Below are positions 1-52,318 of a stretch of 52,318 nucleotides of DNA, one piece after another (positions within the stretch are counted from its first letter, which is position 1; each line of letters starts with the position of its first letter). A program made the position numbers and the translations under genes. This DNA comes from a virus. Lineage: Duplodnaviria; Caudoviricetes. The stretch lies in the IMG/VR virus record IMGVR_UViG_3300032331_000666, positions 1-52,318 of that record; one strand, given 5' to 3'. The notes under the pieces are model-generated. The model was not told where the DNA came from. It saw only the letters and a program-made list of their open reading frames with translations, and searched no databases.

Positions 1-285
1 AGACGATTAGAACGTGATGGGATTCCTACGGGATCTGATCAGTACTGGTCATCTATAGATACCGAGATGCGGAAAAGATTTCCAGAAAAATTTTCTGGCA
101 ATTCATCAGAGACCAAAGACTCTGTTAAGACCAAACCCTCAACGGTCGTAGCGCCTGCTACACGTTCTACATCCCCAAAAAAGATTAGACTGACGCAGAC
201 ACAATTAGCTTTGGCTAAAAAGTTCAAACTTTCTCCAGAGCAATATGCGCTGGAATTAACTAAATTGGAGTCCCAAAATGGCTGA
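1..285 (+). CDS. C-terminal part of putative capsid scaffolding protein (5' truncated by window)
   Basis: Frame is open from base 1 (RRLERDGIPTGSDQYWSSIDTEMRKRFPE...). Ends in LT.TQ.ALAKK..LS.EQYA, typical of scaffold-like proteins upstream of this capsid type. Confidence 0.6.
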   Translation, partial: RRLERDGIPTGSDQYWSSIDTEMRKRFPEKFSGNSSETKDSVKTKPSTVVAPATRSTSPKKIRLTQTQLALAKKFKLSPEQYALELTKLESQNG

Positions 286-724
286 AAATAGAATTCCCCG
301 TGAAGTAGATAACCGTCAACAGGATGAGCGCCCTAAACAGTGGCAAGCTCCTGAATTGTTACCAGAACCAGACAAACAAGCTGGCTTTGCGTACAGATGG
401 ATTAGAGTTTCAATGCTGAACTCAGCAGACCCACGCAATCTCAGTTCTAAACTTAGAGAAGGCTGGGAACCTGTTAGAGCAGAAGAGCAACCTAAATTTC
501 AACTGTTAGTTGATCCCGATAGTCGTTATAAAGACAACATTGAGATTGGCGGATTATTACTTTGTAAGACCCCTGTTGAAATGGTCGCACAAAGAACAGA
601 ATATTATGAGAAGCAAACGCAATCTCAAACAGACGCTGTTGATAATAATCTTATGCGTCAAAACGATCCTAGAATGCCTCTCTTTAATGAGCGAAAATCT
701 ACGACTAGTTTTGGCAAAGGTTAA
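278..724 (+). CDS. Conserved phage head-region protein
   Basis: YRWIR...REGWEPVR...GGLLLCK motifs; GGAG RBS; lies between scaffold and capsid genes. Confidence 0.7.
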   Translation: MAENRIPREVDNRQQDERPKQWQAPELLPEPDKQAGFAYRWIRVSMLNSADPRNLSSKLREGWEPVRAEEQPKFQLLVDPDSRYKDNIEIGGLLLCKTPVEMVAQRTEYYEKQTQSQTDAVDNNLMRQNDPRMPLFNERKSTTSFGKG

Positions 725-750
725 TTTTATTAATTTAAGGAGTTTTAAAT

Positions 751-1374
751 ATGGCTTATCCAACCATTGATAAACCCTATGGCTTTAAACCGATTCAACG
801 TTATGATGGTATTCCATACGCTGGCGCTACTTTACAGTATCCAATCAGCGGATCTTACAATACTGCAATTTATAACGGTGCTTCAGTTAAACTCGTAGCG
901 GGCGGTACAATAGAGTTATCTGGTGCTACAACTACAGGTACAATTATTGGCGTGGTAACTGGTTTTCAATATACCAATTCATCAGGTCAAACAGTTCAAG
1001 CTCAATACTATCCAGGTACTAGCGTAACTAACGCTATTGCTTATGTAGTGGTTGATGCTTCAGCTTCATTCAAAGTAGCAGTAACAACATCTGGCACAGC
1101 TGGCACAGTAACATATGCTAATGCAACTATCTTAGGTACTAACGTAGCTGAGATCCAAAACGGTACAGGTTCTACAACAACAGGCGATTCACAAGCATCT
1201 ATTGTTAAACCTGCTAACGGTGCTGGTGATACAACTACACTCCCATGGAGAGTTGTTGGTCTAGTTCCAGATACTGCATACTACGTTTCAACTACTTTAG
1301 TTTATCCTGAAGTAATTGTGAAGATTAACAACCCACAGTTGACTGCCCTTACAGGCACAACTTACACAGCTTAA
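751..1374 (+). CDS. Capsid decoration/minor head protein
   Basis: PYGFKP N-terminus, T/G/A-rich beta protein, AAGGAG RBS, directly before the major capsid gene. Confidence 0.6.
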   Translation: MAYPTIDKPYGFKPIQRYDGIPYAGATLQYPISGSYNTAIYNGASVKLVAGGTIELSGATTTGTIIGVVTGFQYTNSSGQTVQAQYYPGTSVTNAIAYVVVDASASFKVAVTTSGTAGTVTYANATILGTNVAEIQNGTGSTTTGDSQASIVKPANGAGDTTTLPWRVVGLVPDTAYYVSTTLVYPEVIVKINNPQLTALTGTTYTA

Positions 1375-1389
1375 CTAGGAGAATAAAAC

Positions 1390-2298
1390 ATGGCTATTTC
1401 ACGTGCACAGCTCCTTAAAGAGCTATTACCAGGACTTAATGCGCTATTCGGTTTAGAATATGCAACTTACGGTCAAGAACACAAAGAAATCTACGAAACA
1501 GAGACTTCTGAGCGTTCATTTGAAGAAGAAACAAAACTTTCAGGCTTTTCAGCAGCACCAGTTAAAAACGAAGGCACAGCCATCGCTTATGACAATGCTC
1601 AAGAAGCTTGGACAGCACGATACAATCACGAAACTATCTCCCTTGGCTTCAGCTTAACTGAAGAAGCTATTGAAGATAACTTATATGATTCATTATCTGC
1701 TCGTTACACAAAGGCTTTAGCAAGAGCTATGGCTTACACAAAACAAGTGAAGGCTGCTGCAGTTATTAATAACGGCTTCAGTTCTTCATACACAGGTGGT
1801 GATGGTGTTGCGTTATTCAGCACTGCTCATCCACTTGTTTCAGGTGGCGTTAATAGTAACACTCCAGCTACAGCAGCTGACTTGAACGAAACTTCATTGG
1901 AAAATGCAGTTATTCAAATCGCAGCTTGGACTGATGAGCGTGGTCTATTAATTGCAGCTAAACCTAAAAAACTTATCGTTCCACCAGCATTGCAATTCGT
2001 TGCAACTCGCTTATTGGAAACTGAGTTACGTGTTGGTACTGCTGACAATGATATCAATGCTATTAAGAACAATGGCTCTATCCCAGAAGGTTATACAATT
2101 AACCACTTCTTGACAGACGCTAATGGTTGGTACTTAACAACTGACGTTCCTAATGGTATGAAACACTTTGTTCGTACTCCATTAAGTAATTCAATGGACG
2201 GTGACTTTGACACAGGTAACGTACGTTATAAATCACGTGAACGTTATTCATTCGGTTGGTCAGATCCGTTAGGTATGTTCGGTTCACCAGGTGCTTAA
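1390..2298 (+). CDS. Major capsid protein (Mu gpT-like)
   Basis: MAISRAQLLKELLPGLNALFGLEY start, SERSFEEE, EEAIEDNLY, YKSRERYSFGWSD end; AGGAG RBS; followed by a terminator. Confidence 0.9.
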   Translation: MAISRAQLLKELLPGLNALFGLEYATYGQEHKEIYETETSERSFEEETKLSGFSAAPVKNEGTAIAYDNAQEAWTARYNHETISLGFSLTEEAIEDNLYDSLSARYTKALARAMAYTKQVKAAAVINNGFSSSYTGGDGVALFSTAHPLVSGGVNSNTPATAADLNETSLENAVIQIAAWTDERGLLIAAKPKKLIVPPALQFVATRLLETELRVGTADNDINAIKNNGSIPEGYTINHFLTDANGWYLTTDVPNGMKHFVRTPLSNSMDGDFDTGNVRYKSRERYSFGWSDPLGMFGSPGA

Positions 2299-2316
2299 TT
2301 AAGCATTTGATGATGG

Positions 2317-2346
2317 AAAAGGCTCTCTTCGGAGGGCCTTTTTTAT
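2317..2346 (+). terminator. Intrinsic terminator after the capsid gene
   Basis: AAAAGGCTCTC-TTCG-GAGGGCCTTTTTT: UUCG-loop hairpin plus U tract. Confidence 0.9.
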
Positions 2347-2405
2347 TTGCCAGTAAGCGTGAAAATACTACCGTTTACAGGCAAAAGTATTGTAAAATAA
2401 ACATA

Positions 2406-2463
2406 TCCAGGAACTACCTGGTTTATTAGACTGTCCTGGCAGACGCATATAAGACTAATAAAC
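2406..2463 (+). ncRNA. Structured RNA, candidate Mu-gpT-DE (Mu-like gpT downstream element) motif
   Basis: 9-bp stem GTTTATTAG(2421-29)/CTAATAAAC(2455-63) enclosing a CTGT-CCTG-GCAG hairpin; CCAGGA(2407-12) is complementary to TCCTGG(2434-39); located just downstream of a gpT-like capsid gene. Confidence 0.6.
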
Positions 2464-2489
2464 TTAACTTTATATGAAGGAAAATTATT

Positions 2490-2963
2490 ATGTCATCAAC
2501 AACCTTTTCGGGTCCAGTGACCTCTACAGCTGGTTTTATTACTGGCACAGGCGTTAATTCAACAGTTACAGCATCAACATTAACAGTAACAGCATCTGCA
2601 TACAATGGTCAAACAATCAACCTAAGCCGTGCAGCTGGTATCACAGTTACTCTTCCAGCAGCTACAGGTTCAAACGCTGTTTACAGATTTGAAGTTGCAA
2701 CATCTGTTACATCTAACAGTTACAAAATTCAAGTAGCTAACTCAACAGACGTTATGAATGGCTTCTCATCAGTTGCTGGTACTACAGGTACTGTATTCAG
2801 CACTCTTCCAGCTTCAGATACAATCACAATGAATGGTTCTACAACAGGTGGTTTAATTGGTTCATACGTTCAAATAACTGACCTTGCAACTGGTTATTAT
2901 TTAGTACAAGGATCTTTAGTAGGTTCTGGTACACCAGCTACACCATTTAGCGCAGCTGTTTAA
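2490..2963 (+). CDS. Virion structural protein (head fibre/decoration-like)
   Basis: MSSTTFSGPV start, ITVTLPAATGS, TPATPFSA end; S/T/G-rich. Confidence 0.6.
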   Translation: MSSTTFSGPVTSTAGFITGTGVNSTVTASTLTVTASAYNGQTINLSRAAGITVTLPAATGSNAVYRFEVATSVTSNSYKIQVANSTDVMNGFSSVAGTTGTVFSTLPASDTITMNGSTTGGLIGSYVQITDLATGYYLVQGSLVGSGTPATPFSAAV

Positions 2964-2972
2964 TTAATCACT

Positions 2973-2992
2973 GGGGGCACTTAGCCCCCTTT
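2973..2992 (+). terminator. Hairpin, weak terminator
   Basis: GGGGGC-ACTTA-GCCCCC followed by TTT. Confidence 0.55.
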
Positions 2993-3012
2993 ATAACCCA
3001 AGGAGATTAATT

Positions 3013-3525
3013 ATGGCAATGCAATATGATGTAAAACAAGGTCACATAGATCAAAGCGGCTATCTAGTAAAATTTGCAACTAGAGTTAAAGGCGTGTCAT
3101 ATGTAGGCACGGCTACTGCTGGATTTGTAGTTTTATTTGATACATTAACAACGCCAGTTTCATCTAGTGTTACTTATGGCAGATCTGGTACAACTGTAAC
3201 TGTAACTAAAGTAGCTCATGGATTAAGTACAGGAGATAAAATTGGTATTCATTTTGAATCTGGTACAGGTGGTGCAGCAACTGATGGTAACTACACAATA
3301 ACCAGATTAACTGCAGATACATTTACGCTTACAGATATTAATACTGGAACAATTACTGCATCACCAACAGCAGTATATTCTACAAAATGGCTATTAACTT
3401 ATAATTCTTCTGCAGCTGATACATATAATAATGCTCCAATTATCCCAGGCGAAGGTGTGCGTGTAGATAATGGCGTTTATGCTTATATGGTTAACATAGA
3501 AGCTACTCAAATATTTTACGGATAA
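3013..3525 (+). CDS. Virion protein with inserted small beta domain
   Basis: Internal VTVTKVAHGLSTGDKI...GNYTITR...DTFTL module; IPGEGV C-terminal motif; AAGGAG RBS. Confidence 0.55.
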   Translation: MAMQYDVKQGHIDQSGYLVKFATRVKGVSYVGTATAGFVVLFDTLTTPVSSSVTYGRSGTTVTVTKVAHGLSTGDKIGIHFESGTGGAATDGNYTITRLTADTFTLTDINTGTITASPTAVYSTKWLLTYNSSAADTYNNAPIIPGEGVRVDNGVYAYMVNIEATQIFYG

Positions 3526-3528
3526 TAT

Positions 3529-3750
3529 ATGAGCGCAGAACGTGAAGTTATAGAACACGGTGTAGAAATTAAACATATACAATCAGATGTGGATAGTATT
3601 ATGGAAGATATGGAACAGCTAAAAGCTCGTCTTGATAGTATTGAAAAAACACTAGAAGAGATTAAAGGTGGCTGGAAAGTATTTATTGCTATCGCTACTG
3701 TTATTTCAGGCGTTATAAGCTGGATGGTAACTCACTGGTTAGGTAAATAA
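3529..3750 (+). CDS. Small coiled-coil protein with C-terminal TM helix
   Basis: Heptad region followed by hydrophobic VFIAIATVISGVISWMV. Confidence 0.6.
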   Translation: MSAEREVIEHGVEIKHIQSDVDSIMEDMEQLKARLDSIEKTLEEIKGGWKVFIAIATVISGVISWMVTHWLGK

Positions 3751-4136
3751 TGCCAAGCAAATCTAAAGCACAACATAAACTTATGAATGCAGTAGCTCAT
3801 AACGCTAAGTTTGCTAAAAAGGTTGGTATCCCTCAATCAGTAGGTAAAGATTTTGCAGAAGCTGATAAAGGTAAGAAGTTTAAAAAAGGTGGTGTATCAT
3901 TAGCTGTTGGACGTGGTGAGAAATTGCCAGTATCTAAAGGTGCTGGATTAACTGCCAAAGGCCGTGCTAAATATAACGCTGCTACAGGATCAAATTTAAA
4001 AGCTCCACAACCAGAAGGCGGTGCTCGCAAGAGATCTTTCTGTGCAAGAATGTCTGGAATGCCTGGACCTATGAAAGATGAAAAAGGCAGGCCTACTAGA
4101 AAAGCAGCTTCTCTTAAACGATGGAAATGTAACTAA
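3750..4136 (+). CDS. Basic virion/core protein (DUF6321-like C-terminal half)
   Basis: GLTAKGRAKYN...LKAP...RKRSFCARM...RWKC; very K/R-rich; TAATG coupling. Confidence 0.6.
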   Translation: MPSKSKAQHKLMNAVAHNAKFAKKVGIPQSVGKDFAEADKGKKFKKGGVSLAVGRGEKLPVSKGAGLTAKGRAKYNAATGSNLKAPQPEGGARKRSFCARMSGMPGPMKDEKGRPTRKAASLKRWKCN

Positions 4137-4145
4137 GGAATTAAT

Positions 4146-4535
4146 ATGAAAAAGAAATCAACCAATCCAAGAATGGCTATGATGATGGGACGTGCAATGA
4201 GACGACCAGCACTAGCTGCAAGCCCAGCAGTAGCTCAACCAGCTATTAATCCAATGGCTGCTATGGCTGCTCCAACAATGCCAACTATGAAAAAAGGTGG
4301 AAAAACTATGAAATCAGATATGAAAGAAGATACAAAAATGGACATGGCTCAAGACAAAGCTATGATCAAAAAAGCTATGAAGCAACATGATATGCAAGAA
4401 CACAAAGGTGGTAAAGGCACTAAGTTATCCCTTAAATCAGGCGGTAAATGTTACGCTTCTGGTGGCAAAGCATCTCAATTAGCAAAAGCTAATGGCATTG
4501 CTGTTCGTGGTAAAACTCGTGGAAAGATTATTTAA
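4146..4535 (+). CDS. Basic Met/Lys-rich phage protein
   Basis: AAGGA RBS; MKKGGK, YASGGK, ANGIAVRGKTRG motifs. Confidence 0.6.
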   Translation: MKKKSTNPRMAMMMGRAMRRPALAASPAVAQPAINPMAAMAAPTMPTMKKGGKTMKSDMKEDTKMDMAQDKAMIKKAMKQHDMQEHKGGKGTKLSLKSGGKCYASGGKASQLAKANGIAVRGKTRGKII

Positions 4536-4537
4536 TC

Positions 4538-4810
4538 ATGGCAGATAAAGACAAAGCCCCCACACAAGCTGACTATGATAAAGCTTGGGAAGATGTAAAG
4601 AAAAATCCCAAATCAGCCCCTAAGTTTATTGATGGTATGCCTCCTAAAGAAACTCCTGACATTAAAAAAGGTTTATTAGAAGGATTAAAAGGCTATTCAC
4701 CAAGCAAAGAAGTTAAAAAGTTTGATGATAATTATAAACAAGGTGGCAAAGTATCTTCAGCCTCTAAACGTGCAGATGGTTGCGCCATTCGTGGAAAGAC
4801 AAGAGCATAA
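4538..4810 (+). CDS. Small phage protein with YKQGGKV...RADGCAIRGKT tail
   Basis: Shares its C-terminal motif with the preceding ORF. Confidence 0.6.
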   Translation: MADKDKAPTQADYDKAWEDVKKNPKSAPKFIDGMPPKETPDIKKGLLEGLKGYSPSKEVKKFDDNYKQGGKVSSASKRADGCAIRGKTRA

Positions 4811-5058
4811 TGAGAACTTCTCGTGGTATGGGCGATATTGCACCATCTAAAATGCCTAAAGGTAAAAAGAAAGCCCGTAGAGATGATACGGACTTTACTC
4901 AATACGCTAAAGGTGGCAAGGTCGGCCTCTATGCCAATATTCACGCTAAGAAGGCACGTATAGCTCAAGGTTCTGGTGAGAAGATGCGTAAGCCTGGCTC
5001 TAAAGGTGCGCCAACCGCAAAACAATTCAAACAAGCTGCTAAAACAGCTAAGAAATAG
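4810..5058 (+). CDS. Basic phage protein
   Basis: Likely start MRTSRGMG at the TAATG overlap (4810); GLYANIHAK...MRKPGSKGAPT motif. Confidence 0.6.
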   Translation: MRTSRGMGDIAPSKMPKGKKKARRDDTDFTQYAKGGKVGLYANIHAKKARIAQGSGEKMRKPGSKGAPTAKQFKQAAKTAKK

Positions 5059-5066
5059 GGGTATAT

Positions 5067-5132
5067 ATGATTAAGAAATTTGTGAAAAAACTTATCAAGA
5101 AGCTTAAGAATTTGCGTATTCTGCAAAAATAG
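5067..5132 (+). CDS. 21-aa cationic amphipathic peptide MIKKFVKKLIKKLKNLRILQK
   Basis: AGGGG RBS 5 nt upstream; fills the gap between two operon genes. Confidence 0.5.
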   Translation: MIKKFVKKLIKKLKNLRILQK

Positions 5133-5139
5133 GTAAACA

Positions 5140-6087
5140 ATGGCCTCAACTACAGGAACCACCCTATTTAATCTAAACATGAATGACCTCATTGAAGAGG
5201 CATTTGAGCGCTGTGGTTTAGAGTTAAGATCAGGTTACGATTTTAGAACTGCTAGACGATCACTTAATCTATTAACAATTGAGTGGGCTAATCGTGGTAT
5301 TAACCTTTGGACAATTGAAGAAGGTCAAATACAAATGGCTACAGGCCAGATTACCTATGCTCTTCCAGTAGATACTATTGATTTATTAAGTATGATTACT
5401 AGAACTGGTAATGGTGGACCTAACCAACAAGACATTAATATTAATCGTATATCAGAAGATACTTATTCTACGATTCCAAATAAATTAGCTACAGGCCGTC
5501 CTATCCAAGTATGGATTAATAGACAGTCTGGTATGTCTAACACAAGCACTGTATATCTAGCAGCTTCTATTAGCTCTACAGACACTACTATTACATTAAG
5601 CACCGTATCAGGTATTGCAGCGGCTGGGTTTATTCAAATAGATAATGAAATTATTTACTATCCAAATGTAGATAGCACAAACAATCAATTATTAAATTGT
5701 GCTCGTGGTCAAAACAATACAACAGCAGCAGCTCATGTAGCTACTACAACACCACGCAACTACATTACTATACAAAACTTACCAAGCGTCAATGTATGGC
5801 CTAGCCCTAACTCTCCTGGCAATCAGTATACGTTTGTATATTGGAGAATGCGTAGAGTACAAGATGCTGGCACTGGCGTAACAGTTAATGATATTCCATT
5901 TAGATTCTTACCATGTATGGTAGCTGGATTAGCTTATTACTTAGCTATTAAATCCCCTGCAGTAGATCCTAATAGAGTAGCATTCTTACAGTCTGACTAT
6001 GAAAAACAATGGGATCTAGCATCTCAAGAGGACAGAGAAAAGGCACCAATTAGATTTGTGCCTAGAAATATGTCTTATATAAGGTAA
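5140..6087 (+). CDS. Head-tail adaptor/tail tubular protein A-like, with inserted domain
   Basis: IEEAFERCG, ARRSLNLL..EWANRGINLWT, DIPFRFLPCMVAGLAYYL motifs. Confidence 0.7.
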   Translation: MASTTGTTLFNLNMNDLIEEAFERCGLELRSGYDFRTARRSLNLLTIEWANRGINLWTIEEGQIQMATGQITYALPVDTIDLLSMITRTGNGGPNQQDININRISEDTYSTIPNKLATGRPIQVWINRQSGMSNTSTVYLAASISSTDTTITLSTVSGIAAAGFIQIDNEIIYYPNVDSTNNQLLNCARGQNNTTAAAHVATTTPRNYITIQNLPSVNVWPSPNSPGNQYTFVYWRMRRVQDAGTGVTVNDIPFRFLPCMVAGLAYYLAIKSPAVDPNRVAFLQSDYEKQWDLASQEDREKAPIRFVPRNMSYIR

Positions 6088-6089
6088 TT

Positions 6090-6518
6090 ATGGCTACCAA
6101 GTATTCAAGCGGTAAACACTCCATTGCCGAATGTGATCGTTGTGGTCAACGCTATAAGCTTTCAGAATTAAGAAAACTTATACTTAAAACAAAACAAATT
6201 AGCGTTAAGGTTTGTCCAGAATGCTGGGAACCAGATCAACCACAGTTATTATTAGGTATGTATCCTGTGAATGATCCACAAGCAGTTCGTGAACCAAGAC
6301 CAGATGTATCCTATCAAATATCTGGTAATACAGGTTTACAAATTGGATTAAATAATTCTAACAATATTCAAGATAATGGTTACCCTCAAGATGGTAGCCG
6401 TCAAATTGAATGGGGTTGGAATCCAGTAGGTGGAGCAAGTTACTTTGATACTTTATTAACGCCTAACCACCTTATAAGTAATGTTATAATAGGCGATGTA
6501 ACAATTGTCACAACTTAA
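6090..6518 (+). CDS. Conserved phage protein with CxxC...CxxC Zn ribbon
   Basis: ECDRCG...VCPECWEPDQPQL...DPQAVREPRPD. Confidence 0.7.
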   Translation: MATKYSSGKHSIAECDRCGQRYKLSELRKLILKTKQISVKVCPECWEPDQPQLLLGMYPVNDPQAVREPRPDVSYQISGNTGLQIGLNNSNNIQDNGYPQDGSRQIEWGWNPVGGASYFDTLLTPNHLISNVIIGDVTIVTT

Positions 6519-6532
6519 TTAGGAGAAATAAA

Positions 6533-6727
6533 ATGGCATTTCGTAAAGCAGCTGATGGTATTACTAAACAAGGTAAAACTAAAGGCAAAAATCTAGGTGA
6601 TTCAGGACCAATAGCTGGTATTCAATCTGGTAAAGGTTCTAAGGGTGCTTCTTCAGTAACTTCATTATCTATGAAGAAACTTGGACGCAATTTAGCAAGA
6701 GCAATGAATCAAAAAAAAGGTAAATAA
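6533..6727 (+). CDS. Small basic phage protein
   Basis: AGGAG RBS; ADGITKQGKTKG, MKKLGRNLARAMNQ. Confidence 0.6.
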   Translation: MAFRKAADGITKQGKTKGKNLGDSGPIAGIQSGKGSKGASSVTSLSMKKLGRNLARAMNQKKGK

Positions 6728-6729
6728 TC

Positions 6730-7062
6730 ATGACTACAGAACGCAAAGTTCCAGTGACACCAGCAGAATCTTATCCTTTAGGTAATGCTAAAGAGAATAA
6801 AGATGCTAGTGCATATACTGGATTTAAATATCCATCTGGCGGTGGTGATGACATTGGTGTTTATAAACAACCTATGGATAATCCAAATGGCACAGAGCAA
6901 AATGCAGTAGCTATGCCTGGCAACGGAATAGATAGAATGAACATTTCTGTTGGTGGCGTAAGCAAAGGTAACTATGCAGAAGTAAACCCATATGGCGTTA
7001 AAGAAATGCGTGGTTATGGTGCAGCTACTAAAGGTCGTAAGATTAGCGGTAAACAAGGCTAG
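6730..7062 (+). CDS. Phage protein with MRGYGAATKG C-terminus
   Basis: In-operon ORF with a conserved-looking basic tail. Confidence 0.55.
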   Translation: MTTERKVPVTPAESYPLGNAKENKDASAYTGFKYPSGGGDDIGVYKQPMDNPNGTEQNAVAMPGNGIDRMNISVGGVSKGNYAEVNPYGVKEMRGYGAATKGRKISGKQG

Positions 7063-7064
7063 TA

Positions 7065-7985
7065 ATGAACTACGTTCAACTGTATCAATCAATTCAGGAT
7101 TATGCGGAAACTACGGAACAATTATTCGTAGCTAATATACCTCGTTTTGTTCAAGAAGCTGAAGAACGTATTTATAACTCAGTTCAAATACCTGCGTTGC
7201 GTAAAAACGTAACAGGTACTTTGACATCTGGCAATAAGTACTTATCACTTCCAAACGATTGGTTATCTACATACTCTTTTGCAGTGATTAATACAGATGG
7301 CACATATGAATATCTTTTAAACAAAGATGTAAACTATATCCGTCAAGCTTTTCCTAGCCCTACTTCAACAGGACTGCCAACGCATTATGCATTATTTGGA
7401 TCTCAATACAGTGATATTAATGAATTGTCATTGATTTTAGGTCCTACACCAGATGCTAGTTATAATGCTGAATTGCATTATTTTTACTATCCACCTACTA
7501 TTGTGCAGGGGCAAATTTCATTAATAGCCATAACTACAGTAGGATCATTATATGTTCCTGGCGTATATGAAAATGTATCATTAACTGGAGGATCTGGATC
7601 TGGATCTACAGCTACTATTGTAGTGAACTCTTCTGGTGCAGTAAGCTCAGTGACTTTAAATGAAGGCGGTCAGTTTTATGTTGTAGGTAATATATTAAGT
7701 GCCGCTACAGCAAGTTTAGGTGGTGCTGGTTCTGGTTTTACAGCAACTGTAACCGCAATATCTAATACAAAAGGCACTTCATGGTTAGGTGATAACTATG
7801 ATCCAGTTTTATTTTATGGCGCTATGCGTGAAGCTATGATCTTCCAAAAACAAGAGCCAGACGTAATCAAAAATTACGAAGATAAGTATCAAGAAGCTAT
7901 GCAACAACTTAAACGTCTTGGTGATGGCCTTGAAAGAGGCGATGCATACCGTGATGGTCAGACTAAACTTAGGGTTAATTCATGA
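7065..7985 (+). CDS. Second head-tail adaptor-like protein, with Gly-rich insert
   Basis: MNY.QL...IQDY.E, FVQEAEERI, LGPTPD..Y..ELHY, DAYRDG motifs. Confidence 0.7.
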   Translation: MNYVQLYQSIQDYAETTEQLFVANIPRFVQEAEERIYNSVQIPALRKNVTGTLTSGNKYLSLPNDWLSTYSFAVINTDGTYEYLLNKDVNYIRQAFPSPTSTGLPTHYALFGSQYSDINELSLILGPTPDASYNAELHYFYYPPTIVQGQISLIAITTVGSLYVPGVYENVSLTGGSGSGSTATIVVNSSGAVSSVTLNEGGQFYVVGNILSAATASLGGAGSGFTATVTAISNTKGTSWLGDNYDPVLFYGAMREAMIFQKQEPDVIKNYEDKYQEAMQQLKRLGDGLERGDAYRDGQTKLRVNS

Positions 7986-8407
7986 TAACGCAAACCGCTT
8001 GCACAGTCTTTAAGTCTAATATGCTTAAAGGTCTTGAGAACTTTAATGCAGGTACGCCATATACGTACAAAATAGCACTCTATAACGCATTAGCAAACTT
8101 AGATGATGCTACCCTAGCCTATACTACAGATAATGAGATTACGGGCTCAGGATACACTGCTGGAGGGGTAAATTTAACCCCTACTACAATACTTTCAAAC
8201 ACAGAAGATAATACTGCTTATGTGTCTTTTTCTAATGTAGTTTGGAGCCCAGCAAATTTTACTTGCAGGGGTGCTTTAGTTTATAATAGCACTACAAATG
8301 CAGCAGTTTTTGTATTAAATTTTGGTTCTGATAAGACGGCTACTACAAGTTTTACAGTACAATTTCCAACGGCAAATTCAACCAGTGCCATTTTAAGAAT
8401 CAGTTAA
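7982..8407 (+). CDS. Tail/tail-fibre attachment protein
   Basis: KIALY...GYTAGG...RGALVYN...VLNFGSDK motifs. Confidence 0.65.
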   Translation: MITQTACTVFKSNMLKGLENFNAGTPYTYKIALYNALANLDDATLAYTTDNEITGSGYTAGGVNLTPTTILSNTEDNTAYVSFSNVVWSPANFTCRGALVYNSTTNAAVFVLNFGSDKTATTSFTVQFPTANSTSAILRIS

Positions 8408-8416
8408 GGAGTTATT

Positions 8417-9028
8417 ATGCATAAAGAAAAACAAGGTTTTGGAGACCAAGCTACCATCACATTAAATGCTGGTGCAAATTCCAATGAAGTATTAGGTGTT
8501 GAAGGACACTACCATGTTGTATGTCACGATAAAGATGGCAATTTAAAATGGGAAGAAAAGTTTCCTAACTTAGTTGTTGCTGCAGGTAAACAATTATTAT
8601 TAGATACTTTACTCCGTACAACTGGTACATATACAACAGTTGGACCATTCTTAGGTCTTACTAAAGTATCATTAACACCAGCAGCTACAGACACAATGAC
8701 TACATTGGTAACTACTAATGCAGCTGAGTTTACTAACTATACATATGGTGGATCAGCAGTTCGTGGTACAGCTACATTTACGGCTGCAACTTCAACGGGT
8801 ACAACACCATCTAACGTTACAACTTCAGCAGCAGGTGCTTTGACTTACACCATTACAGGTGCAGGCGGTACAGTTTATGGTTGCTTCTTAGTTACAGGTT
8901 CTGGTGCTGTAAATACACAAAGCTCAACAGCAGGTACTTTATACAGTGAAGGTAATTTTGCAACAGCTAAGGTAACAACAGCTGGCGATACAGTTTCAGT
9001 TACATACTCAACAACAGCTACTAGTTAA
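8417..9028 (+). CDS. Tail protein
   Basis: DKDGNLKWE...NLVV..GK...GDTVSVTY; T-rich. Confidence 0.6.
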   Translation: MHKEKQGFGDQATITLNAGANSNEVLGVEGHYHVVCHDKDGNLKWEEKFPNLVVAAGKQLLLDTLLRTTGTYTTVGPFLGLTKVSLTPAATDTMTTLVTTNAAEFTNYTYGGSAVRGTATFTAATSTGTTPSNVTTSAAGALTYTITGAGGTVYGCFLVTGSGAVNTQSSTAGTLYSEGNFATAKVTTAGDTVSVTYSTTATS

Positions 9029-9037
9029 GGAGCTTAA

Positions 9038-11251
9038 ATGGCTCTTGCGTTAAATGATCGTGTCCAGCAGACGGGTACGGCTAACACTACAGTTAGTTTT
9101 ACCCTAAGTGGCTCCGTTACTGGGTTCCAATCTTTTGCCGTTGTTGGCAACGGAAACACGACCTATTATAGTGCAACTGACGCAACTGGAAATTGGGAAG
9201 TAGGTGTCGGTACTTACTCTACTACTGGCCCTACATTAACTCGTACTACAATCTTATCCTCAAGCAATTCTGGCAGTGCTGTTACATTCAGTGGTACAGT
9301 CAATGTCTTCGTTACATACCCTTCAGAAAAGTCTATTAATTATGATGCCAATGATGTAGCTACAATTGGTTCTACATTAAGCTATTCAGATACAGGCATT
9401 ATTGGTTCATTTGCTTCTACTGTTGCTGGCTATAATCAAGTTATTATTCAGAATAAAAGCTCTGCTACAAACGCTTCAGCTAATTTAAATATATCTAATG
9501 ATGCATCTACAGGATCAACAGGATATGTTGAATTGGGTATTAACTCATCTGCATTTACAGGTACAGGCTCATTTAACCTTCCAAGCGCTTCGTACTTAGC
9601 TTCTGCTTCTACAGATTTAACAATTGGTACATATGGTGCATATAATGTGCATTTTGTAACTAACAGCAGTACTACTGATGCTATGACCATCTTTAATTCA
9701 GGTGGTGTTTCATTAGGCGGATATGGTGACCCTGGTATTGGTACTTTATATGCTAATAATGTATATGTAGGATTTACTACAATTACAGCAGCTGCTGGCA
9801 CTACAGTATTAACTAATGCTTCTGCTGGTTGGCAACAAGTTGTAGGCACAACTACACAAACTATTCAATTGCCAGTTGCTACAACATTGTATAAAGGTTT
9901 AACCTTTACTGTTGCAAATAATTCAACTGGCTCAGTGACTATCAAAGATAGTGCATCTACTACAATTGATACCGTTATTACTGGCGGTACAGCTGTTCTA
10001 GTTTTAACTGCTAATGGAACTTCTGCGGGCACATGGGTTGCTTATAGTTATATACCATCTTCATACGATTTTAATGCTACTTCAGCTTCATTTGGTAATG
10101 CTACAATTACTAACGCAGTATGGAATGGTACAACAATAGCTTCGGGTTATGGTGGTACAGGACTTACTACATTTGCTGCAGCTAACAATGCTCTTTATTC
10201 AACATCAAGTTCAGCTTTAGCTGCAGGTACATTACCCGTTGCAGCAGGTGGTACAGCAGCTACTACATTTACAGCTAACGGTATTCTTTATGGTAACGGT
10301 ACAGGCGCATTAGGTGTCACAGCGGCAGGCACTACAGGACAAGTTTTAGTAGGTAATACTGGATCTGCTCCAACATGGGGCACATTATCTAGTTCAGCAG
10401 TTACAACATTCCAAACATCATTAAACGGACTTACACCAAGTACAGCCACAAGCGGTGCTGTTACTTTAGCAGGCACATTAGGTGCTACATCAGGTGGCAC
10501 AGGATTAACTTCTTATACTACTGGTGATATTATTTATGCATCCGCTACAAATACATTATCAAAATTAGCTGCGGGTACTAATGGACAAATACTAACCTTA
10601 GCTTCAGGTATTCCTTCATGGGCAACAAGCACATCTACTGGCGTTTCATTTGTAGTCACAGACTTTACAGCTACCGCAGGACAGACTACTTTTACAGTAA
10701 CTTATACTGTAGGACTTGTTGAAGTTTATAGAAACGGTGTTAAGTTAGCTATTGCTGATTACACAGCATCCACAGGTACTACGATTGTTTTAGCTACAGG
10801 CGCTAATGTAGGGGACGTGATTGAAGTTATAGCCTTTGCATCAGTTAATACAGCAGCTACTATATCCTATGATACGTTTAGTGGTACAGGATCACAAACA
10901 GCATTTACTATGTCTGTAACACCTGCTAATTCCCAGTCGGTGGTCGTAGCTATATCAGGTGTGGTTCAAGACCCAGGTAATTACACAGTATCAGGAACGA
11001 CTTTAACATTCTCAACAGCGCCACCATTAGGTACTAATAATATCTCATGCCGTTATTTAGCGTTACCTACAACGACTACAGGTACGGGTGCTGTAATTAA
11101 TGCAACTAATGGTATAATTATTAATAACCAAACCATCTCGGCTTCTTATACAATACCTGTAGGCAGTAATGCCATGAGTACGGGTCCTGTAACAGCAGCA
11201 AGTGGTGTTACAATTACGGTAAGTTCAGGCAGTCGTTACATAGTTATTTAA
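9038..11251 (+). CDS. Tail fibre protein
   Basis: LNDRVQQT...WEVGVGT...VFVTYP N-terminus, GGTG repeats, ATAGQTTF/NGV.L and TLTFSTAPP modules. Confidence 0.8.
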   Translation: MALALNDRVQQTGTANTTVSFTLSGSVTGFQSFAVVGNGNTTYYSATDATGNWEVGVGTYSTTGPTLTRTTILSSSNSGSAVTFSGTVNVFVTYPSEKSINYDANDVATIGSTLSYSDTGIIGSFASTVAGYNQVIIQNKSSATNASANLNISNDASTGSTGYVELGINSSAFTGTGSFNLPSASYLASASTDLTIGTYGAYNVHFVTNSSTTDAMTIFNSGGVSLGGYGDPGIGTLYANNVYVGFTTITAAAGTTVLTNASAGWQQVVGTTTQTIQLPVATTLYKGLTFTVANNSTGSVTIKDSASTTIDTVITGGTAVLVLTANGTSAGTWVAYSYIPSSYDFNATSASFGNATITNAVWNGTTIASGYGGTGLTTFAAANNALYSTSSSALAAGTLPVAAGGTAATTFTANGILYGNGTGALGVTAAGTTGQVLVGNTGSAPTWGTLSSSAVTTFQTSLNGLTPSTATSGAVTLAGTLGATSGGTGLTSYTTGDIIYASATNTLSKLAAGTNGQILTLASGIPSWATSTSTGVSFVVTDFTATAGQTTFTVTYTVGLVEVYRNGVKLAIADYTASTGTTIVLATGANVGDVIEVIAFASVNTAATISYDTFSGTGSQTAFTMSVTPANSQSVVVAISGVVQDPGNYTVSGTTLTFSTAPPLGTNNISCRYLALPTTTTGTGAVINATNGIIINNQTISASYTIPVGSNAMSTGPVTAASGVTITVSSGSRYIVI

Positions 11252-11260
11252 GGATAAAAA

Positions 11261-12328
11261 TTGGCTTCTACGATAAACGCATCTAATTCGGGGTTTGGTG
11301 GCATAGTCTCTACGGGAGACTCTAGTGGTCAACTACAACTTCAAACAGCTAGTACAACTGCTATTACTATTGACACTTCACAGAATGTAGGTATTGGTGC
11401 AACTCCAAGTGCTTGGGGGCAAAAAGCAACGCAATTTAACTATTATGGCAGTATTTTAAATAGTAATGACCCAGGTATGTTTATTAGTCAAAATGCTTAT
11501 CTTGATAATACAACTACTTGGAGATATATTACTACTGCGGCAGCTTCAAATTATTACCAACTTCCTTCAAGCAGTGCTCCTCATGTATGGAGATATGCTG
11601 GTTCAGGAACAGCTGGAGCAAGCTTTTCTTGGTCAGAAGCAATGCGTATAGACTCCTCTGGTAATTTATTAGTTGGTCAAACAAGTAATGCTCAAGGTGG
11701 TAGATTAGTAATTACTGGTAGTGCTGGTACTACGGATGATTTGGTTTTTAATACTAATGCTTCTTATTGTGAAGTGCAATCATTTAATAGCAAGCCATTA
11801 GTTTTAAATAGGCAAGGTAATAACGTTGTGATTGGAACATCATCTGCCTTTCTTAATACAGCATTTAATGTACAAGGTTCAGGTTCTTTAGGACAACTAT
11901 CATTAAGAAATTCTGGAGCAACCGCTGGTAAATATTGGACATTTGGACCAAACGCTTCTAATAATATAATTCTCTACAATAATAGTGTTGTTGGTGTTTA
12001 CATAGTTGATGGAGGAACTTCATGGACTGGAACTTCTGATGAAAGATTAAAAACAAACTTACAACCTATTGAAAATGCAGCAGAAAAAGTATCAACATTA
12101 AGAGCTGTGACTGGTAGATTTATAGCAGACGAAGAAAATAAAAGTCGTGCATTTTTAATTGCTCAAGATGTTCAAAAGGTATTTCCAGAGGCAGTAGATG
12201 CAAGTGACCCAGAAAAATTAGGCATAGCATATACAGACGTAATCCCATTGTTAGTGGCTGCTATAAAAGAACAACAAACCATCATCAACGACCTAAAAGC
12301 TCGTATAGAAACATTGGAGGCTAAATAA
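11261..12328 (+). CDS. Tail fibre with C-terminal intramolecular chaperone (peptidase S74)
   Basis: SDERLKTN...LIAQDVQKVFPEAV...YTDVIPLLVAAIKE + coiled coil; MRIDSSGN repeat; TTG start with AAGGA RBS. Confidence 0.85.
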   Translation: MASTINASNSGFGGIVSTGDSSGQLQLQTASTTAITIDTSQNVGIGATPSAWGQKATQFNYYGSILNSNDPGMFISQNAYLDNTTTWRYITTAAASNYYQLPSSSAPHVWRYAGSGTAGASFSWSEAMRIDSSGNLLVGQTSNAQGGRLVITGSAGTTDDLVFNTNASYCEVQSFNSKPLVLNRQGNNVVIGTSSAFLNTAFNVQGSGSLGQLSLRNSGATAGKYWTFGPNASNNIILYNNSVVGVYIVDGGTSWTGTSDERLKTNLQPIENAAEKVSTLRAVTGRFIADEENKSRAFLIAQDVQKVFPEAVDASDPEKLGIAYTDVIPLLVAAIKEQQTIINDLKARIETLEAK

Positions 12329-12972
12329 TGGCAAGCATAGTAGTCGCAGGAGATACATCAGGAACCGTAACCTTAGCTGCCCCAGCAGTAGCGGGCACAA
12401 CTACGCTCACCCTACCTACAACAAGTGGGACTTTTGCTTTAACAGCAGCTCCTACATTTACAGGTCAAGCCACAATACCTACTATTAATTTAACTGGTGG
12501 GCAAATTACATTCCCAGCTACACAAAGCGCTAGTTCAGATGCTAATACTTTAGATGATTATGAAGAAGGTACTTGGACACCTACAGTTGCTGGCGATACA
12601 ACTGCTGGTTCGTATACTTATTCAACTCAATCTGGAGCATACACAAAAATAGGAAGGGTAGTTACAGCTCATTTTACTCTTACTGGAATTACTACATCTT
12701 CTGCTGGATCTGGAAGCATTAAGATTGCTGGGTTACCATTTACTTCTGCTGGATCTGGAGCGTATGGAGATAGAGGATATAATTTTGTTCCTAGAATAAG
12801 ATCCTTTACAACAACAAGAAATAATATTTTTATTTTAATATCGGTTGGAACAACAAGTATGTATGTTTTATATGATAATAATGCATCAGGTACTGGTAGC
12901 GACATTCAAGTTACTGAAGTTTCTAGTGGAGCTTCGCAAATAGGTGGAACTGTAATTTACATTGCGGCATAA
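12328..12972 (+). CDS. Tail fibre protein
   Basis: DANTLDDYEEGTWTP...YTKIGRVV...IAGLPF motif. Confidence 0.75.
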   Translation: MASIVVAGDTSGTVTLAAPAVAGTTTLTLPTTSGTFALTAAPTFTGQATIPTINLTGGQITFPATQSASSDANTLDDYEEGTWTPTVAGDTTAGSYTYSTQSGAYTKIGRVVTAHFTLTGITTSSAGSGSIKIAGLPFTSAGSGAYGDRGYNFVPRIRSFTTTRNNIFILISVGTTSMYVLYDNNASGTGSDIQVTEVSSGASQIGGTVIYIAA

Positions 12973-12983
12973 TGGAGAATAAA

Positions 12984-13235
12984 ATGACATTAGAAAAAAA
13001 TACAGTGGTTGATAGAGTAGAAATAATAGAAAATGGCACTGTGCAAGTTCGTCAAGCTACTATTATTACAGAAGATGGTAAACAAATATCTCGTACATTC
13101 CATAGATGGTGTATAGTGCCAGGACAAGATTATTCTGACCAAGAATCACAAGTGCAAAATATATGCAAAGTAACTCATACACCTGAAGTTATTGCGGCTT
13201 ATGAAGCACAATTAGAAACTAATAAACTAGGATAA
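12984..13235 (+). CDS. Small tail-fibre-associated protein
   Basis: VQVRQAT.I.EDG..ISRTFHR...HTPEVIAAY; GGAG RBS favours MTLEK (12984) as start. Confidence 0.6.
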   Translation: MTLEKNTVVDRVEIIENGTVQVRQATIITEDGKQISRTFHRWCIVPGQDYSDQESQVQNICKVTHTPEVIAAYEAQLETNKLG

Positions 13236-13237
13236 CC

Positions 13238-14272
13238 ATGGCACTCATACTAACTGGAGCATCAGGAGCAAGTACACTAGATAGTTCTACAGGATTAGCT
13301 GTGGCTACTTGGACAACTGCAGGAAGACCTACAAGTCCTGTTGCGGGGCAAACTGGCTATAATTCTACTTTAGGTGGATTAGAGTTTTATAATGGTATTG
13401 CTTGGATTTCTACAGCATCCTTAGCTAGTTATTCATCAACTTATTTAGTTGTTGCTGGTGGAGGAGGAGGTGCATCAGCATCTGGTGGTGGTGGTGGAGC
13501 TGGTGGATTACTTACTGGTACACAAACATTAAGTATAGGGGTAGTTTATACTATTACTGTAGGTGCTGGTGGTGCTTCAGTAGCGTCTGGCGCAAATACT
13601 AATGGTAATCCTGGAAATAATTCATCTATAGCTGGTTCTGGTATAACGACTATCACTGCAACTGCTGGCGGTTATGGTGGTACATTTAATACCGCTGGTG
13701 GTAATGGCGGTTCTGGAGGTGGTGGTGGGGGTAGAGCTTCTTCTGCTGGTGGTTCAGGTACATCTGGGCAAGGTTCTGCTGGTGGTGCATCATTAAGTGG
13801 TAATACAGGTACCACAGGTCGTGGAGGCGGAGGCGGAGGTGCTTCTGCTGTTGGAGCTACTGGTGATGCTTCAGGTAATGGCGGTGCTGGCACAGCATCA
13901 TCTATTTCAGGTTCGTCTGTAACTTATGCAGGCGGTGGAGGCGGTGGTAACTATAATCAAGCATCTGCTGGTTCTGGAGGTTCAGGCGGTGGGGGTACTG
14001 GGGGTACAGGTTCAACTTCTGGCGCAGCTACTGCAGGTAATGGTGCAAATGGGACAGCTAATACTGGTGGAGGTGGCGGTGGTGGCGGTTCTACTGCAAA
14101 TGCAACCCCTTCTTTAGCTATTGGAGGTGGAGGTGCTGGCGGTTCAGGTGTAGTAATATTATCTGTGCCAACCGCAAATTACACAGGTACAACTACAGGC
14201 AGTCCAACAGTCACAACATCAGGATCAAGTACAATTATTACATTTACAGCAAGCGGTTCTTACACCGCATAA
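13238..14272 (+). CDS. Glycine-rich tail/adhesin protein, paralog 1
   Basis: WTTAGRP, YLVVAGGGGG, YAGGGGG, ANTGGGGGG, GSGVVI motifs. Confidence 0.75.
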   Translation: MALILTGASGASTLDSSTGLAVATWTTAGRPTSPVAGQTGYNSTLGGLEFYNGIAWISTASLASYSSTYLVVAGGGGGASASGGGGGAGGLLTGTQTLSIGVVYTITVGAGGASVASGANTNGNPGNNSSIAGSGITTITATAGGYGGTFNTAGGNGGSGGGGGGRASSAGGSGTSGQGSAGGASLSGNTGTTGRGGGGGGASAVGATGDASGNGGAGTASSISGSSVTYAGGGGGGNYNQASAGSGGSGGGGTGGTGSTSGAATAGNGANGTANTGGGGGGGGSTANATPSLAIGGGGAGGSGVVILSVPTANYTGTTTGSPTVTTSGSSTIITFTASGSYTA

Positions 14273-14289
14273 TATAAAGGAGAACTAAA

Positions 14290-14586
14290 ATTTCACATTT
14301 CGCAAAAGTAGTAGACGGTAAAGTAGTTTCAGTCATTGTGGCTGAAGCCGAGTTTTTTGATACATTCGTAGATTCAAGTCCTGGTACTTGGATTCAAACA
14401 AGCTATAATACACATGGTAATCAACACCCAGAAGGCAGACCTTTAAGAGCCAATTACGCTGGAATTGGTTACACATACGATGCAACTAACGATGTATTCA
14501 TAGCCCCTAAACCATCAGACACAGCAGTGTTAAACGAAACAACATGGTTATGGGAAGATACAGTAACTGAAAGTCCACAAGGATAA
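14290..14586 (+). CDS. Tail-associated protein of the (M)SHFAKV family, apparent ATT start
   Basis: AAGGAG(14277-82), 7 nt, then ATT TCA CAT TTC GCA AAA; WIQTSYNT...RANYAGIGYTYD...D.FIAPKP. Confidence 0.7.
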   Translation: MSHFAKVVDGKVVSVIVAEAEFFDTFVDSSPGTWIQTSYNTHGNQHPEGRPLRANYAGIGYTYDATNDVFIAPKPSDTAVLNETTWLWEDTVTESPQG

Positions 14587-14589
14587 TAC

Positions 14590-15096
14590 ATGATACAAAA
14601 AAGAACACCAATGATATATGAAGACTTTGTTCCTTACTTTAAAGTTGAAGGTGGGAATCTTATCAGTCTATATAATTCTAGATCTAGAAAAATTGGATCA
14701 ATTGTTGGATGTAAACATAATGAAGGGTATTTAACCTGTCTTCACAAAGGTAAAACTTATAAAGTGCATAGAATTATTTATTTGCTTACACATAAAACTT
14801 GTCCATATATTATTGATCATATCAATGGTATTAAAGATGACAATAGACCAGAAAATTTAAGATCTGCATCATTAAGTGATAATAGTTGTAACTCTGTTCA
14901 TAGAGTTAATAATACATCTGGAATTAAAGGCGTTCATAAAATGAAGGATGGTTCTGGTTATCAGGCAAGTATTACACGTCAAAGAAAACGTACATTTCTT
15001 GGTTTGTTTAAAACTCTTGAAGATGCTAAAAATTGCATTGAATCTGCAAGAAAAGCTATGCACGGTGAATTTGCAAACACTGGAGTATCTATATGA
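14590..15096 (+). mobile_element. HNH homing endonuclease with AP2-like DNA-binding domain
   Basis: VHRIIY...IDHINGIKDDNRPENLR (HNH) plus NTSGIKGV...YQASI...LGLF...MHGEFA (AP2). Confidence 0.9.
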
Positions 15097-16106
15097 GTAA
15101 TGCGGTCAATCTATCAGCACTAGGTTCTAACGGAGGCACAGCCATATCTACATGGACAACTGCCACAAGACCTTCAAACCCTATTGCGGGTCAGTTTGGA
15201 TATAACTCTACCACTGGAAATATGGAATATTATAATGGTTCTTCTAGTGCGTGGTTTACAGTAAATAATACTTCTACAGCTCCTTATTCAGCAACTTATT
15301 TAGTAGTAGCAGGTGGAGGCGCTGGTGGTGGAGTAGGAGCATTTTCAAATGGTGCAGGTGGTGGAGGTGCTGGTGGATATTTAACAGGTACGGCTACATT
15401 TGCACCTGGAACAACTTATTCAGTTACAGTAGGTGCTGGAGGTGCAGGTAACTCCGCTAACACTGGGTCAAATGGAAATAATTCTGTATTAAGTGGTGGG
15501 GCAATATCTACTCAAACTGCTGTTGCAGGTGGTGGTGGTGGTAAGGAAGGTGCAAATAGTAGTAATGGTAATGCTGGCGGTTCTGGAGGAGGAACTGGAG
15601 GACCAGGAACACCTGGTGCTGGAACAGCTGGACAAGGAAATTCTGGAGGTGGATATACATCTGGTTCACAAGCTGCTGGTGGCGGTGGTGGAGGCGGTGC
15701 TGGTGCTGCAGGTAATAGTGGTACTAGTTCAACGGGTGGTGCTGGGGGTGTAGGATTAGCTAATACAATTACGGGGTCATCAGTTTATTATGCTGGCGGT
15801 GGAGGTGGTGGTGCATATCAACCGTCTTCTTATCCTGGTGGTGCTGGTGGTAATGGCGGTGGCGGTGCTGGATACAGTAACGGTGCAGGTAATGGTTATG
15901 CTGGTACTGCTAATACAGGCGGTGGCGGTGGTGGAGCTTCAGGATATAATACAACTCAAACAGGTGGTAATGGTGGCTCAGGCGTAGTTATATTATCTAT
16001 TCCTACATCAAGATATACAGGCACAAGTACAGGTTCACCTACAATCACAACATCAGGCTCAAATACAATATTAACGTTCACAGCATCAGGAAGCTACACA
16101 GCATAA
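15093..16106 (+). CDS. Glycine-rich tail/adhesin protein, paralog 2
   Basis: Same motif series as paralog 1; both end in TFTASGSYTA. Confidence 0.75.
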   Translation: MSNAVNLSALGSNGGTAISTWTTATRPSNPIAGQFGYNSTTGNMEYYNGSSSAWFTVNNTSTAPYSATYLVVAGGGAGGGVGAFSNGAGGGGAGGYLTGTATFAPGTTYSVTVGAGGAGNSANTGSNGNNSVLSGGAISTQTAVAGGGGGKEGANSSNGNAGGSGGGTGGPGTPGAGTAGQGNSGGGYTSGSQAAGGGGGGGAGAAGNSGTSSTGGAGGVGLANTITGSSVYYAGGGGGGAYQPSSYPGGAGGNGGGGAGYSNGAGNGYAGTANTGGGGGGASGYNTTQTGGNGGSGVVILSIPTSRYTGTSTGSPTITTSGSNTILTFTASGSYTA

Positions 16107-17141
16107 GGATAAATTATGGCATTAACCCAAGTCCCACCAGCGCTTTTAACTTCTACTACAGGAACAGGAACAACTGTTGTATTAGGCACATCGCCTACGA
16201 TTACTACTCCTACTATTTCAGGCCAATTAAATAATCCTACTTGGACAACTGCTACACGTCCCGCAAGTCCTATTACTGGAACTCAAGGTTATAATACAAC
16301 TACTGGTCAGTTAGAGATTTATAATGCATCTACTACTTCTTGGCAAAACGCTGGTACCTCAGGCGCTGCGTATACTATAGAATATTTAGTAGTTGCTGGT
16401 GGAGCTGGTGGTGGTAGAACAAATGGTGGAGGTGGCGGTGCTGGCGGATATTTAGCTACTACACTATCAAATCTTGCAGGCGTATCATATTCGGTTACTG
16501 TGGGTGGGGGCGGTGCTGGAGGCACTTCTACTTCTGCACCTGGTACAAATGGTTCTAATTCTGTTTTTAGCTCTTCTACATCTATAGGTGGTGGAGGCGG
16601 TGGCGGTATTAACGCTAACGGTGCTTCTGGCGGCTCAGGTGGTGGCGGTGGTGGTGACCCAGGGCCATATACAGGCGGTTCAGGTACTTCAGGTCAAGGT
16701 TTTGCTGGTCAAGCTGGTCCGTTTGGAACCCAACGAGGAGGCGGTGGTGGAGGTGCTAGTGCAGCCGCAACAACTCAAAACGGAGCTGATGGATTAAATT
16801 GGCAGTCACTCGGAACCTTTTATGCTGGTGGAGGCGGTGGCGGTTCTAATGTTGCTGCTGGTAATAGTCCAGGTACTGGTGGAGCTGGTGGCGGTGCAGC
16901 AGGCTTGGGCGCAAGTGCATCAGGCGTTCCAACTGCAGCTACAGCAAATACTGGCGGTGGTGGTGGTGGGTCTGGCGGTAACGGTAGTGCATCTAATGGC
17001 GGTAACGGAGGTTCAGGTATTGTTATTCTTCGCTACTCTGGTTCACAAAGAGGCACAGGTGGTACAGTCACTTCAGCGGGTGGATATACATACCATACAT
17101 TTACAAGCTCAAGCACATATACATCATAAGGATAAATTATG
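16102..17141 (+). repeat. 17-bp direct repeat CATAAGGATAAATTATG flanking paralog 3
   Basis: Identical copies at 16102-16118 and 17125-17141, each spanning stop + RBS + ATG. Confidence 0.85.
16116..17129 (+). CDS. Glycine-rich tail/adhesin protein, paralog 3
   Basis: WTTATRP, IEYLVVAGG, GSGIVILRY, YTYHTFTSS. Confidence 0.75.
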   Translation: MALTQVPPALLTSTTGTGTTVVLGTSPTITTPTISGQLNNPTWTTATRPASPITGTQGYNTTTGQLEIYNASTTSWQNAGTSGAAYTIEYLVVAGGAGGGRTNGGGGGAGGYLATTLSNLAGVSYSVTVGGGGAGGTSTSAPGTNGSNSVFSSSTSIGGGGGGGINANGASGGSGGGGGGDPGPYTGGSGTSGQGFAGQAGPFGTQRGGGGGGASAAATTQNGADGLNWQSLGTFYAGGGGGGSNVAAGNSPGTGGAGGGAAGLGASASGVPTAATANTGGGGGGSGGNGSASNGGNGGSGIVILRYSGSQRGTGGTVTSAGGYTYHTFTSSSTYTS

Positions 17142-17198
17142 TCATCAGGATCAAATACAATTATTAAATTTAATGCATCAGGCAGTTACACAGCATAA
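17139..17198 (+). pseudogene. 19-aa relic of a glycine-rich paralog C-terminus (MSSGSNTIIKFNASGSYTA)
   Basis: Matches the SGSNTILTFTASGSYTA end of paralog 2; keeps an RBS and TAATG coupling to the next gene. Confidence 0.75.
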
Positions 17199-18100
17199 TG
17201 TTTGGTAACTCAGCCTTTGCCCAAGCCCCATTTGCAACACTAGGTAGTGGCACGGCTTTTAGTTTGTCTTTGACAGAGAACTTTGGATTAGATGATTCAA
17301 GTAGTCAGGCTTGGACTTTCCTGCAAAGTATCACTGAAAATATTGTAATGGATGACTTTAACTCTAATGCAGGGTTATTTAATGGTTCAATTACTGAGGT
17401 TATTACACTTGATGATTCAAATAGTCAAACAAGTGCGTTTGGTCAAACGATAGCTGAAAACATAACTTTAGCAGACGTTAACAGCATTTCGGCACAGTTT
17501 GCATCAAGTCTTACAGAAAACGTTGTAATGGACGACTCGTCAGTCCAGTATTTTGCGGCATTAGAAACACGTAATGAACCATTTACAATGGATGACATAA
17601 GAAGTATTGCTGCTCAGTTTGTAGGATCAGTGACAGAAAATGTAGACCTTGCAGACACGCCAAGTATTACAGCGCAGTTTGCACAAAGTGTGACTGAAAA
17701 TATAACAATGGCAGATGCTTATGTAGCTATAGCTAACTTTATAGCTTCAAGAACTGAAGATATTACAATGAATGATATTGAAACCATTATTTCAATATTC
17801 TTCTTTACGATTACAGAGAATCTGAACCCAGCTGACGCTAATAGTGTTATTACAAACTACCTTGTATCATTGGCTGAAAATGTTAATTTAGCAGATACAC
17901 CTACTATAACAGCTGCATTCCAGTCTTCTATAATTGAAACATTTGCATTATTAGATGACCAATTTGCTCGTGGATGGTTTAAAATAAACGATGACCAAGC
18001 TGTTACATGGGCATCAATAAACAATGATAATTCAGTATCTTGGACTGAAATTAATAACACTGTACCTAATTCATGGACAGATATAAATAATACTCAATAA
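17198..18100 (+). CDS. Acidic tail protein with ~19-aa repeats
   Basis: MFG.SAFAQAPFA start, repeated F..S[IVL]TEN[IV].[LM].D, C-terminal W..IN repeats. Confidence 0.65.
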   Translation: MFGNSAFAQAPFATLGSGTAFSLSLTENFGLDDSSSQAWTFLQSITENIVMDDFNSNAGLFNGSITEVITLDDSNSQTSAFGQTIAENITLADVNSISAQFASSLTENVVMDDSSVQYFAALETRNEPFTMDDIRSIAAQFVGSVTENVDLADTPSITAQFAQSVTENITMADAYVAIANFIASRTEDITMNDIETIISIFFFTITENLNPADANSVITNYLVSLAENVNLADTPTITAAFQSSIIETFALLDDQFARGWFKINDDQAVTWASINNDNSVSWTEINNTVPNSWTDINNTQ

Positions 18101-18109
18101 GGACACATT

Positions 18110-19435
18110 ATGGCATCAACCTATTCAACCTCGTTAAAACTCACTCTCATTGGAGATGGTGAACAGGCTGGTACCTGGGGATCAACTACCAATAATAATT
18201 TAAACTTAGTAGAGCAGGCTGTTACAGGCGTAGATGGTATTGATCTGACTGGTCTTACAACCTATACACTTTCTAATTATAATGGCACTACAGATGAAGC
18301 TAGAAATGCTATATTGTTATTTATAGGAACTCCATCAGCTACAGTTACTATTGCAGCCCCACTACAAAACAAATTTTATATTGTTAAGAATAGCACTGGC
18401 CAAACAATTACAATGTCAGCCTCTGGCGGTTCTATATCTTTATCAATTCCAGCGGGTGTTACTGCACAATGTTATTGTGATTCAACAAATCAATCTGGTA
18501 CAGGTACTGGATTTTATTCAGCTCAAACAGGATCAGCTGGTAACTTTACAGTCAATGGTAATTTAACTGTTACTGGTAATCAAACTAATACAGGTAATTT
18601 CTTAGCTGCTGGGGTTTTAGGTGCTTATATAGCTTCTGCATACACGGGTGGTATTAGCAATGGCTCTGGTGCGGCAGGTACAATTCTTAATGTATCTGCA
18701 GTAGCAAGTGGAACAATCTTTATTGGCCAAAGAGTAACTGGTACAGGTGTTACATCTGGTACGCTTATCACTGGATTTGGAACAGGATCTGGTGGTGCTG
18801 GTACTTATACAGTCAATACATCTCAACTAGTGAGTGCTGGTACATCATTGACTGGTGCAGCAAGTGCGATTGCAACAACTCCAGCGTCTGGTGACAATTC
18901 AGTAAACATAGCTACAACAGCTTTTGTACAATCAGCTGTAGGCACTTTAGGTACTATGGCATCACAAAATGCTAATGCAGTAGCTATTACTGGAGGGACT
19001 ATTTCTGGCACAGCTGGTGCATTTACAACACTAAACGCCAATAGCGTTACGACCTTAGGTGAAACTACTACCGTATCTGCAACAGCAGCTACAGGTACAA
19101 TTAACTATGATGTCATTACTCAAGGTGTTTTATATTATACAACATCAGCTTCAGCTAATTGGACTGTAAATTTTAGAGGTAATGGTTCTACTACACTTAA
19201 TACTTTAATGGCCGTAGGCGAAACAAGAACCGTAACTTTCTTAGTGACTCAAGGATCAACTGCTTATTATAATAGTGCAGTCCAAGTTGATGGAACATCA
19301 GTCACACCAAAATGGCAAGGTGGTGCAGCTCCAACATCTGGTAATCCGTCAAGTATAGATATATATACATATAGTATTATTAAAACAGCATCAGCTACAT
19401 TTACAGTATTAGCTTCACAAACAAGGTTTGCTTAA
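18110..19435 (+). CDS. Tail fibre/baseplate-anchored protein
   Basis: [22 protein letters not shown] start; IATTAFV; [20 protein letters not shown]-terminal domain. Confidence 0.75.
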
Positions 19436-20349
19436 TGCCATTAAATATAACGACTGGTGGAATGTCTGCTCGTGGCTTTGGATTTACTACTCAAGGCTAC
19501 TATAACTTAAACTTAACAATTTCATCTAATACATCTAGCTATAATGTAAGAACTGCGGCTCTTGCTGCTGGATGGACGGGTACTAATCCTTTAAATTTAT
19601 CTTTAACCATTAACTCAGGCGTCACTATATCAGGTACAGGTACTGGCACTTCTTCGGCAATATTACTTACGAGTTTAGTTGATAAGTCAATTATTACTAT
19701 TAACAATAGTGGTACTGTAGTAGGTAGTGGCGGTGCAACAGGGTATAACACAACTAATAGTGGTGCTACAGGATATCCAGGCAATCCCACATCTGTAAGT
19801 CCAATTACATTTGCTAATGGTTATAACGGTACAGGATACCCAACAGGCCCAGGTGCTGGTGGTTCTACTCCAGGTTATAACTATTTTTCAGGCGGTACAA
19901 CAGCAAGTGCTGGTTCTGGCTCTGTTGGTGGTACAGCTATTTATCTTGCATCTAATATCTATTTAATTGTTAATAATAGTGCTACAGGACTAATTACAGG
20001 TGGAGGTGGTGGTGCTGGAGGTCAAGCAGGTAATAATGCTGGTGGCGGTGGTGGAGCTAATGGTGGATATTGTATAGAAGAAACAGGCTCGCATTTTATC
20101 GCTATTGCAAACAACATATCTGGAGGCATTATAGCTTCTGGTGGTGGTGCATCTGGCGGTTGGGGAAACCGATATGAGAACGATGGTATTGGTGGACGAC
20201 CAGGATATGCAGCTACTAATCTTAACCCATCTGGTCCAGTAGGCGGTAACTATGGCGGGAACGGAACTTCACCAGGCTTAGCTACAAACAATACAGGTAC
20301 ATCATTAATTAATACAACAGGACAATTCACATTGTCCCCAGCAGTGTAA
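19435..20349 (+). CDS. Glycine-rich tail-tip adhesin (gp38-like)
   Basis: LTINSGV...ITINNSGTVVGSGG...GGTAI...I.GGGGGAGG pattern, as in T-even gp38-type adhesins. Confidence 0.6.
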   Translation: MPLNITTGGMSARGFGFTTQGYYNLNLTISSNTSSYNVRTAALAAGWTGTNPLNLSLTINSGVTISGTGTGTSSAILLTSLVDKSIITINNSGTVVGSGGATGYNTTNSGATGYPGNPTSVSPITFANGYNGTGYPTGPGAGGSTPGYNYFSGGTTASAGSGSVGGTAIYLASNIYLIVNNSATGLITGGGGGAGGQAGNNAGGGGGANGGYCIEETGSHFIAIANNISGGIIASGGGASGGWGNRYENDGIGGRPGYAATNLNPSGPVGGNYGGNGTSPGLATNNTGTSLINTTGQFTLSPAV

Positions 20350-20357
20350 GGGCTGAT

Positions 20358-20825
20358 ATGAAAATTTTAATTGGAATATTATTAACAATTTGCTTACTTT
20401 GGTGTGTGCATAATGCTCATGCTGAAACAACAATTATTCAAAACAAAGGTATGCCAGTGCAGAGTGCTATGGCACCTAGTATGTCTGCCTTCTCACAAGA
20501 TGTTTGTGCGGTTCCTATAAGTGGAGCTGGTAACTTTGGTGTAGTGTCGTTATCAGGCGGTACTGTGGTGCTAGATCAGAACTGCGTTAAGATTAAGCTA
20601 GCAAAAACATTAAATGATTTAGGGCTTAAAGTAGCTGCCGTATCAGTGCTATGCCAAGACCCAACAGTTTGGGATGCAATGGAAATGTCAGGTTCGCCAT
20701 GTCCTATGGGTGGTGCTGTAGGTCAAGCCGCTAAGAAAGCTTGGTTCACTAAGTATCCTGAAAGGTTTAAAAAATTATATGGTGAGGATTACAACATTCC
20801 TTCTTTGCCTCCTACTAGGGAGTAA
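20358..20825 (+). CDS. Exported Cys-containing protein
   Basis: Signal peptide ending AHA; SAMAPS...D.NC..IKLAK.L...GLKVAAVSVLCQD...GSPCP. Confidence 0.65.
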   Translation: MKILIGILLTICLLWCVHNAHAETTIIQNKGMPVQSAMAPSMSAFSQDVCAVPISGAGNFGVVSLSGGTVVLDQNCVKIKLAKTLNDLGLKVAAVSVLCQDPTVWDAMEMSGSPCPMGGAVGQAAKKAWFTKYPERFKKLYGEDYNIPSLPPTRE

Positions 20826-21819
20826 TGCGTATGCTTGGTATTGCAACTATGTTCCGCAACAAGGCACAGGCTATGTTACAAACCTTGCCTGTTATGGTAT
20901 TGACAATCAAAGTGCATTGTCTCAAGCTTGGTGCCCTACGCACCCCAATGATCCTATATGTGGATTTTATTACCAACCAGTTTGCCAAAATCAAACAGAG
21001 TATCAGTCACTTGGTTGCTTACCTCATTTTACGGGTGCTATTAATCAAAGTAGGTCTTATGCTTGTACTTCACAAAGTTGGACAGCTTGGACAACAACTT
21101 CTGATAACTGTACGCCAGACCCTCCAACGTGCATACAAAGCACTGAAACAAGGCAACTAACATGCCAAGCTGGTTACGAAGGATTATTACAGGAGCAAAG
21201 GAATTCAATTTGCTTGGATCCGTATGGTTCTCCAACTTGGACAGCTTGGTTGGAAACGTCCAATACTTGCAAGATGACGGCAACGAACATAAACAATCCG
21301 ACATCGCCAATCAGTCCGATCAGTCCAACGAATCCAAACAGTGTGATAAATCAACAAGTCACAACTGCGCCAGCACCCCAAATAGAACCTGTAACTGTTC
21401 AGGATCTGAGTGCATTACCAACGGGGAATCTGGACACTACTTTGGCAGCAACACCAGTAAAAAGCGAGGTAAGTGGAACGACATCTGCACCAAGCCCCGC
21501 AAGTACTACGATGACATCGGGTACAGATAAAAAAGATACACCTAAAGGAGTTGATATTCCTAAAGGTAAAGATATAGTACCAGGCTTTGGCATAGTAATG
21601 TCAATGCAATTTTTAAATGCTGGTTACAATATGCAACAAGAACAAATGAAAGAATATATTAACTTAATACAGGAAGAAGATTATGGCAGACAACAAAACA
21701 TACTCCTTGAATTTATCAGCGCAAATGATACTGGGGATCGCCTGTTCAGTGCTAGTGCCATTAGGTGGCGCAGTATACTACGGGATAACCCTCTTCAACG
21801 ATTTGACAGGGACGATTGA
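20779..21819 (+). CDS. Exported Cys-rich repeat protein with P/T/S linker
   Basis: Signal peptide ending AYA; two C..G...Q.R...C...WTAW..TS..C repeats. Confidence 0.65.
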   Translation: MVRITTFLLCLLLGSNAYAWYCNYVPQQGTGYVTNLACYGIDNQSALSQAWCPTHPNDPICGFYYQPVCQNQTEYQSLGCLPHFTGAINQSRSYACTSQSWTAWTTTSDNCTPDPPTCIQSTETRQLTCQAGYEGLLQEQRNSICLDPYGSPTWTAWLETSNTCKMTATNINNPTSPISPISPTNPNSVINQQVTTAPAPQIEPVTVQDLSALPTGNLDTTLAATPVKSEVSGTTSAPSPASTTMTSGTDKKDTPKGVDIPKGKDIVPGFGIVMSMQFLNAGYNMQQEQMKEYINLIQEEDYGRQQNILLEFISANDTGDRLFSASAIRWRSILRDNPLQRFDRDD

Positions 21820-22078
21820 AGAAGTTAAAAAAATGTCTAGTGTAGAAACTAGAATCGTAGTATTAGAAGATAGATCAAAATCAACAGAGCGTCAATTAGT
21901 AGATGTTATGATGTCTAACAATCGTGCATTAGAAAAAGCAAATGAAGCTTACGGTAAGGCTATTGAAGCTAATAGTGTAGCTAAAGGTACTGCAGACAAA
22001 GTAACAGACACAGTTGCTAATGTTAAAGATGAAATGAAACAATTAAGAAAGGCAATGGTTAATCCATTGAATAACTAA
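21683..22078 (+). CDS. Membrane-anchored coiled-coil protein
   Basis: N-terminal TM helix, then long heptads ending in NPL. Confidence 0.6.
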   Translation: MADNKTYSLNLSAQMILGIACSVLVPLGGAVYYGITLFNDLTGTIEEVKKMSSVETRIVVLEDRSKSTERQLVDVMMSNNRALEKANEAYGKAIEANSVAKGTADKVTDTVANVKDEMKQLRKAMVNPLNN

Positions 22079-22079
22079 T

Positions 22080-22565
22080 ATGCTATCCATCCTCTCCTCA
22101 ATTCTTGGCTTCGCTACTGCGGGGCTCCCGTCCATACTAGGTTTCTTCCAGCAAAAGGGAGATCAAAAGCATGAGCGTGAAATGGCTCAATTACAAAATC
22201 AACAACAAATGGCTATGGCTGAAAAAGGTTTTATTGCTCAAGAAAAAATAGCTGCTATTGAATTGGAGGGTACATATGCAGAAACATTCGCTCAAGAACG
22301 TCAAGCTTTATATGAACATGATGCTAAATTGGTTCATGATGCGGCTCCATGGGTTAGAACCCTTAATGCTTCAGTTAGACCTATTGTTGCTTTCACTTTT
22401 GTGGGTTTATTGTTATTTGTTGATATAGGTGGATTTATCTGGGCTGTTAAGACTGTAGGTTTTAGTGGTGAAGCAATGGATATTATATTTTCAACAGATG
22501 AAATGGCAATTGTAGCTTCTATTATTGGATTCTACTTTGGTGCTAGAACCTGGGAAAAGAAATAA
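22080..22565 (+). CDS. Holin (3TM, gene-transfer-agent type)
   Basis: LNASVRPIV.FTF...IIGFYFGAR; adjacent to the endolysin. Confidence 0.75.
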   Translation: MLSILSSILGFATAGLPSILGFFQQKGDQKHEREMAQLQNQQQMAMAEKGFIAQEKIAAIELEGTYAETFAQERQALYEHDAKLVHDAAPWVRTLNASVRPIVAFTFVGLLLFVDIGGFIWAVKTVGFSGEAMDIIFSTDEMAIVASIIGFYFGARTWEKK

Positions 22566-23015
22566 GTGAATGTATCAAAAGCTGGTATCGCTCTTATCAA
22601 ACATCACGAAGGTGTGCGTAATCGTCCCTACCGTTGCCCTGCTAACCTGTTCACTGTGGGCGTTGGTCATCTTATCGGGGATGGTAAATCATTGCCTGAA
22701 TCTTGGAACCGCACTTTTACAAATGAGGAAATAGATGGACTTCTTAAATCAGACCTCAAGCGTTTTGAGCTTGGAATACATAAGATGTTACCTAACGTGC
22801 CTCTTAGACAATGTGAATTTGATTGCCTTGTATCTTTTGCCTTTAACCTTGGCTTGGGTACATTTCAGCGATCAACACTCCGTCAAGCGCTTCTTAGGGG
22901 CGATAAAAAGGCGGCTATGGAATCGTTAGTGAAATACTGCCGTGCAGGTGGTAAAATACTCAAAGGTTTACAAACTCGCAGATTAGATGAAAAAGCACTC
23001 TTTGAAGGTAAATAA
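22566..23015 (+). CDS. Endolysin, GH24 lysozyme
   Basis: Catalytic E-x8-C-x5-T (HEGVRNRPYRCPANLFTVGVGH), FDCLVSFAFNLG, GLQTRR; GTG start. Confidence 0.92.
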   Translation: MNVSKAGIALIKHHEGVRNRPYRCPANLFTVGVGHLIGDGKSLPESWNRTFTNEEIDGLLKSDLKRFELGIHKMLPNVPLRQCEFDCLVSFAFNLGLGTFQRSTLRQALLRGDKKAAMESLVKYCRAGGKILKGLQTRRLDEKALFEGK

Positions 23016-25234
23016 TGCCATTACAAAAATTAACATATAGAGCTGGAATTAACCGTGAAGGAACAGACTACTCCAATGAGGGTGGCTTCTATGACGGTGA
23101 TAAGATCCGCTTCCGATCAGGTCAGGCTGAAAAGATTGGTGGTTGGGTACAAGTTGATACAGATCAATTTGAAGGTATTGCACGCTCATTATGGACATGG
23201 ACTGATGCAGATGGTTTATCAAACTACTTATCATTAGGTACAAGTAAAAAATACTACATATTCTATGGTGGTATTTACTATGATGTTACGCCTATTATTC
23301 AAACAGACGGCACAGCACTACCTCCCCCAAATGCATTAGCAGCCAATCCTATATCTACAGTATCTGGCACTAAAGTAGTTACTATTACTGATGGTAATTA
23401 CAATCCAGCTATTGGTGATTACGTTACGATTACATCAACAGCAACCGTTGGTGGATTAACTATTAGTGGTGAATATGTTGTTAAAACAGTTCCTTCTACC
23501 ACAACATTTACCATTGAATCTGCAACAAACGCTTCATCTACAGCTTCTGGTGGTGGTACAGTTACTCTTGCATTCCAATACCCTATTGGCAATGATATTG
23601 CAACGATTGGTACTGGATGGGGTGCTGGCCCATGGTGTGGTGCTATTGCTACTACAGGTACCACTTTAACTAATCCATTTGATACAATCAATACAAGCAC
23701 TACGGTATCAGTAAATCAAACTGGCCATGGATTAACATCTGGTGATTGGATATATTTTAGCTCTGTACAAAATAATGTATCAGGTATTTTAAATACTATA
23801 TTAGAACATGCATTCCAAGTTACTGTAATTAACGCAAATAAATATACTATATCTACTATCTTTGACTCACAAAGTTATCCAGCGAATGCTACAGCATCTG
23901 GCCTTGGTGGCACTGTTGTAGTTAGAATACCAGTCTCTGCTACTCGTGGATGGGGAACTGGATTTACATCAGGTATTGCACAACAATTAAGACTTTGGTC
24001 ACAAGATAATTACGGATCTAATTTAGCTTTTGCGCCTCGTGGTGGACCAATATTCTATTGGCTAGACTTAACGGGTGTTTCAGCTCGTGGTTCATATTTA
24101 TCTAAGCTATCTACAGATGCAGGATTTAGTGGCACTTATGTACCAAAAACAACCAATCAAGTATTAACTTCTGCTACAGAACAATTCTTAATTGCTTTAG
24201 GTTCTAATTCATATACAGTAGGAACGCCTAATACAGCATTTAACCCTATGATTGTAAGATGGTCTGATCAAGCAAATCCATATCAATGGGTGCCAGAGGC
24301 AACAAACCAATCTGGTGAATTTACTTTAGCTAATGGCTCATTTATTGTGACAGGCATTACAACCCGTCAAGAAATTTTGATTTGGACTAACTCTTGTCTA
24401 TATTCAATGCAATACGTTGGTTATCCTTATGTATGGGCATTCCAAGTATTAATGGACAATATTTCTATCATTGCACCTAATGCAGCTGTTACAGTGAATA
24501 ACGTAACTTACTGGATGGGTAAAGATAAGTTCTATCAATACACTGGTGTAGTTTCAACACTCCCATGCTCGTTGCGTCAATTTATATTTGAAGATATTAA
24601 CGTTGACCAAGCTTACCAAGTATTCTCTGGATCTAATGAGGGATACAATGAAGTATGGTGGTTCTATGTAAGTAAAAACAGTGGCGGCACAACTGTAGAC
24701 CGTTATGTTATTTATAACTATGTAGACAAAGTATGGTCGTATGGTACTATGGCAAGAACTGCTTGGTTACAATATGGTATTCAACCTAATCCAGTAGCAG
24801 CTGATTACAATAATAGACTTTTATATCACGAGGTAGGAAATGATGATGTATCTACTGCAAGCCCACAACCTATTGAAGCCTATATTCAATCCTCTGATTT
24901 TGGTATTGAAGCTGGCGAGCATCTTGGCTTTGTATGGCGTATGTTGCCTGATGTCAATTTTAACGGTTCAAGTGTTAATGCACCTTCCGTTACAATGACA
25001 TTGTTTGGCCGTCAAAACTCTGGATCATCACAATCACCTTCAGATATTGATACAGTGACTAGTGAACAAAATTACTCAACCGTAACACAATATATTATTC
25101 CTAAATTTACAGGTCAAGTTTATACAAGACTAAGAGCCCGTCAAATGTCATTTGAAATTAGATCAACAGATCTTGGCGTAGCTTGGCAATTAGGTATACC
25201 TCGTATTGATGTTAAGCCAGATGGTAAAAGATAA
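23015..25234 (+). CDS. Tail tubular protein B / P22 gp10-like nozzle protein
   Basis: DKIRFRSG..EKIGGW, VRWSDQ, YWMG..KFY.Y.G.V..LPC, NEVWWFY, RLRARQ, D.KPDG.R. Confidence 0.8.
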   Translation: MPLQKLTYRAGINREGTDYSNEGGFYDGDKIRFRSGQAEKIGGWVQVDTDQFEGIARSLWTWTDADGLSNYLSLGTSKKYYIFYGGIYYDVTPIIQTDGTALPPPNALAANPISTVSGTKVVTITDGNYNPAIGDYVTITSTATVGGLTISGEYVVKTVPSTTTFTIESATNASSTASGGGTVTLAFQYPIGNDIATIGTGWGAGPWCGAIATTGTTLTNPFDTINTSTTVSVNQTGHGLTSGDWIYFSSVQNNVSGILNTILEHAFQVTVINANKYTISTIFDSQSYPANATASGLGGTVVVRIPVSATRGWGTGFTSGIAQQLRLWSQDNYGSNLAFAPRGGPIFYWLDLTGVSARGSYLSKLSTDAGFSGTYVPKTTNQVLTSATEQFLIALGSNSYTVGTPNTAFNPMIVRWSDQANPYQWVPEATNQSGEFTLANGSFIVTGITTRQEILIWTNSCLYSMQYVGYPYVWAFQVLMDNISIIAPNAAVTVNNVTYWMGKDKFYQYTGVVSTLPCSLRQFIFEDINVDQAYQVFSGSNEGYNEVWWFYVSKNSGGTTVDRYVIYNYVDKVWSYGTMARTAWLQYGIQPNPVAADYNNRLLYHEVGNDDVSTASPQPIEAYIQSSDFGIEAGEHLGFVWRMLPDVNFNGSSVNAPSVTMTLFGRQNSGSSQSPSDIDTVTSEQNYSTVTQYIIPKFTGQVYTRLRARQMSFEIRSTDLGVAWQLGIPRIDVKPDGKR

Positions 25235-25896
25235 TGGCTGAAGCAATTATAAGAAGCACCGTAGCTCCTAGCTTACCTATTGCTACACCTGATTATAACC
25301 AACAATACCAAGATCAAATATCAAACGTATTACGTTTATACTTTAACCAGTTAGATAACTTTACTAGAGCGCTTACAATATCTAATGGTGGTTCAGCTTT
25401 AACTTTTCCTCATATAGGCGCATCTGATACTACTGATCAATACGCAACGGGAAATAACACAGCTACAATTGTAGCTTGGAATACTGAAGAATCTATATTA
25501 GGATTTACTTTGGTATCTGGCGCTGCTATTGCTGAGTATTCAGGAGTATATAAAATTACTTATAGCCTTCAGTTTGCTAACACAGATAATGCCATTCATG
25601 ATGCTTCGGTATGGTTAAAAGTTAATAATGTTGATGTAGCTCGTTCAGCCACTAATTTTTCTGTACCCGCTCGTAAAAGCGCAGGAGTACCTAGTTATGT
25701 ATGTGGATATTCTGAAGCAGTATTTTCAGTCAATGCAGGAGACAGTATTAAGCTTTACTGGGCTACAGATCAAGCAGCTACTTCTGGAGGCGGTACTGGA
25801 ATTTATATTTATGCGGATGCTGCTCAAGTTAGCCCATACGCTAGGCCAGCTATCCCGTCAGCAATAGGATCAATTACCTTTGTTTCAGCACTTTAA
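25234..25896 (+). CDS. Tail protein with C-terminal jelly-roll (C1q/BclA-like) domain
   Basis: LRLYFNQLD N-terminal helix; GVYKITYSLQF...VWLKVN...PAIPS. Confidence 0.6.
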   Translation: MAEAIIRSTVAPSLPIATPDYNQQYQDQISNVLRLYFNQLDNFTRALTISNGGSALTFPHIGASDTTDQYATGNNTATIVAWNTEESILGFTLVSGAAIAEYSGVYKITYSLQFANTDNAIHDASVWLKVNNVDVARSATNFSVPARKSAGVPSYVCGYSEAVFSVNAGDSIKLYWATDQAATSGGGTGIYIYADAAQVSPYARPAIPSAIGSITFVSAL

Positions 25897-25963
25897 GAGA
25901 TAAAAAGCAATGATTTTTAGTAGAAATAGTTTAAAATGTCAATATTAACATTATGGTGAAATT

Positions 25964-27553
25964 ATGAGTCTAGCACTAGCCGCCAAACATCTCGAATCCC
26001 AAGGTCGTAATAAGGACACTAAACTTGTCCATATGACCCCTGATGAGCTACGTGCTCTTAATAAACTATCTTTAGACCATGCAGGTAAACCATTATCAAC
26101 TAATCCTAAAACAGGACTTCCTGAAGCTGGCTTCTTAGGGTCAATCTTACCTACCGTGCTTGGTGTTGCTGGCGCAGCTATGGGCTTGCCTACATGGGCG
26201 GTTATTGGTGGCGTAGGACTTGCAGCAACTGCCCTTACGGGTGATATTGGACAAGGTATTATGGCTGGTCTTGGTGCTTGGTCAGGTGGTAAGTTAGGTG
26301 CTGATATTGCAAATGCTTCTACGTTAGCTCAGTCGGGCGCAGATGTAGGTGCTAAAGCTTTTGAAGCAACTGCTGATTCAGCTCTTAAAACTACAATGGA
26401 ACCATTCTCAGAAACATTAGGTAGATCATTTACTGTAGATCCAACAAAACAATTTCTTGGACAATCATTTACACCATCAAGCGTATCAAGTATTGCAGAT
26501 CAAGCTAAAAACTTTGTACCAGAAGTTTCAACTGGAATAGCAAATGCTGCCTCAACAGCCTTTCCTCAAGGAGCTACTGCTTATACACCATTTGAAAACT
26601 TTTCTTCTGGTTTTGATTATGCTAAAGCAAATCCAATGAATTTCTTATCTAGACCTGGTGTAGGAATGAATGTTGCAAGTGCTGCACTTCCAGGAGTATT
26701 AGCTTTAATGGATCAGCAACAACAAACCATACCTGGAACAACACAAGAAGAAAATCCATTTGGTTTAAAAAGATTAAGTAAGGATTTTAAAGGTTCATTT
26801 CCATCACAACCTAATCCATACTATACAGCACAATACCCAGACTATAGGGCTAAACCATACGGAATGAATGATGGTGGCTTATCTGATATTGATAGATATA
26901 AATCTAAAGGCAAGGTAGACGTAGAAAAGCAATTACGCTCTATGGAAACTATGAACAAAGGCATTGGTTTAATGTCACCTTCACCAGATGGATTTGCTCC
27001 TATTGTGCCTCGTGATCCAGGTGATGCTATGGGTGGCCCAGGTATTGTTCAATATGAACAAGAATACGCAGGACTAAGTCCAGATCAAAGGGCTTATGCC
27101 ATGATGAAAAGTTTAAGAAAGAAAACACTTAAAGATGATTTGGCAACTGGATTACAACCAGTAGGCGCACTGGGAGAACTTGATCTAATGCCAGCAATGC
27201 AAAAACAAGCTATGTTAGAAGCTCAAGCTAAACAACAAATTGCTACAGAGGCCAAATCAGGAGGTTTAATGGATGGTCATTTAGGTGATTACTCAGATGG
27301 TGGTCGTTTATTAAAAGGCCCAGGTGATGGTGTATCTGACTCAATACCTGCTACAATAGGCGGCAAACAAGCTGCAAGACTGGCTGAAGGTGAATTTGTT
27401 ATTCCAGCAAGAATTGTATCTGAATTAGGCAATGGCTCTACAGATGCTGGCGCTAAACGTTTATATGCTATGATGGATCGTGTTAAAGCTAAACGTAGAA
27501 AAGCAAAAGATATAGCAGCAGATACTAAATCATATAAATTATTACCAGCATAG
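25964..27553 (+). CDS. Internal virion/ejection protein
   Basis: GRNKDT.LVHM...NPKTGLPEA, hydrophobic segment, GPGDGVSDSIPA...LAEGEFVIPA..VSELGNGS..AGA. Confidence 0.7.
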   Translation: MSLALAAKHLESQGRNKDTKLVHMTPDELRALNKLSLDHAGKPLSTNPKTGLPEAGFLGSILPTVLGVAGAAMGLPTWAVIGGVGLAATALTGDIGQGIMAGLGAWSGGKLGADIANASTLAQSGADVGAKAFEATADSALKTTMEPFSETLGRSFTVDPTKQFLGQSFTPSSVSSIADQAKNFVPEVSTGIANAASTAFPQGATAYTPFENFSSGFDYAKANPMNFLSRPGVGMNVASAALPGVLALMDQQQQTIPGTTQEENPFGLKRLSKDFKGSFPSQPNPYYTAQYPDYRAKPYGMNDGGLSDIDRYKSKGKVDVEKQLRSMETMNKGIGLMSPSPDGFAPIVPRDPGDAMGGPGIVQYEQEYAGLSPDQRAYAMMKSLRKKTLKDDLATGLQPVGALGELDLMPAMQKQAMLEAQAKQQIATEAKSGGLMDGHLGDYSDGGRLLKGPGDGVSDSIPATIGGKQAARLAEGEFVIPARIVSELGNGSTDAGAKRLYAMMDRVKAKRRKAKDIAADTKSYKLLPA

Positions 27554-27560
27554 GAAAATC

Positions 27561-28127
27561 ATGGGAGCAGGAACAGGAGTAGGAGCAGGTGGCAAAGGTG
27601 GCTTTATGGGCAACATTGTTCAACAAGCTATTAATCAAAATCCTCAACAATCCAATAACTTTTCTTACAATCCCGCACAACCCAATTCATATAGTACTGA
27701 TTATGCAAATTATAATTCACAACCTACAAGATCAAATATAGGTGGAGAAGCGTTTAACAATGGTGTAAATAGCGATAGCGGTATAGCTTCTATTTTAGCT
27801 GGACTGTATAGCTCTGGTGTATTTAACCAACAGAATACAAACCCATATGCGCCACAGGGCTCTGTAGGGTCGTTTACTGGAATACCTTACGGACAACAAC
27901 AAGAATCAATGTTTAGTCGTCAAGGTTTAAATAATAATCCATATGGTGGATCTCAAGGACAACAATGGAATCCTTATGGTAATTACTATACATCAAGCAA
28001 TACATCTACAAGTGGTGGCAATACTAATAATAATGTAGCTCCTCCTCCTAGAACTACAGGACCTGATGCATTACAACAATTATCATTTATGATGCAAAAT
28101 AACCAGAACCAAAATACACAGATCTAA
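27561..28127 (+). CDS. Low-complexity N/Q/G/S/Y-rich protein
   Basis: Almost no charged residues; repeated NPY; AGGA RBS. Confidence 0.6.
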   Translation: MGAGTGVGAGGKGGFMGNIVQQAINQNPQQSNNFSYNPAQPNSYSTDYANYNSQPTRSNIGGEAFNNGVNSDSGIASILAGLYSSGVFNQQNTNPYAPQGSVGSFTGIPYGQQQESMFSRQGLNNNPYGGSQGQQWNPYGNYYTSSNTSTSGGNTNNNVAPPPRTTGPDALQQLSFMMQNNQNQNTQI

Positions 28128-28546
28128 TGGAAGTCTCTTTAGTACCTAAAGAATATATTGATCGTGCATGGCCAGAAATAAATGCTTACGCAGAAAAGTG
28201 CGCTAAGTATACATATGGACGTTACACTGCAGATGATATGCGTCAAGGTGTTATTAACAATCCAGCACAACAGTTATGGATTGCGTTTGATGAACGAGGT
28301 GTTGTAGGTTTCTGGATTACAGAGATTTATGATTACCCTCGTAAAAGAGTTTTAATGCTGCATTTTGTAGGTGGAAAAGATTTTCATAGCTGGAGAGTCG
28401 TAGGCTTTCCAATACTATTAAGATTCTGCAAGGATCATGGAGTAGAAGTAATGGAGTCCTACGGTAGACCAGGGTGGAAAAAATTCTGGGAAGCTGAAGG
28501 ATATAAGGCAAGGTTTGTTTTTTATGAATTACCAGTGGACAATTAA
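28127..28546 (+). CDS. GNAT-fold-like protein in the ejection module
   Basis: LWIAF...ITEI..YP....L.L.FVGG...ESYGRPGW pattern. Confidence 0.6.
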   Translation: MEVSLVPKEYIDRAWPEINAYAEKCAKYTYGRYTADDMRQGVINNPAQQLWIAFDERGVVGFWITEIYDYPRKRVLMLHFVGGKDFHSWRVVGFPILLRFCKDHGVEVMESYGRPGWKKFWEAEGYKARFVFYELPVDN

Positions 28547-28548
28547 TT

Positions 28549-30786
28549 ATGTTTAACAATAAATTTAGAATCGGTGTATTACAACATCCTGGATACCATA
28601 AAGGTAAAGGCGGAGGTGGTGGTTCAGCTGCACCTACGCAGTCTACTAATTATACGACTAATATTCCAGAATACGCTAAACCATATGTAGAGAATATGCT
28701 TAATGCTACTCAGGCTCAGATTTATGATCCTAGCATGAGCACATTTAATAAATATGTTCCTTATTCTACAGATCCTACTAAATACGTTGCTGGCTTTTCT
28801 CCACTACAAAGCTACGCACAATCTGGTGCAGCTGGATTAAATCTTCCTGCTAACTATGGGTTAGCCACTGGCCAAACATTAGGCACTGGCGCTCAAATGG
28901 GTGCGCTTGCACCACAAATGGGTATGGCTGGTGCAAATTATGCATCTATGGCTACTAATCCATATGCTACTAGCGCATACATGAATCCATATTTAAAAGC
29001 TTCTTTAGCTCCACAATTAGAAGAAGCACGTAGACAATATGACATTACTGGAGCACAACAACAATCGGCTGCTACTCGTGCTGGTGGTTTTGGTGGTTCT
29101 CGTGAAGCTCTCATGGCTGCTGAAAACAGACGTAATATGGGCACAGCTATGAACCAAATGATTGGTCAAGGTTATAACAATGCTTTTGGTCAAGCACAAC
29201 AAGCGCAACAGTTTGGTGCTAACTTAGGTCTTCAAGGTCAACAAGGTCAGTTAAGTGCATTACAAGGTCAGCTTGGTGCTGCTAATCAATTGGCGGGTCT
29301 TGGTGGTCAACAACTACAAGCCCAACAAGGTATCTACAATCTTCAGAATCAACTTGGTCAGCAACAACAAACACAACAACAAAACGTTATCAATCAAGCT
29401 ATTCAAAACTACGCTACAGAACAACAATATCCATTTATGCAATTGGGTGTTCTCAACTCTATGCTTCGTGGTTTACCAATGCAACAATCTTCTACACAAA
29501 TGTATCAAGCACCTCCAAGTACAGTATCTCAATTGGCAGGTTTAGGTACAGCAGGTCTTGGTGCATTAGGTATGTACAATCAAGCTACAGGTGGTAAAAG
29601 CGGTGGATTGATGGAAGTTAAGAAGATGGCTATTGGTGGTAGTGCTATTCCAATGAAGAGCTACTCTGACCAACAATTACAAGGCGTATTAAAAAGCCCA
29701 GCATCATCTATGATGGCTGATATCTATGCTCAATCTTTAATGAAAGATCGTGCTTACTTAAAAGCTAATCCATTGGCTGCTAACTTAATTAGTCAACAAC
29801 AAATGCCATCAGGAATACCGCAAGCAATGCCACAAGGAATGCCTCCACAAGCTCCACAAACACCTCCTATGCCTTCTCCAGATCAAATGGCTATGGCACC
29901 CCAAACACGTATGGGTTTAGATAATATTGGCACTGGTGAGATGACTCAAATGGCTGGTGGTGGTTTATTAGCGTTTGCTGATGGCGATGTAGTTCCATCT
30001 ACAAAAGTATTACCATCTATGGATCCTAATGTAATCCCTAAAGATAAAAAAGGCGACTACGATTGGGATACTTATATTGCAAACAAACTATCACAAAAAT
30101 ATGCAGAAAGCCCAACTGTTAAATCTCAAAGAGAAGCTTTAGAAGCTGGTATTGCTGAGCGTAAAAAGGGCATGGGTTATGAAGGCTTAACTCGCTTTGG
30201 TTTAGACTTAATGGCTGGCCAATCTCCTTACGCTTTATCTAATGTAGGCGCTGCTGGTAAATCAGCATTAGACTTTATGTCTGGAGAAGGTAAAGATATT
30301 GCTAAAGATAGAGAAAAACTTCTTGAACTTAAATCTGGCGAAGAGAAAAATAAAGAAGCTCGTGAAGCTCAAATGTTGGGCTATGCAATCCAAGCTGACA
30401 CAGCTAAGAAGAATAAGATTCTACAAATGCAACAAATTGCAGCAACTCGTGATGCTACTGCAGCAAATCAACTTGCTACTAACCAACAAAATGCAGCTAA
30501 ACTTTACAGTGACAATATGGTTAAAAATGTATTATCATTACGTAAATACTATTCTGATACTGGTTTACCAGTGGACGAAAATGATTTACAAGCAGAAGCA
30601 GAAAGACTTACATATAACGCCTTTAAATCTGCTCCAAAAGGCAGTGTCATGGCTGATTATATGGCTGGTGTTCCTGCGCCTGAAGCAAGAAAACCAAAAG
30701 AAGTGGCACCTAAAAAAGAGCCAGGTTTCTTTGAAAACCTTTTTGGTGGAAGTAAAGCAGTAGATTTTAATCAACTACCTAAGTAG
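28549..30786 (+). CDS. DNA ejection/pilot protein
   Basis: GKGGGGGS, NIPEYAKPY, YMNPY, AGGFGGSR, Q-rich helices, hydrophobic GLGTAGLGALG. Confidence 0.7.
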   Translation: MFNNKFRIGVLQHPGYHKGKGGGGGSAAPTQSTNYTTNIPEYAKPYVENMLNATQAQIYDPSMSTFNKYVPYSTDPTKYVAGFSPLQSYAQSGAAGLNLPANYGLATGQTLGTGAQMGALAPQMGMAGANYASMATNPYATSAYMNPYLKASLAPQLEEARRQYDITGAQQQSAATRAGGFGGSREALMAAENRRNMGTAMNQMIGQGYNNAFGQAQQAQQFGANLGLQGQQGQLSALQGQLGAANQLAGLGGQQLQAQQGIYNLQNQLGQQQQTQQQNVINQAIQNYATEQQYPFMQLGVLNSMLRGLPMQQSSTQMYQAPPSTVSQLAGLGTAGLGALGMYNQATGGKSGGLMEVKKMAIGGSAIPMKSYSDQQLQGVLKSPASSMMADIYAQSLMKDRAYLKANPLAANLISQQQMPSGIPQAMPQGMPPQAPQTPPMPSPDQMAMAPQTRMGLDNIGTGEMTQMAGGGLLAFADGDVVPSTKVLPSMDPNVIPKDKKGDYDWDTYIANKLSQKYAESPTVKSQREALEAGIAERKKGMGYEGLTRFGLDLMAGQSPYALSNVGAAGKSALDFMSGEGKDIAKDREKLLELKSGEEKNKEAREAQMLGYAIQADTAKKNKILQMQQIAATRDATAANQLATNQQNAAKLYSDNMVKNVLSLRKYYSDTGLPVDENDLQAEAERLTYNAFKSAPKGSVMADYMAGVPAPEARKPKEVAPKKEPGFFENLFGGSKAVDFNQLPK

Positions 30787-30789
30787 ATT

Positions 30790-33700
30790 ATGCCAATAGA
30801 TGTCAGGATGCCTGATGGGACTCTTGTAAAGAACGTCCCAGATAACATAACGCAAGCTGATTTGCTTGCCAGATATAATGCCTTCTCGGCACAACCTGCC
30901 ACGTCTATAGCTCCTGAAATACAAGTAAAACCACAAGCTCCTCAAGTTGGTCCTGAAGGCGCTCCTATACCTCCTATACTACAAACACAAACCCAAGTTT
31001 CAGAAGATAGACCACTTGCTGGATCTGCTAGAAAAGGCATAGTTAATTTACAGCAAACTGGTGAAAACTTACGCCTTGCTAATCTTATGGAGTTACAAGA
31101 CGCATACAAACAACAGTATGGTCAAGGCTATGAAAATGCTCCCCCAGAAAAGATTGTAGATCTACAAAAACTAGAAGATGATATTAATACTTCTAAACGT
31201 GTATCTACATCTTATGATTTAAAACGTCAAACACTTAGCAAGCAATATGGTATTACGCCATTATCTCAAAAGCTAGATGAAGTTCAATCTACTCCAGAAT
31301 ATCAAAATGCAAGTGGCATTCAAAAGTTTCAATCTATTGGTGAGACATTACTTAAAAACCCAGGAGACATACCATCTTACATTGGTAACATTGGATTAGA
31401 AAGTTTACCTAATTCAATGGCCATGATGGCTTCTGCTGTTGTTGCTAGGTATATGACTGGCAGTCCATCTTCTGCAGCTGTAGCAGGTGGAACTACATCT
31501 TCATTTACAGAGTTTGGCAATCAATATGTAAGTAACAGAGAACAAGGAAAATCCCACCAAGACGCTATGGCGGAAGCATCTGTTAAATCTGGAATCATTG
31601 GTTACTTTGATGCCGTATCATTTGGATCTGCTGGTAAAGCACTAGAAGAAATCATTAAAGAATTTAGTAAGGGTGCCATTAAATCTACTGCAAAAGAAGT
31701 AGGTAAAGAAACTGTTAAACAAGCAGCTTATGGTGCTGCTGGAGAAGCTGTAGGATCAGTTGCTACAGGACAGCCTATTGATCCACGTGCTGTAGTAGAA
31801 GAAGCCCTAGGTGAAATTGCTGGCGCACCTATGGAAGCTGTTACAACATACAGATCTAATAAAGCAATTGCAGATCAAAATGTACGACCAACACCGCCTC
31901 CAGTATCAGAAAGAGTAGAGCCAGAAGTAACTCCTATTCGACCTGCTACTACAGAACCTGCCACAGTAGAAACTTCCGCCCCTACAAAAGTAGATACATC
32001 ACATGATACTCAAGCTATGCTTGATGAGTTATCTGGCAAGGATGTTGAATATGTGCCAGAAGAAGAAATAAAACCTATTGGACCTCCAAGGCTTACAGAA
32101 GAGGAAAAGGCTCAGCTTGCACCATTAGATAAGCTGAATGCTAAAGACCGTAAGATACATAATATGCCAACGCCAGAACTTCAAGCAATGGCTGATCAAG
32201 GAATGATTCAATGGTCAGATGAATTTATTGATTCTTTAAACAAACCAAAACAAGAAGTTATTCAAACTACCCCCATGGGTAACAATACCGAATACCATGT
32301 TTTACAAAACGATCAAGGCCATGTTGCAAATCTTTACGATAAAGACGCTGGTCAATACGTTCCTGGAAGTTTGAGAATATTCCCTACTGAGACATTTGGA
32401 GAGCAAACAGAAACAGCAGCTAAGAATTTTGTTCAAGAGGAACAGGACAAAGCTGCACAATATGAACCATCAATTAAAGAAGAGCCTACAGGTATTATTT
32501 CTGAAGAAGAAAGACAATTTACTCCAGTAGGTGGCAGGCTTATCAATAAGAAAGATGCTGATAAATTAGCTCGTGAGTCAGCTATTGCATTAGAACAAAA
32601 TTTAAAGAATCAAGAAATTCAAAGAGACAAACAGATTAGACGTGAGATTCGTGAAGATAGGTTCCCAGCTGCTGAAACACCATCGCTAGCTTCAGCTCTT
32701 AAAGCTTTAGGTGGTATCAACCAATCCAATAAATTAGATATGCTAGGAGATACTGGCAAACTGTTTAATTATGAAAGTGCTTTTTCAAAAGATGGTGAGG
32801 ACTTACTTACCTATATTGAAAAGGGAGACCTTGATCAATACCTTCCACATCAAATACGTTTAAGTAATACACCTGAAGGCGAAGCATTTGATCCTAGACC
32901 TGGATATGAATATATATCTAAAGTTATTGAGTCAAAACAAAAAGCATATGATTACGAATATGAATTAGCTAAGATTGATCATGAAAATCAGATCAAAGAA
33001 AAATATCTAGCTAAACAATACATGGAACCTAACGAAGAAGCAAGAGTTGCTAGAATTGAAGATTTAAATTTAGGTCCGATGTATGAAAAAATAAAAGCCA
33101 AGCCAGGTGCTAACGTAGGAAGAATAGCAAAAATGCTAGGCCCTCAACTATATGGCAGCATGGAAAACATATCTGAAGTTTCTGTAAAAGAAATGGTTCA
33201 AAATTCGTTTGATGCAATTAAAACGATGATTGAAAAAGGTGTTATGGATAAGGGCAATATTAGCATTAATATGAATGTAAGCGACAGATCTATTACAATC
33301 AAAGATAATGGTAGTGGAATGAGTCCAGATGTTCTTCAAAATACATTTTTTACCATTGCTGGAACAAATAAAGAAACTGAGTTTGGCTCTGGAGGGTTTG
33401 GTATTGCTAAAATGTTATTTTTATTTGGCAATCAAAACGTAGAAGTCACTACCATGCGTGACGGACAAATTAGCCATTTTGTTGCGTCTGGAGAACAATT
33501 AAAAGCGTCTTTAGATGATCCATCTCAAGCTCCAGATATTAACACTTATGCTGCTGACCAATACAACAAAACAGAACTAAGAGAAGATTTTCCGCAAGGA
33601 CATGGCACTATAGTAACAGTTGTTGTTCCAGAAACATTTACCAATCCATCAACTGGGAAAACTGAAGATATTCCTTTTGTTGCAGATAAATTTGAATTTC

Positions 33701-36700
33701 CAGTATTAAGATATAGCCCATTATTTTCAAATATTGAAATGAGATTTAATGAGGAAAATTTAATGCTTGGATCTTCATTTCCCAAAGAAGATTACACTAC
33801 ATTTGTTAATGCGGATTTTGATTGGGGTACTGCAAGAATATACGTAAGTACATCTGAAAGAGATAGATGGGGTAAAAATTTACATGTACTATCCAATGGT
33901 TTATGGCAATTTAGTGAAGAATTAACAAAAAAACCAGGTGATAAATATGCAGATAATATTCCATATAGATTTTATGTAGACATTGTTTCTAGAGCAAAAC
34001 CAGATGAACAAGGATATCCATTTACATTTAATCGCCAAAGTCTTACAAAAGAAGCAACTGCTGATCTTGATCTTATAAAAAATTACTTGTGGCTTAACTA
34101 CACAAAAAAAGATATATCTAGCACAAGTACTAGCTTTGGAAATGTACATTACCTAAGCAAAAAAAATGGCAAAATTAATGTTTCAGCAAAAGAAGATTTA
34201 AATCCAGAAGTTAATGTTCAAGAAATTTCAGATGGCATTCAAGAAGGATCTAATGTAAAAGTTATTGATGGTAAGTTAATTGTAAACGGAAAAGAAATAC
34301 CAGCATTAAATCTACAAGATCTAAAAAATGCAACTATTGACTTAGATGAGTTAAAAATACCTCAAGACAATGTCAAATCAAATGACATCATGGTTCATGA
34401 TAATTTAGGAGTAGAAATTGAAGGAAACTTCAGGCCTATTACTGAATTAGCTAAAGAAAAGTTTGGCGAACGTTTTGATCAATTTATGTATGAAATTGGA
34501 GACGTATTTAAAACATTAAGAGACCGTGTCGTTTATCTTAATATTAAAGGTGAATTACCAAATTATGATGATGTTGGCTATAAAGATTTAGCTAACCATG
34601 CTATTGGTATATCATTTGACAAAGAATATAGAGGTGTTAGTATTAAACTACCATTTAATGGTATGTTTATTAACCCAGCATTACCAGAATTTACAGATCC
34701 AGAAGGTGCTGGTTTTGGTTTATTTGGTACAATGATACATGAGTTGGCTCATTATCAAGTACGAGATCATGAAGAAAAGTTTCCTGCAGAAATGCAAAGA
34801 CTTAGTATTGTTTTAAAGAAAGACAAAGAATTTGACTTGAATGGTTTAGAACAAGAGCTTGTAAAGTCAGTTATTAAAAATAAAGATATATTAGACTATT
34901 TAAATGACCTTGGAGTAAATTATGAATCAGAAGCTATTGGACAGCGTTTCAAAGACAGCGAATACGAAAGAGCAACTAGACGCACTTCTCAGAACATATC
35001 TGAGTCTGGGAGAGCGAGACAACCTGGACGGGAAGTATCTAGCAACATTAAATCAAGGGATCAAATTGCTAGACAAATGCAGCAATATCAATCAGTTCCG
35101 TCAGCGAATCAAACAACACAAAGGCGTGTAGCAGGACAACCACCACCTAGAAACTTTAGAGGCCAAGAAGTATTGCCTCAATGGCACGGTCCTGAAGAAT
35201 CTAAAATAGATGATTGGATTTACAATCTTCAAAACAAACAGATTGATACTAAGCGTGTTCAAGAAGCTATTGGTGACATAGAAGAGAACTGGAACGTATA
35301 CGAAAAAGAACAGCTATACCATGGTAGAACTGCATCAGGTATTCGTAACTTCTTACTCAAAGAACTTCTACCAGTTATCAAAGAAATTGAACGCTTAAAA
35401 ATTAGCCCTGAAGACATTCGTACTTACTTGCATAATCGTCATGCAGAAGAGCGTAACATTCGCATGAATGAAAAAAATCCAGATATCTACGATCCTAAAA
35501 CAGGAAGAACAACTCCTAATCCACTTAAAGACAAAGCATCTGGTATTCATACTAACGATGCACGAGCTTATTTAGCAGGTTTAGATCCAGCTAGAAAACA
35601 AATCTTAGAACAGATTGCAACTAAGTTTGATGAAATGGTTAAAGGCACACAAGATGTATTAATAGCTTCTGGTGCAGAAACTAAAGAGACTATAGACAAA
35701 TGGAATAAAATTTACAAACATTACGTCCCATTATTTAGAGTTGAAGATGATATGGCCAGACCATCAGGCCTGAGTGGTGTTGGTCAAGGCTTTGGTTCTC
35801 GTGGTGACTTTAGTAAACGTGCTATGGGTTCAGAGAAAGATGTTCAAGATATTTTAAGTAACATTATTGCTCAGCGTGAACGTGCTTTAATCCGTGCTGA
35901 AAAAATTAGAGTAGGCCGTGCTTTATATGGCATGGCTATACAGAATCCTAATCCAGACTTCTGGTTACCTATTAACCCTGATGCCATTAGAAATAAGAAA
36001 CAAGCTATTGCTGAATTAAGACGCATGGGTATTCCTGACGCTGAAGATGTAGTAAACAATCTAATGGCTGAGCCTAAAGAGCGTTATCTTAAAAAGATAA
36101 ACGCTGCTGAAGGAGCTGTTGAGCCCGATGAAAATTTTGACTTTGATTCAGGTCTTCCAGTTAATGAAAGTAAAGAGGTTGTGGCATCTAAGATTAATGT
36201 CATGGCTCGATATAAAGACTTTGTATTCCCAGTTAGAATTAATGGTAAAGACAGGTATATATTCTTTAATAAGAATGATCCAAGATCATTACGCATGGTT
36301 CAATCATTAAAGAACTTAGATGTAGAGAATCTAGGATTAGCATTAAGTATTGCTGGTAAGTTTACCCGCTGGTTTAAAAACGTTAATACACAATACAATC
36401 CAGTATTTGGACTAGTCAACTTCGTCCGTGACTTTAGTGGCGCATTACTTAACTTAACTAGCACAGAGATTAAGGGCGAACAGGCTAAAGTTATTGCAGG
36501 CGCTTATAAAGCTATGGGTGGTATCCTAAACGTACACCGTGCTGAGCGTAAAGGCAAACCATTACCTACTGGACCATGGGCTAAGCTATACCAAGAAGCC
36601 CGTGCTGAAGGATTCCAAACAGGCTATCGTGATTCATTGATTCGTAATCAAGAAGAAATGCAAATTATTGAACATACGCTTGAACAGTTTAAAGATAGTA

Positions 36701-37944
36701 ATACTAAGAAAGCTTTTTACTCTGTGATTGGAGGACTTACAGACTTCAATGACATGATGGAAAATGCTATTCGCTTATCTGCTTATAAGGTAGCTCTTGA
36801 CAAAGGTCTATCAAAACAAAAAGCAGCGATCATTGCTAAGAATTTAACAGTTAACTTTGATAAGAAGGGTGCTAAAACTGCTCAAGTCAATGCGCTTTAT
36901 GCATTCTTCAACGCATCTATTCAAGGTACTGAACGTATCTATCAAACAATTAAGGGCCCTAAAGGCAAGATGATTATTGGTGGTGGTATCTTAGCTGGTA
37001 TGGTTCAAGCTGTAATGCTGGCAGCTGCTGGATATGACGATGATGATCCTCCAGAGTTTGTTCGTGAAAAGAACTTTATTATTCCATTGATTGATGGTAC
37101 ATACTTAACCGTACCTTATCCATTAGGTTATAACGTGCTACCTAACGCAGGCCGTATTGTTATGGACTTTATGTTACATGGTGGACGTGATCCAGGTAAG
37201 CATTCAGTATCTTTATTAGCATCCACTTTAAATTCATTTAACCCATTAGGTAACACAAGCCTTTCATTCCAAACACTTGCCCCTACAATTGCAGATCCAT
37301 TGGTTGCATTAGGTGAAAATAAAGATGCGTTTGGTAGACCTATCTCTCGTAAGGATCGTGCTACAGCACCAACGCCTGGCTATACAAGATCAAGAGAAAC
37401 AGCATCTAAAATTAGCCAAGGATTAGCTTACTTCCTTAACTTAGCATCAAATGGATCTAAGTATCAAAAAGGTTATATTAGTCCAACGGCTGATGAGCTT
37501 GACTTTATTGCAGGCCAGGTCGGTGGTGGTTTGTATCGTGAAGTCACTAAAGCTGGTAAAGCTATTAGCGCAATAGTCACTGGTGAAGAGATTCCAACAT
37601 ACCAAAGACCAGTGGTGGGTCGTTTTGCAGGCAAGACAGGATCACAAGCATCCGTATCACAATCATTCTATGATAATGTGACTCGCATGACTGACCACGA
37701 GAATGAGATAAAAGGTCGTATGAAGAATAGAGAAGACGTAGAAGGATATTTAACAGATCATCCAGAGGCTAGATTATGGAAGAGAGCTAACTCTGTTGAG
37801 AATAAAATTAATGAATTGAATAAAAGAAAGCGTTTATTTGCAGAACGTGGCTTCCCTAAAGAGCGTATCCAAGCTGTTGATGCTCAAAAAACTATGCTCA
37901 TGCAAAGATTTAATACTCAGGTTAAGAACTTACGTCCTGATTAA
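30790..37944 (+). CDS. Giant polyvalent/ejection protein: GHKL ATPase + HExxH metallopeptidase + LPD38-like C-terminus
   Basis: KEMVQNSFDA, IKDNGSGM, SGGFGIAK (GHKL boxes); MIHELAH...H; HYVPLFR, NPVF..VNF.RD, LYAFFNASIQG, ENKDAFGRPI. Confidence 0.8.
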   Translation: MPIDVRMPDGTLVKNVPDNITQADLLARYNAFSAQPATSIAPEIQVKPQAPQVGPEGAPIPPILQTQTQVSEDRPLAGSARKGIVNLQQTGENLRLANLMELQDAYKQQYGQGYENAPPEKIVDLQKLEDDINTSKRVSTSYDLKRQTLSKQYGITPLSQKLDEVQSTPEYQNASGIQKFQSIGETLLKNPGDIPSYIGNIGLESLPNSMAMMASAVVARYMTGSPSSAAVAGGTTSSFTEFGNQYVSNREQGKSHQDAMAEASVKSGIIGYFDAVSFGSAGKALEEIIKEFSKGAIKSTAKEVGKETVKQAAYGAAGEAVGSVATGQPIDPRAVVEEALGEIAGAPMEAVTTYRSNKAIADQNVRPTPPPVSERVEPEVTPIRPATTEPATVETSAPTKVDTSHDTQAMLDELSGKDVEYVPEEEIKPIGPPRLTEEEKAQLAPLDKLNAKDRKIHNMPTPELQAMADQGMIQWSDEFIDSLNKPKQEVIQTTPMGNNTEYHVLQNDQGHVANLYDKDAGQYVPGSLRIFPTETFGEQTETAAKNFVQEEQDKAAQYEPSIKEEPTGIISEEERQFTPVGGRLINKKDADKLARESAIALEQNLKNQEIQRDKQIRREIREDRFPAAETPSLASALKALGGINQSNKLDMLGDTGKLFNYESAFSKDGEDLLTYIEKGDLDQYLPHQIRLSNTPEGEAFDPRPGYEYISKVIESKQKAYDYEYELAKIDHENQIKEKYLAKQYMEPNEEARVARIEDLNLGPMYEKIKAKPGANVGRIAKMLGPQLYGSMENISEVSVKEMVQNSFDAIKTMIEKGVMDKGNISINMNVSDRSITIKDNGSGMSPDVLQNTFFTIAGTNKETEFGSGGFGIAKMLFLFGNQNVEVTTMRDGQISHFVASGEQLKASLDDPSQAPDINTYAADQYNKTELREDFPQGHGTIVTVVVPETFTNPSTGKTEDIPFVADKFEFPVLRYSPLFSNIEMRFNEENLMLGSSFPKEDYTTFVNADFDWGTARIYVSTSERDRWGKNLHVLSNGLWQFSEELTKKPGDKYADNIPYRFYVDIVSRAKPDEQGYPFTFNRQSLTKEATADLDLIKNYLWLNYTKKDISSTSTSFGNVHYLSKKNGKINVSAKEDLNPEVNVQEISDGIQEGSNVKVIDGKLIVNGKEIPALNLQDLKNATIDLDELKIPQDNVKSNDIMVHDNLGVEIEGNFRPITELAKEKFGERFDQFMYEIGDVFKTLRDRVVYLNIKGELPNYDDVGYKDLANHAIGISFDKEYRGVSIKLPFNGMFINPALPEFTDPEGAGFGLFGTMIHELAHYQVRDHEEKFPAEMQRLSIVLKKDKEFDLNGLEQELVKSVIKNKDILDYLNDLGVNYESEAIGQRFKDSEYERATRRTSQNISESGRARQPGREVSSNIKSRDQIARQMQQYQSVPSANQTTQRRVAGQPPPRNFRGQEVLPQWHGPEESKIDDWIYNLQNKQIDTKRVQEAIGDIEENWNVYEKEQLYHGRTASGIRNFLLKELLPVIKEIERLKISPEDIRTYLHNRHAEERNIRMNEKNPDIYDPKTGRTTPNPLKDKASGIHTNDARAYLAGLDPARKQILEQIATKFDEMVKGTQDVLIASGAETKETIDKWNKIYKHYVPLFRVEDDMARPSGLSGVGQGFGSRGDFSKRAMGSEKDVQDILSNIIAQRERALIRAEKIRVGRALYGMAIQNPNPDFWLPINPDAIRNKKQAIAELRRMGIPDAEDVVNNLMAEPKERYLKKINAAEGAVEPDENFDFDSGLPVNESKEVVASKINVMARYKDFVFPVRINGKDRYIFFNKNDPRSLRMVQSLKNLDVENLGLALSIAGKFTRWFKNVNTQYNPVFGLVNFVRDFSGALLNLTSTEIKGEQAKVIAGAYKAMGGILNVHRAERKGKPLPTGPWAKLYQEARAEGFQTGYRDSLIRNQEEMQIIEHTLEQFKDSNTKKAFYSVIGGLTDFNDMMENAIRLSAYKVALDKGLSKQKAAIIAKNLTVNFDKKGAKTAQVNALYAFFNASIQGTERIYQTIKGPKGKMIIGGGILAGMVQAVMLAAAGYDDDDPPEFVREKNFIIPLIDGTYLTVPYPLGYNVLPNAGRIVMDFMLHGGRDPGKHSVSLLASTLNSFNPLGNTSLSFQTLAPTIADPLVALGENKDAFGRPISRKDRATAPTPGYTRSRETASKISQGLAYFLNLASNGSKYQKGYISPTADELDFIAGQVGGGLYREVTKAGKAISAIVTGEEIPTYQRPVVGRFAGKTGSQASVSQSFYDNVTRMTDHENEIKGRMKNREDVEGYLTDHPEARLWKRANSVENKINELNKRKRLFAERGFPKERIQAVDAQKTMLMQRFNTQVKNLRPD

Positions 37945-38290
37945 GCTCTGTAATTACTACGTCACAATACCCACCCTTAGTTACTTCCATCCTAGTTACA
38001 CATAACTTATCTATTTGAGAATCATTCTCATAGGCACCTGCATGTTCTAACGCATCTAATAAAGGCTTTAAAACGTTGTCTACATCCCTTTTTCTATTGT
38101 CAGGAGGGTACAGGTATACCTCCATGTGCAATCGTGCGTTTAAACGCCCTTCCTGTGCGGAATAGACACATAAAAACACAGATTCTCTAAACTCTTTTCC
38201 CTTTTTACCAAGAAACTTCTTAGATCCGACTTGTCCCCAGTAATGATTTACAGTAGGAGGGTATGGCAATGTTAGTTTTATTGTTTTCAT
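37922..38290 (-). CDS. rusA: Holliday junction resolvase RusA
   Basis: LPYPPTVNHYW...PPDNRKRDVDNVLKPLLDAL...NDSQID; likely start MKTIKL at 38290. Confidence 0.92.
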   Translation of the reverse strand: MKTIKLTLPYPPTVNHYWGQVGSKKFLGKKGKEFRESVFLCVYSAQEGRLNARLHMEVYLYPPDNRKRDVDNVLKPLLDALEHAGAYENDSQIDKLCVTRMEVTKGGYCDVVITELNQDVSS

Positions 38291-38297
38291 ATCGTGT

Positions 38298-38327
38298 ATT
38301 ATAACAGATGAATTAATATGGGTACAA
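38298..38327 (-). promoter_or_regulatory. Sigma70 promoter for rusA (extended -10)
   Basis: TTGTAC-18 nt-TATAAT with TGn extension; predicted +1 at about the ATG. Confidence 0.65.
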
Positions 38328-38331
38328 CCTA

Positions 38332-38360
38332 TTGACATGTATTTTATTCTATGCCACCAT
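38332..38360 (+). promoter_or_regulatory. Sigma70 promoter for the recombination operon
   Basis: TTGACA-17 nt-CACCAT with TG extension. Confidence 0.55.
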
Positions 38361-38391
38361 TACAACTCATTTTACTTTAACGGGGGACATT

Positions 38392-38676
38392 ATGAAAAGG
38401 TTTATATCAATAACAGAGCATCTAATGACAGATCAAAAATATAACGATCTTGTTAAAGATGGCTTTGAGCCAACAGAATTTATTACATCTATTACAGCTG
38501 ATCATGCTAGAAGTCGTGGATTAGATTCTAAAGTCAGATGTATAGAAGTAGAGTATGACATGTTAAATGATATATATAAGGCAGTAGATACTATTGCTAC
38601 AGATAAAGCATTTGATGAGTTAGAAGAAGCTATGCTTAATAACACATTGTGCCCTAGTGGAAATTGTGAAGCATGA
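38392..38676 (+). CDS. Hypothetical protein
   Basis: GGGGGA RBS before MKRFISIT; ends in CPSGNCEA. Confidence 0.6.
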   Translation: MKRFISITEHLMTDQKYNDLVKDGFEPTEFITSITADHARSRGLDSKVRCIEVEYDMLNDIYKAVDTIATDKAFDELEEAMLNNTLCPSGNCEA

Positions 38677-39548
38677 AAATCACAAACGTATTTAATCTTC
38701 CTAAACCATTTGAGAACATAGCTAAGAACCCTAGCTACTCAAAAGGTAAGGCTCATATATCAGCTACAAGTCTTCTTAACAGTCCTAAGATTGTAACGCT
38801 ATTAAAGAAGTATGATGATGAGTTAAGCCAGGATGTTTCAGATATGATTTGGTCTATCTTTGGATCAGCTGTTCATAACGTGCTTGAAAAAGGTGCAGAT
38901 GAAAATAACTTGGTTGAACAAAGATTCTATGCTGAGGTAGATGGTTGGCATGTATCAGGTGCAATTGATCTTCAAGTTGTAGATGCTGATGGTATTCATA
39001 TTAAAGACTATAAGACAACTTCTGTTTGGGCGGTAATGAATGATAAGCCTGAATGGGAACAACAACTTAACATCTATGCATGGTTAGTTCAAAAGAATAA
39101 ACAAGTGCCTATTAAGTCATTACAGATTGTTGGTATCTTGAAAGATTGGTCAAAGCGTGAAGCTGAACGCAAGCCTGAGTATCCACAACGTAACGTAGCT
39201 ATAGTCAATATTCCACTATGGACATTTGAAGAGCAAGAAGCTTTTATCAAAGGCCGTATTGCTAAACATAGTGCCGCTGAGTTTGCCTTAGAGACCGAAG
39301 CTGAATTACCTGAATGCACACCTCAAGAGATGTGGGAAAAGCCACCTGTATGGGCAGTGATTAAAGTAGGTAATACAAGAGCCAAGTCACTTCATGAAAC
39401 AGCAGAGTTAGCTGATGCAGCATTAAACGAATTAGGTAAGGGTTATGAGATACAAGTTAGAAAAGGTGACAGAACAAGGTGTAAAGATTATTGTTTAGTT
39501 AATAGATGGTGTAAGCAATATAAAGAATATACGGAGGCTCAAACATGA
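38673..39548 (+). CDS. PD-(D/E)XK exonuclease (Cas4/RecB-like)
   Basis: G.AVH..LE, SGAIDL, IKDYKT, QLNIY, C-terminal RC..YC.V..WC. Confidence 0.85.
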   Translation: MKITNVFNLPKPFENIAKNPSYSKGKAHISATSLLNSPKIVTLLKKYDDELSQDVSDMIWSIFGSAVHNVLEKGADENNLVEQRFYAEVDGWHVSGAIDLQVVDADGIHIKDYKTTSVWAVMNDKPEWEQQLNIYAWLVQKNKQVPIKSLQIVGILKDWSKREAERKPEYPQRNVAIVNIPLWTFEEQEAFIKGRIAKHSAAEFALETEAELPECTPQEMWEKPPVWAVIKVGNTRAKSLHETAELADAALNELGKGYEIQVRKGDRTRCKDYCLVNRWCKQYKEYTEAQT

Positions 39549-39784
39549 GCAAACAACAGTCAGATGGATCTACAGCAAGTTATTACGAATTGCCTGAGGG
39601 TGCAACAGAATTGCAAGAACTAATAAGTGCTAAGAATATGAATGCACAGATTGGTGAAATATTTAGAGCTTGTTATCGTTATGGTGAAGTGGCTCATAGT
39701 CCAGAGATTAGAGATATAAAGAAGATTTTATTCTATGCAAAAGCTGAATTAGAAAGATTAAATAAACTAGAAAAGGTGAGCTAA
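39545..39784 (+). CDS. Conserved phage protein (DUF3310/SaV-like)
   Basis: SDGSTASYYELP...GEIFRACYR...DIKKI.FY...EL.RL. Confidence 0.55.
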   Translation: MSKQQSDGSTASYYELPEGATELQELISAKNMNAQIGEIFRACYRYGEVAHSPEIRDIKKILFYAKAELERLNKLEKVS

Positions 39785-40468
39785 ATGAGTGTATATAGAA
39801 AGTTACAAGAGGCAAGGATTGATCTTCAGTCTAAGCCTTTAAAGAAGTCTGGCAAGAATAATTTTGCTGGGTATCAGTATTTTGAATTAGCTGATTTTCT
39901 ACCATCAATACAACAGATCTGTTTAGATAGAGGATTATGTGGTTCAGTAACCTTTTATACAGATATTGCAGTATTGACTATTACAGATGTAGATAAGCCA
40001 GAGGATAAGATTGAATTTAAATGTCCTATGTCTTCAGCTGCACTAAAAGGATGTCATGAGGTCCAGAATTTAGGGGCAGTTCAGACGTACTTAAGGCGCT
40101 ATCTGTGGACAAATGCTTTTGAGATTGTTGAACACGACTCTCTTGATGCTACCACAGGAAAAGATGAACCAAAAAAAGCTAAGTCTATAGTAACAAGTCC
40201 AATTTCTGTAGATAAAAAAGAAACATGGCAAAATGATCTAATTGTTTGTAAGGAGGATCCAAACGATCCTACTGTGTGGAGAAACGATCTTATATCTGGA
40301 ACAGAAGCAAAGTTTACGTTTTGTGAAAATGTTGCAATACTTATGAACACTTTCAAAGTAAACAAAGTTTCTTATGACAGATTAAAGGATGAGTCTCCAG
40401 ATGATTTCAAAAACCTTATGAACAAGTTTACAGAAGTAAAAACAAAACTAGAAAAGGAAGCAGTATGA
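39785..40468 (+). CDS. erf: ERF-family ssDNA annealing recombinase
   Basis: KSGKNNFAGYQYFEL.D...Q.LGAVQTYLRRY....F.I.E.D..D. Confidence 0.88.
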   Translation: MSVYRKLQEARIDLQSKPLKKSGKNNFAGYQYFELADFLPSIQQICLDRGLCGSVTFYTDIAVLTITDVDKPEDKIEFKCPMSSAALKGCHEVQNLGAVQTYLRRYLWTNAFEIVEHDSLDATTGKDEPKKAKSIVTSPISVDKKETWQNDLIVCKEDPNDPTVWRNDLISGTEAKFTFCENVAILMNTFKVNKVSYDRLKDESPDDFKNLMNKFTEVKTKLEKEAV

Positions 40469-40632
40469 ATATCAAACTTGAACTAACTCAAGAAGAAACA
40501 GGATTCTTAATGGGAGTTTTGGCAGAACTACCTACTAAGACAGGCGCTTGGACTTTGATTCAAAAAATTAAAGAGCAAGCAGAACCACAAGTACCACCAC
40601 AACTTAAAACAGAGGAGACCTTAAATGGCTGA
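40465..40632 (+). CDS. 55-aa hypothetical protein
   Basis: MNIKLELTQEETGFLMGVLAELPTKTGAW...; AAGGA RBS, ATGA overlap; below ORF-track cutoff. Confidence 0.65.
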   Translation: MNIKLELTQEETGFLMGVLAELPTKTGAWTLIQKIKEQAEPQVPPQLKTEETLNG

Positions 40633-40894
40633 GCAAAGAGCAAATAGCGGTTCGCTAGGAAAGAACAGATACAAAGACAATGAAAAGAAACCAGATCTTA
40701 CAGGCAACATTCATGTAGATCGCAATCTATTAATTGACTTACTTACTAAACATAAAGATAAGCCTCTTATTCAGTTAAGACTATCTGCATGGAATAAGCA
40801 AAACAATGATACAGGCGAAGGTTTCTTGGGTATAGCAGTATCAGAACCTATGCCTCCTAAAACAGAAGCTGGCAAAAATCCTTGGGAGGCGTAA
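40625..40894 (+). CDS. Small SSB-like (OB-fold, DUF736-like) protein
   Basis: N..K.NEKKPD.TG...LSAW.K...FL.I.VSEP; located near ERF. Confidence 0.6.
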   Translation: MAEQRANSGSLGKNRYKDNEKKPDLTGNIHVDRNLLIDLLTKHKDKPLIQLRLSAWNKQNNDTGEGFLGIAVSEPMPPKTEAGKNPWEA

Positions 40895-41316
40895 TGGAAA
40901 CCATTCAGTTTGAAGGTGTTAAGGTAGCACTCAAACAAGATAAAACTGGATATGTTCTAACGCTTTCTATGCATCCTGACGACATCCCTGAGAGTTTACT
41001 TAGGGATTTTGTCGGTGCTAGATACCAAGTGGTAATGGTTAGATTAGATAATCATGAGGCTCCAATTGATCGTCAAGACGAGTTTTCTTCTGATCGAGCT
41101 GTGAGGATATCTGGTATGTTGTGTCGTGATCCAAAGTTCTGGGAGTATCTATATTCTAAAAGTGATATAGCTACCAAAGACTATGAGACTGTTACACAAT
41201 GGCTAAGGTTTTATCTGGATTTAGAATCAAGATCTCAACTTAAAACTAACATTGAAGCTCAAAATAAACTTGACGCTTTATATAGGGAATATACTGCATG
41301 GAAACCAATAAGCTAA
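40894..41316 (+). CDS. Hypothetical phage protein
   Basis: GGAGG RBS before METIQFEG; HPDD.P, GMLCRDP.FW. Confidence 0.6.
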   Translation: METIQFEGVKVALKQDKTGYVLTLSMHPDDIPESLLRDFVGARYQVVMVRLDNHEAPIDRQDEFSSDRAVRISGMLCRDPKFWEYLYSKSDIATKDYETVTQWLRFYLDLESRSQLKTNIEAQNKLDALYREYTAWKPIS

Positions 41317-41582
41317 TACCGTATTCAGTCTATTTGCCTAGTGACTTACATAAGAAGTTAAAGTTATTAGCACGTGATCGTAAAGCCTCTGAGCTTATAC
41401 GTAATGCAATTCAAATGATTATTGATGGCAATACTGCATACAATAGCGGTTATAACAAAGCGCTTAAAGATACAGTCAAAGTTATCAATACTAATGAAAG
41501 CGCTATTACCATATCTGTTCATGGCATATTGATTGCTGATAATTTAATCTCTGACATAAAAACATTGGAGATAAGCAAATGA
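41298..41582 (+). CDS. Ribbon-helix-helix DNA-binding protein
   Basis: YSVYLP.DL...LK.LA...SELIR.AI pattern. Confidence 0.6.
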   Translation: METNKLIPYSVYLPSDLHKKLKLLARDRKASELIRNAIQMIIDGNTAYNSGYNKALKDTVKVINTNESAITISVHGILIADNLISDIKTLEISK

Positions 41583-41761
41583 CCGAAAACGAAAAAGAAT
41601 ATATGGAGTCACTGTATGCTGGACTTGCCATGATGGGTTATCTCATTCGTGGCAATCCCATACATAAGATCCCTGAAGATGCTAAAGCTATGGCTAAAGC
41701 TATGATGGAAGATGAAAAAGTAATTGGCCTTCCAGCAATCAAAAGAAGAACTAAGAAATGA
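41579..41761 (+). CDS. Hypothetical protein
   Basis: GGAG RBS; YAGLAMMG...A..MA.AMM. Confidence 0.6.
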   Translation: MTENEKEYMESLYAGLAMMGYLIRGNPIHKIPEDAKAMAKAMMEDEKVIGLPAIKRRTKK

Positions 41762-41931
41762 GTGAGCAAAGATATTGCTCATCATGTCTTTCTTTTAGAT
41801 TAGCCGAAACAGGCAAAATGGTTCAAACTGCAAGTAAAAATATCAAACGATTTAAATGCGCTTTGTGTTTGAGCAAAATGATTAAACCAAATAAGGGGTT
41901 ATATGTTCCAAGAGCTCATAAAAATAGCTGA
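41758..41931 (+). CDS. Small CxxC...CxxC Zn-finger protein
   Basis: MSEQRYCSSC...RFKCALC; ATGA overlap; not in ORF track. Confidence 0.55.
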   Translation: MSEQRYCSSCLSFRLAETGKMVQTASKNIKRFKCALCLSKMIKPNKGLYVPRAHKNS

Positions 41932-42106
41932 AGAAGTCTATACACTAGATAAGCAACTTGGCATCCGTATGGGAAAATGTTTAGAGTCTTTAGGTAAAAA
42001 GATTGAAACACATAACAAAGAAACAAAAGCCACCAATGTTAAGATTAGTAAATTAGAAAGCAAGATTAAAATTTTAGAAAGCGCTATGCGTAGGAGAATG
42101 CACTAA
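41903..42106 (+). CDS. Hypothetical coiled-coil protein
   Basis: AAGGGG RBS; in operon. Confidence 0.55.
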   Translation: MFQELIKIAEEVYTLDKQLGIRMGKCLESLGKKIETHNKETKATNVKISKLESKIKILESAMRRRMH

Positions 42107-42306
42107 TGGAAAACTATAAACAATGGATGGAACAAAAGCTTACATCTGAAGACATGGATAAATTACCTAAGGTTATAAAGCCTTTAACTCCAGAACAGAT
42201 CTCAGATCTTCTTGTACAGAACAAATGGAATATAGGTGACAATGATGGATTGACAGATATTGTTAACCTAATAAGATCAGTAGAAAAAGCACATGGGATT
42301 GTATAG
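42106..42306 (+). CDS. Hypothetical protein
   Basis: KPLT.EQI...R.VEKAHGI motif. Confidence 0.6.
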   Translation: MENYKQWMEQKLTSEDMDKLPKVIKPLTPEQISDLLVQNKWNIGDNDGLTDIVNLIRSVEKAHGIV

Positions 42307-42586
42307 GAATAAGAAGCTATTGGTTATAGTAAGAGAATCTCCCTGTCAGGTTTGTGGGATTGAAGATGGCACAGTTGTTGCAGCGCATTCAAATCAAATG
42401 AGGGATGGTAAATCCACCTCCATGAAATCAAATGATTACAGAATTGCCGCAATGTGTTATAAATGTCATTCTAATCTTGATCAAGGAAGCAAGTTGACAA
42501 GAGAAGAAAGAGTCGATATGTGGGAAGATGCCCATAGAAAGACTATAGGTTGGTTGTTTGAAAAAGAACATTTGGAGGTTAAATGA
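42293..42586 (+). CDS. DUF1364/YbcO-like His-Cys nuclease-fold protein
   Basis: CQVCG..TVVAAHSN...D..IA.MC..CH..LD. Confidence 0.75.
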   Translation: MGLYRNKKLLVIVRESPCQVCGIEDGTVVAAHSNQMRDGKSTSMKSNDYRIAAMCYKCHSNLDQGSKLTREERVDMWEDAHRKTIGWLFEKEHLEVK

Positions 42587-42717
42587 AAACACAATTTGGT
42601 TTGTTGGTAGGATTTTTAGGGATATGTATGATTCCTATTGCAATAATATTTGTAGCATTTAGAGCCTCTTGTAGTTTTGTAAGCAGGATAGCTATGGAAG
42701 GATTACATGATGATTAA
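42583..42717 (+). CDS. 44-aa membrane peptide
   Basis: GGAGG RBS; FGLLVGFLGICMIPIAIIFVAF. Confidence 0.55.
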   Translation: MKTQFGLLVGFLGICMIPIAIIFVAFRASCSFVSRIAMEGLHDD

Positions 42718-42955
42718 CGCTGGCAAACAACCATATGCATGGGTCTATGAAGAATTTGACCATGAACATAATTTAGTCAAAAGCTTTGTAACACCATTCA
42801 AGCCTTCTGAAATTTCATTCAAAAATGAATTAAAAACAAAACTCCACAATATTACATTAACACCTTTATATAGATGTGATGATAAAGCTGAAAAGTTTAC
42901 CGCAGTAAAGAAGTACGATAGTAAATTACTAGTAGAAGCTAACTTAGGACTTTAA
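42707..42955 (+). CDS. Hypothetical protein
   Basis: P.AWVYE...PLY pattern; in operon. Confidence 0.55.
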   Translation: MMINAGKQPYAWVYEEFDHEHNLVKSFVTPFKPSEISFKNELKTKLHNITLTPLYRCDDKAEKFTAVKKYDSKLLVEANLGL

Positions 42956-42956
42956 C

Positions 42957-43304
42957 ATGACCACAAGGCTCATCAACGATCATACTATTAAAATCACTTA
43001 TGATATGTTGAGAAAGATGCCTCCCTTCAATGAATGGAACCTTCCAGCTCCGCACAAAATAATATTTGAAAGCAATACAGACCCAACAATTTGTGGTGAG
43101 TTTGATGTAGAGCCTATGGTTATGAGAATCAGCACACACCACCAAGAAACTTATGTCAACATGATGAGAACTGTTGCACATGAGATGGTTCATCTAAAAC
43201 TTTACTTAGATGGAAAAACACATTATGATAAACACGATAAGACATTTAGAAAGATGATGTTTCAATTCAATGCCTTATATGGATTTGATAGGAAAGAATT
43301 ATAA
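42957..43304 (+). CDS. SprT-like zinc metallopeptidase
   Basis: TVAHEMVH...HDKTF (HExxH plus distal H). Confidence 0.75.
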   Translation: MTTRLINDHTIKITYDMLRKMPPFNEWNLPAPHKIIFESNTDPTICGEFDVEPMVMRISTHHQETYVNMMRTVAHEMVHLKLYLDGKTHYDKHDKTFRKMMFQFNALYGFDRKEL

Positions 43305-43321
43305 ACTTACGGGGGAACACA

Positions 43322-44026
43322 GTGAAATATAAATCAGTATTAGTAATATCAGACTTGCATATACCTTACCATCATCCTGATGCTTTTGCGTTTCTTAAAG
43401 CTCTTAAAACAAAATACAAGCCAGATCACATAGTTAATATAGGCGATGAATTAGATTGTCATGCTATGTCTATGCATGATTCTGATCCTGATCTTTACTC
43501 AGCAGGCCATGAGTTGGCAGCCTCCATATCTTACATTCAAACACTTGAAAAGATATTTCCTAAGATGACGTTGGTTCATTCTAACCATTCATCTATGTTA
43601 TTTAGACGTGCTTTAAAACATGGTGTTCCTAAAGGATACCTTAAAGACTACAATGATTATCTTGGTGTAGGTAAAGGATGGCAATGGGTAGAAGATCATA
43701 CAGTTACACTTTCAGATAATTCACGTTGCTTTTTTACGCACGGACTATCTGCTGATGTGCTTAAAGTAGCTATGCAGTACGGAATGCACACTGTGCAGGG
43801 CCACTACCATACCAAGTTCAGCATAGGCTATTACTCTAATCCAGATCAGTTAGTCTGGGGCATGCAGGTAGGTTGTTTGATTAATCAGAAGTCTATGGCA
43901 TTTCAATACGCAAAGAACTTTAAGACTAGATTCATTGTAGGTTGCGGTATGATTATTAATGGTCAACCAAAACTTATGCCTATGATGCTTAATGAAAATG
44001 GTAAATGGATAGGTAAATTATTATGA
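43322..44026 (+). CDS. Calcineurin-like metallophosphoesterase
   Basis: SDLH, GDELD, SNH, THG, GHYH motifs; GTG start with GGGGGA RBS. Confidence 0.88.
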   Translation: MKYKSVLVISDLHIPYHHPDAFAFLKALKTKYKPDHIVNIGDELDCHAMSMHDSDPDLYSAGHELAASISYIQTLEKIFPKMTLVHSNHSSMLFRRALKHGVPKGYLKDYNDYLGVGKGWQWVEDHTVTLSDNSRCFFTHGLSADVLKVAMQYGMHTVQGHYHTKFSIGYYSNPDQLVWGMQVGCLINQKSMAFQYAKNFKTRFIVGCGMIINGQPKLMPMMLNENGKWIGKLL

Positions 44027-44193
44027 GTTATGTAATGATTGTTATTATGTTTGGCAATATGTCTGTTGAAACTTATAGTGTAAATTTTGACTCTCAACTT
44101 ACTTGTGAGAACGCAAAAACAGCTATAATAGAAAAGTATGATAATGTTAAACGTCCAGGGATCACCCCTGTGATTTTATGTGTAAGGAAATAG
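44023..44193 (+). CDS. 56-aa hypothetical protein
   Basis: MSYVMIVIMFG...FDSQLTCENAK...CVRK; overlapping-start coupling. Confidence 0.55.
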   Translation: MSYVMIVIMFGNMSVETYSVNFDSQLTCENAKTAIIEKYDNVKRPGITPVILCVRK

Positions 44194-44194
44194 T

Positions 44195-44386
44195 ATGGCA
44201 AGTGAAGCAGGAAAAGGTAGTAAGCAAAGACCTACAAATAGAGAAGCATTTGAAGAGTCATATGATCGTATATGGAAAAAGAAAAAACAGTTAAGAGAAG
44301 GTATGCATTATGAAACTGATACCGATAATCTTCATGATATTAAGTATGATGTAAAGTATATGCCCGAAGATCACTATGAAGAGTGA
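44195..44386 (+). CDS. Hypothetical protein
   Basis: GKGSKQRP...F..SYDRIW motif. Confidence 0.65.
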   Translation: MASEAGKGSKQRPTNREAFEESYDRIWKKKKQLREGMHYETDTDNLHDIKYDVKYMPEDHYEE

Positions 44387-44534
44387 GGTTCAGTCGCCTT
44401 GTATTAAAATTTGTAAGCTAGAAAATAATCACTGTGTTGGATGCGGTAGATCTAAGCATGACATTACTTATTGGAGTGAATACAGTAATGAAAAGAAGTT
44501 TAAGATAGTAAGACAACTTAAGAAGAAAAAATGA
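44376..44534 (+). CDS. DUF1289-family Cys-rich (putative Fe-S/Zn) protein
   Basis: SPCIKIC...CVGCGR...I..W; 52 aa, not in ORF track. Confidence 0.8.
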   Translation: MKSEVQSPCIKICKLENNHCVGCGRSKHDITYWSEYSNEKKFKIVRQLKKKK

Positions 44535-44638
44535 ACAAACTTCAAGCAATCGTAGAAGCTATTATAATCTTAACTATCATGTGGTTTTTTTATGGCTTTA
44601 TTAAAGTATGTCTTATGGCCTACGACTTCTTTATCTAA
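44531..44638 (+). CDS. 35-aa membrane peptide
   Basis: MNKLQAIVEAIIILTIMWFFYGFIKVCLMAYDFFI; ATGA overlap. Confidence 0.5.
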   Translation: MNKLQAIVEAIIILTIMWFFYGFIKVCLMAYDFFI

Positions 44639-45253
44639 CTACCAAAACATAGTCAATACGTCATCAATACGTATTAAATGCCCCTGCAATGTAATCCTGT
44701 AATCACCTTCAACATATTCTTTTAGTCCAGCAATTCTATGTAATACAGTTCCATCATGGCCTATGATCTCTTTCTCTGCATAAGGCAGATACTTTTGCTC
44801 TCCATCTTCAATATAATCCAACCCTCCCCCACCTGTAGGTAGTTTAATTACCACTGTAAATGCATAGGGGTCAATACTGCCTAAATCTAGAGTAATATGC
44901 GGGTAGTCTTTATGCCAAAGTCCTGCATGGGTGAGCAGGAATCGGCTTGAAACGAATATATGAAAGGATGGGTGAGATAGAGAATAGTTAAGCTTTATTG
45001 GCTCTTTAAACTGATCTGATAAGTAATCAATAATGATATCATATGTGTCGCCAAACTGTTCACGCAGTATGGGATTTAATACCTTGAGATCTTGTCTGTA
45101 TTCTGGAGTCTTACCATCTAGGTAAGCGTTTCTTCCAAGCGTATAGAAGAAAAATTCATTTGATCTGGATACCCAATACTTCTGAAGTCTAAAGACTTTA
45201 TCAGCTATCTCTTCAGTATTGATATCTAATTTGTGAGAAATAAAAGGGGGCAT
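44639..45253 (-). CDS. Fe(II)/2-oxoglutarate oxygenase-like protein
   Basis: HKD (HxD), FTVVIKLP.GGGGL, distal LHRI and RITLQGH (R-x-T) fit a DSBH dioxygenase; ATG at 45253 (alternative TTG at 45262). Confidence 0.7.
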   Translation of the reverse strand: MPPFISHKLDINTEEIADKVFRLQKYWVSRSNEFFFYTLGRNAYLDGKTPEYRQDLKVLNPILREQFGDTYDIIIDYLSDQFKEPIKLNYSLSHPSFHIFVSSRFLLTHAGLWHKDYPHITLDLGSIDPYAFTVVIKLPTGGGGLDYIEDGEQKYLPYAEKEIIGHDGTVLHRIAGLKEYVEGDYRITLQGHLIRIDDVLTMFW

Positions 45254-45260
45254 AGCCCCC
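45242..45260 (-). terminator. Terminator/attenuator hairpin after pqqA
   Basis: Minus strand GGGGGC-TAT-GCCCCC-TTTT, 9 nt after the pqqA stop. Confidence 0.75.
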
Positions 45261-45269
45261 AATTATACA

Positions 45270-45341
45270 TTACTTATTCATTACGTACATCGTCACTTCA
45301 AAGCCAAATCTCATTTCTGTTGCTGATGGAGTTGTCCACAT
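45270..45341 (-). CDS. pqqA: Pyrroloquinoline quinone precursor peptide PqqA (MWTTPSATEMRFGFEVTMYVMNK)
   Basis: Canonical MW..P....R.GFEVTMY with E-x3-Y core; AAAGGA RBS; 23 aa. Confidence 0.97.
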   Translation of the reverse strand: MWTTPSATEMRFGFEVTMYVMNK

Positions 45342-45524
45342 AATATTTTCCTTTGTATATAAAAAAGACCTATTTTTGCTACACAAACACCTTTGTATGT
45401 AATTTACTCCATACAAGCTAGTTTGTATTGAATATAATGCGCCTTTTGCTATACAAAGTCCTCCATAAAACCATGAATGACAGGTAAAAAAGTAACTCTA
45501 ACAATAAGTAGAGATAGAAATAAG

Positions 45525-45542
45525 TGTAAAGTATGCTTTACA
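45525..45542. promoter_or_regulatory. Palindromic operator-like site TGTAAAG-TATG-CTTTACA
   Basis: Perfect 7-bp inverted repeat in a divergent intergenic region. Confidence 0.5.
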
Positions 45543-45675
45543 TTGGTTTTCACTCAAATCATTGATTTATATACAAATGAATGAAAACAATATTTAATCA
45601 ACTGTAAAAATCAATATGCCTTCTATATAACATTTAGTTATATACATCTATTTCTATATAACTTATATAAATATG

Positions 45676-45704
45676 TTGACACGGATATAGGGATTTGATA
45701 TAGT
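45676..45704 (+). promoter_or_regulatory. Strong sigma70 promoter
   Basis: TTGACA-17 nt-TATAGT. Confidence 0.85.
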
Positions 45705-45709
45705 TTCGT

Positions 45710-45815
45710 TGTGAGTCCCTTTCCTCACATGTCTTTCCTTTACATCTCTCTCGTAAAGTCTCGGTGTCCCTCGCACCTTAAAACCCTTAGATTAAAACCT
45801 AGGGGTTTTTCTTTT
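45710..45815 (+). ncRNA. Small RNA with three C/U-loop hairpins plus intrinsic terminator
   Basis: TGTGAG-TCCCTTTC-CTCACA; CTTTAC-ATCTCTCTC-GTAAAG; GGTGT-CCCTC-GCACC; bounded by a promoter and a terminator; no RBS-led ORF. Confidence 0.8.
45780..45815 (+). terminator. Intrinsic terminator of the sRNA
   Basis: AAAACCCTTAG-ATTAAAAC-CTAGGGGTTTT, then TCTTTT. Confidence 0.8.
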
Positions 45816-45822
45816 ATACCCC

Positions 45823-45851
45823 TTGCATTTTGTTTTAAACAGGAGTAAATT
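45823..45851 (+). promoter_or_regulatory. Probable promoter for the replication operon
   Basis: TTGCAT-17 nt-TAAATT. Confidence 0.5.
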
Positions 45852-45919
45852 TATAAATGAGAGAAGTGAATGAAAGACTAGTGATGTATTTCTACGTCAT
45901 TATCTTCCTATTCCCTTTT

Positions 45920-46170
45920 GTCCGTACTCCAAACGTTATCACTGAACCTAAATGGGTTGCGTGGAATAATACATAGGCCTTGTTACACCCGCAAGCGAGC
46001 CTCGTGAACTTAAATGGGTATCACACAAGATATACTGCCACGGGGTGACTTGCCAACAGTATGTCGATTGAACATTAACTCTGTGTAGGACTGGTATTGG
46101 GTAGCTTCTATTGCTTAATGTGGGTCAAAGGTGTGTCCATCTCACCCTTGGCGGAGCCATATTCTAAAAA
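45920..46170 (+). other. Structured, relatively GC-rich element upstream of the replication genes
   Basis: TGAACYTAAATGGGT at 45943 and 46005; GATATACTG/CAGTATGTC stem; AGGC-CTTG/CAAG-GCCT stem. Confidence 0.45.
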
Positions 46171-46184
46171 AACGAAAGGATCAA

Positions 46185-46358
46185 ATGAGTTTTATAAAAA
46201 GAAAGGAAGACGGCTTCCTAACAAAGAAGCTTGTACAAGAACTAAAGTTGTATCATACTACTCCTGAGGAACTAGATCCTATTAGAAAGATCGCAATTGA
46301 TTACTTACTCTCGGATAGTTGGAAGAATTACAAAACATATAAGGGAACTCCACAATGA
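46185..46358 (+). CDS. Hypothetical protein
   Basis: AAAGGA RBS before MSFIKRK. Confidence 0.55.
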   Translation: MSFIKRKEDGFLTKKLVQELKLYHTTPEELDPIRKIAIDYLLSDSWKNYKTYKGTPQ

Positions 46359-46528
46359 ATTTTACACATGCGGTTGTAGATGATGGCGATATTATAAGAA
46401 AGTATCGTTGGTCTAAACGAGAAGCTAAATGGTATAAAGATTCTCATCCTGATATAGATGTGATACAGTTGCCTAAAGAAGAAGTAAAACCATTTAACAC
46501 TAATGATTATGAAGAGGCACCATATTAA
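46355..46528 (+). CDS. 57-aa hypothetical protein
   Basis: MNFTHAVVDDGDIIRKYRWS...EEAPY; AAGGGA RBS. Confidence 0.6.
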   Translation: MNFTHAVVDDGDIIRKYRWSKREAKWYKDSHPDIDVIQLPKEEVKPFNTNDYEEAPY

Positions 46529-46686
46529 TGACTGACACAAAGAAAACAATAATAGTTGAAAACGTTTTAGTTAAGGGGTATATTAAACACGCTAATGGAA
46601 AAAAGACTATGTTTGAATTTAACAAGCAAGACTTTAAACCAGCATCATTCGAGAAAATATTTGAGGAAGTAGGTCGTAAGCTTTAA
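46528..46686 (+). CDS. 52-aa hypothetical protein
   Basis: MTDTKKTIIVENV...; TAATG coupling at both ends. Confidence 0.6.
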   Translation: MTDTKKTIIVENVLVKGYIKHANGKKTMFEFNKQDFKPASFEKIFEEVGRKL

Positions 46687-46913
46687 TGTATACAAAGTTA
46701 GATGATATGAAAATGGCACAAAAGATTTTGCTCTATATTGAAAAGAATCCAAGAGCCACAAGAAAAGACATTACAAAGTATTGCTTTACAAATATGCGTA
46801 GGTTGAGACAGTTAGAAGCAGAAGGATATATAAATATCCCACCACCTATGCCAAGAGAAATCAGGAATAGGGATTACTATGAGAACAAAGCCATTCAATC
46901 AGCAAGTTCATGA
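46686..46913 (+). CDS. Small winged-helix-like protein
   Basis: IL.YIE.NP.ATRKDI...RLRQLE.EGYI. Confidence 0.5.
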   Translation: MYTKLDDMKMAQKILLYIEKNPRATRKDITKYCFTNMRRLRQLEAEGYINIPPPMPREIRNRDYYENKAIQSASS

Positions 46914-47301
46914 TGCCTGTGATCCTCCCGCAAGAGAGGCAATAATTAAATACATTAAAGCTACATGGGGTTTAAATGCTTGGCACAACCCTGATAAGTA
47001 TGCGGTAGATTTAATTATAGAGCGTGATAAAGAGGCGATTGGATACGCAGAGATAGAAATGAGAGATTGGGATCATTGCCCGTTCAAAACAATCCATATA
47101 CCTAAACGAAAAGATAAACTATTTGATAATGGTAAGCACACAATTTATTTCGTTGTGTCAAGAGGCATTAGCAAGGCTTGGTATGTTAATTCACAAGTGA
47201 TTAAAAATTCAGCAGTGCAAGAGATACCTAACAAAGCTGTTAGTCAAGGAGAATATTTTTATGATGTGCCTACATACCTATTCACTGAAATAAGTTTGTA
47301 G
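46879..47301 (+). CDS. PD-(D/E)XK-like nuclease
   Basis: YAVDLI...GYAEIEMR...TIHIP.RK.K. Confidence 0.55.
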   Translation: MRTKPFNQQVHDACDPPAREAIIKYIKATWGLNAWHNPDKYAVDLIIERDKEAIGYAEIEMRDWDHCPFKTIHIPKRKDKLFDNGKHTIYFVVSRGISKAWYVNSQVIKNSAVQEIPNKAVSQGEYFYDVPTYLFTEISL

Positions 47302-47314
47302 CATAGAATTATAA

Positions 47315-47614
47315 ATGAGAGACAATAAACCACAATACACTGATTTAGAGCATAGGATATTAGAACTATCTGATGTGATAGACATGTTAAATGAAGAGAA
47401 CATTCATCTCAAAGATATTATTGCCTCTCACCAATGGAATGCAACCGAATTTGAAAAAGATTATATACTGCACGAGATCACAAGTTTAAGACATCAAGTA
47501 TTAGTTTTAGAAAAGAGTGAACATAGTGCAATAGCAAGTCGTGATATGTTTCAAGATAGGAATGCAGAGTTATTAAAACAACTTGCGTATTATAAGAAGC
47601 TCCAAAAAGCTTAG
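47315..47614 (+). CDS. Coiled-coil hypothetical protein
   Basis: SRD.FQ.RNAEL motif; precedes the helicase. Confidence 0.55.
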   Translation: MRDNKPQYTDLEHRILELSDVIDMLNEENIHLKDIIASHQWNATEFEKDYILHEITSLRHQVLVLEKSEHSAIASRDMFQDRNAELLKQLAYYKKLQKA

Positions 47615-47652
47615 CCCACCCCAGAGGGTATCTGGACGTTAAAAGGATAATT

Positions 47653-49140
47653 ATGTTAGAACTTAGAGAACACCAACAAGGTGTCATTGATGCATTGCGA
47701 CAAGGATTTAAAGAGGGTCATAGAGCTCAACTACTATATGCACCTACAGGATTTGGCAAGACAGAGGTAGCTATCTATCTAATGGAAGCTACAAGGAAAA
47801 AAGATAACAGATCAGCAATGATCTTAGATCGCATAGTCTTAGTAGATCAAACATCACAAAGATTAGACAAGTATGATATCTTTCATGGCGTTCACCAAGC
47901 TGACCATTGGAAATATAATACATCAGAACTAATTCAAATATGCTCTTCTCAAACATTAGAGCGCAGACAAGACTTTCCAAAGATGGATGTATTAATCATT
48001 GATGAATGTCATATTGCACGCAAACAGATTGTTGATCTAATTAAAAACAATCCAAATCTTAGGGTCATTGGCTTAACTGCTACTCCGTTTACCAAGGGCT
48101 TAGGTAATATCTATACTAATGTGGTATGTGGATCAACTACACAATCACTTGTTGTTAATAAATGGTTAGCCCCACTCAAAGTCTATATCGCTAAAGAGAT
48201 TGATATGAAGGGTGCTAAAAAGATTGCAGGTGAATGGTCTCCTGATGTAGTGACTGAACGAGGCATGAGGATTACAGGGGATATCGTTCAAGAATGGATT
48301 AAAAAGACGCATGAGATATTCGGCAGACCACGCAAGACTATTGTCTTTTGTGCGGGAGTAGCACATGGTTTAGACTTAGTTAAACAGTTTGCCGAGAAGG
48401 GATATAACTTTGTATCTATCTCATATAAAGAAACAAGTGAATTTAAGAAGGAGGTGATCGAGAACTTTAGCAAGCCCGATACAGACATTCATGGATTGAT
48501 TGCTACAGACATATTAACTCGTGGATTTGATGTCCCTGATGTCATGATCGGAGTGTCCGCTAGGCCATTCAGTAAATCCCTATCCTCTCATATTCAACAG
48601 ATGGGTAGGGTGATGCGCCCCTCAACTGATAAAGACTTTGCCTTATGGTTAGATCATTCAGGTAATTATATTCGCTTCCGTAATGAGTGGGAAGAGGTAT
48701 ATCAAGAAGGCGTTAAAGACTTAGACGAAAGTAAGGTCGAACACGCACACAAAGAACCAACAGAACGAGAAAAGATAGAGGCTAAGTGTCCATCATGCTC
48801 AGCACTATGGGAACAAGGATCAGAGGAATGCTATGCTTGTGGATACGTTAGGAAGAAAAAACAATTTGGTTCATTAGCGGGTGAGATGCATGAGCTAGGC
48901 ATGAATGGCCGAGATGATGTAAGGCACAGACAACAATTCTTCTCTGAGCTATTGTATGTAGCTAAGAACAAAAACTACAGTCCTAATTGGGCAAGCCATA
49001 AGTATAGAGAAAAGTATGGTGTATGGCCTAGAGATTTAGTATTTAGAACCGAGACTCCATCTATTACTACAATGAATTGGATTAAGCATAGAATGATTGC
49101 TTATAGTAAAGCCAATAAAAAAGATAGGAAGGTAGCATGA
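47653..49140 (+). CDS. Superfamily 2 DNA helicase with Zn finger
   Basis: APTGFGKT, IIDECH, GLTATP, GFDVP, QQMGRVMR, CPSC...CYACG. Confidence 0.93.
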   Translation: MLELREHQQGVIDALRQGFKEGHRAQLLYAPTGFGKTEVAIYLMEATRKKDNRSAMILDRIVLVDQTSQRLDKYDIFHGVHQADHWKYNTSELIQICSSQTLERRQDFPKMDVLIIDECHIARKQIVDLIKNNPNLRVIGLTATPFTKGLGNIYTNVVCGSTTQSLVVNKWLAPLKVYIAKEIDMKGAKKIAGEWSPDVVTERGMRITGDIVQEWIKKTHEIFGRPRKTIVFCAGVAHGLDLVKQFAEKGYNFVSISYKETSEFKKEVIENFSKPDTDIHGLIATDILTRGFDVPDVMIGVSARPFSKSLSSHIQQMGRVMRPSTDKDFALWLDHSGNYIRFRNEWEEVYQEGVKDLDESKVEHAHKEPTEREKIEAKCPSCSALWEQGSEECYACGYVRKKKQFGSLAGEMHELGMNGRDDVRHRQQFFSELLYVAKNKNYSPNWASHKYREKYGVWPRDLVFRTETPSITTMNWIKHRMIAYSKANKKDRKVA

Positions 49141-49970
49141 GGTTCGAAGACTTTGCAAGGATACATGGTTTAATCATTGATAATCTTATCCCACATAGAC
49201 AAGTAAGAACACCAACAGAAGACCATCCAAGAAGTAGGAATGGGTCATATAAATTCTTAGGTGATGTAGGCTTTGTAATGAATTGGGCTACTATGGAAGA
49301 GCCAGCAGTATGGTTTCCTGATAAACAAAACGCCTCAAGCGTAGTGCTAAAAAAGAGTTCAGTCGATCACACTAAAGAGCGTGAACGCCTAGCCAAGAAG
49401 GCAAGTGATAAAGCGGGGTGGATATTGCACCAATGTAAAGAAGAGACGCATCCATACTTAGCATCTAAAGGATTTCCAGATGAGGTAGGTAATGTCTGGA
49501 CAAAGGATGATGAACGCATATTAGTTATACCCATGAGGATCGATAAACGACTTGTTGGATGTCAGCTCATCAATAGCAATGGGGTCAAGAAGTTCCTGTA
49601 TGGACAAACGACCAAGGGGGCAACTCTTACCATGAACGCAAAGGGTCTCCCTATTTTCTGCGAGGGTTATGCGACTGCCCTCAGTATCAGAGAGGCCATG
49701 ATCGCTAATAACATCAAGTATTCTATCCACGTTTGCTTCAGTGCATCCAACATGAAGCTGATAGCAGGGCAATTTCCCTACGGGCTGATCGTTGCCGATA
49801 ACGATAATTCCCATGTGGGTGAGACTACCGCTAGGAAAACAGGCAAGCCTTATTGGCTCTCCGAGACAGTCGGGGATGATTTCAATGATTTTCATAAACG
49901 AGTAGGCACTTTCAAGGCCTCTCAGTCCCTCAAAAAGAAATTAATAGAGATAGGTAGCTTGGTGATCTAA
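49137..49970 (+). CDS. TOPRIM-domain primase
   Basis: HPYL.SKG, Q.I...G.K.F, CEGYATALS, VADND, GDDFND. Confidence 0.88.
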   Translation: MRFEDFARIHGLIIDNLIPHRQVRTPTEDHPRSRNGSYKFLGDVGFVMNWATMEEPAVWFPDKQNASSVVLKKSSVDHTKERERLAKKASDKAGWILHQCKEETHPYLASKGFPDEVGNVWTKDDERILVIPMRIDKRLVGCQLINSNGVKKFLYGQTTKGATLTMNAKGLPIFCEGYATALSIREAMIANNIKYSIHVCFSASNMKLIAGQFPYGLIVADNDNSHVGETTARKTGKPYWLSETVGDDFNDFHKRVGTFKASQSLKKKLIEIGSLVI

Positions 49971-49979
49971 ACTACCTAT
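49950..49979. terminator. Hairpin between convergent operons
   Basis: ATAGGTAG...CTACCTAT inverted repeat. Confidence 0.5.
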
Positions 49980-49985
49980 TATAGA

Positions 49986-50366
49986 TCAATAAAAATAAAG
50001 ATTATTGACTTGCGCTAACAAAGGCTTCTTAAATACATTCTGTTTTGGGTGTATTCTACTATCGTGAAAAAACTGAGAATGCCCTACAGGATTATAAGTA
50101 TAACCTTTTTGTTTCGTTAGAAATTTAACTGCCTGTAGCTTATAAGTCAGCAATTGAATATGGCTTGGTTCTTTAGCTTTACCTTGTTGTAGCAAGGTTA
50201 TATACTCGAATTGTTTTGGCTCGTAAACTGTATCACAGACTCGGCTAATCGTCTTGGCTCGGTTCATAACTACATTATAAACTGCCTGTTGATTAGCAAA
50301 ATCACCACCCGCTTCACCGAATAATACAAGGGCAAGACAAGTGCTTGCTAGTTCTAGTTCTACCAT
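49986..50366 (-). CDS. SleB-like cell wall hydrolase (Hydrolase_2)
   Basis: CLAL..FGEAGG...AV..VVMNR...VC..VY.PKQF...FFH...LYFY. Confidence 0.85.
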   Translation of the reverse strand: MVELELASTCLALVLFGEAGGDFANQQAVYNVVMNRAKTISRVCDTVYEPKQFEYITLLQQGKAKEPSHIQLLTYKLQAVKFLTKQKGYTYNPVGHSQFFHDSRIHPKQNVFKKPLLAQVNNLYFY

Positions 50367-50468
50367 AAATGTTCCTCTTTGTTATTATGGAATGCACAGA
50401 GTATCAGTATTAGCAAGGGTTTCAAAGCATACAGTGTCATCAATGTATGCTATAATAAGCCTTATGGC

Positions 50469-50657
50469 CTATCCCTTTTCCCCAAAATCAGCAATTAAAA
50501 CTACCAATTCATATTCATCACTGAATTCTTTAATAGGTGCTTTAGTCCATAGATAAGTCATAGCATACTTATATATGCTAGTTCCACTCTTCTTCTTTAC
50601 CTTATAGGCTTGGCACTTAAAAAACTCTGCCCCCTTCAAAGCCTGTTGCTCAGTCAT
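50469..50657 (-). CDS. Small early protein
   Basis: GAGG RBS; ATGA coupling. Confidence 0.55.
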   Translation of the reverse strand: MTEQQALKGAEFFKCQAYKVKKKSGTSIYKYAMTYLWTKAPIKEFSDEYELVVLIADFGEKG

Positions 50658-50877
50658 TTTTAACCTCTACAATGCGAAACTCTTCACGATCAGGCACATC
50701 AGCTAGATAATTGTCATCAACGGCAGTTTGGCAGTCTTGAAAAAACATATCTAATTCTTCTTTTGCCACCTCATACTTGTCATATGTAGTAGGTATAGTA
50801 TTCCCATCATCATCTTCATAAGACCATGTATTAGTCCAACCGCCACATAAACATAACTCCTGAATTTCATAGGCCAT
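50650..50877 (-). CDS. Small acidic early protein
   Basis: GGAGG RBS; GWTNTW...FRIV. Confidence 0.6.
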   Translation of the reverse strand: MAYEIQELCLCGGWTNTWSYEDDDGNTIPTTYDKYEVAKEELDMFFQDCQTAVDDNYLADVPDREEFRIVEVKND

Positions 50878-51049
50878 GACAATCCTCCCTGTATAAGTTC
50901 ATAACTTCTCTCTCACTTAATCCAACCTTACCGATTAAATGTTGCTTTAAAGTATTTAAGTTTATATCTTTAGTTTCTGTATCTTGGCAATAGTATTCCA
51001 ATTCTTTCTTACCAATATACTCTAATGCGTAATCTACTAACTTGCTCAT
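50867..51049 (-). CDS. Small early protein
   Basis: AGGAGG RBS. Confidence 0.6.
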   Translation of the reverse strand: MSKLVDYALEYIGKKELEYYCQDTETKDINLNTLKQHLIGKVGLSEREVMNLYREDCHGL

Positions 51050-51057
51050 ATATCCTC

Positions 51058-51249
51058 CTAGTGTGAATTAGCATTGGCTTCTTGATCCGAAGCCCAATTA
51101 TCTATGCAATTATCAAACCTTCTCATAGACTCCTCTGCAATAGCAGTCATAAGTTTAAGATAGTCATCACCCTCAACTCCTTCAATCTCATCTGCATCTT
51201 GCATAGCCTCTAATACGCTTTTATATATTGCTAATGCTCTGTTGTTCAT
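51058..51249 (-). CDS. Small acidic early protein
   Basis: AAGGGG RBS before MNNRALA; AMQDADEIEG...Y..LM. Confidence 0.6.
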   Translation of the reverse strand: MNNRALAIYKSVLEAMQDADEIEGVEGDDYLKLMTAIAEESMRRFDNCIDNWASDQEANANSH

Positions 51250-51532
51250 TATTTTCCCCTTTAAAGTAAAATTCATATTCCTCCCAAAACTCTTTTGCAC
51301 TATTGATATTAATATATTCACTATGAGTTTCGTTGTAATTATCTTGCGTTTGCCATACAATCCTAAAGCCTAAGTCTAAAAAATCACCATCTTCCTCAGG
51401 ATTATAATCTGTGTCATAGTTCATATCCTCAACCTTGCCCGAACCATCACTTCTAAACCATTCAAAAGCAGTTTGATCGGCCATAGCTTGTGCTAAAGCA
51501 TAAGCATTGGCTTCTGTTATTTGCTCACTCAT
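51221..51532 (-). CDS. Acidic early protein
   Basis: GAGGAGG RBS region; D/E-rich. Confidence 0.55.
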   Translation of the reverse strand: MSEQITEANAYALAQAMADQTAFEWFRSDGSGKVEDMNYDTDYNPEEDGDFLDLGFRIVWQTQDNYNETHSEYININSAKEFWEEYEFYFKGENNEQQSISNI

Positions 51533-51728
51533 CATCTTCCTCCTCATCTTGCATTTCTAAATAACGCTTATATTCCTCGTTAAGTTCGTCATCAGTATAA
51601 TTGTTGTATCCTTTTCTGCCATTAAGAAGCATATCTCTTATACAATCATCATTCTCTCCCATAGACATACTAGCCACACCATTCATATCATCTTCCAAAA
51701 GTTCATCTATCATTTCTTTCCTGTTCAT
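51525..51728 (-). CDS. Highly acidic early protein
   Basis: GGAGG RBS; G.KGY..YTD.EL..EY. Confidence 0.6.
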   Translation of the reverse strand: MNRKEMIDELLEDDMNGVASMSMGENDDCIRDMLLNGRKGYNNYTDDELNEEYKRYLEMQDEEEDDE

Positions 51729-51880
51729 AGCTTTTCCTCCGTATATACATCTTTATATTTAAAAGTAATAACTAACATCTCATGCGTAGGGTCTGCTTCA
51801 CATACCTTACATATATCAACCCATGTATCAATATGATTAAAATCATCAGGATACAGTTTTAAATGCACAAATTCACTCAT
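51725..51880 (-). CDS. 51-aa early protein
   Basis: MSEFVHLKLYPDDF...; coupled at both ends. Confidence 0.55.
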   Translation of the reverse strand: MSEFVHLKLYPDDFNHIDTWVDICKVCEADPTHEMLVITFKYKDVYTEEKL

Positions 51881-52046
51881 CACCTTCCTCCTCTACATGG
51901 TCTATTGTGAAATTATCGCTATCGCAAGGTTCTAAAGCACTTGTCATCATGTCATAAAACTTTTCAATAGCTTCATCTCTTGTTTCGGCTTCAACCTCTT
52001 CCTGATAATACACTTGCTCACTTGCTTTAATTATAAATCTAGGCAT
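51873..52046 (-). CDS. 57-aa acidic DpnD/PcfM-like protein
   Basis: MPRFIIKASEQVYYQEEVEAETRDEA; GGAGG RBS. Confidence 0.6.
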   Translation of the reverse strand: MPRFIIKASEQVYYQEEVEAETRDEAIEKFYDMMTSALEPCDSDNFTIDHVEEEGDE

Positions 52047-52212
52047 TTTCTACCTCCTCAACTGATAATATTTCAAAGTTTACATCTTCAACTGCAACCC
52101 AATCGTTTAGATCAATACCATTAGATATGCTTTCTGCCTCTGCCTCGTTTTCTGCATCAACATCAATTTCATACAAAGTAGTGACCTCTGCGGTTATACT
52201 AAACTTTTTCAT
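52039..52212 (-). CDS. 57-aa acidic DpnD/PcfM-like protein (paralog)
   Basis: MKKFSITAEVTTLYEIDVDAENEAEA; GGAGG RBS. Confidence 0.6.
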   Translation of the reverse strand: MKKFSITAEVTTLYEIDVDAENEAEAESISNGIDLNDWVAVEDVNFEILSVEEVENA

Positions 52213-52318
52213 TTTTAACCTCCGCTACTTCAACCTGATCCCAATATGTATCTTGGTGATCTGTTTCTATTTCCTCAAAGTCAGTATCATAATACTCGCC
52301 TTGCATAGCTAACTCTAA
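52199..52318 (-). CDS. C-terminal part of an acidic early protein (truncated by window)
   Basis: Open frame ...LELAMQGEYYDTDFEEIETDHQDTYWDQVEVAEVKNEKV*. Confidence 0.5.
   Translation of the reverse strand, partial: LELAMQGEYYDTDFEEIETDHQDTYWDQVEVAEVKNEKV

Follow-up and report, generated by a model that had tools for sequence, protein, structure and literature searches.

In bacterial pqq operons, a hairpin lies between pqqA and pqqB, with an abundant short pqqA transcript and rarer read-through. The locus analyzed in this study, which is part of a 52,318-nucleotide stretch of viral DNA (IMG/VR record IMGVR_UViG_3300032331_000666; Duplodnaviria, Caudoviricetes; hereafter the window), resembles such a junction in combining a tiny precursor gene, a stem-loop and the gene of an iron-dependent oxygenase. 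However, PqqB has a metallo-beta-lactamase fold whereas the phage enzyme is modeled as a beta-helix; in addition, at the phage junction the start codon of the gene that follows lies within the stem-loop, and that gene is optional, being absent from the sister phage L094. For Gluconobacter oxydans, the relevant passages of one report name PpqqA as the only promoter of pqqABCDE (PMC8102297).

On the viral side, the pertinent passages of Coutinho et al. (2020; PMC7678222) interpret viral PqqA in phages of methylotrophs as the product of an auxiliary gene that boosts PQQ for methanol dehydrogenase, and they state what is also established knowledge, namely that the Glu and Tyr of PqqA become PQQ. 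The orphan viral pqqA of those passages is, as in the window, a lone precursor gene without pqqB-E, but no oxygenase is mentioned beside it there. Literature searches on viral PqqA in methylotrophs returned only the Lake Baikal paper as relevant, those linking pqqA, phages and Methylophilales found none beyond an unrelated genome paper, those on WelO5 and bacteriophages found nothing relevant, and the passages on PQQ and oxygenases in the Melnitz paper (PMC9004378) make no mention of a phage pqqA gene.

The arrangement in the window is best explained as two independent accessory genes, pqqA and an oxygenase gene, that were joined side by side once in this lineage, an interpretation held with moderate confidence. 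Under this explanation, pqqA, which is common in phages of methanol-oxidizing Methylophilaceae, would supply extra precursor peptide to the host's PqqB-E. The oxygenase would be an optional gene from a family carried by phages, with one copy per genome and a usual location elsewhere, often immediately behind the DNA polymerase gene; in the lineage of the window it lies directly behind pqqA, and as a result the pqqA terminator overlaps its first codons.

The pqqA cassette and its surroundings

The pqqA gene (45270..45341, - strand, stop codon included) encodes a 23-aa PQQ precursor peptide that passes the cut-offs of both PF08042 (41.3 bits, cut-off 21.1) and TIGR02107 (38.5 bits, cut-off 20). 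The ORF falls within the expected peptide length of approximately 20-30 residues and contains the Glu16-x3-Tyr20 pair. A ribosome-binding site, AAAGGA (45349..45354, - strand), lies 7 nt 5' of the ATG and is identical in L094, and the non-coding region 5' of pqqA (45342..45560, - strand) is conserved and nearly identical to that of L094. In a consensus scan for a pqqA promoter, nothing better than a 9-of-12 site (45530-45501) came up, no clear promoter emerged, and promoter-like sites around the locus were not enriched (7 versus 8.1 +/- 3.0 in shuffles). No matches to pqqB (TIGR02108 included), pqqE or pqqC were found in the window, an 83% complete record; the pqqC search gave no match in any control genome, so its blank is weak. 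Judging from this gene content, any processing of phage PqqA to PQQ would need host enzymes. As part of the preferred explanation, and at somewhat better than even odds jointly with it, pqqA would be a self-contained, host-derived helper cassette consisting of a ribosome-binding site, 23 codons and its own intrinsic terminator.

This cassette recurs widely. Viral loci fetched by the PqqA motif all contained an intact PqqA ORF (80 of 80), and a terminator-like hairpin was present no more than 120 nt downstream of pqqA in 42 of 78 loci, compared to 11 of 241 control windows. The same peptide, with one or two changes, is found in Methylophilales phage isolates, and all nine isolate phages with a strong PqqA match have a named host in the Methylophilales or Methylophilaceae. 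In P19250A, Venkman, MEP301, MEP401 and MEP402, pqqA is present but unannotated; annotation greatly understates how widespread the gene is among phages of methylotrophs, and it is usable as a host marker. The phage of the window is presumably a lake-water phage and probably infects methanol-oxidizing bacteria, and DNA runs labeled as freshwater or lake water contain 20-32% of its sampled words, which is a hint of habitat only.

Between 38332 and 49970, all ORFs of at least 90 aa are on the + strand except the oxygenase gene and one ORF inside the primase gene, and pqqA is antisense within the replication module, with its terminator overlapping the start of the next gene. The oxygenase stop codon (44639-44641) abuts, with no gap, the stop of a hydrophobic 35-aa ORF (44531..44638, + strand) that is the last gene of a convergent operon and has homologs in L004, L006, L010 and L094; no terminator between the two ends was found in a scan of 44300-46200. 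The first-pass annotation, made from the letters alone, had described a PqqA precursor gene in a - strand islet against + strand neighbors, with the two convergent stops meeting at 44638/44639, and the profile matches and the ORF list agree with it in each respect. Elsewhere in the region, a structured RNA of approximately 260 nt with covariation is present at 45873-46129 and belongs to no Rfam family; scanning the region for Rfam families and tRNAs returned nothing save one chance mir-7 match (E 1.3).

The hairpin and the oxygenase start

Downstream of pqqA, the terminator scan lists a GGGGGC-TAT-GCCCCC hairpin (45246..45260, - strand) with six G-C pairs and a 3-nt loop, followed directly on its 3' side by the T tract TTTTATTT (45238..45245, - strand), of which TTTT is invariant in 10 related loci. 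All features of an intrinsic terminator are therefore present (a G+C-rich stem, a short loop and an adjoining T tract), and the stem-loop is predicted to terminate pqqA transcription. The scan found eight terminator-like sites in 44300-46200, compared to 1.0 +/- 1.2 in shuffles. Folding of the 61-nt junction alone gave only modest support (-14.8 kcal/mol, z -2.05, with 8 of 200 shuffles equally good). Stronger evidence for the hairpin, drawn from comparison of sequences, is its pairing across the 10 related loci, where all 42 cells are paired among seven distinct sequences and stem pair 5 appears as GC, AU, UA and GU. The related pqqA cassettes of L094, L113 and L009 carry GGGGC-TTCG-GCCCC and a T run in the same place.

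The ATG of the oxygenase (45253-45251) occupies the loop and 3' arm of this hairpin, and the T tract corresponds to codons 3-5. The loop thus provides the start codon, with the 3' arm and T tract encoding residues 2-4. Homologs begin at the same place. An alternative start at TTG 45262 was rejected, since relatives (L003) have an in-frame stop two codons 5' of the ATG, and this stop together with the shared start of the homologs identifies 45253-45251 as the real start. Compensatory changes in the stem also alter codon 2 of the oxygenase (Pro, Thr or Ser), and the junction is kept in 10 of 10 loci; this combination indicates selection on the arrangement. The hairpin with its T tract, the start codon placed within it and the pqqA-hairpin-ORF layout had all been read from the window's sequence in the first-pass annotation, and the comparison with the clade bears them out.

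The start has no usable Shine-Dalgarno sequence, as the G run stops 2 nt 5' of the ATG. One nucleotide 5' of the hairpin lies the hexamer TATAAT (45262..45267, - strand), a putative -10 element. In the loci whose hairpin includes the start codon, ATAAT is invariant (10 of 10) and the full TATAAT is present in 9 of 10. The spacer between pqqA and ATAAT varies from 16 to 53 nt, and ATAAT nevertheless stays 1 nt 5' of the stem. The hexamer is absent before the hairpins of the L094, L113 and L009 cassettes, in which the terminator is not fused to an oxygenase start. Under the preferred explanation of two independent accessory genes, a low level of enzyme would result either from read-through of the terminator or from a near-leaderless transcript beginning at the invariant TATAAT.

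It is possible, though this is a tentative suggestion, that the hairpin is mainly a device for expressing the oxygenase, in which TATAAT serves as the -10 element and the RNA begins within the loop or the 5' arm, giving a near-leaderless mRNA that cannot fold into the hairpin. Transcripts of pqqA would terminate at the same hairpin, and two transcription units would be packed into about 30 nt. The constancy of ATAAT in spite of the variable spacer, its restriction to fused junctions and the missing Shine-Dalgarno sequence are all in favor of this possibility, as is the case of L009, where the enzyme gene lies behind another gene, its product begins MFTTH, and both the hairpin and TATAAT are missing. 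However, there is no convincing -35 or extended -10 element, the genome is A+T-rich with promoter-like sites not above shuffles, and the 10 loci are a single clade, so that part of the invariance may be inheritance. Such a device would be compatible with the preferred explanation and would refine its expression step. Either way, terminator, possible -10 box and start codon overlap within a 30-nt junction, a compact regulatory layout. Contigs of four metatranscriptome runs mapped on 44300-46200 cover only 45262-45356 (pqqA) and 45886-46200. The pqqA pieces run into flanks unlike those of the window and therefore come from other pqqA genes, of the host or of other phages; none of the contigs maps to the oxygenase gene, and contigs of this kind cannot show absence, RNA ends or strand.

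Sequence, fold and active site of the enzyme

The gene behind the hairpin (44639..45253, - strand) encodes a 204-aa protein that can be assigned, on the basis of its modeled fold and ligand residues rather than of a sequence profile, to the double-stranded beta-helix Fe(II)/2OG oxygenases and is of a WelO5-like, hydroxylase type. Sequence searches were largely silent. Pfam gave 0 families at E <= 1, and hence neither a 2OG oxygenase profile nor PF22814; NCBIfam gave no match; the only PHROGs match was phrog_24927, of unknown function; and PDB searches with the protein and with a profile returned only chance KaiB matches (E 0.17-0.9). Two of 43 family members match PF03171 in Pfam, with a best E of only 0.14. 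All 247 homologs are without a name or are labeled 'hypothetical', as are the cluster members that were looked up, and protein-language-model neighbors of the enzyme include WelO5 (PF22814) clusters.

The AlphaFold2 model of the protein is confident (pLDDT 95.0, pTM 0.91). Foldseek matched it to 406 PDB chains at E <= 0.001, of which the matches listed are 2OG oxygenases, with WelO5 at E 5e-8 and a TM of up to 0.76. In VIA-align, WelO5 (5iqs_A) was the top match with Z 19.3, an rmsd of 2.5 A and 196 of 204 residues aligned; all of the 50 matches listed had Z of at least 10.1, and the second best reached 14.5. WelO5 (PDB 5IQS and others), a carrier-protein-independent halogenase of cyanobacterial indole alkaloids, is clearly the closest fold, but the phage enzyme shares only 10-12% identity with it, is about 80 residues shorter, lacks a PF22814 match and retains the Asp of HxD. 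The second fold match is SadA (PDB 3W20), an N-substituted L-amino acid dioxygenase, with Z 14.5 over 172 aligned residues; its identity to the phage enzyme is 15%, and PDB sequence searches gave no sequence-level relationship.

The ligand residues H114 (44912-44914), D116 (44906-44908) and H172 (44738-44740) and the presumed 2OG-binding residues R186 (44696-44698) and T188 (44690-44692), all on the - strand, are invariant in an alignment of 43 sequences. In halogenases, the characteristic signature is replacement of the carboxylate ligand by Gly or Ala. WelO5 presumably has Gly at this position, which agrees with the title of PDB entry 5iqu, 'WelO5 G166D variant'. Since Asp116 is retained and invariant, the phage enzyme has a hydroxylase-type site and should hydroxylate rather than halogenate; a halogenase was accordingly rejected. 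An analogue of PqqB by homology was likewise rejected, as the double-stranded beta-helix differs from the metallo-beta-lactamase fold. The HxD...H...RxT ligands, the double-stranded beta-helix fold (proposed for confirmation by structure prediction) and the lack of relationship to PqqB, all put forward in the first-pass annotation, thus hold on the evidence of the alignment, the model and the missing TIGR02108 match in the window.

No PqqD-like peptide-recognition domain was found in the 204-aa chain, which is a single oxygenase domain, or in the neighboring ORFs; host PqqD could serve in its place. SadA hydroxylates amino-acid derivatives in free form, and this is considered the most likely type of substrate for the phage enzyme. 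Within the preferred explanation of two independent genes, we infer that the enzyme would hydroxylate a free small molecule or the side chain of an amino acid or peptide, not specifically PqqA.

Several 2OG oxygenases with no assigned role are encoded by cyanophages. Homologs of the enzyme with 29-30% identity over 99% of the query occur in the Prochlorococcus phages P-HM1 (PHM1_170), P-HM2 and MED4-213. They are 257 aa long, are annotated as 'hypothetical' and lie in a DNA metabolism region beside primase and nrdA; the neighbors of the cyanophage homolog are DUFs, and P-HM1 gp170 has a weak PF22814 match (16.2 bits, cut-off 27). The host in this case is a non-methylotroph, and there is no pqqA in the annotated stretch nearby.

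Association of the enzyme with pqqA

Viral loci encoding oxygenase homologs have pqqA upstream in 10 of 80 cases, and the other 70 contain no PqqA ORF within about 4 kb. In the enzyme tree, all adjacent cases group in a single clade (11 rows including the window, support 100/98), corresponding to one change on the tree, and precursor and enzyme were thus found linked within one clade rather than in independent lineages. The branch to this clade is long (0.35), which counts against the preferred explanation. Among the 69 non-adjacent loci with enough upstream DNA, 39 have a family A DNA polymerase gene ending no more than 200 nt upstream of the enzyme gene, and the complete genome G026 contains a single enzyme copy. 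Starting from pqqA, the enzyme adjoins it in only 1 of 70 viral loci with at least 700 nt of downstream DNA. The 34 co-directional ORFs downstream of viral pqqA fall into 23 unrelated clusters, with only one of these ORFs being the oxygenase. A profile search found the enzyme in 2 of 86 pqqA loci, and a whole-record search, whose positive control succeeded in 5 of 5 cases, found it in none of 15 large pqqA records, six of which are 97-100% complete. In addition, Methylophilales phage isolates contain no oxygenase homolog at E <= 1e-5, and no two of them share the neighbor downstream of pqqA, which may be a tRNA, a gene for an unrelated 174-aa protein, a convergent gene or one on the opposite strand, with six differing isolate contexts.

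In L094, the flanking genes are 84-92% identical to those of the window at the amino-acid level and pqqA occupies the same site with the same upstream region, but the convergent operon, with its 35-aa ORF homolog, ends right next to the pqqA terminator, with no oxygenase in between. In G001 and G004, whose capsid proteins are 84-85% identical to that of the window (encoded at 1390-2298), pqqA follows the capsid gene and the enzyme lies 24-25 kb away. In L009, the capsid gene is followed by pqqA with its terminator, then by an endonuclease VII gene that has been inserted, and finally by the oxygenase gene, and 12 related loci have pqqA at that position without the enzyme. The occurrence of the pair at this second genome position implies that the genes either travelled together or met twice.

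These distributions bear on the central proposal of the first-pass annotation, a dedicated module of precursor peptide and modifying enzyme, which is weakly supported. In its functional form, the WelO5-like hydroxylase would act on PqqA or a PqqA-derived intermediate, either as an alternative to PqqB hydroxylation or by diverting the peptide into another product, and the terminator would set a high-peptide/low-enzyme ratio. Adjacency in all 11 members of the clade (window included), its occurrence at two genome positions, and the conserved junction with its stem covariation would be expected of such a module. WelO5-type enzymes act on free-standing substrates, according to PDB titles, and a small intermediate such as cross-linked Glu-Tyr would suit an enzyme of this type. 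Of the records whose homolog is not adjacent, five are at least 64% complete, and three of these contain pqqA at another site, compared with 0 of 15 less complete ones. On the other hand, co-occurrence would be expected anyway if all of these phages infect a single group of hosts whose phages commonly carry pqqA. The lack of the enzyme in L094, in 15 of 15 large pqqA records and in the Methylophilales isolates, the 70 of 80 homolog loci without adjacent pqqA and the homologs in Prochlorococcus phages all count against a functional module, as does the one-domain chain, which, with 196 of 204 residues aligned to WelO5, leaves no space for a PqqD-like domain. A functional module is therefore rather unlikely, although, if real, it would mean that a phage enzyme rewires synthesis of the methanol-oxidation cofactor in lakes and coastal seas by a hydroxylation route independent of PqqB.

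The check that the first-pass annotation had proposed, namely how often homologs neighbor pqqA, thus came out against it (10 of 80, all in one clade), and a constant downstream partner of phage pqqA, expected of a module, did not emerge from the 23 clusters or the isolate contexts. Of the three roles it had offered for the enzyme (an alternative PQQ-pathway hydroxylase, an enzyme diverting PqqA, or an unrelated passenger using pqqA read-through), the unrelated passenger fits best, but with TATAAT in front of the hairpin, read-through from pqqA need not be the sole route of expression.

Close homologs of the oxygenase may be confined to pqqA-carrying phages, judging from the genomes that contain them, and the same pattern would be expected of an enzyme that needs PqqA. 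It is thus conceivable that the hydroxylase tailors the host PQQ pathway from either location, beside pqqA or 24 kb away, by acting on PqqA or the cross-linked Glu-Tyr, whether as a non-homologous replacement of PqqB or toward a new product, with the start codon in the terminator fixing the high-peptide/low-enzyme ratio. This fits the finding of close homologs so far only in pqqA-carrying phage genomes, but it is quite unlikely overall. Finally, it is highly improbable that the oxygenase ORF, caught between a terminator and a convergent operon, is silent or a remnant in decay: its start codon does lie in a stable G+C hairpin without a Shine-Dalgarno sequence, neither a gap nor a terminator separates it from the + strand operon that it faces, and the gene is dispensable in L094, but all 11 clade members, at 67-91% identity, keep an intact reading frame, the ligands are invariant in 43 sequences and the fold is confident (pLDDT 95).

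Beyond phages, two bacterial homologs (L212 and L213; 45-48% identity) are on contigs of metagenome-assembled genomes that may be phage DNA. The locus of a Burkholderia homolog had no informative neighbor, and that of an Enterovibrio homolog had a sub-threshold ATP-grasp neighbor. A profile search of the wider family yielded 1189 cluster representatives at E <= 0.001, indicating that phages of aquatic bacteria carry a large family of WelO5-like hydroxylases with no name and no known substrate; wider relatives score 14.5-25.2 bits against PF22814, under its 27-bit gathering cut-off. In distant relatives, an ATP-grasp ligase is either fused to the enzyme or encoded ahead of it, a linkage that speaks for an enzyme acting on PqqA or its derivatives and that hints more generally at amino-acid or peptide chemistry.

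Orphan pqqA in the window and in other phages

The pqqA gene at 45270-45341 (-) encodes a 23-aa peptide that matches PF08042 (41.3 bits, curated cut-off 21.1) and TIGR02107 (38.5 bits, curated cut-off 20), and its ATG is preceded by AAAGGA at 7 nt. A search across the IMG/VR record, whose completeness is estimated at 83% and which the window covers in its entirety (52,318 bp), recovered no pqqB, pqqE or pqqC. The gene content includes tail-fibre-like, virion structural and DNA-ejection proteins, an exonuclease, an Erf-like annealing protein, an HNH endonuclease, a metallophosphoesterase, a helicase and a primase, all encoded on the + strand. Following the gene for a DNA-ejection-like protein is a 2384-aa ORF (30790-37944, +), probably for a giant internal virion protein, whose matches (phrog_14770, E 9e-174) are restricted to PHROGs without assigned function.

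The PqqA peptide matches every Methylophilales/Methylophilaceae phage isolate returned by the search (P19250A, Venkman, MEP301, MEP401, MEP402 and four Melnitz records; 73-96% identity), as well as an uncultured spring-water podovirus. The isolate matches point to a host among the Methylophilaceae, as does the metallophosphoesterase, which has a counterpart in the OM43 phage MEP301 at 74% identity. Nothing is annotated under the match in P19250A, Venkman, MEP301, MEP401 and MEP402 (KX815270 28085-28153; MT375522 9977-10045; MW452941 3316-3384; OP830906 and OP830907, listed without coordinates), and in the four Melnitz records and MW202481 the annotation there is an other-strand ORF or a 'hypothetical protein'. 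The neighbours of pqqA vary among the phages compared: opposite-strand genes flank it in Venkman, MEP301 and the spring phage, a convergent gene faces it in P19250A, and its 3' neighbour is an unrelated 174-aa protein in MEP402 and a tRNA in Melnitz.

A motif scan of IMG/VR yielded at least 120 matching stretches, and PqqA was intact in all 80 loci listed. A terminator-like hairpin lies within 120 nt 3' of pqqA in 42 of the 78 listed loci with at least 100 nt of downstream DNA, compared to 11 of 241 control windows. Coutinho et al. (2020; PMC7678222) describe viral PqqA as an auxiliary gene of methylotroph phages. Given this earlier description, the intact ORFs, the frequent terminator-like hairpins and the lack of pqqB, pqqE and pqqC in the window, phage pqqA is a self-contained cassette of an already known kind. 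Lake and river metatranscriptomes hold pqqA-like contigs over 45269-45348 at high word depth (up to 859, in the run labelled X17); their flanks differ from the window, which assigns these contigs to pqqA genes elsewhere, in hosts or in phages.

The pqqA-oxygenase junction and the oxygenase family

The sequence TATAAT-T-GGGGGC-TAT-GCCCCC-TTTTATTT begins 16 nt past the pqqA stop codon, and its hairpin is detected by a terminator scan (8 terminator-like sites per 1.9 kb versus 1.0 +/- 1.2 in shuffles), with a modest gain over shuffles when folded alone (z -2.05). An ATG (45253-45251) runs from the loop into the 3' arm, ending on the arm's first base, and opens a 204-aa ORF that terminates at 44639, where its stop adjoins the stop of a 35-aa + strand ORF. 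Profile scores, the terminator scan and ORF coordinates thus bear out the layout described in the first-pass annotation, namely pqqA, a hairpin with an ATG in its loop, an ORF of about 204 aa and abutting convergent stops. The junction is kept in 10 of 10 related loci, and the 6-bp stem pairs in all 42 cells. Across these 10 loci the fifth stem pair occurs as GC, AU, UA or GU, changes that recode codon 2 from Pro to Thr or Ser, and ATAAT is invariant 1 nt 5' of the stem while the spacer from pqqA ranges from 16 to 53 nt. Such conservation, with compensatory stem changes, is one of the points in favour of a link between pqqA and the oxygenase.

The oxygenase has no match in Pfam, NCBIfam or PDB sequences and matches a single PHROG of unknown function; all 247 homologs from a word-index search are unnamed. 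An alignment of 43 homologs shows no variation at H114, D116, H172, R186 and T188, and it also served as input for an AlphaFold2 model of a single-domain protein (pLDDT 95.0, pTM 0.91). WelO5 heads the Foldseek list (E 5e-8, TM up to 0.76), with other Fe(II)/2OG oxygenases below it. In an independent VIA-align search WelO5 (Z 19.3, rmsd 2.5 A, 196 of 204 residues aligned) again came first, clearly ahead of SadA (Z 14.5) and of many prolyl hydroxylases and AlkB-like enzymes (Z 10-13). Protein-language-model neighbours likewise include WelO5 (PF22814) clusters. Because the Asp of HxD is retained, the predicted enzyme is expected to hydroxylate rather than halogenate.

Among 1.84 billion representatives, a profile search returned 1189 proteins at E <= 0.001 (104 at E <= 1e-30), and 6 of 10 scanned distant relatives have sub-threshold PF22814 matches. 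Two of these six are fused to RimK-like ATP-grasp domains (P0239, 374 aa; P0257, 549 aa), and the homolog in Enterovibrio coralii (32% identity) overlaps by 4 nt the end of a preceding ORF with sub-threshold ATP-grasp matches (L214, 4087-4968 / 4965-5678). For the wider family, these links hint at a chemistry of ligating amino acids or peptides. Cyanophages are known to carry 2OG oxygenases. Of 50,697 phage records searched by tblastn, only three Prochlorococcus phages yielded the oxygenase (29-30% identity), and it was absent from all of the pqqA-bearing isolate phages and the spring podovirus. One 2OG oxygenase is annotated in Melnitz according to PMC9004378. Viral orphan pqqA is already in print; literature searches found no description of a WelO5-like hydroxylase family in phages, of its pairing with pqqA or of a start codon embedded in a terminator.

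Association of the oxygenase with pqqA

Among the best 80 of 172 viral stretches encoding an oxygenase relative, pqqA lies upstream on the same strand in 10 (67-91% identity) and is absent within about 4 kb in 70 (<=54% identity). Sixty-nine of the non-adjacent loci have enough upstream DNA, and in 39 of these the end of a family A DNA polymerase gene lies no more than 200 nt before the oxygenase start. A maximum-likelihood tree built on 66 distinct sequences groups the pqqA-adjacent ones in one clade (11 rows, support 100/98), so that adjacency needs a single change. From the side of pqqA, 70 loci offer 700 nt or more of downstream DNA, and in 34 of them a co-directional ORF starts no farther than 400 nt away; the 34 ORFs make up 23 clusters, and only one of the 34 is the oxygenase. 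A profile search found the oxygenase in 2 of 86 pqqA loci, the second time 5.2 kb distant. Searches of whole records found it in all 5 positive controls but in none of 15 large pqqA records, six of which are 97-100% complete. As most viral records are fragmentary, absences carry little weight below 90% completeness.

Natural variants in the phage family indicate that both genes are optional. The syntenic sister phage L094 shares the pqqA upstream region and has 84-92% amino-acid identity to the window in the genes flanking both sides; its pqqA is followed by GGGGC-TTCG-GCCCC and a T run, the end of the convergent operon comes immediately after, and the oxygenase is absent from its entire record (39 kb, 63% complete). 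In two genomes (G001, G004) whose capsid protein is 84-85% identical to that at 1390-2298, pqqA lies just 3' of the capsid gene and the oxygenase 24-25 kb away. In L009 (capsid 86% identical), pqqA with a TTCG-loop terminator comes 3' of the capsid gene, and an endonuclease VII gene is inserted between this terminator and the oxygenase, which begins MFTTH and has neither hairpin nor TATAAT. In 12 further loci pqqA occupies the capsid site seen in L009 without the oxygenase. The endonuclease (PF02945, L009 986-1408), whose stop overlaps the oxygenase start (TAATG), is possibly mobile and a conceivable carrier of the oxygenase to this second position. The presence of the pair at two genome sites, which speaks for a module, implies either that it moved as one unit or that the oxygenase was twice placed behind a pqqA terminator. 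Together with the single oxygenase copy in the complete genome G026, these variants show two optional single-copy accessory genes of variable relative position, whereas a dedicated module should give the reverse picture.

The dedicated precursor/enzyme module proposed in the first-pass annotation is therefore weakly supported, given adjacency in one clade, 23 downstream clusters, the oxygenase-free L094 and the separation by 24-25 kb. A link between the two genes gains some weight from the ORF preceding the Enterovibrio homolog and from records with non-adjacent homologs: pqqA occurs elsewhere in 3 of 20 (98, 86 and 68% complete), that is, in 3 of the 5 at least 64% complete, and is absent from the other two (75 and 64%) and from all 15 less complete ones. 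Close oxygenase homologs may thus be confined to pqqA-carrying phages, and dependence on PqqA would be compatible with such genome-level co-occurrence; however, a shared host can explain the confinement, as pqqA is common among phages of the same host group. With both genes optional, single-copy and variably placed, we regard a true module as improbable.

We lean, with some reserve, towards a pqqA helper cassette with the oxygenase as passenger. Transcription of pqqA would start in the conserved upstream region and end at its own terminator, and phage PqqA would add to the precursor supply for host PQQ enzymes. The oxygenase gene would have become placed directly behind this terminator, its N-terminus (M-P/T/S-P-F) now being encoded by the loop, 3' arm and T tract. 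Weak expression could come from transcripts escaping termination, in which the stem would hinder initiation, or from a start 5-9 nt past the invariant TATAAT, yielding a near-leaderless mRNA that could not form the hairpin because the 5' arm is missing. The enzyme would hydroxylate a substrate not specific to PqqA; going by its fold neighbours WelO5 and SadA and by the ATP-grasp links of distant relatives, this may be a free small molecule or the side chain of an amino acid or peptide.

Other neighbours and a candidate structured RNA

A small protein at 44195-44386 (+), with a conserved N-terminal stretch of about 30 residues and no Pfam or PHROG family, is a commoner oxygenase neighbour than pqqA. 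In 18 of 70 non-adjacent loci (L012, L014-L017, L022, L024, L027, L029, L032, L035, L037, L043, L050, L051, L056, L057, L060) a same-strand homolog comes no more than 15 nt after the oxygenase, and in 7 more a homolog lies farther downstream; in the window its gene is about 250 nt from the oxygenase, on the opposite strand. Two genes from the oxygenase is a small Cys-rich DUF1289 protein (44376-44534, +; PF06945, 58.6 bits), with homologs upstream of the oxygenase in four loci (L022, L024, L037, L078).

Within the ORF-poor gap 45342-46130, a stretch of about 260 nt (45873-46129, +) looks like an undescribed structured RNA, a candidate that may outweigh the pqqA-oxygenase finding in value. An alignment of nine related loci gives 68 predicted pairs, 21 with compensatory changes, and pairing in 95.1% of 607 cells versus 38-49% when partners are slid by 1-3 columns; none of 500 shuffles reached this covariation, and many invariant G-U pairs favour the + strand. 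An Rfam search of the stretch returned no family, only a chance mir-7 match (E 1.3). The element is kept in L094 despite the missing oxygenase, and contigs from four metatranscriptome runs cover 45886-46200. Just upstream are the best sigma-70-like site of the region (45676-45704, +; TTGACA-17 nt-TATAGT, 11/12, with TG) and a hairpin of 11 bp that has a T tract (45780-45809, +), which may be the promoter and an attenuator or leader of the candidate RNA.

What the first reader, a model, noticed from the sequence alone, without database searches (positions are those of the whole stretch)
45270..45341. Phage-encoded PqqA: hidden auxiliary metabolic gene that also points to the host
Seen: a 23-codon ORF, MWTTPSATEMRFGFEVTMYVMNK, with an AAAGGA RBS and its own terminator, too short for the ORF track. 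Established: PqqA supplies the Glu and Tyr (E-x3-Y) of PQQ, the cofactor of MxaF/XoxF methanol dehydrogenases, and is consumed stoichiometrically. The MWT.P.ATEMRFGFEVTMYVMNK form resembles Methylophilaceae PqqA. No pqqB-E is present in the window. Inference: the phage supplies only the consumed precursor to boost host methanol oxidation during infection, and the host is a streamlined methylotroph (Methylopumilus/OM43-like). Viral pqqA may already have been noted in metagenomes, so novelty needs a literature check.
Basis: partly seen in the sequence, partly recalled or inferred. Interest (0 to 1): 0.8.

Follow-up and report, generated by a model that had tools for sequence, protein, structure and literature searches.

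The report
Phage-borne PQQ precursor gene pqqA
A freshwater phage carries an intact 23-codon copy of pqqA, the small peptide that methanol-eating bacteria use up to make the cofactor PQQ; the gene is real and conserved, but phage copies of it have been reported before.

Summary
Window 45270-45341 (- strand) encodes MWTTPSATEMRFGFEVTMYVMNK. It scores above the curated cut-offs of Pfam PqqA and NCBIfam TIGR02107, and has an AAAGGA ribosome-binding site and a GC-rich terminator. The record is a phage contig related by its capsid to Pelagibacter phage HTVC023P. No pqqB-E, PqqD or methanol dehydrogenase was found in it.

The same orphan gene is in every Methylophilales or Methylophilaceae phage record that a GenBank phage search returned (nine records, five isolate types), mostly unannotated. 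It is also intact in 120 of 120 IMG/VR contigs fetched, and shows purifying selection.

The peptide motif is near-specific to Methylophilaceae, which carry several pqqA copies but one pqqC. The host family is well supported. The genus is not resolved, and freshwater runs hold close relatives.

The best reading is an auxiliary gene that supplies the consumed precursor to the host's PqqB-E. This is inferred, and expression was not tested.

New here: pqqA sits directly upstream of a phage Fe(II)/2-oxoglutarate oxygenase, whose start codon lies inside the pqqA terminator hairpin. This cassette is kept in all 10 closest oxygenase relatives. Relatives without the oxygenase carry pqqA after the capsid gene instead.

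Viral pqqA was published in 2020 (Lake Baikal), and this scan has noted it on other DNA many times. Moderate interest.

The parts
45270..45341 (-). pqqA coding sequence (23 codons plus TAA), PQQ precursor peptide with Glu15 and Tyr19
   Evidence: Translation; Pfam PF08042 41.3 bits and TIGR02107 38.5 bits, both above their curated cut-offs
45349..45354 (-). Shine-Dalgarno-like AAAGGA, 7 nt upstream of the ATG
   Evidence: Read. An AGGA/GGAG/GAGG/AAGG word lies 4-17 nt upstream in 120 of 120 assessable viral copies. DNA similarity to bacterial copies extends over this site
45236..45260 (-). Intrinsic-terminator-like hairpin GGGGGC-TAT-GCCCCC plus T tract; it holds the ATG of the next gene in its loop and 3' arm
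   Evidence: 6 GC pairs, loop 3, tail TTTTATTTCT; folding energy -11.2 kcal/mol; kept with compensatory arm changes in 9 related loci
44639..45253 (-). 204-aa Fe(II)/2-oxoglutarate-dependent oxygenase-fold protein (ATG at 45253), same strand and directly downstream of pqqA
   Evidence: No Pfam hit at E<=1; phrog_24927, unknown function; AlphaFold2 pLDDT 94.3; Foldseek PDB top hits WelO5, TMq 0.66-0.76, E 6.5e-8; invariant H114, D116, H172, R186 in 29 sequences
45342..46130 (.). Long non-coding region upstream of pqqA. It holds a divergent strong sigma-70-like promoter on the + strand (45676-45704) and local inverted repeats. The pqqA promoter itself was not identified with confidence
   Evidence: The best - strand candidate is TTTACA-18-TATTGT at 45530-45501 (9 of 12), and the number of promoter-like sites found does not exceed the shuffles

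Best explanation
This is a phage-carried, host-derived copy of pqqA, the ribosomal peptide whose Glu15 and Tyr19 are cross-linked and cut out to form one molecule of PQQ.

The phage has a capsid of the HTVC023P type and most likely infects a freshwater member of the Methylophilaceae. It brings only the consumed substrate and relies on the host's PqqD/E, PqqB, PqqC and peptidases.

The gene has its own ribosome-binding site and a strong terminator, so it would be transcribed as a short abundant message. That would keep precursor supply, and hence PQQ for XoxF/MxaF methanol dehydrogenase, going while the host's own pqqA messages decay during infection. Energy supply for phage production would be sustained.

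Shown: gene identity, phage context, intactness and purifying selection across many phages, host-type sequence, host possession of pqqC, and absence of other pqq genes from the record.

Inferred: expression, timing, use of the peptide by host enzymes, and any benefit to the phage.

The terminator also overlaps the start of a phage Fe(II)/2OG oxygenase gene. That gene would be reached only by read-through (inferred).
For: Identity.

Phage context:
- Major head, tail fibre, ejection protein, helicase, primase, Erf, exonuclease and RusA families are present.
- The record is a virus record.
- The capsid protein is 63-71% identical to Pelagibacter phages HTVC023P/027P and others.

Not a host fragment:
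- DNA similarity to 120 bacterial pqqA loci is confined to 45260-45365 and is at most 89.5%.
- The pqqA-oxygenase junction recurs in 10 other IMG/VR contigs.
- A 695-nt contig of run X2 with no differences covers 45318-46012, so it joins only the first 24 nt of pqqA (its 5' end) to the region upstream of it.

Recurrence:
- tblastn of the peptide in 50,697 phage records hit 12 records. Nine are Methylophilales or Methylophilaceae phages (P19250A, Venkman, MEP301, MEP401, MEP402, four Melnitz), one is an uncultured podovirus, and two are bacterial contigs filed as phage.
- All 6 phage copies read out (P19250A, Venkman, MEP301, MEP402, one Melnitz record and the uncultured podovirus) are intact with E-x3-Y; MEP401 and the other three Melnitz records were not read.
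120 of 120 hold an intact 23-25-codon ORF. 0 of 120 hold pqqB-E in 1.01 Mb of flanks.
- The flanking gene families are phage ones: YqaJ, DUF3310, cell-wall hydrolase, Erf, capsid and peptidase M15.

Selection:
- 115 copies of exactly 23 codons give 103 distinct DNA sequences but only 37 peptides.
- pN/pS is 0.27 on the 11 codons that the search pattern did not fix.
- W2 and P5 are invariant in 115 of 115.

Host:
- Of 120 genome loci with the motif, 91 are named Methylophil*/OM43, 25 carry only a higher-rank name and 4 carry another name.
- The identical peptide is in 2 bacterial loci.
- Five host genomes have 3-7 pqqA matches and one pqqC each.

Dosage logic: Methylophilaceae carry 3-12 pqqA copies but single pqqBCDEFG (PMC4109929, passages read).

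Each of 5 related phage records has exactly one pqqA, although its position differs.
Against: There is no evidence of expression. No RNA run was listed, so timing and level are unknown. No clear sigma-70 promoter was found directly upstream.

PQQ is a stable cofactor, and it is not shown that new synthesis is limiting within one infection cycle.

The 120-contig count comes from a pattern that fixes residues 9-19. Intactness of E15 and Y19 in that set is therefore by construction. Only the 6 copies read out of the 10 phage records from the tblastn are free of this bias.

The record is 83% complete, so other pqq genes in the missing part cannot be excluded.

The conserved pairing with an oxygenase of unknown substrate is not explained by simple precursor supply.
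Confidence: 0.7

Rival explanations
1. The biochemistry is the same but the biology differs. pqqA would be a 'moron' expressed from a prophage (lysogenic conversion), giving a lysogen one more precursor copy, rather than an aid during lytic infection.
For: The gene is a self-contained cassette (own RBS and terminator). It is antisense to both nearest neighbours in 43 of 121 loci and lies at a divergent start in the window. The window has lambdoid-type recombination genes: Erf, a PD-(D/E)XK exonuclease and RusA. In bacterial genomes 68 of 129 copies with the motif are orphans away from pqqB, and some of these could be prophage-borne.
Against: No integrase or repressor family was found among the 42 window ORFs scanned: 32 against Pfam and 10 more against PHROGs only. 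The window shares proteins with only 2 of 120 bacterial pqqA loci, and one of those (L231) is itself a phage-like contig. The gene is also in a T4-like lytic myovirus, Melnitz, and sits in the late capsid operon in close relatives.
Confidence: 0.1
2. The peptide is a decoy or regulator. It would bind host PqqD/PqqE without yielding PQQ, or serve some role unrelated to PQQ, to redirect host metabolism.
For: Nothing direct. The conserved pairing with a phage oxygenase leaves room for a modified product.
Against: The peptide is identical to bacterial copies (2 loci) and keeps E15 and Y19. The 6 phage copies read out from the unbiased tblastn set all keep them. A decoy would be expected to differ from the substrate at the reactive residues.
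Confidence: 0.05
3. The segment is an attachment-site relic. The phage would integrate into a host pqqA gene and carry a copy so that the gene is restored on integration.
For: Small genes followed by terminators are common integration targets, and host genomes have many dispersed pqqA copies.
Against: Identity to bacterial copies is at most 89.5% and covers the whole ORF plus the RBS rather than a 3' part with a perfect core. No integrase was found. The position of the gene differs among close relatives.
Confidence: 0.03
4. The gene is an assembly chimera or a neutral hitch-hiker with no function in the phage.
For: pqqA is a repeat in the community. In four runs the summed contig depth over the two bins that hold pqqA (45176-45443) is about 3.5 to about 114 times that of the neighbouring bins, and contigs break at the ORF edges. 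Such repeats can mis-join assemblies.
Against: The same junctions recur in 10 other contigs whose oxygenases are 67-91% identical to the window's. Complete isolate genomes carry the gene. 120 of 120 copies are intact and pN/pS is 0.27.
Confidence: 0.02

Closest known systems
Viral PqqA of a Lake Baikal virus population predicted to infect Methylophilaceae (VP_266; Coutinho et al. 2020, Microbiome, PMC7678222; passages read)
   Same: A virus-encoded PQQ precursor peptide, read as an auxiliary gene that supports methanol oxidation in a methylotrophic host from fresh water.
   Different: In the passages read, VP_266 also encodes a methanol dehydrogenase. This window has no such enzyme. The window's capsid is related to the HTVC023P type. 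The paper's supplements were not seen.
Orphan pqqA copies of Methylophilaceae chromosomes (3-12 per genome with a single pqqBCDEFG; Beck et al. 2014, PMC4109929; passages read)
   Same: The same 23-residue peptide type, with the identical sequence in 2 bacterial loci. They are stand-alone cassettes with an RBS and a terminator, unlinked to pqqB. 68 orphan copies, 26 pqqB-linked and 35 too near a locus edge, of 129 copies.
   Different: The window's copy lies in a phage genome between phage genes. Its DNA is at most 89.5% identical to any bacterial copy sampled, and only over the ORF and RBS.
Unannotated pqqA of cultured Methylophilales and Methylophilaceae phages (P19250A, Venkman, MEP301, MEP401/402, Melnitz)
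   Same: The peptides are 73-96% identical, orphan and intact. In Venkman and MEP301, as in the uncultured podovirus MW202481, the gene is likewise antisense to its neighbours.
   Different: These are different phage lineages. None of the regions fetched shows the oxygenase downstream. The gene is unannotated in 5 of those records. In the four Melnitz records and in the uncultured podovirus MW202481 it lies under an annotated 'hypothetical protein'; this was seen to be on the opposite strand in the one Melnitz record opened and in MW202481. The MEP301 and MEP401/402 papers do not contain 'pqq' in their main text. The Melnitz paper mentions PQQ only as a medium supplement.
Cyanophage psbA (D1), recalled and not tested here
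   Same: It works alike in logic: the phage carries only the fast-consumed part of a host energy system and uses the rest of the host machinery.
   Different: D1 is a protein subunit that is replaced, whereas PqqA is a substrate that is destroyed. There is no sequence or structural relation.

Membership tests
PqqA (PF08042 / TIGR02107) | Profile score above the curated cut-off | tested here: met
   41.3 bits against 21.1; 38.5 bits against 20, equivalog model
PqqA (PF08042 / TIGR02107) | Conserved Glu-x3-Tyr that becomes PQQ | tested here: met
   E15 and Y19 in ...GFEVTMY...; kept in the 6 phage copies read out of the unbiased tblastn set
PqqA (PF08042 / TIGR02107) | Short translated peptide (about 20-40 residues) with its own start signals | tested here: met
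   23 codons, with AAAGGA 7 nt upstream; an RBS-like word in 120 of 120 assessable viral copies. Translation itself was not tested
PqqA (PF08042 / TIGR02107) | Genomic linkage to pqqBCDE | tested here: not met
   None in the window. This is not required in Methylophilaceae, where 68 copies were orphan against 26 linked to pqqB, and where one 1.3-Mb genome has three pqqA copies, none near pqqC
PqqA (PF08042 / TIGR02107) | Bound by PqqD, cross-linked by PqqE and converted to PQQ | not testable with these tools
   Needs complementation or an in vitro assay. A complex prediction was not sent because the peptide is under the tool's 30-residue guidance
Phage auxiliary metabolic gene | A host-type metabolic gene inside a bona fide phage genome, conserved across phages | tested here: met
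Phage auxiliary metabolic gene | Expressed during infection with an effect on host metabolism | not tested
Fe(II)/2-oxoglutarate-dependent oxygenase (neighbour gene 44639-45253) | Double-stranded beta-helix fold | tested here: met
   AlphaFold2 pLDDT 94.3, pTM 0.91; 391 PDB chains at E<=0.001, led by WelO5, amino-acid dioxygenases and prolyl hydroxylases
Fe(II)/2-oxoglutarate-dependent oxygenase (neighbour gene 44639-45253) | His-x-Asp...His iron triad and a basic residue for 2-oxoglutarate | tested here: met
   H114, D116, H172 and R186 are invariant in 29 aligned sequences. Their roles are assigned by position in the motif, not by superposition
Fe(II)/2-oxoglutarate-dependent oxygenase (neighbour gene 44639-45253) | Match to a curated sequence family | tested here: not met
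   No Pfam or NCBIfam family at E<=1. A profile search of PDB sequences gave only chance-level KaiB hits, E 0.13

The most novel reading that the evidence does not exclude
The phage Fe(II)/2-oxoglutarate oxygenase that follows pqqA may work on the PqqA pathway. It might hydroxylate the cross-linked Glu-Tyr intermediate, the step that PqqB performs in bacteria, or modify PqqA into a different product. The cassette would then be a two-gene phage module for cofactor synthesis rather than a lone precursor gene.

For it: all 11 oxygenases of this clade, the window's included, have pqqA directly upstream. The shared hairpin is kept by compensatory changes. Related phages that lack the oxygenase place pqqA elsewhere. 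The nearest solved folds include small-molecule and free-amino-acid oxygenases.

Against it: the 11 form one clade, so the linkage may be a single inherited event. The 70 more distant homologues sit in phages without pqqA.
Probability: 0.08. Interest if true: 0.75.

Novelty: new member of a known kind. Interest (0 to 1): 0.4.

Why it matters
PQQ is the cofactor of the methanol dehydrogenases that let Methylophilaceae, abundant in lakes and coastal seas, turn methanol into energy.

A phage gene for the one component of PQQ synthesis that is destroyed in each turnover would be a compact way to keep host energy supply running during infection. It would link phages to C1 carbon flow.

Practically, the 23-codon gene is missed by gene callers. 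It is unannotated or overlain by an annotated hypothetical protein in the isolate records. Its peptide motif is close to family-specific, so it can serve as a cheap host marker for uncultured phages of Methylophilaceae.

This window extends that marker to a phage with an HTVC023P-type capsid. It also shows that within one lineage the gene occupies different places, with one copy in each of the six records searched (the window and five others). That argues for selection for its presence.

Viral pqqA itself is already in print, and this scan has met it often.

Tried and rejected
1. Expression. The look-up of sequencing runs listed no RNA holder for 43300-47300. Nothing can be said on expression.

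2. Read-level test of chimerism. Only Logan contigs were available. They break at the edges of pqqA because the gene is a repeat in these communities. No listed piece bridges the 3' end of pqqA to the oxygenase (223 pieces were not shown). I relied instead on independent IMG/VR contigs.

3. A shared upstream operator. The window and its relatives have local inverted repeats (TACAxACAAA..TTTGTxTA, TATACAC..GTGTATA) before pqqA. No common 7-mer or palindrome is shared across the 117 viral or 121 bacterial upstream regions, so I dropped the idea of a conserved host regulator site.

4. Rfam: no family reached its gathering score anywhere in the window. No tRNA was found.

5. Genus-level host call by GC and tetranucleotide correlation. 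This was not decisive. The best-matching 'bacterial' locus, L231 (r 0.91), is itself a phage-like contig sharing 9 structural proteins with the window.

6. Oxygenase in hosts. Alignment A1 found no match in 201 genomes of the family of G001. The same alignment matched phage record G010. So it was not found in those searched.

7. Sequence-only identification of the oxygenase failed. The fold search was needed.

8. The careful tree search did not finish within the time limit. The tree reported is the quick one with SH-aLRT support only.

9. A complex prediction of PqqA with the oxygenase or with PqqD was not sent. The peptide is shorter than the tool's guidance, and an enzyme-substrate pair is a poor use of the job.

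10. Supplements of the papers were closed. The Lake Baikal supplements may hold the VP_266 sequences and were not seen.
Full report
**Observation**

The - strand of 45270-45341 reads MWTTPSATEMRFGFEVTMYVMNK followed by TAA. The ORF lister shows it only as the end of a 48-aa TTG frame. AAAGGA lies 7 nt before the ATG, at 45349-45354. Nine nucleotides after the stop there is a hairpin GGGGGC-TAT-GCCCCC followed by TTTTATTT, at 45260-45236. The terminator scan lists it first, and the 1.8-kb region holds 8 such sites against 0.8 expected from shuffles.

The peptide matches all 19 positions of Pfam PqqA at 41.3 bits against a cut-off of 21.1. It also matches the NCBIfam equivalog model TIGR02107 at 38.5 bits against a cut-off of 20. 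Glu15 and Tyr19 form the E-x3-Y pair.

**Context**

The window is a whole IMG/VR virus record of 52,318 bases, linear, with CheckV completeness of 83%. Nearly all long ORFs are on the + strand.

PHROG and Pfam scans name the following:
- a major head protein, tail fibres, virion structural proteins and a DNA ejection protein;
- a 2384-aa virion-type protein;
- RusA, a PD-(D/E)XK exonuclease, Erf, a SprT-like protein and a metallophosphoesterase;
- a helicase, a primase and a cell-wall hydrolase.

No integrase or repressor family appeared among the ORFs scanned. The capsid protein is 63-71% identical to those of Pelagibacter phages HTVC023P and HTVC027P, Planktothrix phage Pag-Yong1 and phage DSL-LC04, and 56% identical to those of Roseobacter phages CRP-901/902. 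None of these is among the records in which the peptide search found pqqA.

The window holds no pqqB-E (with a positive control), no PqqD domain and no PQQ-dependent alcohol dehydrogenase.

**Is it a host fragment or a chimera?**

blastn of 45000-45700 against 120 bacterial pqqA loci gave 110 matches. All lie within 45260-45365, that is, the ORF and its ribosome-binding site. The best is 89.5% over 86 nt. Nothing outside the gene resembles a host.

Contigs of four public runs from four studies were laid on 43300-47300. Summed depth over the two bins that hold pqqA (45176-45443) is about 3.5 to about 114 times that of the neighbouring bins, depending on run and bin. The contigs fray exactly at the ORF edges, so pqqA is a repeat shared by many genomes in these communities. 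One 695-nt contig of run X2 with no differences covers 45318-46012, so it joins only the first 24 nt of pqqA (its 5' end) to the upstream region. No listed piece bridges the 3' junction.

Independent support comes from IMG/VR. Ten other contigs carry the same pqqA-hairpin-oxygenase arrangement, with oxygenases 67-91% identical to the window's. An assembly artefact is therefore very unlikely.

**Recurrence in phages**

tblastn of the peptide against 50,697 GenBank phage records hit 12 records:
- Nine are phages isolated on Methylophilales or Methylophilaceae: P19250A, Venkman, MEP301, MEP401, MEP402 and four Melnitz records.
- One is an uncultured podovirus, MW202481.
- Two, labelled 'Acinetobacter phage MD-2021a', are bacterial contigs with pqqBCDE next to the match.

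I read out 6 phage copies (P19250A, Venkman, MEP301, MEP402, one Melnitz record and MW202481). In each the ORF is intact with an AGGA-type site and E-x3-Y. MEP401 and the other three Melnitz records were not read.

The gene is unannotated in P19250A, Venkman, MEP301, MEP401 and MEP402. In MW202481 and the four Melnitz records it lies under an annotated 'hypothetical protein'. In MW202481 and the one Melnitz record opened, that ORF is on the opposite strand.

All 120 hold an intact ORF of 23-25 codons, and 7 have the window's exact peptide. None has pqqB-E in 1.01 Mb of flanks.

The commonest neighbour families are YqaJ exonuclease (36 loci), DUF3310 (30), cell-wall hydrolase (26), capsid (17), peptidase M15 (16) and Erf (13).

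Orientation relative to the nearest ORFs is mixed. The gene is antisense to both in 43 of 121 loci, co-oriented with both in 33, at a convergent end in 22 and at a divergent start in 7 (including the window). It is at a locus edge in 16.

**Selection**

Of the 121 copies, 115 are exactly 23 codons. They comprise 103 distinct DNA sequences but only 37 peptides. On the codons not fixed by the search pattern (2-8 and 20-23), pS is 0.51 and pN is 0.14, so pN/pS is 0.27. Trp2 and Pro5 are invariant in 115 of 115.

A Shine-Dalgarno-like word is present in 120 of 120 assessable copies. A terminator-like hairpin with a T tract is present in 47 of 120 by a strict rule.

Conservation of residues 9-19 in this set is by construction and is not evidence.

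**Host**

By record title (my count):
- 91 are named Methylophilaceae, Methylophilales, a genus of that family or OM43.
- 25 carry only a higher-rank name.
- 4 carry another name: two contigs of an Acidovorax caeni MAG, one Rhodocyclaceae MAG and one Pseudomonadales MAG.

The window's exact peptide is in two bacterial loci, L235 (a Methylophilales MAG) and L248.

Five genomes reached through these loci have 3, 3, 7, 5 and 4 pqqA matches and one pqqC each. In the 1.3-Mb Ca. Methylopumilus universalis genome none of the three pqqA copies is near pqqC. Of 129 bacterial copies, 26 lie just upstream of pqqB, 68 are orphans and 35 are too near a locus edge to tell. This agrees with Beck et al. 2014, who report 3-12 pqqA copies but single pqqBCDEFG in Methylophilaceae (PMC4109929, passages read).

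The family-level host call is therefore strong. The genus is open. Window GC is 38.4%, and tetranucleotide similarity does not separate genera.

Runs labelled aquatic, freshwater and lake water from three other studies hold pieces that are 95-97% identical over 465-903 nt. This points to fresh water rather than the marine OM43 clade.

**The neighbour gene**

On the same strand, the ORF 44639-45253 (204 aa from its ATG) has no Pfam or NCBIfam match. It has 247 unnamed relatives in metagenomes.

An AlphaFold2 model from a 29-sequence alignment is confident, with pLDDT 94.3. It matches Fe(II)/2-oxoglutarate oxygenases: WelO5 with TMq 0.66-0.76 and E 6.5e-8, then amino-acid dioxygenases and prolyl hydroxylases. 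H114, D116, H172 and R186 are invariant.

Its ATG occupies the loop and the first base of the 3' arm of the pqqA terminator hairpin.

Among the 80 best of 171 IMG/VR relatives of this protein, the 10 closest (67-91% identity) all have pqqA co-oriented upstream. The gap is 16-53 nt in nine and 498 nt in one. None of the 70 more distant relatives (54% identity or less) has a PqqA-like ORF within 3 kb.

In the nine close-gap loci the hairpin is kept while its arms change in step (G-C, T-A, A-T, G-T) and codon 2 of the oxygenase changes among Pro, Thr and Ser. Of the 26 more distant homologues whose starts I printed, none shows such a hairpin, and many appear joined to an upstream gene.

On a quick maximum-likelihood tree the 11 pqqA-linked oxygenases form one side of a branch with SH-aLRT 99. 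One ancestral insertion is therefore enough to explain the linkage, and it is not independent evidence of a shared function.

The oxygenase was not found in 201 genomes of the host family. The same alignment matched phage record G010.

**Position varies within the lineage**

At least seven IMG/VR contigs, plus L231 (a phage-like contig in a bacterial assembly), share 7-11 structural proteins with the window, with capsids 80-91% identical. In these, pqqA lies co-oriented about 100-270 nt after the capsid gene.

The window's equivalent gap, 2299-2489, holds only a terminator-like hairpin.

Five related records, two of them rated 100% complete, each have exactly one pqqA. Only one of the five has the oxygenase, and there pqqA is next to it. 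L015 shares the early genes (58-94% protein identity, most above 84%) and the region upstream of pqqA (92% DNA identity) with the window, but not the oxygenase.

One copy per genome at changing sites is what selection for presence of the gene would give.

**Mechanism**

Established knowledge, recalled and partly read: PqqA is bound by PqqD and cross-linked at Glu and Tyr by the radical-SAM enzyme PqqE. It is then trimmed, hydroxylated by PqqB and oxidised by PqqC. One peptide is spent per PQQ.

A phage that brings only pqqA must use host enzymes, and the candidate hosts have them. The most likely role is to keep precursor supply up during infection and so sustain PQQ-dependent methanol oxidation. 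The hosts' own habit of keeping many pqqA copies against one set of enzymes suggests that precursor dosage matters.

Expression, timing and benefit are inferred, not shown.

**Comparison and novelty**

Coutinho et al. 2020 reported a PqqA gene in a Lake Baikal virus population predicted to infect methylotrophs and proposed the same role (PMC7678222, passages read).

Literature searches:
- 'pqqA' + 'phage' gave 60 papers, of which 20 were listed.
- 'pqqA' + 'viral' + 'auxiliary metabolic' gave 3 papers, 2 listed.
- 'pqqA' + 'Methylophilaceae' + 'viruses' gave 2, one work.
- 'OM43' + 'phage' + 'PQQ' gave 3.

None turned up another report of pqqA in methylotroph phages. The other listed hit, PMC13188868 (reservoir viruses and phosphate-solubilising bacteria), was seen only in the search listing and was not opened.

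The MEP301 and MEP401/402 papers do not contain 'pqq' in their main text. The Melnitz paper has PQQ only as a medium supplement. The P19250A and Venkman papers were not seen.

This scan's own notes hold 133 earlier findings of the same kind on other DNA.

The thing is therefore a new member of a known kind. What is specific here is:
- the phage lineage;
- the conserved pqqA-oxygenase cassette with a shared hairpin;
- the alternative positions of the single copy within one lineage.

**Verdict**

Interest 0.4.

Noticed in passing
window 45342-46130: About 790 nt without a convincing ORF lie between pqqA and the rightward genes. The region holds a near-consensus + strand promoter (TTGACA-17-TATAGT with TG, 45676-45704), followed about 75 nt later by a terminator-like hairpin (45780-45809). 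This could bound a short RNA or a leader. There are several local inverted repeats and no Rfam match.
   Followed up: partly
window 2299-2489, and L043, L062, L078, L032, L074, L047, L101, L231: In relatives with an 80-91% identical capsid protein, pqqA sits just after the capsid gene. The window has only a terminator-like hairpin in that gap. There is one pqqA per record in 5 of 5 related records.
   Followed up: yes
L231 (contig of an assembly titled Gammaproteobacteria bacterium strain CCP3-SC1AL1): This 'bacterial' contig shares 9 structural proteins with the window (capsid 87%) and has the same GC. It looks like a phage of this lineage inside a bacterial assembly, and might be a lead to a host.
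   Followed up: partly
L008 (CAKLQF020000010.1) and CAKLQH020000055.1: Records filed as 'Acinetobacter phage MD-2021a' in the phage collection. L008, the one opened, carries ppk and pqqBCDE, so it is bacterial chromosome. The second record gave the same pqqA match but was not opened.
   Followed up: partly
L004 (MW202481.1) 2067-2195, and L007 (Melnitz) 2961-3056: In these records a 'hypothetical protein' is annotated on the strand opposite to the intact pqqA ORF. It is probably a mis-call.
   Followed up: partly
window 30790-37944: A 2384-aa ORF matches phrog_14770 (E 9e-174, unknown function) over its C-terminal 1000 residues. It is a giant virion-type protein of unknown role.
   Followed up: no
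G001 (Ca. Methylopumilus universalis chromosome): Three pqqA copies lie at about 416, 457 and 1186 kb, while the single pqqC is at 577 kb. This streamlined genome has no pqqA next to its pqq operon.
   Followed up: partly
L007 (Melnitz) 3001-3066: In the T4-like Melnitz phage, pqqA lies 14 nt upstream of a tRNA-Leu gene and is co-oriented with it.
   Followed up: no

What the first reader, a model, noticed from the sequence alone, without database searches (positions are those of the whole stretch)
45676..45815. Stand-alone ~105-nt small RNA with anti-Shine-Dalgarno-like C/U loops
Seen: a near-consensus promoter (TTGACA-17-TATAGT), then three hairpins with loops UCCCUUUC, AUCUCUCUC and CCCUC joined by pyrimidine linkers (GUCUUUC, UCUC), then an intrinsic terminator. 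There is no RBS-led ORF. Established: sRNAs with C-rich loops (for example the cuckoo-type RNAs of Alphaproteobacteria) pair with G-rich ribosome-binding sites. Candidate in-window targets: GUGUCCCUCG (45764-73) forms 10 bp (2 G-U) with CGGGGGACAU, the RBS of the first recombination-operon gene (38381-90), and UUUCCUUU (45734-41) matches the pqqA RBS AAAGGAAA. Matches this short are not significant by themselves. Inference: a phage multi-loop translational regulator or protein sponge transcribed divergently from pqqA.
Basis: partly seen in the sequence, partly recalled or inferred. Interest (0 to 1): 0.75.

Follow-up and report, generated by a model that had tools for sequence, protein, structure and literature searches.

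The report
Phage antisense sRNA targeting neighbouring leader
A small RNA gene of an uncultured freshwater phage is real and conserved, and its variable middle part matches the start of the long structured RNA leader next door that precedes the phage's replication genes, so it most likely acts as an RNA switch on those genes rather than on the distant ribosome-binding sites first proposed.

Summary
At 45676-45815 there is the best sigma-70-like promoter of the region, three hairpins and an intrinsic terminator. A covariance model finds the unit once in each of 27 viral contigs, with compensatory changes in 13 of 23 pairs. No Rfam family matches.

The proposed targets are not supported. The recombination-operon RBS ranks 368th and the pqqA RBS 2905th of 10,456 windows.

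The central segment (45724-45755) instead pairs with the first ~30 nt of the next transcript (45857-45886). This is the best site of 26,144 windows. The pairing co-varies: in 30 distinct sRNA/leader pairs, cognate duplexes average -26.1 kcal/mol against -20.4 for non-cognate (0 of 10,000 permutations).

The target is the 5' arm of a leader hairpin. A conserved but weak second promoter precedes it. It heads a ~260-nt unknown structured core found in 95 viral loci, upstream of helicase and primase genes.

Best reading: a tandem antisense regulator. It works like Gifsy-1 IsrK, P4 CI and P1 c4 but belongs to none of those families. Transcription, the second promoter and the direction of control are untested. 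The scan's only earlier notes are on this window.

The parts
45624..45669 (.). Two operator-like palindromes just upstream of the sRNA promoter (8-bp arms at 45624-45644; 7-bp arms at 45655-45669). Role inferred only.
   Evidence: Read. This upstream block is conserved in 11 of 15 family loci. In L014, L008, L009 and L015 a different palindromic block replaces it, and conservation resumes at the -35 element.
45676..45704 (+). Promoter P1 of the sRNA (TTGACA, 17 nt, TATAGT, with TG before the -10).
   Evidence: Matches 11 of 12 consensus positions, the best in 37.5-52.3 kb. The -35 element is invariant in 15 of 15 aligned loci.
45711..45728 (+). Hairpin 1, at the predicted 5' end of the RNA. 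It is invariant in the window's family, with loop UCCCUUUC.
   Evidence: In diverged variants the stem changes by compensation (5 of 6 pairs) and the loop keeps a C-run.
45724..45755 (+). Antisense (specificity) segment: the 3' arm of hairpin 1, the linker, and the 5' arm and loop of hairpin 2. It is hypervariable among homologues.
   Evidence: It pairs with 45857-45886 at -28.7 kcal/mol. That site ranks first of 26,144 windows. The pairing co-varies with the leader.
45738..45758 (+). Hairpin 2 (6-bp stem, 9-nt CU-repeat loop).
   Evidence: Several stem types occur, each keeping 6-7 of 7 pairs.
45763..45777 (+). Hairpin 3 (loop CCCUC).
   Evidence: L011 and L012 carry fully compensated variant stems.
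45780..45815 (+). Intrinsic terminator of the sRNA (11-bp stem, 8-nt loop, U-run).
   Evidence: 6 of its 12 pairs change on both sides across the family.
45823..45851 (+). Inferred second promoter P2 (TTGCAT, 17 nt, TAAATT), with a predicted start near 45857.
   Evidence: The TTG of the -35 and most of the -10 region are conserved in 15 of 15 loci and recur in diverged variants. It matches only 7 of 12 consensus positions and the scan does not list it. No start-site data exist.
45857..45922 (+). Leader hairpin P0 of the downstream transcript. Its purine-rich 5' arm (45857-45886) is the sRNA target. Its pyrimidine-rich 3' arm resembles the sRNA's antisense segment.
   Evidence: All 15 leaders fold as one long hairpin despite very different sequences. 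59 of 388 pairs are G-U, and the hairpin is more stable on the + strand in 15 of 15 loci.
45923..46184 (+). Conserved structured core of the leader RNA, function unknown. It runs up to the ribosome-binding site (46174-46180) and ATG (46185) of the first gene.
   Evidence: 68 predicted pairs, 31 of them with compensatory change, in 14 sequences. The ORF 45857-45976 is not conserved. The core motif occurs in 94 viral-contig stretches. No Rfam match.
46185..49970 (+). Downstream operon: small proteins, a winged-helix protein (46686-46913), a helicase (47653-49140) and a Toprim primase (49137-49970).

Best explanation
The finding is a genuine, independently transcribed phage small RNA of about 105 nt. 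It belongs to a family not in Rfam.

Its constant parts are a 5'-terminal hairpin with a C-rich loop, a third hairpin and a terminator. These frame a hypervariable central segment of about 30 nt.

That segment is an antisense determinant. It pairs with the first ~30 nt of the transcript that starts about 45 nt past the sRNA terminator, at a conserved second promoter. Those nucleotides form the 5' arm of a long leader hairpin (P0). The sRNA segment resembles the hairpin's own 3' arm, so the sRNA should compete with that arm, most easily while the leader is still being made.

This would refold the leader or expose it to cleavage. The leader is P0 plus a ~260-nt conserved structured core, and it precedes the replication operon. 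The result would be a change in that operon's expression, most likely repression.

Both partners vary from phage to phage yet stay matched. The pair therefore looks like a specificity (immunity- or incompatibility-like) determinant.

Shown here: the gene anatomy, conservation, structural covariation and co-varying complementarity. Inferred: that both RNAs are made as drawn, that pairing occurs in trans, and the direction and mechanism of control.
For: 1. Gene anatomy and fold.

2. Family: model R1 finds one copy per locus in 27 of 96 sources at E <= 0.01, always directly upstream of the core and never in the other core-bearing loci. 13 of 23 pairs are compensatory.

3. Complementarity within the window: the antisense segment's best site among 26,144 32-nt windows on both strands is 45857-45888. 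It scores -28.4 kcal/mol against a mean of -6.2 (sd 3.3).

4. Co-variation:
- 15 family loci: cognate -27.0 against non-cognate -21.1 kcal/mol.
- 24 distinct pairs including diverged variants: -30.9 against -22.7.
- 30 distinct pairs after the metagenome scan: -26.1 against -20.4, with the sRNA's own leader best for 12 of 30 and in the top three for 17 of 30.
- In each test, 0 of 10,000 permutations did as well.

5. Diverged variants have a different hairpin 1 yet still match their own leader. L022/L053 and L035/L090 each have 18-19 contiguous bp; L037, L044, L056, L059 and L061 also match.

6. The target is the 5' arm of a conserved hairpin that starts about 3 nt after the predicted start. 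That hairpin is specific to the + strand.

7. The -35 and -10 of P2 are conserved in 15 of 15 loci, and the sRNA upstream block is swapped as a module.

8. Precedent: prophage Gifsy-1 IsrK has its own promoter and terminator. Its middle part pairs with ~30 nt downstream on the same strand, and the short form acts in trans (PMC4825925: abstract and sections 12 and 21 read).
Against: No experiment or read data show either RNA's ends.

P2 matches only 7 of 12 consensus positions and the promoter scan does not list it. The leader could therefore be made only by read-through from P1, which would make the pairing intramolecular.

When the whole sRNA body is used, the leader site ranks only about 15th among non-self windows. 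The higher-ranked duplexes are long and patchy.

Some natural pairs are poorly matched:
- L036 has only 9 bp, and 133 of 200 shuffles do as well.
- The own leader ranks 20th of 30 for L016 and 24th of 30 for L103.

The permutation tests do not correct for relatedness of the loci.

The intermolecular duplex is only slightly better on the + strand than on the - strand: -30.9 against -29.1 kcal/mol, better in 15 of 24.

A modelled effect on the first gene's RBS is inconsistent. With the 5' 30 nt blocked, accessibility falls in 8 of 14 loci and is flat or higher in 6 of 14. The direction of control is therefore open; IsrK activates its target.

The invariant C-rich loops 1 and 3 remain unexplained.
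Confidence: 0.65

Rival explanations
1. Cis-only leader switch. There is no functional second promoter. The replication operon is transcribed from P1 through a leaky terminator, and the 45724-45755 / 45857-45886 pairing is an intramolecular alternative helix within that long transcript, like the long isoform of IsrK. The terminated short RNA would be a by-product.
For: P2 matches only 7 of 12 consensus positions and the scan does not list it. Everything lies on the same strand and is adjacent in all 27 loci. In IsrK the same pairing first forms in cis in the read-through transcript (PMC4825925, section 12).
Against: The terminator is strong (11-13 bp plus a U-run) and is maintained by compensatory change in 6 of 12 pairs. 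That argues the short RNA is a selected product. The TTGC-type -35 and TAnnnT -10 at 17-18 nt recur in otherwise unalignable variants, and P0 begins about 3 nt after the predicted start in all of them. Pairing with a segment made after the terminator cannot control that terminator. Cis and trans action are not exclusive.
Confidence: 0.15
2. The pyrimidine-rich loops act as anti-Shine-Dalgarno elements on distant phage or host ribosome-binding sites, or they sponge an RNA-binding protein. This could be the main function or a second one.
For: Loops 1 and 3 are invariant in the family, and a C-run in loop 1 and a CCCUC-like element before the terminator recur in diverged variants. These features are not explained by the antisense model. 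The RBS of the first downstream gene is purine-rich (GAAAGGA, GAGGAG or AAGGGA types), which loop 1 could pair with over about 6 bp.
Against: The named targets are unexceptional: ranks 368 and 2905 of 10,456. The loops do not co-vary with the variable first-gene RBS. No Rfam anti-SD-type sRNA family matches. The host genome is unknown, so host targets cannot be scored.
Confidence: 0.1
3. DNA-level repeats. The three related segments (in the sRNA, the P0 5' arm and the P0 3' arm) would be binding sites for a replication or regulatory protein, like iterons at an origin next to the replication genes, and not RNA pairing partners.
For: The locus lies next to helicase and primase genes. The plus/minus strand asymmetry of the intermolecular duplex is small.
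Against: P0 contains 59 G-U pairs among 388 and is more stable on the + strand in 15 of 15 loci. G-U pairs are also fixed in the sRNA helices. What is conserved between the copies is complementarity with bulges, not sequence identity. The segments sit inside a promoter-to-terminator unit.
Confidence: 0.03
4. Type I toxin-antitoxin pair. The sRNA would be the antitoxin for the 39-aa hydrophobic ORF at 45857-45976, whose start it covers.
For: In the window the ORF starts at the predicted +1, has a hydrophobic stretch, and the sRNA pairs across its AUG.
Against: The ORF is not conserved. Among 15 loci the distance to the shared stop is 0, 1 or 2 modulo 3. Four loci stop after 3-9 codons, and L012 has no ATG. 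The region shows RNA-type covariation instead.
Confidence: 0.02

Closest known systems
IsrK sRNA of Salmonella prophage Gifsy-1 (PMC4825925; abstract and sections 12 and 21 read)
   Same: A prophage or phage sRNA with its own promoter and intrinsic terminator. Its middle part is complementary to ~30 nt a little further downstream on the same strand. The short RNA acts in trans on the longer transcript by competing for one strand of a helix, which switches the leader between alternative structures.
   Different: No Rfam isrK or C4 match. Here a conserved second promoter appears to start the target transcript just after the terminator. The target is the extreme 5' end of an ORF-less leader, not the 3' part of a small ORF. 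A ~260-nt conserved structured core follows. The downstream genes are replication genes, not an antirepressor-like protein. The direction of control is unknown, whereas IsrK activates.
P4 CI RNA with seqA/seqC, and P1/P7 c4 RNA (Rfam C4 family). P4 as summarised in PMC4825925 section 21; c4 as in passages of PMC8201110. Citron & Schuster 1990 was seen only as a reference entry.
   Same: Phage-encoded antisense RNAs that act on complementary sites in the same-strand leader of the operon next to or around them. In P4 they keep the replication genes off. That RNA-RNA matching sets P1/P7 heteroimmunity is my recollection, not taken from a call.
   Different: CI and c4 are cut out of the operon transcript, whereas this RNA has its own promoter and terminator. 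They pair with two sites. There is no covariance-model match. Whether this phage is temperate is unknown: no integrase is seen in the 83%-complete contig.
ColE1 RNA I / RNA II copy-number control (recalled, no call)
   Same: A ~105-nt RNA with three stem-loops binds the 5' end of a several-hundred-nt structured RNA of a replication module as it is made, and changes its downstream folding.
   Different: RNA I is a fully complementary cis-antisense transcript from the opposite strand. Here the regulator is encoded in tandem on the same strand and shares only 20-30 nt of imperfect complementarity. Nothing shows that the leader primes replication.
   Same: Several hairpins with pyrimidine-rich loops and a stand-alone gene.
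   Different: No Rfam match. The co-varying partner is not an RBS. The proposed RBS targets are unexceptional.

Membership tests
Rfam C4 antisense RNA / isrK families (P1 c4, P4 CI, IsrK) | Match to the family covariance model | tested here: not met
   cmscan found 0 matches at gathering score over the whole window. At E <= 10 there was no C4 or isrK row on 45200-46300 or on 45700-45825.
Rfam C4 antisense RNA / isrK families (P1 c4, P4 CI, IsrK) | Complementarity to a site in the same-strand leader of the adjacent operon | tested here: met
   45724-45755 pairs with 45857-45886, the top site of 26,144 windows. The pairing co-varies in 30 distinct pairs.
Rfam C4 antisense RNA / isrK families (P1 c4, P4 CI, IsrK) | Made by processing of the operon transcript (c4, CI) | not testable with these tools
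   The anatomy argues otherwise: own promoter and terminator, as in IsrK. No read data cover the RNA.
Anti-Shine-Dalgarno multi-loop sRNAs (cuckoo-type and similar) | Match to a described family model | tested here: not met
   The best rows are 6.8-16.2 bits against gathering scores of 36-59.
Anti-Shine-Dalgarno multi-loop sRNAs (cuckoo-type and similar) | C-rich loops pair with ribosome-binding sites of target mRNAs | tested here: inconclusive
   The named targets rank 368 and 2905 of 10,456. The loops are invariant while the nearest RBS varies. Host mRNAs are not available.
Type I toxin-antitoxin (sRNA antitoxin) | A conserved small toxin ORF in the target RNA | tested here: not met
   The frame and length of the 45857-45976 ORF are not kept in 15 loci.
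Cis-antisense control RNAs (ColE1 RNA I, IS10 RNA-OUT, lambda OOP type) | [quoted passage not shown] | tested here: not met
   The regulator and target lie on the same strand, 100-130 nt apart, with imperfect 20-30 nt pairing.
Independent bacterial-type sRNA gene | Own promoter, no conserved ORF, intrinsic terminator, conserved structure | tested here: met
   Transcription itself was not shown.

The most novel reading that the evidence does not exclude
The sRNA and the leader hairpin P0 form an RNA-only specificity switch, a heteroimmunity or superinfection-exclusion determinant that diversifies like plasmid incompatibility RNAs. The switch gates a previously undescribed class of large cis-acting phage leader RNA: the ~260-nt core found in at least 95 viral loci behind three different kinds of upstream control module. 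That core would itself be a new functional RNA, for example a processive antiterminator, a replication-priming RNA or a ligand sensor, controlling phage replication genes in uncultured freshwater phages.
Probability: 0.25. Interest if true: 0.85.

Novelty: new variant of a known kind. Interest (0 to 1): 0.7.

Why it matters
Only a handful of phage-encoded regulatory RNAs are understood, and nearly all come from enterobacterial phages.

This is a new sRNA family from uncultured freshwater phages whose target can be read directly from co-variation. That is rare for a trans-acting sRNA. There are dozens of natural specificity variants, 27 distinct sRNA bodies and 29 distinct leaders among 30 pairs, which amount to a ready-made compensatory-mutation series.

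The sRNA also points to its target. This is a large, strongly covarying leader RNA with no Rfam family, found in 95 viral loci upstream of replication genes. In at least one GenBank record it is annotated as tiny hypothetical ORFs on the wrong strand.

If the pair sets immunity or incompatibility between related phages, it would be an RNA-only analogue of repressor/operator diversification. The matched pairs could also serve as orthogonal riboregulator parts.

Tried and rejected
Expression data. One run search gave four coded runs (X1-X4; X2-X4 are lake or freshwater metatranscriptomes kept as Logan contigs). I laid them on 44600-47600. No contig lay on 45711-45811. Contigs cannot show this, and RNAs of ~105 nt are usually lost, so this says nothing either way.

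Known families. Rfam on the window, on 45200-46300, on 45700-45825 and on 15 related loci gave nothing near any gathering score.

Cultured relatives. A blastn of 45600-45900 against the phage collection gave only a 37-nt chance hit in an Acinetobacter phage. The leader gave one partial hit, in an uncultured spring phage. The helicase gave no close cultured relative.

Host. The genome-collection scan with the hairpin-1 18-mer gave one hit, which was a chance match in GC-rich DNA.

Alignment. MAFFT could not put hairpin 2 in register. The tool-based pair counts therefore cover hairpins 1 and 3 and the terminator only. Hairpin 2 was tabulated by script.

RBS occlusion model. Blocking the 5' 30 nt lowered the predicted accessibility of the first-gene RBS in 8 of 14 loci, and left it flat or raised it in 6 of 14. 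This was inconclusive and I dropped it as a claim.

Antitermination idea for the core. No strong + strand terminator lies in 46200-50000, so nothing supports it.

Rejected readings: type I toxin and DNA iterons.

Literature. Five searches found no description of this RNA or of the core. PMC12197685, a 2025 review of phage sRNAs, was seen only as a listing with the start of its abstract.

Earlier notes of this scan covered this window only.

Full report
What the window is. The window is a whole viral contig of 52,318 bases, estimated 83% complete.
- Structural genes occupy 1-38 kb on the + strand.
- A recombination module follows: PD-(D/E)XK exonuclease and Erf, 38.3-40.5 kb.
- A two-gene minus-strand island (pqqA-like peptide, 207-aa protein) lies at 44.6-45.4 kb.
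- After the finding comes a + strand operon with a winged-helix protein, a helicase and a Toprim primase.
- No tRNA and no Rfam family is found anywhere in the window.

The observation.
- The promoter is TTGACA, 17 nt, TATAGT, with TG before the -10. It is the single best sigma-70-type match between 37.5 and 52.3 kb, at 11 of 12 positions.
- The RNA that would start near 45711 folds into three hairpins with loops UCCCUUUC, AUCUCUCUC and CCCUC. An 11-bp terminator stem and a U-run follow.
- The fold energy is -29.7 kcal/mol, z -5.9, and 0 of 200 shuffles fold as well.
- The opposite strand folds less exceptionally (z -3.8).

Conservation of the unit.
- The 18-mer of hairpin 1 is exact in 15 viral-contig stretches. 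14 are homologous units and 1 (L018) is a chance hit.
- A probe from hairpin 3 found 11 stretches, all among those 14. Hairpin 1 is therefore invariant in loci found without using it.
- All 15 family RNAs (105-122 nt) fold into the same four-helix layout.
- Covariance model R1 was built on them. It also recovers full-length diverged variants: L037, L073, L089, L056, L022, L053, L091, L059, L036, L035, L090 and L061.
- In total there are 27 loci at E <= 0.01 among 96 sources searched, with one copy each.
- On the 24 best hits (21 distinct rows), 97.1% of cells are paired and 13 of 23 pairs change on both sides. 0 of 500 shuffles reach this, and slid controls give at most 4 such pairs. The alignment was fitted to the model, which favours the structure.
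- Hairpin 2 could not be aligned by MAFFT. A script shows several different stems, each keeping 6-7 of 7 pairs.
- Stop-free runs in the RNA shift frame and length among homologues, so there is no conserved ORF.
- A scan of metagenome contigs with the 18-mer added 28 stretches: 26 family members and 2 chance hits.

What lies next to it. In all 15 loci the terminator is followed by a conserved TTGC-type -35 and a TAAATT/TATATT-type -10 at 17 nt (window 45823-45851). After that comes about 330 nt with no conserved reading frame.
- The window's 39-codon ORF (45857-45976) is in a different frame relative to the shared stop in other loci. It stops after 3-9 codons in four of them and lacks an ATG in L012.
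- The stretch is a structured RNA instead. RNAalifold on 14 sequences gives 68 pairs, 31 of them with compensatory change, and many fixed G-U pairs.
- Its first ~66 nt fold in every locus into one long hairpin, here called P0. P0 starts about 3 nt after the predicted transcription start. Its 5' arm is purine-rich and its 3' arm pyrimidine-rich, and the sequences are very different from locus to locus.
- P0 has 59 G-U pairs among 388 and is more stable on the + strand in 15 of 15 loci.
- The remaining ~260 nt (the core, from 45923) is highly conserved.
- A 19-nt degenerate core motif occurs in 94 viral-contig stretches, which gives 95 loci counting the window.
- Only 27 of these, plus L007 whose upstream is cut, carry the sRNA arrangement.
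- Many of the others carry a different structured 5' domain that ends in a terminator-like hairpin just before the core. In several it follows a small Cro-like helix-turn-helix gene.
- No Rfam family matches these loci.

The target.
- The sRNA's segment 45724-45755 comprises the 3' arm of hairpin 1, the linker, and the 5' arm and loop of hairpin 2. It is complementary to 45857-45886, the 5' arm of P0. The duplex has runs of 8, 5, 7 and 4 bp at -28.7 kcal/mol, and 0 of 300 shuffled leaders do as well.
- Scanned against all 26,144 32-nt windows of both strands of the contig, this segment's best site is that leader site. It scores -28.4 kcal/mol against a mean of -6.2 (sd 3.3).
- With the whole sRNA body the leader ranks only about 15th among non-self windows. 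Long patchy duplexes with coding regions score higher.

Co-variation of the pairing. The decisive point is that the pairing co-varies.
- The antisense segment and the leader 5' arm are the most variable parts of the locus, yet they stay matched.
- Among 15 loci, cognate duplexes average -27.0 against -21.1 kcal/mol for non-cognate.
- Among 24 distinct pairs including the diverged variants, the figures are -30.9 against -22.7.
- After the metagenome scan, 39 of 43 loci could be parsed. The four dropped were L110 and L126 (chance hits) and L111 and L121 (cut by the contig end).
- Those 39 give 30 distinct pairs, at -26.1 against -20.4. The sRNA's own leader is best for 12 of 30 and in the top three for 17 of 30.
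- In each test 0 of 10,000 permutations did as well.
- Variants whose hairpin 1 is entirely different still match their own leader. L022/L053 and L035/L090 each have 18-19 contiguous base pairs; L037, L044, L056, L059 and L061 also match.

Results against this reading.
- L036 carries an sRNA that matches its leader over only 9 bp.
- For L016 and L103 the own leader ranks 20th and 24th of 30.
- The permutation tests ignore relatedness of the loci.
- The intermolecular duplex is only marginally better on the + strand, -30.9 against -29.1 kcal/mol.

The duplex with the recombination-operon RBS (-21.0) ranks 368th and that with the pqqA RBS (-14.1) ranks 2905th of 10,456 windows. Neither stands out.

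How it most likely works. The sRNA segment and the 3' arm of P0 are both complementary to the 5' arm of P0. The sRNA therefore mimics that 3' arm.
- The part that meets the extreme 5' end of the leader (the GAGAGA-type start) is displayed in the loop of hairpin 2, or in a single-stranded stretch in the diverged variants.
- I infer that the sRNA captures the 5' arm, most easily before the 3' arm has been transcribed. It then prevents or opens P0 and changes the fate of the leader and the replication operon behind it.
- Repression by refolding or by cleavage of the duplex is the commonest outcome for such RNAs. However, a thermodynamic test of RBS occlusion was inconsistent: accessibility fell in 8 of 14 loci. 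The closest precedent activates its target. The sign of control is therefore open.
- The second promoter is inferred from conservation and position only. By consensus it matches 7 of 12 positions and the scan does not list it. If it is not a promoter, the same pairing would act within a read-through transcript, which is the cis-only rival.

Comparison with known systems.
- The closest is IsrK of prophage Gifsy-1. It is an sRNA with its own promoter and terminator whose middle part pairs with ~30 nt downstream on the same strand. The short form acts in trans on the longer transcript to switch alternative structures (PMC4825925: abstract and sections 12 and 21).
- That paper also summarises P4, where CI RNA pairs with seqA and seqC to keep the replication genes off.
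- P1 C4 antisense RNA controls Ant expression (passages of PMC8201110).
- The present RNA works like these but is not a member. No C4 or isrK covariance-model match exists, and it is not cut out of an operon transcript.
- Its target is the 5' end of an ORF-less leader that carries a large unknown core.
- ColE1 RNA I/RNA II is a functional look-alike recalled from memory, but it is cis-antisense.

Novelty. Five literature searches found no description, and supplements were closed. No cultured phage in the phage collection holds the unit. I rate it a new variant of a known kind. The adjacent core RNA, which is the subject of a separate first-stage note, may be more novel than the sRNA itself.

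Noticed in passing
window 45857-46184; loci L021-L100: A ~330-nt ORF-less, strongly covarying leader RNA made of the P0 hairpin and a ~260-nt core. It has 68 predicted pairs, 31 of them compensatory. The core motif occurs in 94 viral-contig stretches, and there is no Rfam match. Its function is unknown. It is also the subject of first-stage note e1-6298046.
   Followed up: partly
window 45886-46268: In three lake or freshwater metatranscriptome runs and one run labelled RNA but probably DNA, whole short contigs of 151-313 nt lie inside the leader (X2 45886-46188, X3 45952-46152, X4 45943-46204, X1 45941-46091 and 46118-46268). This is only a weak hint that the leader RNA is abundant. DNA may be present in such libraries, and contigs break at strain variants.
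   Followed up: partly
window 45269-45356: RNA contigs of the same runs match the pqqA-like gene at 90-99% identity and then continue into unlike sequence on both sides (tables 7 and 8). They probably come from host or other pqqA copies, not from this phage.
   Followed up: no
window 45624-45669; L014, L008, L009, L015 upstream of the sRNA promoter: Two palindromes sit just upstream of the sRNA -35 element. In four family loci a different palindromic block replaces them, and homology resumes exactly at the -35. This looks like exchangeable operator sites for a DNA-binding regulator.
   Followed up: no
L024-L027, L038, L041, L048 and many others (class B); L021, L029, L030 and others; L051, L078, L097, L099, L100: Loci that have the core but no sRNA carry other structured 5' domains of about 140 nt. 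These end in a long-range stem plus a U-run only 12-20 nt before the core. In several loci they come directly after a 76-86-aa Cro-like helix-turn-helix gene that is divergent from a recombination operon. They may be regulated terminators standing in for the sRNA/P0 module.
   Followed up: partly
L101 (GenBank MW202674.1, 5130-5377 of the record): A diverged copy of the core in an uncultured spring phage is annotated as several 30-50-aa hypothetical proteins on the opposite strand. This is probably a mis-annotation of a non-coding RNA.
   Followed up: partly
L036, L016, L103: These loci are natural mismatched combinations, in which the sRNA specificity segment and the leader 5' arm appear to come from different types. 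They may be recombinants, and so natural tests of whether matching is required.
   Followed up: no
window 50469-52212, minus strand: A run of small, very acidic ORFs (52-108 aa) is transcribed leftwards from the right end of the contig. This is typical of early host-takeover genes. No integrase was seen in the contig.
   Followed up: no
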